From: a virus
Lineage: Duplodnaviria; Caudoviricetes
Length of the DNA: 25,303 bases
Reading direction: 5' to 3' (one strand)
IMG/VR virus record: IMGVR_UViG_3300030372_003555
Coordinates: 1-25,303 of that record
Both the position numbers and the translations under genes were made by a program. This document shows positions 1 through 25,303 of the stretch, in pieces. Below the pieces are notes generated by a model. The model saw only the letters and a program-made list of their open reading frames with translations, was not told the DNA's origin and did not search any database. Position 1 is the stretch's first letter. Every line of letters starts with the position of its first letter.

Positions 1-1325
1 GCATCGGCTGTCATTACAAATTCGTTTTTAGATAATCTTGCTGGGACATCATCTTTTTTTTCATAAGCTCCAATTGGAACAAAGCCACCAGTAAATCTGT
101 AGTCTTTTTCCATACCACCTAGATCCATAATACCTCCTACATTTCTTTTAACTCTGCCACCTTTTTTAAGTCCTGCTATACCACCTTTTTTCATTTCAAG
201 TATTTCACCATATTTTTCTATTATAGTGTAGTATGCATCTCCTGGATCAAAGTTTTCATCATTAGCCATTGCAATAAATTCTTCATTAATTTGATTACCT
301 AATTCTGGATCTATGTCGCTAGCTTTTCTTAATATTGCTATTGCGTGATTCATTAATCTGGTGCCTGCTCCTCTTTCAAAAGTTTCTTGTTCCGCAGCGT
401 CAATATTCATTTGATCAATTCTTTCATCACCGCCAGGCATTAAGTTTATATATTTTTCAGGAACCATAAAATCTTTTCCACCACCACCTTCTCTATTTAA
501 ATATAAATCTTGAAACCAATCAGGTTTCTCTGAAGTTTGTTGTCCTCGTTGTTGTTTGTTCCTCGTCATCTGTACACCAGGATTATAAACAATGTCTAGT
601 GGTCCCACTCCCATGTTATACCCAGGTCTTCCACCGTGTCTTAAACCAATAATACCACCTTGAGCTGCTTGTTGCGCAGCTGCCATAGCCATAATTTCTT
701 CATTAGGAACTTGCATTTCTTCTTCAGTCATAAAGTCTTCAGGACTTGAAGCCATCATTTTATTTTTATTTTTATTTTTAGCATTATAATAAAATCTTAA
801 GAAATCATCTATTTCCATTATAGGCATTCCAGGTCTTTGTTCTTCCATGTCGTACTTATAATTTTCGTATGCTTCTATTTCTTCTTGAGTATAATTACCT
901 GAAGCCATAGGACCAATCTGAACTCCTTCTTCTTTCATTAAATAGTCAGGAGTAATTACTTCTTCATCCATTTCCATTACGTCAATTTCTTGAGGTCCTG
1001 TTGCATATCTCTTTCTTTGTCTTGTAGGTAAATTCATTAAACCACCTTTAGCTGCAACCGCAGTAAAATCTGAAACATCAGCTTTAGTAGTTGGGACATT
1101 TTGTATTTCCATAGGCATAAGATTCAAGTCGACAGCCGCTTGTGCCTCTCTACCAGCTGCTTCAACATTGGCTAAATAATCTCTATAAGCTTGTTCTTCT
1201 ATTTCGTTTCTACGTTTTTGATCTTTGTAATCTATATATGCTTTGGCGCCACCAGCACCTATTTTAGCAAGTTCTAGGGCGTTTTCTTTTGCATAATCCC
1301 AAACATCTTCGTACCAAGCACCCAT
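1..1325 (-). CDS. Probable internal virion/ejection protein, truncated by the window edge (at least 441 aa; not in ORF track)
   Basis: ATG at 1325 after AAGGA RBS. Manual translation is open to position 1: MGAWYEDVWDYAKEN...KKDDVPARLSKNEFVMTAD. Acidic and Met-rich with repeated xxGG motifs; lies downstream of the tail nozzle gene, where podoviral ejection proteins usually sit. Confidence 0.75.
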   Translation of the reverse strand, partial: MGAWYEDVWDYAKENALELAKIGAGGAKAYIDYKDQKRRNEIEEQAYRDYLANVEAAGREAQAAVDLNLMPMEIQNVPTTKADVSDFTAVAAKGGLMNLPTRQRKRYATGPQEIDVMEMDEEVITPDYLMKEEGVQIGPMASGNYTQEEIEAYENYKYDMEEQRPGMPIMEIDDFLRFYYNAKNKNKNKMMASSPEDFMTEEEMQVPNEEIMAMAAAQQAAQGGIIGLRHGGRPGYNMGVGPLDIVYNPGVQMTRNKQQRGQQTSEKPDWFQDLYLNREGGGGKDFMVPEKYINLMPGGDERIDQMNIDAAEQETFERGAGTRLMNHAIAILRKASDIDPELGNQINEEFIAMANDENFDPGDAYYTIIEKYGEILEMKKGGIAGLKKGGRVKRNVGGIMDLGGMEKDYRFTGGFVPIGAYEKKDDVPARLSKNEFVMTAD

Positions 1326-1388
1326 AATTTCTAATTCCTTATTGTGTTATTATATATGAAAATCGCAGGGATTTCACCTGAGTTTATT

Positions 1389-1417
1389 AGTTTACTTGTT
1401 TTTTTGTTCATCGTCAA
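1389..1417 (-). promoter_or_regulatory. Sigma70-type promoter for the 1-1325 gene
   Basis: TTGACG (1417-1412), 17 nt spacer, TAAACT (1394-1389), in an intergenic gap. Confidence 0.65.
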
Positions 1418-1421
1418 TATC

Positions 1422-1670
1422 TTATACCTTACCGGTATCCGCTCCTAGTTTAAGAGCAGCTACTTTTATATGCACATCTCTTCGAATATGCTCTCTTTTA
1501 GTGTCTGTAGATGGGTTATCGACATCATCATCAGCTTCTTTGTCTGACATATATTCTGTACCTGTTTCAGTATTAGTTAATGTAATTTCTACTTCAGGGG
1601 TAATAACATGTACTTTTTTACCATCAATTTCTTTATATTCACTCTTTGCTTCTTGTTCTATAAATGGCAT
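1422..1670 (-). CDS. Hypothetical phage protein, 82 aa
   Basis: AGGAGG RBS; co-oriented with the operon. Confidence 0.8.
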   Translation of the reverse strand: MPFIEQEAKSEYKEIDGKKVHVITPEVEITLTNTETGTEYMSDKEADDDVDNPSTDTKREHIRRDVHIKVAALKLGADTGKV

Positions 1671-1677
1671 AATCCTC

Positions 1678-2016
1678 CTATGATCTGCTCGTTTGTAGCA
1701 CAGCGGCCGTCATTGTTATAGCATTAGCCTGACTCGCTTGCATTTGAATTTTATCACCCGCTTCTAATACTAACACATTGTTAAAGGTTAGTAAATCTAC
1801 ACTATTACTCGCATCTACTGTTATTTTTTGATACTCAAAAGTGGTGCTTGAAGAGGCATCATATACGGTAACCGTGACATCTAGATTACTTCCATGATTA
1901 TTATATAAATTAATGGTTTTTACAATAGAAGTTGTTTCATCAGGAACCAGATACATTTCCTGTGTTGGACTGGTACTGTCTAATAATTTTTGAATGTTTT
2001 TATATATGTTTGCCAT
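1678..2016 (-). CDS. Small beta-rich tail-associated protein, 112 aa; paralogue of 12997-13323
   Basis: TAATG coupling to the upstream gene; VLVLEAGDKI resembles IVLASGDVL of the 108 aa protein. Confidence 0.75.
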   Translation of the reverse strand: MANIYKNIQKLLDSTSPTQEMYLVPDETTSIVKTINLYNNHGSNLDVTVTVYDASSSTTFEYQKITVDASNSVDLLTFNNVLVLEAGDKIQMQASQANAITMTAAVLQTSRS

Positions 2017-2180
2017 TAGCTTAAAAAGAAATTAATCCTTTCTGCATCATCCTTTTCAGGTTGTTGATAGGTTGAATTAAGTTGTTCTATAACAGAACTA
2101 ATAGCTCTATTAATTTGTCTTTGGTTATCTTCTGTGTATTCTCTTCTAGGTTCTGGTAATCTTACTACTATTTTAGCCAT
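2016..2180 (-). CDS. Small hypothetical protein, 54 aa (not in ORF track)
   Basis: MAKIVVRLPEPRREYTEDNQRQINRAISSVIEQLNSTYQQPEKDDAERINFFLS; TAATG overlaps at both ends; fills the gap exactly. Confidence 0.85.
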   Translation of the reverse strand: MAKIVVRLPEPRREYTEDNQRQINRAISSVIEQLNSTYQQPEKDDAERINFFLS

Positions 2181-4432
2181 TATCTTCTCCCATCCGCTTG
2201 GACATCTACTTGAAAAGTACCGTATCTCCAGTCTTCCCCAGCGCTTTCATTTTCTATTTTAATACTTGCATATCTTCCTCTAGCTCGAGTATTAAATTGT
2301 GTAGAAGAAGGTAGGACACTAAAAGGACTTAAAGTACTATCTGTTGATGAAGAGGAAGGAAAATTTTTTAAACCCACAGTGACCTTAGCTGTTCCTGTTA
2401 ATGTTTTAAAATCAGGAATGAATCTTCTCATCGATAAAAAATATTCTCCCATACCTTTATCTGTTTGAATAGCAAAGTCATAAGATTGTAGAAATGATGT
2501 TAAGGCTGTAGTAGATCCATCAGGATTTAATTGATCTGTTCCTACCTCATGTTCAAAATAAACCGTTTGGCCAAGTCCTGTTTCACCAATAATACTTGGA
2601 AAAGTACCTGTTGCAGAACTATTAAATTGAGTTGCATAAGGTTTAGGATAAACAATTGAATCAATCCATGTACTTCTAATAGAATTAGTATTAGTTCCTG
2701 TATACCAAACTCCGGTTGGTAATTGAGTTCTTTCTCCATAATTAAATACTACATACCTATCATTATAGGTTGAGCCCGAAGAGGGGTAATACCAAACTAC
2801 TTCTGTAAATAAGTTACTGATACCTGCATACACTTGTTGACCTTTTGTAGTATCAAAGTCTCCGTAAACATAATCTTCTACTGAACAAGATAAGGAATTA
2901 ACGGTACCATCAAAAGAGAAGAAACCATTGTTTCCCATCCAGTAGGCAACCCCGTCTATTTCACAGCAAGCGTTTTGTCCAATTAACCCACAGTTAGTAC
3001 CCACTTGTTCAAAGCCAAAGACAAAGTTTCCGCCTACAAATTTCATAGAATAAAGTGCATTGTCGGTCCATACTAAAATATTTTCTTTTCCTTTAATGGC
3101 TCCCATAATTCTTGTGCCATCTTGAAGTCTTTGTGTACCTGCAGTATTGTCTGCTTGTGGAGCAAAAGTGTTAATAGCTTCTTGATTCGAGAACCTAATA
3201 AACAGATCATCTTGTGTAGAATCTGTTCCTATAGTTGTTTCAGTTCCCAAATGAATTAAGTGTCGAGTTGTAGGAGAAACTAAAGTTAATCTACTAGCTG
3301 TAGGATTTCCTTCAGTGCCACTAATTGCGGTTACATAACCACTTGTTAGAGTAGAAGCTCTATTGCTAAATCTAGCTGACCCACTAATTCCTGAATTCCA
3401 TGTAAAAGTTTTTCCATTGGCAATTGTTGCAACTAAAACTTCACCCCAGTTACTTAGAGACCAGAGACCTGGTTCTAGTGTAACGTCTGAAGCATTAACC
3501 GCATTTCCCCATTGAGTATAGTTTGTTGCATCATAAACTGTTGCACCATCACTATGAGCACTTCCAGTTGTACCAGAAACAGCTGTTCCATAAGCTCCTC
3601 TAGTAATTGTTGTCAAATCATTTGATGAAATACCGGTGTATTTAATTAACTCACTATCAACTAAAATACTTCCATTGGTTGAAGTAAATCCAGTAGTTGA
3701 GTCTAAAGTAATACTTGTTCCTGATCCACCTGTACCAGCTGTATCTGCAAGTAAAGCCCCATCTAAGGTATTCGTTTGAGCTCCAGTAATTGTTCCACCA
3801 TAATTACCAACCCCAAATCCATAACCATAAGTTTGAGCCGCTGGACCCACTGTCGCATAAGGTTGTACTTTCATACTTCCCCCTGTAGCGACTACAGCTG
3901 AAGCTTGGTTTAATGAATTAATAGTAAAAGTTACAGAACTTGGAACAGATAAAACTTGAAATTTTTTATCTTCAAAATCAGTTGCATTTAAACCCGTACC
4001 ACCAGGTAGAGTAACACTGTCTAAAACAATAATGTCTCCTACTTCTAAATCATGATTTGAGCCAGTTGTAATCGTACATTGTTTATTTGTAGTACTGTTT
4101 GTGGCTAATGTTGATCCAGTAAATTCAGTTTGAGCTCCAGCATTATTAGAACGCCAAGGAGTTATATCGTAAAGAGTTCCCTCAAAATATAGAAGTAAAA
4201 ATTTATCGGTACCAATGGCTACATATTTATTACCATCATTGTCTACAAATGCGTGTTGTCTTCTAGCAACACCTACTATGGTATCAGTTAATAAAGAAGA
4301 CCATCCTCCTACTTTTTCAGGAAGATTATATCTCCATCTAACATTATCTGAATCAACCCATCGATCCGTAGCTCCGACAGCAGTGTCCTGCTTATCGACA
4401 CCCGGTTGAAACTGCATTTCAAAGAGAGCCAT
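2180..4432 (-). CDS. Tail nozzle / tail tubular protein B-like (P22 gp10/T7 gp12 class), 750 aa
   Basis: Size, beta-propeller-like repeats (ILVWTDNALYSM, GVAYWMG, EVVWYYPS), C-terminal RARGR...IKIE...WRYG...DGRR, podoviral synteny. Confidence 0.7.
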   Translation of the reverse strand: MALFEMQFQPGVDKQDTAVGATDRWVDSDNVRWRYNLPEKVGGWSSLLTDTIVGVARRQHAFVDNDGNKYVAIGTDKFLLLYFEGTLYDITPWRSNNAGAQTEFTGSTLATNSTTNKQCTITTGSNHDLEVGDIIVLDSVTLPGGTGLNATDFEDKKFQVLSVPSSVTFTINSLNQASAVVATGGSMKVQPYATVGPAAQTYGYGFGVGNYGGTITGAQTNTLDGALLADTAGTGGSGTSITLDSTTGFTSTNGSILVDSELIKYTGISSNDLTTITRGAYGTAVSGTTGSAHSDGATVYDATNYTQWGNAVNASDVTLEPGLWSLSNWGEVLVATIANGKTFTWNSGISGSARFSNRASTLTSGYVTAISGTEGNPTASRLTLVSPTTRHLIHLGTETTIGTDSTQDDLFIRFSNQEAINTFAPQADNTAGTQRLQDGTRIMGAIKGKENILVWTDNALYSMKFVGGNFVFGFEQVGTNCGLIGQNACCEIDGVAYWMGNNGFFSFDGTVNSLSCSVEDYVYGDFDTTKGQQVYAGISNLFTEVVWYYPSSGSTYNDRYVVFNYGERTQLPTGVWYTGTNTNSIRSTWIDSIVYPKPYATQFNSSATGTFPSIIGETGLGQTVYFEHEVGTDQLNPDGSTTALTSFLQSYDFAIQTDKGMGEYFLSMRRFIPDFKTLTGTAKVTVGLKNFPSSSSTDSTLSPFSVLPSSTQFNTRARGRYASIKIENESAGEDWRYGTFQVDVQADGRR

Positions 4433-4443
4433 CTCGTTAGCTC

Positions 4444-5166
4444 CTATGAAGTATAATTAGTCTTGTATACCCACCCTCGAGTAGCGTCGACATAGACTAA
4501 TGTAAGGGATTGACCGTTATTGCTTAAGGTTAAATTGGAAGTTCCACCATTAATTTTTAAGCCGTTTCGGTCTACGGTTAAGTTGTTAGATTGAAAAGTA
4601 CCATATGAATCTATAATTGTTACTTCGTCTCCTGTAGAAGCAGCTGCAGGTAAAGCAATTGTAATAGTTGATGTAGTGGTATTTGCTAAAATCTGTGCAT
4701 CTGCAACAGCAGTGTAAGGACTATTAGAATTAGTAATACTTGCATATCCTTTTTCTAAAATAGTTACAACTGTTTCTGAGCCATTAGATTTACATAAAAC
4801 AGTAGCGCCTGGAGGAATAGGTTGTTCCGTTCCAGAAGCAGTTAAAACCCCTAAAGTTCTATTTGATGTTCCTCTAACAGTGTCATCTTTCATAATCCAA
4901 ACTCTTTCTGCAGTACCTGGCATAGTAACTGTTCTATTACCTGCTAAAGTACCATAAAGTCTAAAGTATATGTTTTTTCCTGTAGAAGTTGCTCCATCTG
5001 TTAAGACAAGAGTTGAACTACCTGAAGCTAGATCTACATCTAAAACTCCAGTTGAAGTTTGTTCTACAATTTGTAAATTTGTATTAGTTATAGTACCCCA
5101 TAAACCGGCTTTTTCACCAGTTGTTATGAGTTCTAATTGTGCGTTTGTTGAATAAGTTGATGCCAT
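4444..5166 (-). CDS. Tail fibre/adaptor-like structural protein, 240 aa
   Basis: Thr/Ser/Gly-rich; C-terminal domain (ITIALPA...GDEVTIID...LTLVYVDATRGW) shared with the three Gly-rich fibres. Confidence 0.7.
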   Translation of the reverse strand: MASTYSTNAQLELITTGEKAGLWGTITNTNLQIVEQTSTGVLDVDLASGSSTLVLTDGATSTGKNIYFRLYGTLAGNRTVTMPGTAERVWIMKDDTVRGTSNRTLGVLTASGTEQPIPPGATVLCKSNGSETVVTILEKGYASITNSNSPYTAVADAQILANTTTSTITIALPAAASTGDEVTIIDSYGTFQSNNLTVDRNGLKINGGTSNLTLSNNGQSLTLVYVDATRGWVYKTNYTS

Positions 5167-5170
5167 AATA

Positions 5171-5623
5171 TTATGTTCCTGGGTCTATTGGTGTCCAGAC
5201 CATAGTTGCGCCTGGAATAATTTCACTCCATGTTATTGCTTGTGCCGTACCTGTAGCAAGCGTTAAAGTACTTCCTGTAGGATCGACATTTGCGTCTCCA
5301 GTTAGTGTAACAGTTCCGCTTGAAATTACAAGAGAGTTCTTTACAGCTGTTATGGTAGCGCCGGCACTGACTGTAACAGTTCCTGTGCCTAAGACTAGTT
5401 CATTTTTGACTGCAGTAAGATTAGAGTCTCCAGTAAGAGTTAAACTTCCAAAACCTAAAGTAAGTGGGTTTGGAGTAGGTATCTCTGTAATGGAGTCTGC
5501 TGTAATACCTGGATTTCCAATACTAATTGTTAGTTCATTTTTAGTAACTGAAAGAGTTACACTATTCTCCGGTCCTGCCGAAGAAATGGGGTATTCTGCA
5601 AATGCGCCAAATCCTAATAACAT
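5171..5623 (-). CDS. Tail-associated structural protein with internal beta repeats, 150 aa
   Basis: Repeated (T/S)xVKNxLxxxxG units; AAGGA RBS. Confidence 0.7.
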   Translation of the reverse strand: MLLGFGAFAEYPISSAGPENSVTLSVTKNELTISIGNPGITADSITEIPTPNPLTLGFGSLTLTGDSNLTAVKNELVLGTGTVTVSAGATITAVKNSLVISSGTVTLTGDANVDPTGSTLTLATGTAQAITWSEIIPGATMVWTPIDPGT

Positions 5624-5641
5624 AAAATATAATCCTTAGAA

Positions 5642-5678
5642 GGAGACAGGGGGTATGTGGTGGATCCCTGCCTCCATC
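5642..5678 (-). ncRNA. Hairpin RNA with C-rich loop (5' leader or antisense-type element)
   Basis: GGAGGCAGGG/CCCUGUCUCC 10-bp stem; one G-U pair forms only on the minus strand; loop AUCCACCACAUACC. Confidence 0.6.
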
Positions 5679-5683
5679 AAAGA

Positions 5684-5692
5684 ATTATATCA
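5684..5692 (-). promoter_or_regulatory. Extended -10 promoter overlapping the TGA stop of the oxygenase gene
   Basis: TG-A-TATAAT is a perfect TGnTATAAT; predicted start about 5677-5678, just before the hairpin. Confidence 0.6.
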
Positions 5693-6346
5693 TCGTTTAA
5701 ACCAAGAAGGAAGACCTAAATGTGGACGTTTGTCGAACATATTATCCTTCGCTCCTGGTGTTTTACGATTGTTATAATGTAGAAAAACTTGAATACATTC
5801 TTTACCTTTAAATTTATCTCTCCAGTGTTCGAGCTCACAACCAGAATAGACCAGCATATCTCCTGGTTTTAAATCTACTCGAACGCCTTTAGTGTTCTCA
5901 GACACATATCCAACACCTTCTTTAACACCACCTTTTGAAGAGTCGGGCTCTAAATATATAGGCCAATCATCTCCTCCTAGATTCATAGTGGTTGAGATTT
6001 CACAACTAAATCTGTCTTTGTGTCTTTTTAAAATATCGCCTTTTTTATAAATCCTTGCATAAGTATAAGCTGGATATAACTTGAGTCCTGTTACCTTTTC
6101 CATTTCTGGTTGACATTTAAGTAATAATGTTTCCATCGCCATATTAGCGTATTGAGAATAAGTGTTAGGAATCTGTTCACCCTCAAGTTCATAGCTTCCT
6201 ATAATATTTTCATAAGGTGAAAGGTATCTTGCTTTTCTACAAGTATCATAAACTTGTTTTTGCATACTAAAATAGTTTGCAACAAAAGCTGCTAGATCTC
6301 TTGATATTGCTTGACGAATGATTGTATACTTTTTCTTTTTAAACAT
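5690..6346 (-). CDS. 2OG-Fe(II) oxygenase superfamily protein, 218 aa
   Basis: HKD (HxD) and distal LEHWR; LKPGDMLVY strand typical of the DSBH fold. Confidence 0.8.
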   Translation of the reverse strand: MFKKKKYTIIRQAISRDLAAFVANYFSMQKQVYDTCRKARYLSPYENIIGSYELEGEQIPNTYSQYANMAMETLLLKCQPEMEKVTGLKLYPAYTYARIYKKGDILKRHKDRFSCEISTTMNLGGDDWPIYLEPDSSKGGVKEGVGYVSENTKGVRVDLKPGDMLVYSGCELEHWRDKFKGKECIQVFLHYNNRKTPGAKDNMFDKRPHLGLPSWFKR

Positions 6347-6977
6347 CTTTAGCCATCTCCTTTAACACTGCGGTTATATTAAAATGAATAAATCTAAATG
6401 GAGCTTTGCCATAATCCAGAGAAAATTCGTGTTCTACATATCCTGGAAAAAATATAAGCATTCCGGGTTGTGGTTTAAAGTGAAGTAGTTCCGTTCCAGG
6501 CCATACACCTTTTAAGTCTGGTTTCATATGTAATTTAGTTGTTCGTGCCCCAGCTCGTGGGTCATAAAAAATAGGTACCGAAGTTTTTTCACTAGCTTTT
6601 AAAAAATAAAAACCATTAACATGAGTGTTCCAATGCACATGCCCTGGATGATAACCTCCGCCTTTTTTAGGAAATTCTTGGACCCACATTTGTTCAAAGA
6701 AAGTTTGATACTTACTCATATCAAATCCTGAGTGATCTAAAAACTCCCAACACTTTTGACCAACATAATTTCTAAAATCCATAAACTGAGTATCACTTAG
6801 TAATTGTGTTGAGTGCCAGGTTTTACCAAAATCACCATGTTCTTTAAGCCATGTTTTAGATTCTTTCATTTTTTTTATTTCTTTAATATAGGGATCGCAG
6901 GCTTTGTTTAAAGATTTAACAAAGTCAGGTTTTATTTCAGTCCATATAGGAGTTGCAAAAAAATTTTGTATATTCAT
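6339..6977 (-). CDS. 2OG-Fe(II) oxygenase (TIGR02466-like), 212 aa
   Basis: FATPIW N-terminus, HPGHVH, FYDPR, GMLIFFPGYVEH, RFIHFN. Confidence 0.8.
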   Translation of the reverse strand: MNIQNFFATPIWTEIKPDFVKSLNKACDPYIKEIKKMKESKTWLKEHGDFGKTWHSTQLLSDTQFMDFRNYVGQKCWEFLDHSGFDMSKYQTFFEQMWVQEFPKKGGGYHPGHVHWNTHVNGFYFLKASEKTSVPIFYDPRAGARTTKLHMKPDLKGVWPGTELLHFKPQPGMLIFFPGYVEHEFSLDYGKAPFRFIHFNITAVLKEMAKDV

Positions 6978-6978
6978 A

Positions 6979-7617
6979 TTATTTAAATGGATTTCCTAAA
7001 TGCCATACGACAAGTGAATATCTAGTTCCTCTCGTTACTGGTTTGACTCTATGCCATAGGTGTGAAGGAAATATTACGATAGAGCCTTTAGGTAATATTT
7101 CCGGTACTTGTCTTACATGTTTACTTTCATCTCTCATATTTGGATCATAGTTTCTAAAATCAAATTCTAATTCTCCACCTGTATATTCGGAGCCATCTGT
7201 TAATTGACAAGTCATAGATAGTTTTCTAACTTTTCCATGATCAGGGGCATTCTTATTTTTTCTATCATAAGGTTTATCCCAAGGATCATTATGCCAATCG
7301 TAATATTGATTAAGTTTATATTTTGTAAACTGACAAGACTCAGAAAAGTCCCATTGAAAATTCCACCCAGCATTTCTATTTGCACTATTAACAAAAGGAT
7401 GTAATTCTTTATATATCCATGTATCATTTAACCACACTAAATCAGATTTTCTTTTTCTTTGGAGGTTCTTAACATCTTCTTTATTTAATTTTTTATCACC
7501 ATAACCACCCGTTTTAGCCATTACTTCCTCTTTAGATAAAGCATATTTAATAACTTCATCACAAAATCTTGGGGTTAATGCAGATTTAAAATACCAAAAA
7601 TAATTATATAAATTCAT
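6979..7617 (-). CDS. 2OG-Fe(II) oxygenase, prolyl-4-hydroxylase/PKHD-like, 212 aa
   Basis: YDWHND, RKLS, Y.GGELEF, FPSHLWHRVKPVTRGTRYSLVVW. Confidence 0.88.
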   Translation of the reverse strand: MNLYNYFWYFKSALTPRFCDEVIKYALSKEEVMAKTGGYGDKKLNKEDVKNLQRKRKSDLVWLNDTWIYKELHPFVNSANRNAGWNFQWDFSESCQFTKYKLNQYYDWHNDPWDKPYDRKNKNAPDHGKVRKLSMTCQLTDGSEYTGGELEFDFRNYDPNMRDESKHVRQVPEILPKGSIVIFPSHLWHRVKPVTRGTRYSLVVWHLGNPFK

Positions 7618-8107
7618 GAGTTGTAGTTAAAATAAAATTTAAAGAATCTTTTTGATTGTTGGTGATGTAATACATCTGTGTAGAGGGAAACATTATAAAT
7701 TTATTGTTTTTTAACGAGATGTCCCAATTTCTTCCTGCTCTTCTGTTTTGATCATAATGTATTCTAACACTACAATCTTTAACATTTACTCCATAAAGAA
7801 AAGTATAATCCGGAGAATTTCTTAAATCTACCGGATCAATATTTAATAAAGGAATTGAAAGTTCTTTGGGTTTATAAGCATTTCCCCACGTTTCTTTGTT
7901 TACTAAAGTAAAACCGTGCTCTAAATTTATATGCTCTCGCACATATGTATTTAACATATCTAATGTTCTTGAAAATGGAAACTCTGAATTTTTAATTTGT
8001 GATGATAAAATATCTGATTGAAGTTTGTCTCGGTTTATTTCAAAACCTTTGGGCATATCTATTGTGCCATAATGTAAATCTATTTCAGATAATACTTTCT
8101 TGTGCAT
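7604..8107 (-). CDS. Degenerate 2OG-Fe(II) oxygenase-fold protein lacking iron ligands, 167 aa
   Basis: WGNAY, YTFLYGV and KFIMFPS pattern retained, but no HxD/HxH and no distal His. Confidence 0.6.
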   Translation of the reverse strand: MHKKVLSEIDLHYGTIDMPKGFEINRDKLQSDILSSQIKNSEFPFSRTLDMLNTYVREHINLEHGFTLVNKETWGNAYKPKELSIPLLNIDPVDLRNSPDYTFLYGVNVKDCSVRIHYDQNRRAGRNWDISLKNNKFIMFPSTQMYYITNNQKDSLNFILTTTHEFI

Positions 8108-8125
8108 ACCACATACCTGTTTAAT

Positions 8126-8575
8126 TTATGCTTTGAGGTCTGTCAAGTCCCAAGACTGTCCGGCTTCATTCCAATTATGAACCCACATATGAGTATTGGC
8201 TTCGTTTTGTGAAGTTTGTTCTGCAGTCAATGCAGGAGCATCACCAATAGGTGATTTCCAACTTGCAGTTGCAGTATCTTTTACCCAAGAAGAATAAGGT
8301 TTTTTAGCCCAAAAGATATTATTATCTTCGTCCCATTCAAAACCTATACCTGCGTAATTACCTCTTAAAGGTGTTCCGCCATTTTTGTGTTGGTTATTGT
8401 AGGTATTGTAGGATGTTTGAATCCACATTTGAGAAGGCCAATTATTATGTCTCTCTAAATATTGTTGTCCTACTGATTCATCTTCAACGCCATCAGCGTT
8501 CAGCATATCTTTATTATCTAAAGTTAATACTGATATAACTTTACTGTTAGCTCCTATTTTTGCAAAGTGTGCCAT
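8126..8575 (-). CDS. Fibre-associated protein (MAHFA-type; possible chaperone or tip protein), 149 aa
   Basis: AAGGAG RBS; WIQTSYN...RGNYAGIG...P(Y)SSW motifs; directly follows the Gly-rich fibres. Confidence 0.7.
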   Translation of the reverse strand: MAHFAKIGANSKVISVLTLDNKDMLNADGVEDESVGQQYLERHNNWPSQMWIQTSYNTYNNQHKNGGTPLRGNYAGIGFEWDEDNNIFWAKKPYSSWVKDTATASWKSPIGDAPALTAEQTSQNEANTHMWVHNWNEAGQSWDLTDLKA

Positions 8576-8624
8576 AATGTTTCTCCTTATATCTTAAAAT
8601 TAATTGTTAAACAATACATAAATA

Positions 8625-10028
8625 TTATTGATATTTATACCTTATTATTACGATTCCTGAACCACCTGCCGCACCCGCTATACCTGGATCGCCACCACCG
8701 CCACCGCCACCACCAGTGTTAGTTCCTCCTGCTACTGCAGCGCCTGGTTTTCCACCAGCACCACCTCCGCCAGTTCCACCAGCACCTGGTCCTCTAGGAC
8801 CTGCATTATGTCCACCACCTCCACCGCCGCCAGCGTAAGCTGTTGGAGTAGCATTAATACTTGTTGTTGCACCAGCACCACCTACACCTCCAGGTGTGCT
8901 AGGAGGAGCGGGTTGTGCTACGTCTGCTGCCGCAGCTGTTGCTCCACCACCTCCACCACCTAACATATAAGTAGTTGTATCTGAAGATCCTTTTCCACCA
9001 TTATTTCCTTGAGGAGGACTTACTGGAGGAGTATTTCCTGTTCCACCAGGTCTTCCAGCTGGAGGAGCGTTTGGATTACTTACTCCACCTCCACCACCAG
9101 ATCCACCGGGTTTTCCAGTAGCTACACAAATTGGAACAGCACCGGGACCACCTGCTCCACCACCGCCAGCTGTAGCTGTTATTGATGAAAAAATTGAATC
9201 ATTTCCACTAGTTCCTCGAGAATCTGGACTAGGACTTGCAGGATGACCTGCTCCTCCTCCGCCTACTGTTATAGGATAACCTGTTGCTGTAACGGGTACA
9301 CCTGTTGGTGCTCTTAATGGAGATCCTGTATAAGAATCATTTAAACCTAAACCTTCTCTAAAACCACCTGCACCTCCTCCAGCTACGGCATCATTCCCAC
9401 CACCACCGCCACCACCAGCGACTACTAAATAAGAAACTGTGTTTGAACCTGCTGCATTACCTGCACAAGAAACTGTAAAAGTTCCAGGACCTGTAAAAGT
9501 ATGAATTTTAAAATTACCACAAGTGGCAGTAGTGTTTCCACCTGATGCGGCTATATATTTTATTTCTGCTATTGGATCAGCATTATCATTAACTGGAAGC
9601 CAACCTTGTGTTGAATCTACATACACTAAAGTTTTTGATTCTCTATTTATAATCATTTGTGCATCTAGTTCAAAACCTTCTATTTTAGAACTATTTCTAC
9701 CAATGGTTAAAGTATCACTAGCAAAATTTCCTGTATAATCTGCAAAAGCAACTATGTCTCCAGCACTTGGTGATGCTGGCAATGTAGCTGTAAATGCTCC
9801 ACCATCTGTATTACAAAAATAACCATTTCCACTTACTGCTGTAAATCCTGTTGTTTTAATTGAACCTGTCTGCCAGTCTACAGTTCCTGTTCTACCAAAT
9901 CCTGTTTGTGTTCCATTGTTTGTAATTGTTGCACCAGAAGGAATAACAAAAGAATCTCCACTATCTCCTAATGTAACAGTACCACAATTGGTTCTTGGAC
10001 TAATTTTATTTACTTTAACTTCACTCAT
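8625..10028 (-). CDS. Glycine-rich tail fibre/receptor-binding protein 3, 467 aa
   Basis: GFGRTGTVDW, KIHTFTGPGTF, YLVVAGGGGG, C-terminal GGSGIVIIRY. Confidence 0.8.
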   Translation of the reverse strand: MSEVKVNKISPRTNCGTVTLGDSGDSFVIPSGATITNNGTQTGFGRTGTVDWQTGSIKTTGFTAVSGNGYFCNTDGGAFTATLPASPSAGDIVAFADYTGNFASDTLTIGRNSSKIEGFELDAQMIINRESKTLVYVDSTQGWLPVNDNADPIAEIKYIAASGGNTTATCGNFKIHTFTGPGTFTVSCAGNAAGSNTVSYLVVAGGGGGGGNDAVAGGGAGGFREGLGLNDSYTGSPLRAPTGVPVTATGYPITVGGGGAGHPASPSPDSRGTSGNDSIFSSITATAGGGGAGGPGAVPICVATGKPGGSGGGGGVSNPNAPPAGRPGGTGNTPPVSPPQGNNGGKGSSDTTTYMLGGGGGGATAAAADVAQPAPPSTPGGVGGAGATTSINATPTAYAGGGGGGGHNAGPRGPGAGGTGGGGAGGKPGAAVAGGTNTGGGGGGGGDPGIAGAAGGSGIVIIRYKYQ

Positions 10029-10030
10029 AA

Positions 10031-11398
10031 TTACGCTTTTCTATATCTAATTATAACTGCACCTGCCTCAGAAACTGCCTGTGGTTGTGGACTTCCTGGA
10101 AAAGTTCCTCCAGAACCATGACCATAACCTGATCCTCTATTAGGGGCATTTGCATCATTTCCACCTTCACCATCACCTCCAGTTGCATATACCACTGTTG
10201 ATCCATTAATAGCACTTGGTGTACCATTTCCTGGGTGAGCAGATGTACAAGTCACAGGGCCACCACTACCAGCTCCACCACCAGAACCTGAATTTTCTCC
10301 TGCTGCTCCTCTAAAACCTGGATTACCTTGTGGAGGACTTACAGGTGGGGTATTACCCGCTCCACCATCAGTTGGTCCATAGTCACTTCCTCCGCCACCA
10401 GATCCACCGGCTACTCCTGGATTAGGTCTGTGATTACCTTCTCCTCCTCCAGCAGATGTTTTACAATTAAATACACTTGCACTTCCATTAACAGTTCCAC
10501 CAGCTGCCCCAACTGTTACGGGATAACCTGTTGCAGTGACTGTAAGACCAGTACAAGCTGAAGCTAACGGAGAAGCTGTATAACAACCTCCTCCAGGGTT
10601 GGGTGCTTTAAATTCTCTAAAACCTCCGGCTCCACCACCACCTGGTCCTGCTCCTCCAGAACTTTTTCCACCGCCTCCTGCTATTACCATATAAGAAATT
10701 GTATTATTTGCTGGTGCGGTAGCTAAAGCTGATACACAAAAAGTACCTGGGCCTGTAAATGTATGAATTTTAAAATCTCCTGAGCAAGTAATTGTTCCGC
10801 CTGTCGCTGTAATAAAATTTTCAATTCCACTTGGACTTGATGTTACCGATTGTTCTGTTGTTAACCATCCTTGAGTAGTGTCTACATAAACTAAAAGAAC
10901 GGAACCACCTTCTGCTGATAAAGTTGGATCTTGATCATTACCACCACCAATTTTTTCTGAACCATTTGGATTTAAAGTAACTGCATTACTATCCCAAGTA
11001 TTTGCATAATCTTTTAAACCTATAATGTCTCCAGCAGTTCCTGCTGGTAAATTAACTGTTACTGCTCCACCTGTAGTATTAACAAAATATCCTTTACCTG
11101 CTGCTGGAATAAATGCTGCTGTTTTAATATCGCCTGTTTGCCAATCAACAGTTCCTGTACGACCGAATCCTGTTTGAGAAGCACCAGATGCTAAAGAAAT
11201 TGTATCTCCTGAAGCTCCTAAAGTAATTGTAGTTCCACATTGACTAATTAAATTTCCACCATCTGAAGCTTGTAAATTGTTTCCGGCACTTCTAATGTTA
11301 TCAGAAGCCGCACCTATATTAACTGTTGTGCCACACTTATTAACTACATTAGTGCCCGGTTGATTTTGTACGTTGTCTACTTTTATTGTTGATGCCAT
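10031..11398 (-). CDS. Glycine-rich tail fibre/receptor-binding protein 2, 455 aa
   Basis: Same architecture; C-terminal AGAVIIRY. Confidence 0.8.
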   Translation of the reverse strand: MASTIKVDNVQNQPGTNVVNKCGTTVNIGAASDNIRSAGNNLQASDGGNLISQCGTTITLGASGDTISLASGASQTGFGRTGTVDWQTGDIKTAAFIPAAGKGYFVNTTGGAVTVNLPAGTAGDIIGLKDYANTWDSNAVTLNPNGSEKIGGGNDQDPTLSAEGGSVLLVYVDTTQGWLTTEQSVTSSPSGIENFITATGGTITCSGDFKIHTFTGPGTFCVSALATAPANNTISYMVIAGGGGKSSGGAGPGGGGAGGFREFKAPNPGGGCYTASPLASACTGLTVTATGYPVTVGAAGGTVNGSASVFNCKTSAGGGEGNHRPNPGVAGGSGGGGSDYGPTDGGAGNTPPVSPPQGNPGFRGAAGENSGSGGGAGSGGPVTCTSAHPGNGTPSAINGSTVVYATGGDGEGGNDANAPNRGSGYGHGSGGTFPGSPQPQAVSEAGAVIIRYRKA

Positions 11399-11417
11399 AA
11401 TTCTATATTACCATGCT

Positions 11418-12812
11418 TTATTTATATTTGTACCTTATTATTACTATTCCTGAACCACCCGCACCTCCAGTATAAGTACCAGGAGATTGCGCTCTATTAC
11501 CACCGCCGCCACCTCCAGTATTAGTTGTTCCAGCATTTCCTGTAGCAGGTCCTAGACCTGATCTAGTTCCTGCACCGCCAGTTCCACAAGGACTAGCTGC
11601 ACCACCACAAACTGGATTATCTCCTCCACCTCCTCCGCCACCACCTGCATAAGAAACTGCACTTCCTGAAATAGTAGATGGTGTTCCAGCACCACCTCTA
11701 CCAATAGATGTTGTTCCTGCGTTTTCTCCAACTTCTGATGCTCCACCTCCACCACCATTGGTATAATTAGGGGCAGCAGGTCCACCGTCTCCACCATCTG
11801 TTCCTTGTGCTGGAGTTGTGGAAGGAGTATTTCCTGAACCACCTGGTGATGGATCATAACTACCACCTCCGCCAGATCCTCCATCAGCACCGGCTCCACT
11901 TTCAGTTCCTCCGCCACCACCTCCAGCAGAACTTATTGTTGAAAAAGTTGAAACTGCTCCTGTTCCACCTTGATAAGGACCAGTTGGAAAAGGACCTCCT
12001 GTACCTCCTGCACCTACTGCAATTGGATAACCAGTAGCTGTTACTGTAATTCTATTGGGTGCTGAAGGGTATCCGTCTAACGGACTTGCTGTGTAAGGTG
12101 TTACAGGAGATTTTAATTCTCTATATCCACCAGCACCTCCGCCACCACCATAACTTCCACCGCCGCCACCACCACCAGCAATTACCATATATGAAACTAA
12201 ATTATTTGCTGCACAAATTGCGGCAGTAGAAACAGTAAAAGTTCCTGGTCCTGTAAATTTATGAATTTTGTCATTACCACAAGTAGTTATTGTACCACCA
12301 GTTGCTATTAGATAAGGATTACCTCTTACATTTGATGTTGAATCCATAGTATTAATCCAACCTTGTGTTGAATCTATATAAACAAGAGTTACTGATTGAC
12401 CTTCTGTACTTAAAGTTACATTTGCATTTGTTCCACCAATCTTTTCAGTTCCATTTGGTGAAATAGTAAAATTATTATCATCCCAAGTTGCTGCATAATC
12501 TGCAAAGGAAACTATTGATCCAGCAGAACCTGCTGGTAAATTTGCTGTAATTGTTCCAGCTGTAGTATTTACAAAGTAACCTTTTCCAGTTGCAGCAGTT
12601 ATTGTTGATGTTTGAACTGTTGTAACCCAATCTACCGTTCCTGTTCTACCGAAACCAGATTGAGTTGCTCCTGAAGCTAGTGTAACTGTTCCACCGCAAC
12701 GACCTAAAGTTAATGTCGTTGCATCTACGGTTACAGTTTTACTTGCTCCACCACCAACTGTTAAAGTTGTTCCACATTGTTGTTCAATTGCATCTACTTG
12801 TACTTTACTCAT
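11418..12812 (-). CDS. Glycine-rich tail fibre/receptor-binding protein 1, 464 aa
   Basis: Same architecture; C-terminal GGSGIVIIRY. Confidence 0.8.
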   Translation of the reverse strand: MSKVQVDAIEQQCGTTLTVGGGASKTVTVDATTLTLGRCGGTVTLASGATQSGFGRTGTVDWVTTVQTSTITAATGKGYFVNTTAGTITANLPAGSAGSIVSFADYAATWDDNNFTISPNGTEKIGGTNANVTLSTEGQSVTLVYIDSTQGWINTMDSTSNVRGNPYLIATGGTITTCGNDKIHKFTGPGTFTVSTAAICAANNLVSYMVIAGGGGGGGSYGGGGGAGGYRELKSPVTPYTASPLDGYPSAPNRITVTATGYPIAVGAGGTGGPFPTGPYQGGTGAVSTFSTISSAGGGGGGTESGAGADGGSGGGGSYDPSPGGSGNTPSTTPAQGTDGGDGGPAAPNYTNGGGGGASEVGENAGTTSIGRGGAGTPSTISGSAVSYAGGGGGGGGDNPVCGGAASPCGTGGAGTRSGLGPATGNAGTTNTGGGGGGNRAQSPGTYTGGAGGSGIVIIRYKYK

Positions 12813-12988
12813 TAAACTATTACCACCGTTCCTGTTATAATAACTGTACCAGGTAAAGTAATAGGTCCTGCAAGAACTCCATTCTCTACAGTCTGAGTTC
12901 CATCAATCGTTGCCGCTTGATTAGGTATAAATTCATTAGGGCTATACTGCCCTCCAATATATTGGATTCCATTTATTGTTGCCGTCAT
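12812..12988 (-). CDS. Small tail-fibre-associated protein, 58 aa (not in ORF track)
   Basis: AGGAG RBS, ATG at 12988; MTATINGIQYIGGQYSPNEFIPNQAATIDGTQTVENGVLAGPITLPGTVIITGTVVIV; TAATG coupling to fibre 1. Confidence 0.85.
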   Translation of the reverse strand: MTATINGIQYIGGQYSPNEFIPNQAATIDGTQTVENGVLAGPITLPGTVIITGTVVIV

Positions 12989-12996
12989 AATTTCTC

Positions 12997-13323
12997 CTAC
13001 GAACTAATTGTGTCAATGTATGAACAAACAACATCTAGTGAACTCGCGGTATCACTAACTGCTTCTAATACATCACCACTAGCCAAAACAATCTTTGCTC
13101 CGCCTTGGATCAATTCGACAGCTGAATTAGGTGGAATTACAACTCCTTTTGCTAAAAAGTAGTCGGCTCCTCCTTTTGCAATTTTAACATCAACTTTAAT
13201 TGTTGAAGTTAAAACATTACAGCATCTAATACCTATAACTGCATCATAATTTCCTGCAGTTAAGATACCTTGATCACTTGTTCCAATTACTCGGTGCAAT
13301 TCGTTTCTAAAATCTTGTGCCAT
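12997..13323 (-). CDS. Small beta-rich tail protein, 108 aa
   Basis: AGGA RBS; paralogue of 1678-2016. Confidence 0.78.
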   Translation of the reverse strand: MAQDFRNELHRVIGTSDQGILTAGNYDAVIGIRCCNVLTSTIKVDVKIAKGGADYFLAKGVVIPPNSAVELIQGGAKIVLASGDVLEAVSDTASSLDVVCSYIDTISS

Positions 13324-13336
13324 ATTTTTTTCCTAT

Positions 13337-13720
13337 TTATAACGCCACGGCCATTGCTAATGCAAAGCCAGCTGACGCTGCTCCTACTGGGTTTCCGCTT
13401 GCATCTAAATAAACTGTTTTACTAGCGGGCATTGTACAAAAAACATCTTTAGTACCTGCACCAAAGTCAACTGCTGAATCAGAATTAGAACTTGAGATAG
13501 GTGTAGTTCTAGTTAAGTTAGCACTTGTCCCATCAAGTGTCCCAAGACCAACTTCCCATTCAGTTGTACCAGTATTAAAAATTGCATAATACGTTGTATT
13601 ACTATTTCCAATTCCAGCTGCAAAAGTTTCAAAACCAGTTACCGCTCCTCCAAGTGCAATAGCACCTGTACCAGTTGTAGTACTTGTTTCTTTTACTCTG
13701 TCATTTATTACTAAAGCCAT
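13337..13720 (-). CDS. Tail fibre N-terminal/adaptor-like protein, 127 aa
   Basis: DRVKETSTTTGTG...WEVGLG...FGAGTKDVFCT; AGGAG RBS. Confidence 0.72.
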   Translation of the reverse strand: MALVINDRVKETSTTTGTGAIALGGAVTGFETFAAGIGNSNTTYYAIFNTGTTEWEVGLGTLDGTSANLTRTTPISSSNSDSAVDFGAGTKDVFCTMPASKTVYLDASGNPVGAASAGFALAMAVAL

Positions 13721-13735
13721 TTTATTTTTCTCCTA

Positions 13736-14161
13736 TTACGCCATGCTTATAATTGCATTCGACGCTGTTGCCGGATTAGGGAAAGAAACTTTAAATGTAC
13801 CATTTGTACAAGTAAAAGTTCCACCAAAATCCAATACCACACACAATTTATCACTTTGATCATCATTATAAAGTGCTGCATGCGTTGCAGTAATTGTAGC
13901 TGAAGTCCATGTCGTATCCGCAAAATCACAACTTGCCACAGCTGTAGCTGCCACAACGGCATTACCTGTAAGAGCATTACCTGTTGCTGTATAATTAGTT
14001 CCAGAAGAACTAACTTCGTTTGTAGCAACGTAAACAGTACTAGATGTGTTGTAAGGATTTGAAGTGTACAAAGCTAATTTAAAGCTATCTCCGCCAGATG
14101 CAAAATTATGTGTTCCTGTGAATAATTCTCCACGGAATGCGAAAGGTATTACGTTTGCCAT
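13736..14161 (-). CDS. Virion structural (tail) protein, 141 aa
   Basis: FKLALYT...NEV...Y..G...DFAD..W...ALYN...VLDFGG pattern; AAGGAG RBS. Confidence 0.72.
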   Translation of the reverse strand: MANVIPFAFRGELFTGTHNFASGGDSFKLALYTSNPYNTSSTVYVATNEVSSSGTNYTATGNALTGNAVVAATAVASCDFADTTWTSATITATHAALYNDDQSDKLCVVLDFGGTFTCTNGTFKVSFPNPATASNAIISMA

Positions 14162-14175
14162 ATTTTTTTATCTCC

Positions 14176-14871
14176 TTAATAAGTTGATGGTGATTCAGAT
14201 TTAATTGGAAGACGAATAACCCCATCTTGATATTCGTTTCTGCGTCTACGACCCATTTGTTCAGTCGCGTACGTTTCTAAGGCTTCTTTATAAGCCTTAT
14301 CGTAGTATTGTAACATATCCATCGGTCCTTTCAAGTACCCATATGCATTTACTAAAGATGCATATAAAAGCAAATCTGTATATTTATTAGAGAGATATGT
14401 GCCGGTTGAAGATTTAGTTGCATCGGTTAAACTTGTTGGTTCTTTATTATAAGCTAAAGTAATTGCGTAAGCAGTATCAGGGGTAGGTGCTACCACCCAG
14501 TTATCTTCATCCCAATTAGCATAATATTTGGGGATATTAGTCGATGAAGAACTTGGTGTTGAATAGTATTCAGCCATAAAACTAGGATCTCTTTGTTCTA
14601 AATAAACCTGATCTCCAGCATCATTAGTTAATTGGACATATCTAATAACCCTTAAATCAGCAGGAATTGAGACATATCTGTTCCCAATAATACAAGTAGA
14701 TGTAGCATAGAATCGTTCTAAATCAGCATCAAAAGCTCTATAAATTCTGCTTTCAGCATTTATAATTAATTTATTTAAAACACTCGAACTAAAAACAGAA
14801 CTATCAACTTCTGTATAGTTTTTAATATCATCCTGTAAATTAGTTAGGGTGTATGTTATTCCTGCTGGCAT
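14176..14871 (-). CDS. Head-tail adaptor-like protein, 231 aa
   Basis: I.NAE.RI, PKYYA, VAPTPD..Y...L.Y, LLLYASL motifs; synteny. Confidence 0.65.
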   Translation of the reverse strand: MPAGITYTLTNLQDDIKNYTEVDSSVFSSSVLNKLIINAESRIYRAFDADLERFYATSTCIIGNRYVSIPADLRVIRYVQLTNDAGDQVYLEQRDPSFMAEYYSTPSSSSTNIPKYYANWDEDNWVVAPTPDTAYAITLAYNKEPTSLTDATKSSTGTYLSNKYTDLLLYASLVNAYGYLKGPMDMLQYYDKAYKEALETYATEQMGRRRRNEYQDGVIRLPIKSESPSTY

Positions 14872-14872
14872 A

Positions 14873-15757
14873 TTATTGTGGTCCTATTGCTTTTAATGTT
14901 ACTGGTCCCGAAGATACATTATACCCTCCACCGCTAATTTGTCCAGTAGTAGCTGTTCCGCCACTATTAAAATAAAAATAATTATCAGGAGTTAATAAGT
15001 TTCTAACAGCTGCTCCCGCTGAATGAGTCGCCGCAGTACTTCCATGAGCACCTCTTGTAACTCCACTTAAAACAGAACCATCAAGTCCAGTATAAGTAAT
15101 AATTTCAGTTCCAACCAAAATAGCATTTGTGGGAGTTCCATTGGGATTATTAATAGTAGGTACTCTCGGTCCACTTTTAGCAAAATTTGTTGAACTGGTT
15201 AATGTAATTCCTTCTGTAGCTGTAGCACTAGAAATAGCAGAAAATAAAGTTGTAGTCACAGAAGTATATTTTCCTGGAACAATTGAAAAACCAGCAGCCT
15301 TACAAATAGTTGCCCCAGTGATTCCATCTACATTTGCAATATTAGAAAAACCTACCACAGGACTTCCTGCAACAGGTCCATCATCACCTATAGTATCCGG
15401 CGTACCAGTACCTGGTGAAGTAGTAGGAGAACCTCTAAATCTAACAGTATCCCCATAACTTCTTTGATGATCTACAGAATATGTATTTATAATTCCTGAA
15501 GCTGCAGCAAAAGTAGTTAAAGGATTAAAATCTAAAAATCTTAATGATTGAGGAGAAGGTTGTTGTGGTCTTGTTTTAGGTAAAGCTGTTGGATCAGCTG
15601 CACTTGGTTTAGGATCTAATTGTGGCTGTTTAGATTCGAACTCAGAATAATGTACAAACAATCCGTTCCATTGTGTAACCATTTCATTCCATGGAAATGA
15701 TTGTCCACTAATGTCGGATACTGCTAATGCAAATTTTCCTTGTGCATATCTTGCCAT
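14873..15757 (-). CDS. Virion structural protein, 294 aa
   Basis: In the operon; carries a module shared with the nozzle protein. Confidence 0.7.
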   Translation of the reverse strand: MARYAQGKFALAVSDISGQSFPWNEMVTQWNGLFVHYSEFESKQPQLDPKPSAADPTALPKTRPQQPSPQSLRFLDFNPLTTFAAASGIINTYSVDHQRSYGDTVRFRGSPTTSPGTGTPDTIGDDGPVAGSPVVGFSNIANVDGITGATICKAAGFSIVPGKYTSVTTTLFSAISSATATEGITLTSSTNFAKSGPRVPTINNPNGTPTNAILVGTEIITYTGLDGSVLSGVTRGAHGSTAATHSAGAAVRNLLTPDNYFYFNSGGTATTGQISGGGYNVSSGPVTLKAIGPQ

Positions 15758-15759
15758 AA

Positions 15760-16515
15760 TTAAACACTTGGATAGTAAGTCTTAGGTGTAACATACGTAC
15801 TGTTACTAGACCCATCCGCTGCCTCCGCTCTTAATAATTCGTCTTCGTATAACATTTTTAAATTTTGTGTTCTTTCAGGACTGTATTTCATACTAATATA
15901 GTATGCTAAACCTGCACACATACAGGGAATATAATAATAAGGAACGTCAGCTGCATTTGTATATGCACCTGCATCGTCTATTCTACTCATGTAGTAAAAT
16001 TGAACTCTGTCTCCAGCTTGGCTTGAACTTGGAGTTGTATATAAAGTTATAGTTACTTTATCTATAAATCTTTGAACCCAATATTGTGATGGTTGTCCTT
16101 GAGCTAATTTATTTGATAAAGAAGAATAAGTTGATCTTGAAATTTTTGTTAAGGGACTATCTGATTGACTAGTTGTACCTGCGCTACTTCTATATGATGC
16201 TTCAAAAATATCATCAGTACCATACAAAGCTGCACCTGCACTATTTAATAAAGTTGAAGTTCCATCTCCGCTAGATCTATAACCAATGTACTCATTGGTT
16301 CCGGCAACAAGAGTCAAATATCCATCTCCAATTTCCCAGAGATGAATTCCTCTGTTAGCCCACTCTTGAAACATTATATTTAAAGAGCGTCTAGCTGTTT
16401 TTAACTGGTAACCAGCAACTCCTCTAATACCACATCTCTCAAAGGCTTCTTCAATAATATCGTCAATTGCGAACGTTTTCCCGAACGTTGCTGTTCCGGA
16501 AGTAGTATTAGCCAT
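15760..16515 (-). CDS. Head-tail adaptor / tail tubular protein A-like, 251 aa
   Basis: IIEEAFERCG, ARRSLN...EWANRG, G.PSQYW, GLAYYIS; AGGAGG RBS. Confidence 0.68.
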   Translation of the reverse strand: MANTTSGTATFGKTFAIDDIIEEAFERCGIRGVAGYQLKTARRSLNIMFQEWANRGIHLWEIGDGYLTLVAGTNEYIGYRSSGDGTSTLLNSAGAALYGTDDIFEASYRSSAGTTSQSDSPLTKISRSTYSSLSNKLAQGQPSQYWVQRFIDKVTITLYTTPSSSQAGDRVQFYYMSRIDDAGAYTNAADVPYYYIPCMCAGLAYYISMKYSPERTQNLKMLYEDELLRAEAADGSSNSTYVTPKTYYPSV

Positions 16516-16523
16516 TTAGCCTC

Positions 16524-17099
16524 CTACCCGTCGTAAAAGACTGATAATCCTACAACAGCTCCTGATGTTCCTTGCATATAGCATCCATTTGGAAAATAGA
16601 TACCATTGTCAGGGATATAAGGATCTATTAAATCATCTCTTACATATTCAGTATGAAAAGTAGTCCCAGTAGTTGACGAGTTTTTAAAATTTATATGTCC
16701 CGCAGCAGCTCCATTTCCAGTCATTCCTCTTACACGAGTTGCACCAGCAAATAAAGTTCCTGTAGCTACTCCATTTTTTACACCTGCAGAAATATCTGTT
16801 GTGATACTTCCTGAAGCAGTAATACTAGTTACAGTTAACCATGTTCCAGCTATATCTATTGTGTTCGCGTTTGGACCAGTAGTTGCTGCACTAGTTTGAG
16901 CAGCACCAGTAGCATCTGTTCCTACAACGGTAAAAGTTATACCACTATTATTAGCCGAAGAAGTTATCGTTACTGTTTGAGCATTAACGAATTCTCCCAC
17001 ATCAATATTTAAAGACGTAGCTGTACCCGAAGCAGAAATCATAGAAGTATGAGTTCCTTGGACAAATTTTTTCGACTTTACACTTGTTACATTTGGCAT
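16524..17099 (-). CDS. Virion structural protein (capsid accessory?), 191 aa
   Basis: AGGAG RBS; C-terminal IPDNGIYF; internal domain shared with 17149-18093. Confidence 0.7.
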   Translation of the reverse strand: MPNVTSVKSKKFVQGTHTSMISASGTATSLNIDVGEFVNAQTVTITSSANNSGITFTVVGTDATGAAQTSAATTGPNANTIDIAGTWLTVTSITASGSITTDISAGVKNGVATGTLFAGATRVRGMTGNGAAAGHINFKNSSTTGTTFHTEYVRDDLIDPYIPDNGIYFPNGCYMQGTSGAVVGLSVFYDG

Positions 17100-17119
17100 T
17101 TAATTGTCTCCTAATTATA

Positions 17120-17139
17120 GGAGCTCCCGAAGGAGCTCC
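17120..17139 (-). other. Stable cUUCGg hairpin between structural genes
   Basis: GGAGCUCC-UUCG-GGAGCUCC; no U-tract follows. Confidence 0.7.
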
Positions 17140-17148
17140 ATAAATTTA

Positions 17149-18093
17149 TTAGTTAGTGTTGTTTATTCTTTGTAACCATTCAATACTTAACACACCGTCA
17201 CCGGCAGTTAATGCATCGTCTGTTTTAGCAGTAATAACAACAGCTTTGTCTATCTCATAACCACTTGCATCGTCATCACAAACGTTCAAACAATTTTTCA
17301 TTTGAGCTGAAGTCTGATCAAAACCAACTGGTATATGATTAGAACCAACGGCAGCAACATCATTGTCAGCGTCACCTGCAAAGTAGTCAAGGTCTAAACT
17401 GTTAAGAGTAGCTCCTGCTGCTTGTGCAACGTTAGCACCAATCTGCATGTCAAACCCAGCTGTATCAAAAGCTGTGTTAACAATGAATCTAATGTCTGTA
17501 ATTCTAGACCATGCTGGAATTACAATGTTGTTAGCAAGGTTTTTATCTGTTGTACTAGATGTTTGACCTAATGGATATTCATTAAACAATGATCTACATT
17601 GCATAGAAATTAATCCAGTTTCAATTATACCGACCGATAAAGTTCCAGCTGTTCCAGATCCATCGATAGCGATAGAAGTTACAGTTTTGAAAGTTTTAGC
17701 GGAAGTTGCAACGCCAGTATTTGCCATTGTTACATCTTCAGTTTGTGAACTACCTAAAACATCAGTTCCAGTAACAGTTGCAGTTCTTGCAGAGTCATTA
17801 CCAGCAGATGTTAAAGTTATAACAGAAGCCATTTCAAAGCCACCATCAGAAGTTATTCCAGGTACGTTTTGAGTAGCGTCTACTAATGTAACAGAAGTTG
17901 TAGAAGCTCCATTAGAGCCAGTAACAGCTAATCTGTCAGCGTCAGTAGTTACAACAAAATTTGCGTAGCTAATTGGAAACGCCATTTTGTTTTGAACAAA
18001 TGCAGCATCTCTTACGTTTGAGCCGACAGTTGTTCCTGTGTTTACTTGTATCGGTCCTGTTGTTATAGGTCCCGAAAAGTTAGTTTTTGCCAT
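17149..18093 (-). CDS. Capsid accessory/decoration-like protein, 314 aa
   Basis: MAKTNFSGPI N-terminus; IPAWSRITDI...V.TAF; AAGGAG RBS; close to the capsid gene. Confidence 0.65.
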   Translation of the reverse strand: MAKTNFSGPITTGPIQVNTGTTVGSNVRDAAFVQNKMAFPISYANFVVTTDADRLAVTGSNGASTTSVTLVDATQNVPGITSDGGFEMASVITLTSAGNDSARTATVTGTDVLGSSQTEDVTMANTGVATSAKTFKTVTSIAIDGSGTAGTLSVGIIETGLISMQCRSLFNEYPLGQTSSTTDKNLANNIVIPAWSRITDIRFIVNTAFDTAGFDMQIGANVAQAAGATLNSLDLDYFAGDADNDVAAVGSNHIPVGFDQTSAQMKNCLNVCDDDASGYEIDKAVVITAKTDDALTAGDGVLSIEWLQRINNTN

Positions 18094-18120
18094 AATTTTT
18101 CTCCTTTTCCTAGTTAGTGT

Positions 18121-18182
18121 GAATGTAGTCTCTAGGCCGTCGACTATACGCGTCTACATCCAACTTTTTAAAATTGTATAGT
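18121..18182 (-). ncRNA. H-type pseudoknot RNA; candidate Mu-gpT-DE-like element
   Basis: P1 ACUAUAC (18182-18176)/GUAUAGU (18149-18143); P2 GGAUGUAG (18161-18154)/CUACAUUC (18128-18121); the stems are interleaved. Confidence 0.6.
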
Positions 18183-18188
18183 GATTAA

Positions 18189-18217
18189 TTTATATAGTAG
18201 ATTTTAGTAGAGTGCAA
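18189..18217 (-). promoter_or_regulatory. Sigma70-type promoter
   Basis: TTGCAC, 17 nt spacer, TATAAA; predicted start about 18182-18183. Confidence 0.6.
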
Positions 18218-18261
18218 GAGATCCTACAGGAAATGTACGATTTCAGCGATGTGGCGTTTAT

Positions 18262-18471
18262 CTAAGTAGCCACAGAAACTTGGGCGGCAGCATTTTCAAT
18301 TGCATTTTGTTTATTTGCAATTTTAGCCTCTTCGAGTTTAATATCAGTAATGACTTCTCTAATTTTGTCATCAATCCTGACCATATCCAGAGTATATCTA
18401 CCTTCTTGTTCATACTCCAGTTGCCACCTCAACTCCAAGGACCTTTTCGTATTGTACAGGTCTTGTACCAT
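18262..18471 (-). CDS. Small coiled-coil protein, 69 aa
   Basis: GAGGAGG RBS inside the upstream gene; amphipathic helical sequence. Confidence 0.75.
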   Translation of the reverse strand: MVQDLYNTKRSLELRWQLEYEQEGRYTLDMVRIDDKIREVITDIKLEEAKIANKQNAIENAAAQVSVAT

Positions 18472-18661
18472 CTATAACCTCCTCATAGGTTATTCGTTTT
18501 ACCTTGGGATCCATCATTTCTCCAAGATATTCCCATTCTACACCTTTTTCTCCCAGTTTGTCAATGATTGATTGTTCAATAGATTCAACGCTATCTTCAG
18601 CTAAAACTTCAAATTTAGCTTTATATTGATACGCATGGATCTGTACTAGGAAATTTTTCAT
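18410..18661 (-). CDS. Small acidic protein, 83 aa
   Basis: AAGGGTG upstream of ATG; 62 nt overlap with the next gene. Confidence 0.7.
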   Translation of the reverse strand: MKNFLVQIHAYQYKAKFEVLAEDSVESIEQSIIDKLGEKGVEWEYLGEMMDPKVKRITYEEVIDGTRPVQYEKVLGVEVATGV

Positions 18662-18679
18662 ATATTCACCCTTATAAAT

Positions 18680-18709
18680 AAAAAAGGGGCCGTTTTAAGG
18701 CGGCCCCTT
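18680..18709 (-). terminator. Rho-independent terminator after the major capsid gene
   Basis: AAGGGGCCG/CGGCCCCUU stem running into a U-tract. Confidence 0.85.
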
Positions 18710-18722
18710 AGTTTGTTAATGA

Positions 18723-19634
18723 TTAAGCACCTTCACAACCGAAGATACCTCTAGGGTCTGATACTCCAAATGAGTATCTTTCTCTAGCTTTGTATCTTAC
18801 GTTTCCTGTTGAGAAGTCACCTTCCATTTTAGTTTGGATAGGTAGTCTCTCAAAGTACTTCATACCATTAGGCACGTCAGTGATAATGTACCAAGAATCA
18901 GTATCTGTTAGATAGTGATTTACTCTGTAACCTTCAGGAACCATTCCCATAGATTTCATAGCATTGATATCGTTATCAGCTGTACCAACTCTACCTTGAG
19001 ATTTTAACAATCTCTCAGCGTTGAATTGGTTTTCAGAAGGAACGATCATTTTCATTCCTCTAGCTGCGATTTTAAGACCTCTTTCATCAGTCATTGCAGC
19101 AATGTCGATCATTGCTTGCTCTAACGATGTTTCGTTAAGGTCCGCCTGTGTAGTAAGCGTGTTTGAAAAAGTTCCAGCGATAGTCGGGTGTGCTGTATTG
19201 AACAAAGAAACTGCATCACCAGAATCAAAGTTATCCGTAGTCGGTAAACCTTGGTTTAGTGGGTTAGCTGCTTTGATCTGTTTAGCGTTCGACATAGATC
19301 TCGCTAGCGCTTTTGTATAACGAGACGAAAGTCTGTCATACAGGTTATCTTCCATAGCTTCTTCAGTTAAAGCAAATGCAAGTGCCACTGTTTCATTAGT
19401 GTATCTTGCAGTAAATGTTTCTTGTGCATTGTCGTAAGCAACTGCTGAACCCTCAGGTTTAACATATGCGTTCGCAAAGCCAGATAACATTACTTCTTCT
19501 TCAAAAGCTCTGTCAGAAGACTCAGTAGTATAAATTTCTTTATGCTCCTGGTCGTATCTTTTATATTCCAAGCCAAATAGTGCATTTAGACCTGGCTCTA
19601 GTTCTTTAACTAGTTGTTGTCGTGATATTGCCAT
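18723..19634 (-). CDS. Major capsid protein (HK97 fold, Mu gpT-like family), 303 aa
   Basis: MAISRQQLVKELEPGLNALFG, SSDRAFEEE, EA.EDNLY, YKARERYSFG.SDPRG; biased codon use, strong RBS, downstream terminator. Confidence 0.9.
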   Translation of the reverse strand: MAISRQQLVKELEPGLNALFGLEYKRYDQEHKEIYTTESSDRAFEEEVMLSGFANAYVKPEGSAVAYDNAQETFTARYTNETVALAFALTEEAMEDNLYDRLSSRYTKALARSMSNAKQIKAANPLNQGLPTTDNFDSGDAVSLFNTAHPTIAGTFSNTLTTQADLNETSLEQAMIDIAAMTDERGLKIAARGMKMIVPSENQFNAERLLKSQGRVGTADNDINAMKSMGMVPEGYRVNHYLTDTDSWYIITDVPNGMKYFERLPIQTKMEGDFSTGNVRYKARERYSFGVSDPRGIFGCEGA

Positions 19635-19651
19635 AGTTTAATTACTCCTTA

Positions 19652-20245
19652 TTAGGCTGCACCAGCAGATCCTGATCCTAGTAATGACTCATTTAGCATC
19701 ACACGCCAGTTGACGTTTGCTGCAGTTATGTCATTATTTTTTGGATCACGGGAAAGGCCGATTATTTTTAATTGTCCAGTAGTTCCTTGAGTTCCGTCAT
19801 CAAGTTCCATTGAACTTACTCCGTTTAAAGTAGATCCTCCTGTACCAACTATATCATAACATTTGAATACGTCAGCTTGAGCTGAAGCACCTGCATTGTC
19901 TGATTGTACTTCGTACATTTGCATAGGGCTGTCATAAACGAAAGCCTCTATATCTTCACTTCCAGGAGGCGTTATGCTTCCAGGATAGTAATTTTTAAAC
20001 GTAGGTTTTAGTGTTGTTGGGTCATTGTAGAAACATCCCCAGAAAGCTCCTAAATTTAACTCTAGACCAGCTGTTTGTAAGTCTACATATCCTGTACCTG
20101 TAGCAGGAGAACCTGCTAAAGAACCTTGATATATAACACTCGCGTCACCAGCTGCTATCTTATAAGAACTCATTCCAGTGGAATCATCTTGTTGACCAAT
20201 TGTCTTTAACGGTCTTAGACCGAAAGCGGCATCTTGATTAGCCAT
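19652..20245 (-). CDS. Capsid cement/decoration-like protein, 197 aa (start revised to ATG 20245)
   Basis: GGAGG RBS at 20258-20254 precedes MANQDAAFGLRP; directly upstream of the capsid gene. Confidence 0.7.
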   Translation of the reverse strand: MANQDAAFGLRPLKTIGQQDDSTGMSSYKIAAGDASVIYQGSLAGSPATGTGYVDLQTAGLELNLGAFWGCFYNDPTTLKPTFKNYYPGSITPPGSEDIEAFVYDSPMQMYEVQSDNAGASAQADVFKCYDIVGTGGSTLNGVSSMELDDGTQGTTGQLKIIGLSRDPKNNDITAANVNWRVMLNESLLGSGSAGAA

Positions 20246-20256
20246 TGTGTTTTCCT

Positions 20257-20292
20257 CCGTTGTGACCTGTCCTTGCGGACCTCCAGTCACGG
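20257..20292 (-). promoter_or_regulatory. Structured leader with GCAA tetraloop next to the RBS
   Basis: CCG-UGACU-GGAG-GUCC-GCAA-GGAC-A-GGUCAC-AA-CGG. Confidence 0.55.
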
Positions 20293-20331
20293 TTAATTTA
20301 AATTCGTTGATTAGTATTTGTTAAAAAACTC

Positions 20332-20820
20332 TTACTTACCACCGAAAGATTTGCTAGAGCGTCTATCAACTGTGATAGGCATGCTCGGGTGCTGATCCTT
20401 CAGTAAATCGTTTTTGACAGCATCGTCTCGTTCTTTAGCTTTTTCACTATAGTACTTCTGACGTGCTTCGGCGACCTCATTAGGTATTCTGGCCAGCAAC
20501 AGACCTCCAACTCCGATGACTCCCTTGTGTTTGCCGTCTTGTACGACTGGATAATCTGAGTCTTTGTACTCTGAAGCCATTACTAATGTGTATCCTGATC
20601 TTAATTTACCAGAAATATTTTTAGTATCGTCAAAGCCAAAACTTTCAGCTCTTATCCATCTGTGTCGAAAACCATCCGGCGCAGGTGGTGCATCTAAAGA
20701 TGAGGGTGGTGTCCATTCAACAGGTCGCTTTGTAGCTTCTCTTGTCTCGGACGCGCGTGAGTCTTTTTTAACTTCCTCTGTAACTTTTTTAGTTTCAGTT
20801 TTAGTTTTTTTCATATGCAT
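20332..20820 (-). CDS. Head morphogenesis-region protein, 162 aa
   Basis: WTPPSSLDAP.APDGFRHRWIR, IGVGGLLLARIP; between scaffold and capsid genes. Confidence 0.75.
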   Translation of the reverse strand: MHMKKTKTETKKVTEEVKKDSRASETREATKRPVEWTPPSSLDAPPAPDGFRHRWIRAESFGFDDTKNISGKLRSGYTLVMASEYKDSDYPVVQDGKHKGVIGVGGLLLARIPNEVAEARQKYYSEKAKERDDAVKNDLLKDQHPSMPITVDRRSSKSFGGK

Positions 20821-21824
20821 TACTCCTCTACGTTTAATTGTTTAGCATATTCTTCAAGTGGCACATTCAGTTTTTTAGCAATTGCTACTTGTGACGATGT
20901 GAGTTTCACAGTTTTGCGACCAGTACCTCTTTTAACGTTTCGCGTAGCCGAAGCTACAGTTTGTGTAGGTTTAGTCGTTTGTTCTGTTACATTACCAAAT
21001 TTATGGGGGAATTCAAGCTTTATTCTTCTATCTAATTCTCCATAATAATCCTCAGATTGAGGGTCGTAACCTTCCTCTTCTACCAATTTTTTGTGCAGAT
21101 CAAAAGCCGTGTAAGTCATAGCATTATCAGTGCCAAACCACGCGTTTTTTGACGCCCATTCAGTTGCTCTTGCATCTGGTTTTGGCGGTTGAGGTCGTTC
21201 TTGTTGAATAGGTTGTTGTTGATTTAATTCACTCTTCTCTTTAGTTTTGGCCTGTTGATTAATTTTCATTTCAGCCAATCTTGCTTCTTCATAGCCTAAT
21301 TTAGCGATTTCTTTTTGTGCATCAACTTCATCAGCTATATTTCCAGATTCTCGAGCGCTAGTTAATTTTCCTTTAGCTGCTTCAAGACTTGAAGTAATAC
21401 GGTTTTCCATTTCAGATACATATCCTGTATCTAATTTAGCTAATCGTTCTTTTAAAGATCTTTGCTCTGTAACAACAGAACGTGCATAACGTGTTGCTTC
21501 GTCTCTTTGACGTTCAGATTCACGCATACGTTTAGTAAGTTTAGCGATTCGTTTTTTAACGCCTTCACCATACTCATCTAACTCTTTTTCTTTTACTTCT
21601 TCTGGTTTCTTTTCTTCTGGTTTCTTTTCTTCTTGTATAAGTTCCTTAGTTTCTGTTTCTTGTTTGGGTGCTTCTTCTTTTACTTCTATTTCACCTTCTG
21701 GTTTTTTTTCTGGAACATCAACTTCTTGTGCTCCTTCTTTAACCGTTTCTTCTGGTAAAGTAACTTCTGCTCCCGGTCCATCCGATGGCAGATCTATTAT
21801 CTTATCTTCTTTATCTTCTGGCAT
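20820..21824 (-). CDS. Probable scaffolding protein, 334 aa
   Basis: Acidic N-terminus, long coiled coil, C-terminal LT.SQVAIAKKLNVPLEEYAK; upstream of the capsid gene. Confidence 0.7.
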   Translation of the reverse strand: MPEDKEDKIIDLPSDGPGAEVTLPEETVKEGAQEVDVPEKKPEGEIEVKEEAPKQETETKELIQEEKKPEEKKPEEVKEKELDEYGEGVKKRIAKLTKRMRESERQRDEATRYARSVVTEQRSLKERLAKLDTGYVSEMENRITSSLEAAKGKLTSARESGNIADEVDAQKEIAKLGYEEARLAEMKINQQAKTKEKSELNQQQPIQQERPQPPKPDARATEWASKNAWFGTDNAMTYTAFDLHKKLVEEEGYDPQSEDYYGELDRRIKLEFPHKFGNVTEQTTKPTQTVASATRNVKRGTGRKTVKLTSSQVAIAKKLNVPLEEYAKQLNVEE

Positions 21825-21838
21825 AGTTCCTTCCTATG

Positions 21839-22282
21839 TTAATATTCATGCAAGATATCCTCTGGATTCTCGATTGTTGCTAAGACTTCGTCATCATTAA
21901 GAAGACGAACTTCACCACCTTCTATCTTTATTCTAGAGCCTGCATAACGCGCGAACATTACCCAGTCTCCTACTTTACACCATGGCCCATTAGGAAATCT
22001 TTCCTTATCTTCATAGGCATGGGGTCCTACTGCTAGGACATTTCCACATTGAGAAGCAACTTGTTGTTTCTCTAATGTAGACTCTCCTAAAATAACTCCA
22101 CCTTTTGTTTTTTGACTCATTTTAAAAGGTAAAATTAATATTCTCCAACCTGTGGGTTGGGGCAATTTTGCTTTTTGATTTGTGGTTTCTTTTTCTTTTT
22201 TAAGTCCAACTAATTTTGTTGTGGGGATTTCAAGTTTTGGTTTTTTTACTTGAGAGATCGATGACTGTTCCTGTGTTTTCAT
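21839..22282 (-). CDS. groES: GroES/Cpn10-like co-chaperonin, 147 aa
   Basis: PTGWRILI, KTKGGVIL, G.VLAVGP, KVGDWVMFARYAG, RLLNDDEVLATI. Confidence 0.88.
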   Translation of the reverse strand: MKTQEQSSISQVKKPKLEIPTTKLVGLKKEKETTNQKAKLPQPTGWRILILPFKMSQKTKGGVILGESTLEKQQVASQCGNVLAVGPHAYEDKERFPNGPWCKVGDWVMFARYAGSRIKIEGGEVRLLNDDEVLATIENPEDILHEY

Positions 22283-22475
22283 TATCTTCTGGCTCCTTAT
22301 TTGTTAGCAGGGTAGAGATTTCCTGTAAAATTGCTTCGTAAGCACGAAGCTGTCCTACCATATACTGGTATTTTTCAAAGTTGTCAACCTGTCCATTTAG
22401 TAGATAGGTTTGCACAGATTTCTGTGTTTCTTCAATTTGTTTTTTTAGTTTATAAACTAATTGGATTCCATCCAT
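22230..22475 (-). CDS. Small helical protein, 81 aa
   Basis: TAATG coupling; G.V..FEKYQYMVGQ; 53 nt overlap with the groES-like gene. Confidence 0.75.
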   Translation of the reverse strand: MDGIQLVYKLKKQIEETQKSVQTYLLNGQVDNFEKYQYMVGQLRAYEAILQEISTLLTNKEPEDNENTGTVIDLSSKKTKT

Positions 22476-22777
22476 TATTTTTTTTTAGTTGCGCCGCCAC
22501 GTCTAAAACTTTTAACTGATACTCCTCCACTAGGATAACCAAATTTATTATTACCAAGTACGGGTTTATAACCTGATACCTTAGTTAAACCTCCACCTGC
22601 ATGAAAACTTCTTAAGGTTTTTGCAAGTGATGCTTGTCTTTTGGTTCTAGTTGAAGCGTCGCTTCCTTTCTTTAAAACTTTATCTGCATATTTGCCAACA
22701 GACATTCCTGCGGCTTTAGCTTTTTTTGTAAATGCTCCCGGTCTTTTAATAGCGCCTTTAATCCAATCTTTAGCCAT
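22475..22777 (-). CDS. Small basic protein, 100 aa
   Basis: WIKGAIKRPGA...RQASLAKTL; three xxGG motifs; TAATG coupling. Confidence 0.75.
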   Translation of the reverse strand: MAKDWIKGAIKRPGAFTKKAKAAGMSVGKYADKVLKKGSDASTRTKRQASLAKTLRSFHAGGGLTKVSGYKPVLGNNKFGYPSGGVSVKSFRRGGATKKK

Positions 22778-23163
22778 TATTTTTTGCCTCCTCTAAAAAT
22801 TTGTGTTCCCTTTATACCAAAAATGCTCGCTACGACAAGGATCCACAAATTTGTGAACCATGACGGCAACGACTGGAAATAGTCAAAGAAAAGCCTTACC
22901 TTTTCCATAGCCGCCGGATCGTCCGACATCACTGCCCACATTAACACAATGATGGGCGCCGAAATAATCACGAGGACAAATTCGTCTTTGTAGTCTGATT
23001 GACGGGCTTCTAAAAGTTTACCCTGGTATTCTTCCTCACCACGAGCTTGTCGCTCAGCGTGTAAAAGTTGTGCATCAGACATAGCAACTTTTGCTTTTTG
23101 TCTATTAGCGTAAATTTTACCGCCAGCTTGTAATGCTATTTTAGCTAAGCTGAACCAAGCCAT
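22777..23163 (-). CDS. Probable holin (GTA-type 3TM-like), 128 aa
   Basis: KDEFVLVIISAPIIVLMW and WFTNLWILVVASIFGIKG hydrophobic helices; basic C-terminus. Confidence 0.65.
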   Translation of the reverse strand: MAWFSLAKIALQAGGKIYANRQKAKVAMSDAQLLHAERQARGEEEYQGKLLEARQSDYKDEFVLVIISAPIIVLMWAVMSDDPAAMEKVRLFFDYFQSLPSWFTNLWILVVASIFGIKGTQIFRGGKK

Positions 23164-23166
23164 AAA

Positions 23167-23364
23167 TTAATACCAAGTAGCTTTAACTGGCTTCTTATCT
23201 TTTCTAAGGGCTCTTGTACCTTTTACAGTAACTGTTTGAGATTCTGTTGGATCAGTTGCTTGAATTGTTTCAGCTTGTGAATAACCATCTTTGTTTTTTC
23301 CAACAATGCTTGTAACTTTTGGTTCTGCAACGTAACCAGATCCTTTTTGCCAATCTTTAGACAT
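23167..23364 (-). CDS. Small protein, 65 aa
   Basis: TAATG coupling; C-terminal VKGT...KATWY. Confidence 0.72.
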   Translation of the reverse strand: MSKDWQKGSGYVAEPKVTSIVGKNKDGYSQAETIQATDPTESQTVTVKGTRALRKDKKPVKATWY

Positions 23365-23549
23365 TAAGCTAAGCCTCCACCTCTGAAAGCTTTTCCCATT
23401 CCTCTTTTAGCAATTCCACCACCTTTTAGTTCTCTAACGATTCTTTTTTTCTCGTCTTTAAGATTTCTTTTACCTTTTCTAGTGTATGCTTTTTCAGCAT
23501 CCACACGACCCAATTCTTCTAGTCGGTTTTCTCTTCTTGTGTTAGCCAT
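23364..23549 (-). CDS. Small basic protein, 61 aa
   Basis: In the operon; LKGGGIAKRGMGKAFRGGGLA. Confidence 0.72.
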   Translation of the reverse strand: MANTRRENRLEELGRVDAEKAYTRKGKRNLKDEKKRIVRELKGGGIAKRGMGKAFRGGGLA

Positions 23550-23551
23550 AA

Positions 23552-23803
23552 TTATTTTCTCCGATTATTTTTATCCATAGTACCGACAGCAGCGTATGCT
23601 CTACGTCCCATAGATTTTTCCATGCCTTTAGACTCGTCTCTTCTTGCTTTAAGGCTTTGAGACTTAGTAGACTCAGCACCTCTTCTTGCGCCTAAAGATT
23701 CATCTAATCTTGCATTGTAACCTTGTTTCTTAGCACCAGCTTTTCCACCTTTGTCGTATGGAAATCTAGATTTATAAGGTCTTGATCCAAAATCATTTCT
23801 CAT
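23552..23803 (-). CDS. Small basic protein, 83 aa
   Basis: AGGAG RBS; KQGYNARLDESLG...RRDESKGMEK. Confidence 0.75.
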   Translation of the reverse strand: MRNDFGSRPYKSRFPYDKGGKAGAKKQGYNARLDESLGARRGAESTKSQSLKARRDESKGMEKSMGRRAYAAVGTMDKNNRRK

Positions 23804-23815
23804 AGTTTTCTCCTA

Positions 23816-24946
23816 TTATTGGTTTTTTACTCTAAATAAGTTTGCAAGTCCACCACTATTTGCTTGCATTGTTATATCTGTTAAAGATTCGTCTACAATA
23901 GGGCTATCTTCTTGTATGATACCTTTTTCTACTAACAGAGCTCTTTTAGCTTGATTAGCTTTAATTCTATCCCATGGAGACATAGCATATGTACCTTCAT
24001 ACGCTTCAATTTCTTCTCCTATTGGAACTACTTGAGGTATTTTAGGGCCGTCGCCACCTGTATCTTCATCTCTTGATCTTGGTTGAGTCAGATCTAATTT
24101 TTCTTGTGTTAATTTTTGGTAAAGAGTGTCTACACTATGATGATGTTTTGGAGCTCCAATTTTATTTAATAAAGCTAAATCTTCGTCAATTTGTGCAATT
24201 CTTTCATTTTTCTTTTTATTTTGTTGAAAAGCAAAAATACCAAACAATGCAAGATCTACTAAAGGAATACCAGTACTTGTTTTTGGAACTGATCTGTATA
24301 AATTAAAAGCTCTTTTTCCTTGTTCCAAAGGACTATCGTATTTCTTTTTTCTATTTAAAATCTCTTCGTGAATTCTAACTTTATCTTTTGGTGCGATGTA
24401 ATCTGCTCCACCTATTTGTGTTTGTTCCTCTTCCGATACAACCCATCCTGCATCTGAACCTGTGTAATTAGGTGAATGATCTGGAGTAATATTCATATTA
24501 GACATCATTTGTGCAACGTCATCTTCTTGATCACCACCTCCAGTGTTTACATTTCCACCAGTTGAAGTTGTACCAGGTGATCCAGCTCCTGGACTCCAAC
24601 CTGAATCAGAAGAAGTTTCTCCTTGATCATCATTTTGATTATCACTAGCCCAATCCGATCCTCTATAACCAGGTCTTGTTCCATCTTTAGATTTTTTTGC
24701 AAGTTGTGGTGTTCCACCATTCTTTGCTCTGAATAAAGTTTTGACTCCAGTTGAAAGATCATTAGAATCATCAAAGGCAGCATTGAAAGCTGTTAGTTCA
24801 ATATCATTGCCATCGTCGGAAATAATTTCTTCGTTTTCGTTAATATCTAGAATTCCACCGTTGGCATAATCTCTCTCCCATCGCTTTGCGATTTCAGGAT
24901 GATTAGCGTGTAGGTATCTTCTTTGTTTTTCAGATTGAAAAGGCAT
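23816..24946 (-). CDS. Low-complexity probable internal virion protein, 376 aa
   Basis: Basic N-terminal module MPFQSEKQRRYLHANHPEIAKRW, then YANGG, AKNGG and C-terminal ANSGGLANLF. Confidence 0.7.
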   Translation of the reverse strand: MPFQSEKQRRYLHANHPEIAKRWERDYANGGILDINENEEIISDDGNDIELTAFNAAFDDSNDLSTGVKTLFRAKNGGTPQLAKKSKDGTRPGYRGSDWASDNQNDDQGETSSDSGWSPGAGSPGTTSTGGNVNTGGGDQEDDVAQMMSNMNITPDHSPNYTGSDAGWVVSEEEQTQIGGADYIAPKDKVRIHEEILNRKKKYDSPLEQGKRAFNLYRSVPKTSTGIPLVDLALFGIFAFQQNKKKNERIAQIDEDLALLNKIGAPKHHHSVDTLYQKLTQEKLDLTQPRSRDEDTGGDGPKIPQVVPIGEEIEAYEGTYAMSPWDRIKANQAKRALLVEKGIIQEDSPIVDESLTDITMQANSGGLANLFRVKNQ

Positions 24947-25243
24947 TTAACATTTCCATTTTCTTAAAGCTTTGTTTATTCTTGAATTAGGATCGTTTGC
25001 TGTTTTTTTAGAAGTTAATTTTTTCTTCATTCCACGCATACGCGCACAGAAAGATTTTTTTCTGGATCCACCTTCAGGTTGTGGAGCTTTTAAATTTGAT
25101 CCAGGGTTTTCTCTCTCGTAAGACTTACGTCCTTTTTCATTAAGTCCACCCGATTCAGATTTACCTTCAGATCTAGTCCACGCGGGAGAACCCCCACGTT
25201 TTAAATAAGCTCTTCCAAATCCTCTTAAAGCTGCTCCTGGCAT
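24947..25243 (-). CDS. Small basic phage protein, 98 aa (possibly DUF6321-like)
   Basis: SPAWTR.EGK..SGGLN.KGR...SFCARM...DPNSRINKALRKW.C; family name from memory only. Confidence 0.7.
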   Translation of the reverse strand: MPGAALRGFGRAYLKRGGSPAWTRSEGKSESGGLNEKGRKSYERENPGSNLKAPQPEGGSRKKSFCARMRGMKKKLTSKKTANDPNSRINKALRKWKC

Positions 25244-25303
25244 TACGCCTTCTTTGCAGTTTTAGCTGCTCGTGTAAACTGTTTATCAGTTGGTGCACCT
25301 TTA
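25243..25303 (-). CDS. C-terminal end of a small basic protein, truncated by the window edge
   Basis: ...KGAPTDKQFTRAAKTAKKA-stop; TAATG coupling to the 98 aa gene. Confidence 0.65.
   Translation of the reverse strand, partial: KGAPTDKQFTRAAKTAKKA

Follow-up and report, generated by a model that had tools for sequence, protein, structure and literature searches.

A conserved hairpin behind the oxygenase island of HTVC023P-type pelagiphages and a candidate pairing partner at the start of the first island gene

Introduction

The C-rich loop of RsaE seeds pairing with a G-rich initiation region, and in hok/sok fold-back inhibition an element at the 3′ end of the mRNA pairs with its own 5′ initiation region. 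According to the sections of PMC4615179 cited here, the unpaired C-rich loop of staphylococcal RNAIII also seeds pairing with a G-rich initiation region, and the Cuckoo RNAs of Alphaproteobacteria (RSs0680/CcsR, SmelA075, SmelA099 and C14) are proposed to cover ribosome-binding sites. A different use of RNA structure is described for the T4 genes e, soc, 49 and I-TevI, in which a stem masks the Shine-Dalgarno (SD) sequence only in longer, read-through transcripts (PMC3014915, passages on these genes).

Here we compare with these systems a hairpin found in a window of 25,303 nt, the whole of the stretch analysed (IMG/VR record IMGVR_UViG_3300030372_003555). The window belongs to an HTVC023P-type pelagiphage; phages of this type are abundant in the ocean and infect SAR11 bacteria. 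With the Cuckoo RNAs, as presented in the cited sections, the hairpin shares variable compensating stems, a fixed C-rich loop of tandem CCN units and an alphaproteobacterial setting. The Cuckoo loop motif given there is CCUCCUCCC, an anti-SD sequence, whereas the loop studied here carries CACCA/CCACCAC and so is not anti-SD; Cuckoo RNAs have two to four adjacent hairpins with the motif, whereas the pelagiphage has one hairpin, phage-borne, with a candidate target in the same genome. Membership in the Cuckoo family was rejected: the stem and loop pattern was found, the CCUCCUCCC motif and the set of two to four hairpins were not. As in RNAIII and RsaE, an unpaired C-rich loop is placed so that it could seed pairing with a G-rich start; unlike them, the hairpin has no UCCC-type motif, is a single hairpin of ∼40–60 nt in a putative transcript. 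hok/sok would be the counterpart of a cis-acting version of such loop-to-start pairing, with the difference that the distance here is ∼2.4 kb over four genes, there is no toxin, and no antisense Sok-like RNA was identified.

Results

The oxygenase island

Genes of the island and its flanks are the following.

8126..8575, minus strand: g0, 149 aa, conserved (phrog_7759), marks the upstream edge of the island
7604..8107, minus strand: g1, 167 aa, first gene of the island, no family match
6979..7617, minus strand: g2, 2OG-Fe(II) oxygenase (PF13640), overlaps the g1 stop, no SD
6339..6977, minus strand: g3, 2OG-Fe(II) oxygenase (PF13759), starts 1 nt past the g2 stop
5690..6346, minus strand: g4, oxygenase-type, annotated ‘ferrochelatase’ (phrog_2954), 83% identity to HTVC023P gp67
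5171..5623, minus strand: g5, opens the downstream structural block; other genes take its place in relatives

Co-located 2OG-Fe(II) oxygenase and ‘ferrochelatase’ genes are known from HTVC023P-type pelagiphages (PMC9599517), and the island described there is the same as that in the window; in the main text of that paper promoter, noncoding and hairpin go unmentioned and the RNA element is not described. An earlier, sequence-only reading of this DNA had spoken of a four-gene oxygenase cassette. Three of the four genes (g2, g3 and g4) are recognizable oxygenases, as g1 has neither a Pfam or PHROG match nor the iron ligands. Comparison of g1 with Pfam, PHROG and PDB sequences gave no match; its Atlas feature match (0.94) leads to a cluster carrying PF13759 on 19% of members, and its structure model (pLDDT 68) has two helices and six C-terminal strands. 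The HxD/E...H iron-binding triad is absent from g1, and no His is invariant in 29 aligned g1 proteins. Taking the modelled fold as a lead, we suggest that g1 has an oxygenase-like beta-strand core without the HxD...H ligands and is likely inactive.

With only 18 nt between the g0 stop and the next start, transcripts from upstream would run on into the island; a terminator scan of the window reported no terminator-like site after g0.

Structure and conservation of the hairpin

Behind g4 we observed the following elements.

5629..5688, minus strand: full hairpin, an outer AU-rich stem of 12 pairs plus an inner GC-rich stem
5642..5675, minus strand: inner 10-bp stem-loop (stem 5675–5666/5651–5642, 14-nt loop), then a short U tract
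5652..5665, minus strand: loop AUCCACCACAUACC, with universal core CACCA

The 10-bp hairpin first noticed at this place is real as an inner stem (−18.4 kcal/mol, z −3.25), but the stem is longer than 10 bp: the whole region from ∼5690 to 5627 folds as one long stem (−31.5 kcal/mol, z −5.64), with a TATAAT in its 5′ arm. Among homologues fetched by protein, the hairpin was present in 110 of 114 that were readable. In 65 distinct sequences 91.7% of stem positions were paired, with 15 of 20 pairs changed on both sides (controls: shuffles 0/500, slid 48–59%). The sense strand gave the better fold in 139 of 157 distinct hairpins, and 308 G-U pairs were counted. The loop is the most conserved part: CACCA lies inside or at the edge of all 253 loops found by a detector that required CCAC, while the AUACC half is present in 188, and G occurs in only two loops.

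At this site the hairpin occurs once each in the window, in 023Pt_psg01 and in HTVC023P, and no further copies were found at intergenic sense positions in these three. HTVC023P also has two hairpin-like stems on the opposite strand. The hairpin was absent from the stretches examined of HTVC008M, Mosig, AG-345-E08, HTVC033P and HTVC027P. A search with Rfam 15 covariance models gave no match at 5620–5700 and two chance matches elsewhere in the window (E ∼0.65). To judge from its covariation, the hairpin is a real structured phage RNA element, apparently undescribed; a Pelagibacteraceae-phage entry in the viral structured-RNA catalogue of Fremin et al. 2023 (PMC10690425) may correspond to it.

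The hairpin always stands behind the last gene of the island, whichever gene that is, and in 131 of 158 distinct hairpins two to five U stand right behind the inner stem. Hairpins of a distant clade often have U-rich sequence behind them, along with another promoter-like site. Such placement, together with ∼20 pairs with an internal mismatch, would suit a long imperfect stem that serves mainly as a 3′-end signal of the oxygenase mRNA (a weak terminator, an exonuclease block or an RNase III site) and controls access to the ribosome-binding site downstream as well, with the loop sequence of lesser importance. We consider this unlikely, given that the terminator scan did not call the site, that the window has UUCU in place of a U run and that the loop, fixed at 11–14 nt, is the best conserved part. 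Terminators and RNase III stems are not known to need a fixed loop of this length.

Two other candidates were rejected. An intrinsic terminator was defined by a GC stem, a loop of 3–8 nt and a run of at least five U; the 14-nt loop and UUCU tail differ from this, and a run of five U was seen in 1 of 158 hairpins. A leader peptide MEAGIHHIPPVSF, encoded by a 13-codon ORF with His codons from 5677, was dismissed because indels put the loop in all three frames; its ATG is missing in L212, L241 and L515.

Predicted promoters and predicted masking of the g5 ribosome-binding site

Two elements lie in the arms of the outer stem.

5684..5689, minus strand: −10 box TATAAT of the predicted promoter P2, also in the 5′ arm of the outer stem; start predicted near A5677
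5633..5637, minus strand: SD of g5, AAGGA, inside the 3′ arm of the outer stem

We observed TATAAT in 107 of 190 homologues, nearly all others having variants that begin with TAT, and it is kept even in relatives without the hairpin. In the L173 type, where the upstream gene differs, the arrangement is TTGATA-16-TATAAT; a −35 box is clear only there. The TG that had been read as an ‘extended −10’ is simply the beginning of the stop codon (TGA) that ends the last oxygenase gene and, as that gene ends in TAG or TAA in 16 of 190 homologues, is not independent evidence. A promoter ahead of the hairpin is nonetheless plausible on these motifs.

Overlooked at first was the outer stem itself, which bears TATAAT and is predicted to mask the SD of g5 in read-through RNA. 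In the window this SD has a predicted unpaired probability of 0.07 on read-through RNA, against 0.43 if the RNA starts at 5677; in homologues the medians are 0.01 and 0.61, with higher values for the promoter-born RNA in 99 of 102. As in the T4 e and soc leaders, the promoter, here a predicted one, would lie in the DNA of the 5′ arm of the masking stem, and masking of the T4 type is predicted for g5 and, in some relatives, for g1. The pelagiphage boxes are of the host sigma70 type, whereas the T4 leaders have gp55 late promoters, and the T4 examples, as described in the cited passages, lack a conserved loop directed at a gene far away. In the pelagiphage hairpin such masking is a prediction.

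At the other end of the island we observed the following elements.

8105..8117, minus strand: target GGTATGTGGT with the start codon; the 10-mer (8117–8108) abuts the ATG at 8107
8118..8146, minus strand: P1, predicted sigma70 promoter (−35 TTGACA 8146–8141, spacer of 17 nt, −10 TAAACA 8123–8118, no −7T)

P1, a conserved TTGACA-17-TAAACA that ends exactly at the 10-mer, had likewise escaped notice. Of 151 distinct g1 starts, 143 have a TTGACA-like hexamer 38–40 nt upstream of the ATG, intergenic cases included. The 10-mer spans about −6 to +4 of P1, and a P1 transcript would therefore carry about six target bases. The claim that g1 has no canonical SD is only partly right, since AGGU could pair with the host 16S tail. 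GGT directly before ATG was seen at 1 of 38 gene starts in the window.

Complementarity between the loop and the first gene start

The two 10-mers of the sequence-only reading are indeed there: GGTATGTGGT next to the ATG and its complement in the loop at 5661–5652, with no other exact copies in the window. In a post-hoc test, a perfect complement of at least 10 nt within −20 to +15 of the 38 gene starts was found for 5 of 3000 shuffled loops. Pairing is available in two registers, of 10 bp at −10 to −1 and of 6 bp (GGU-AUG) at −3 to +3. The start at 8107 is the best loop partner in the window (−16.2 kcal/mol, the next −9.2), and in 115 of 127 loci with g1 first, which are related to each other, the first-gene start is the best partner (15.6 expected).

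GGT-ATG is found in 143 of 148 loci with an AUACC loop, versus 2 of 9 without AUACC or without the loop, and about four separate lineages have lost both (loop C, L749, L051 and L144; the g1 tree is a quick one with 65 of 126 forks open). All four loop-C loci with a visible g1, HTVC023P among them, carry the leader GTTGGTGGC, in which the pairing register has A-U in place of C-G. Pairing of the 10-mer is poor with loop B (−12.3) and loop C (−10.9), against −20.2, and it was never seen together with loop B (0/42) or loop C (0/4). In L604, which falls within the loop-B clade, loop A and the 10-mer are found together again. Of 14 loci picked by hand because another gene than g1 comes first, 11 also keep a G/U-rich start.

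Other observations speak against the pairing. Covariation of loop and target across relatives, which had been put forward as a check, was not seen base by base. The exact 10-mer is present in only 34 of 157 loci; the leader that accompanies loop A has it in these 34, is GTGGTGGT in 54 and is another one in 17. Loop A pairs with the loop-C leader as well as loop C does (−14.7/−15.1 versus −12.3/−15.1), and loop C represents one lineage. In the distant clade, with g2 first, 36 of 45 hairpin-bearing loci have a leader without GTGGT, and within −15 to +12 the loop has its best partner at the first gene in 1 of 44 (7.3 expected); inside these islands the loop matches only at Gly-Gly codons, with or without the hairpin. 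Loops A or B are kept without a complementary start in L219, L474, L487, L459, L421 and L486, and GGT-ATG is kept without the hairpin in L530, L643 and L654. As some relatives keep the loop without a match, the first-gene start counts as a candidate partner of the loop. Co-folding of the whole hairpin with the target gave no binding, which is uninformative because the method cannot form loop-to-strand pairings.

These exceptions are what one would expect if the loop were the binding site of a protein, from host or phage, or of an RNA from beyond the loci compared, that acts on the leader of the downstream structural operon. The G/U-rich start would then be a promoter discriminator or a short-leader feature, and the match a by-product of two low-complexity motifs, (CCA)n and (GGU)n. 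The unequal conservation of CACCA and the AUACC half and the position of the 10-mer across the P1 start fit this explanation too; three promoter-like sites elsewhere in HTVC023P have G runs just past the −10 box, so that G-richness may be a promoter feature. The explanation has real weight, although we would stop short of calling it probable: it leaves unexplained the joint loss of AUACC and GGT-ATG, the loop-C leader, and G/U tracts that lie past the start site or within the first codons (L425, L749, L455). Tracts downstream of the predicted start site were seen in L193, L455, L425, L749 and the L589 type.

Partners elsewhere were also sought. A 12-mer match occurs in 3 of 201 incomplete Pelagibacteraceae genomes, versus ∼28 control matches (one of the three is the phage itself and two are in coding DNA), which argues against a conserved long complement in these host genomes. 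Exact 10-mers in three host single-cell genomes, outside phage contigs, were all in coding sequence. For the 16S-spacer-23S stretch of one host genome the best value was −12 kcal/mol, with no site fitting all loop variants above background. In the complete 023Pt_psg01 genome the best other targets were 9-mers, mostly runs of Gly codons in glycine-rich genes.

The two 10-mers could instead be DNA sites, inverted operators or recombination ends, around a mobile cassette. Both ends of the island are in fact conserved while its gene content changes, and new genes enter directly behind the leader with the first codons kept (L415, L457, L416 and L454). We find this highly improbable, as the downstream copy is in a co-varying stem with many G-U pairs and one better-folding strand, the upstream copy changes while the loop stays, and the orientation of the cassette relative to g0 and the downstream genes is constant in the loci compared.

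Discussion

It is close to an even call, and we propose it tentatively, that the hairpin, a conserved structure where the variable oxygenase island ends downstream, likely does two jobs as RNA, masking of the g5 ribosome-binding site and damping of the first gene by the loop. Comparison of sequences gives a co-varying stem, a sense-strand bias, a fixed loop and complementarity in the clade of the window. The idea of a phage riboregulator thus keeps its footing in a conserved, strand-specific hairpin with a fixed C-rich loop whose best partner in that clade is the g1 start; it is weakened by relatives that keep the loop without a complement. The element may act in cis, looping out the island, or in trans, as its own leader RNA.

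In the proposed mechanism, with both promoters as predicted, the outer stem would hide the ribosome-binding site of the next gene in read-through transcripts, and the fixed CACCA loop, if exposed, would pair with the G/U-rich start of whichever gene leads the island and presumably damp its translation. Within the window, all 10 bp of the pairing could form only on long transcripts that enter from the tail genes upstream; RNA born at P1, with a leader of 3–5 nt, would offer only GGU-AUG (about −7 kcal/mol). The loop would thus mainly mute the island on read-through RNA. Neither g2 nor g3 has a usable SD, and each adjoins the stop of the gene before it, so a muted first gene would likely bring expression down across the island. 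Where loop pairing is weak, relatives often have a local hairpin over the same start instead, and the local hairpins of such leaders are stronger (median −9.7, against −3.6 and −4.0; rho −0.50 for 151 leaders, which are not independent). For HTVC027P, Table S3 of PMC12753301 lists the oxygenase RNA as ‘late’, like the tail genes, so that table does not show a need for separate timing of oxygenase and tail genes.

A broader view would have two fixed RNA modules bracket a hypervariable, translationally coupled island: a G/U-rich start at the entry, where incoming genes are placed, and a CACCA-loop hairpin at the exit, its loop pairing with whichever gene start is first. Together they would form one content-independent switch that tells read-through RNA from nearly leaderless promoter-born RNA; we regard this as possible, on the doubtful side.

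Because the cultured phage HTVC023P has this short, well-defined hairpin of fixed loop, with a loop and leader variant of its own, riboregulation in SAR11 phages can be tested directly. For an island of enzymes without a known substrate, the comparison also predicts a pair of promoters and an mRNA with almost no leader. If the pairing is false, a loop kept across unrelated stems would still point to an RNA-binding partner; if it is true, the phage would keep control over an island of constantly exchanged genes.

Oxygenase island and its surroundings

The 25.3-kb window is a piece of an HTVC023P-type pelagiphage: its capsid protein is 81% identical to that of HTVC027P, and the last island gene (g4) shows 83% identity to HTVC023P gp67. 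Contigs of Pelagibacteraceae single-cell genomes hold close copies of the island. The oxygenase gene cluster has already been published (PMC9599517), in an article whose main text never contains the words promoter, noncoding or hairpin. Along the minus strand three glycine-rich genes are followed by g0, the island genes g1–g4, and tail and structural genes.

8625-12812, minus strand: three Gly/Pro-rich genes
just before the island, minus strand: g0, conserved, 149 aa
8107-5690, minus strand: g1–g4, four tightly packed genes
7604-8107, minus strand: g1
within the island, minus strand: g2 and g3, 2OG-Fe(II) oxygenases (Pfam)
end of the island, minus strand: g4, phage 'ferrochelatase' family
ending at 8118, minus strand: P1, TTGACA-17-TAAACA, promoter before g1 predicted by sequence reading

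No match to g1 was found among Pfam, PHROG and PDB sequences, the sole lead being an Atlas cluster in which 19% of the members carry PF13759. No histidine is invariant across 29 homologues; the iron ligands are missing, yet an NRRxGRxW motif is invariant in the 29. The protein is probably an inactive oxygenase-like one that could act as a chaperone or RNA binder. The three Gly/Pro-rich genes are candidate substrates of the oxygenases; their many GGUGGUGG codon runs are the window's next-best complements of the hairpin loop described below. In five loci (L415, L457, L416, L454 and L490) new oxygenase-like genes stand after g0, right behind the P1 leader, with g1 pushed downstream; some retain the first codons of g1, and in L454 and L490 the displaced g1 again starts with GTGGT-ATG. 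This arrangement suggests that the promoter-proximal end of the island is an insertion point for new genes.

Conserved hairpin at the island's downstream edge

The sequence-only reading had correctly located two complementary 10-mers, one (8117-8108) directly before the g1 ATG (8107), the other (5661-5652) in a hairpin loop after g4; the window has no further exact copies. In a post hoc test, 5 of 3000 shuffled loops had a complement of 10 nt close to at least one of 38 starts. The hairpin had been described as 10 bp long: the inner hairpin stands (-18.4 kcal/mol, z -3.25), while its extent was underestimated, since the 81-nt region folds as a far longer stem (-31.5, z -5.64), with TATAAT predicted to pair with an AUUAUA located past the AAGGA of the next gene.

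Retrieval by similarity to the g1 or g4 protein, in which some contigs came up twice, gave 116 loci that show the g4 end; two were too short, and the hairpin was present in 110 of the remaining 114. A CCAC-loop hairpin occurs at 253 of 299 distinct g4 ends from all loci fetched, a biased sample as many were fetched by loop pattern; the detector overlooked an AU-rich variant (L051). The 20-pair stem is 91.7% paired across 65 distinct sequences, and 15 of its pairs have changed on both sides; this was not reached by any shuffle, and slid controls gave 48-59%. The sense strand is the better fold in 139 of 157 distinct hairpins, as expected if the element acts at the RNA level; that the loop and the 10-mer, exact as their match is, form a DNA-level pair of sites appears very improbable.

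The element is single-copy and keeps to the downstream edge of the island even when the preceding or following gene is replaced, a position that a pure 3′-end signal would also occupy. We regard that explanation as unlikely; the loop itself is strongly constrained, with CACCA in all 253 hairpins, AUACC in 188 and any G in only two. A distant HTVC033P-related clade has the identical loop core on wholly different stems. Such constancy would fit a protein or unseen RNA partner that binds CACCA, the match between loop and start being a by-product, and we hold this to be a serious, if somewhat doubtful, possibility.

Stretches fetched from HTVC008M, Mosig, AG-345-E08, HTVC033P and HTVC027P contained no such hairpin. 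No Rfam family matches it and the literature searched yielded no description, while a 2023 catalogue of viral structured RNAs may list it unnamed. Loci L530 and L540 have near-identical g1 proteins and identical leaders, with the hairpin in L540 only; this recent gain or loss indicates that the element is dispensable.

Predicted promoter after g4 and predicted masking of the next start

The -10 box TATAAT (5689-5684) of a second predicted promoter, P2, comes after the stop codon of g4 in 107 of the 190 homologues compared, with TAT-led variants in most others. It had been taken for an extended -10, but the TG is not independent evidence: it belongs to the g4 stop codon and is missing in 16 of the 190. 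Relatives with a different last gene have TTGATA-16-TATAAT, and in several relatives lacking the hairpin TATAAT persists immediately ahead of the structural gene. P2 is therefore probably the promoter of the downstream genes, and the inner hairpin would form its leader. In four hairpin-less loci (L543, L565, L578, L580) TATAAT after g4 lies merely 8 nt from the structural gene ATG, which predicts another near-leaderless mRNA.

The outer stem is predicted to form only on RNA started farther upstream than the P2 site, where it would hide the Shine-Dalgarno sequence (SD) of g5, the first structural gene. The predicted median unpaired probability of this SD rises from 0.01 to 0.61 once RNA starts at the P2 site, a predicted rise seen in 99 of 102 homologues, and the loop is predicted to be exposed in both RNA forms. 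Start masking is similarly arranged in T4 e, soc, 49 and I-TevI (PMC3014915).

On the plus strand (5628-5633) the outer stem's 3′ arm reads TATAAT, which could start an antisense RNA that runs across the hairpin and into g4; it is not conserved across all homologues. The 3′ arm and SD (5645-5632, minus strand; also L687) read CTCCTTCTAAGGAT, which comes close to the 3′ end of host pre-16S RNA, CTCCTTTCTAAGGAT. Variants occur in 150 of the 253 hairpins and in none of the distant clade; the likeness is probably a by-product of GGAG/CUCC, the U tract and the SD.

Predicted promoter and leader of g1

Of 151 distinct g1 starts, 143 have a TTGACA-like box 38-40 nt upstream of their ATG, marking P1, which the earlier reading had overlooked; -10 boxes without -7T are reported as common in alphaproteobacteria (PMC7703639). 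As the P1 -10 box ends at 8118, the 10-mer is predicted to occupy about -6 to +4. A P1 transcript would have a leader of 3-5 nt and its loop pairing would be limited to GGU-AUG (-7.0 to -7.7 kcal/mol), while RNA reading through from the tail genes would open all ten bases to the loop (-16 kcal/mol).

Within the 10-mer an out-of-frame AUG opens a 9-codon ORF (8114-8085, minus strand) overlapping the g1 start; an upstream AUG is also frequent in the GTGGTGGT leader class and absent from other classes. In loci of the L088, L101, L110 and L116-L134 type, a local hairpin upstream of g1 spans the P1 -10 box and a canonical AAGGA SD, modelled as a second T4 e-like masking structure.

Relation between loop and first start

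In 115 of 127 distinct hairpin-bearing loci with g1 first, no other start of the locus pairs with the loop as well as that of g1 (15.6 expected; median pairing -15.0 vs -3.2). As the loci are related, this is one inherited state rather than 115 events. GGT precedes ATG at one of 38 window starts. GGT-ATG was found in 142 of 147 loci with an AUACC loop vs 3 of 10 others (143 of 148 vs 2 of 9 with L442 re-sorted), and both were lost jointly in about four lineages. Where the first gene is not g1, 11 of 14 hand-picked loci retain a G/U-rich start; in L193, L455, L425, L749 and the L589 type the G/U tract lies past the predicted start site or within the first codons. Where a leader pairs weakly with the loop, its -10 box and SD tend to be covered by a local hairpin, and one class of these leaders uses the same AUACC-GGUAU pairing.

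The exact pairing originally noticed is one allele of several, and the loop does not vary along with it. For the 157 loci in which both ends can be seen, loop A, the window type, occurs alongside the 10-mer in 34, GTGGTGGT in 54 and a different leader in 17; for loop B the counts are 0, 22 and 20, and loop C, which includes HTVC023P, has GTTGGTGGC in 4 of 4. Loops B and C are poor matches for the 10-mer, which is never seen alongside either; in a quick tree L604, with loop A and the 10-mer, is nested in the loop-B clade. The two main leaders swap repeatedly along the g1 tree, and both suit loop A in different registers. The loop-C leader pairs equally well with loops A and C.

Several observations argue against a loop-start link. 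In the clade with g2 first, GTGGT is missing from the leader in 36 of 45 hairpin-bearing loci (present in 1 of 17 without hairpin), the first gene ranks as the loop's best partner in 1 of 44, and loop matches are limited to Gly-Gly codons, hairpin present or not. Six loci (L219, L474, L487, L459, L421, L486) retain the loop with its partner missing, and three (L530, L643, L654) retain GGT-ATG with the loop missing. In HTVC023P three other promoter-like -10 boxes also have G runs after them. Table S3 of PMC12753301 puts the HTVC027P oxygenase RNA in the late class, as it does the tail genes. A search of 201 incomplete genomes turned up no conserved long host target for the loop.

A possible bifunctional RNA

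The original observation was largely borne out and extended; its interpretation as a riboregulator is partly supported. The loop design resembles that of cuckoo RNAs and RNAIII; the hairpin differs from cuckoo RNAs, as described in PMC4615179, in both motif and hairpin number. We tentatively propose, at somewhat below even chance, an RNA with two functions, placed where the island meets the structural genes: on read-through RNA the outer stem would gate the downstream start, and the loop, exposed in both RNA forms, would mask the start of the first island gene and thereby the coupled genes behind it. This proposal ranks first, with binding of a partner to CACCA close behind. The two are compatible, as the CACCA loop may be the older part, with a clade-specific AUACC extension acquired later.
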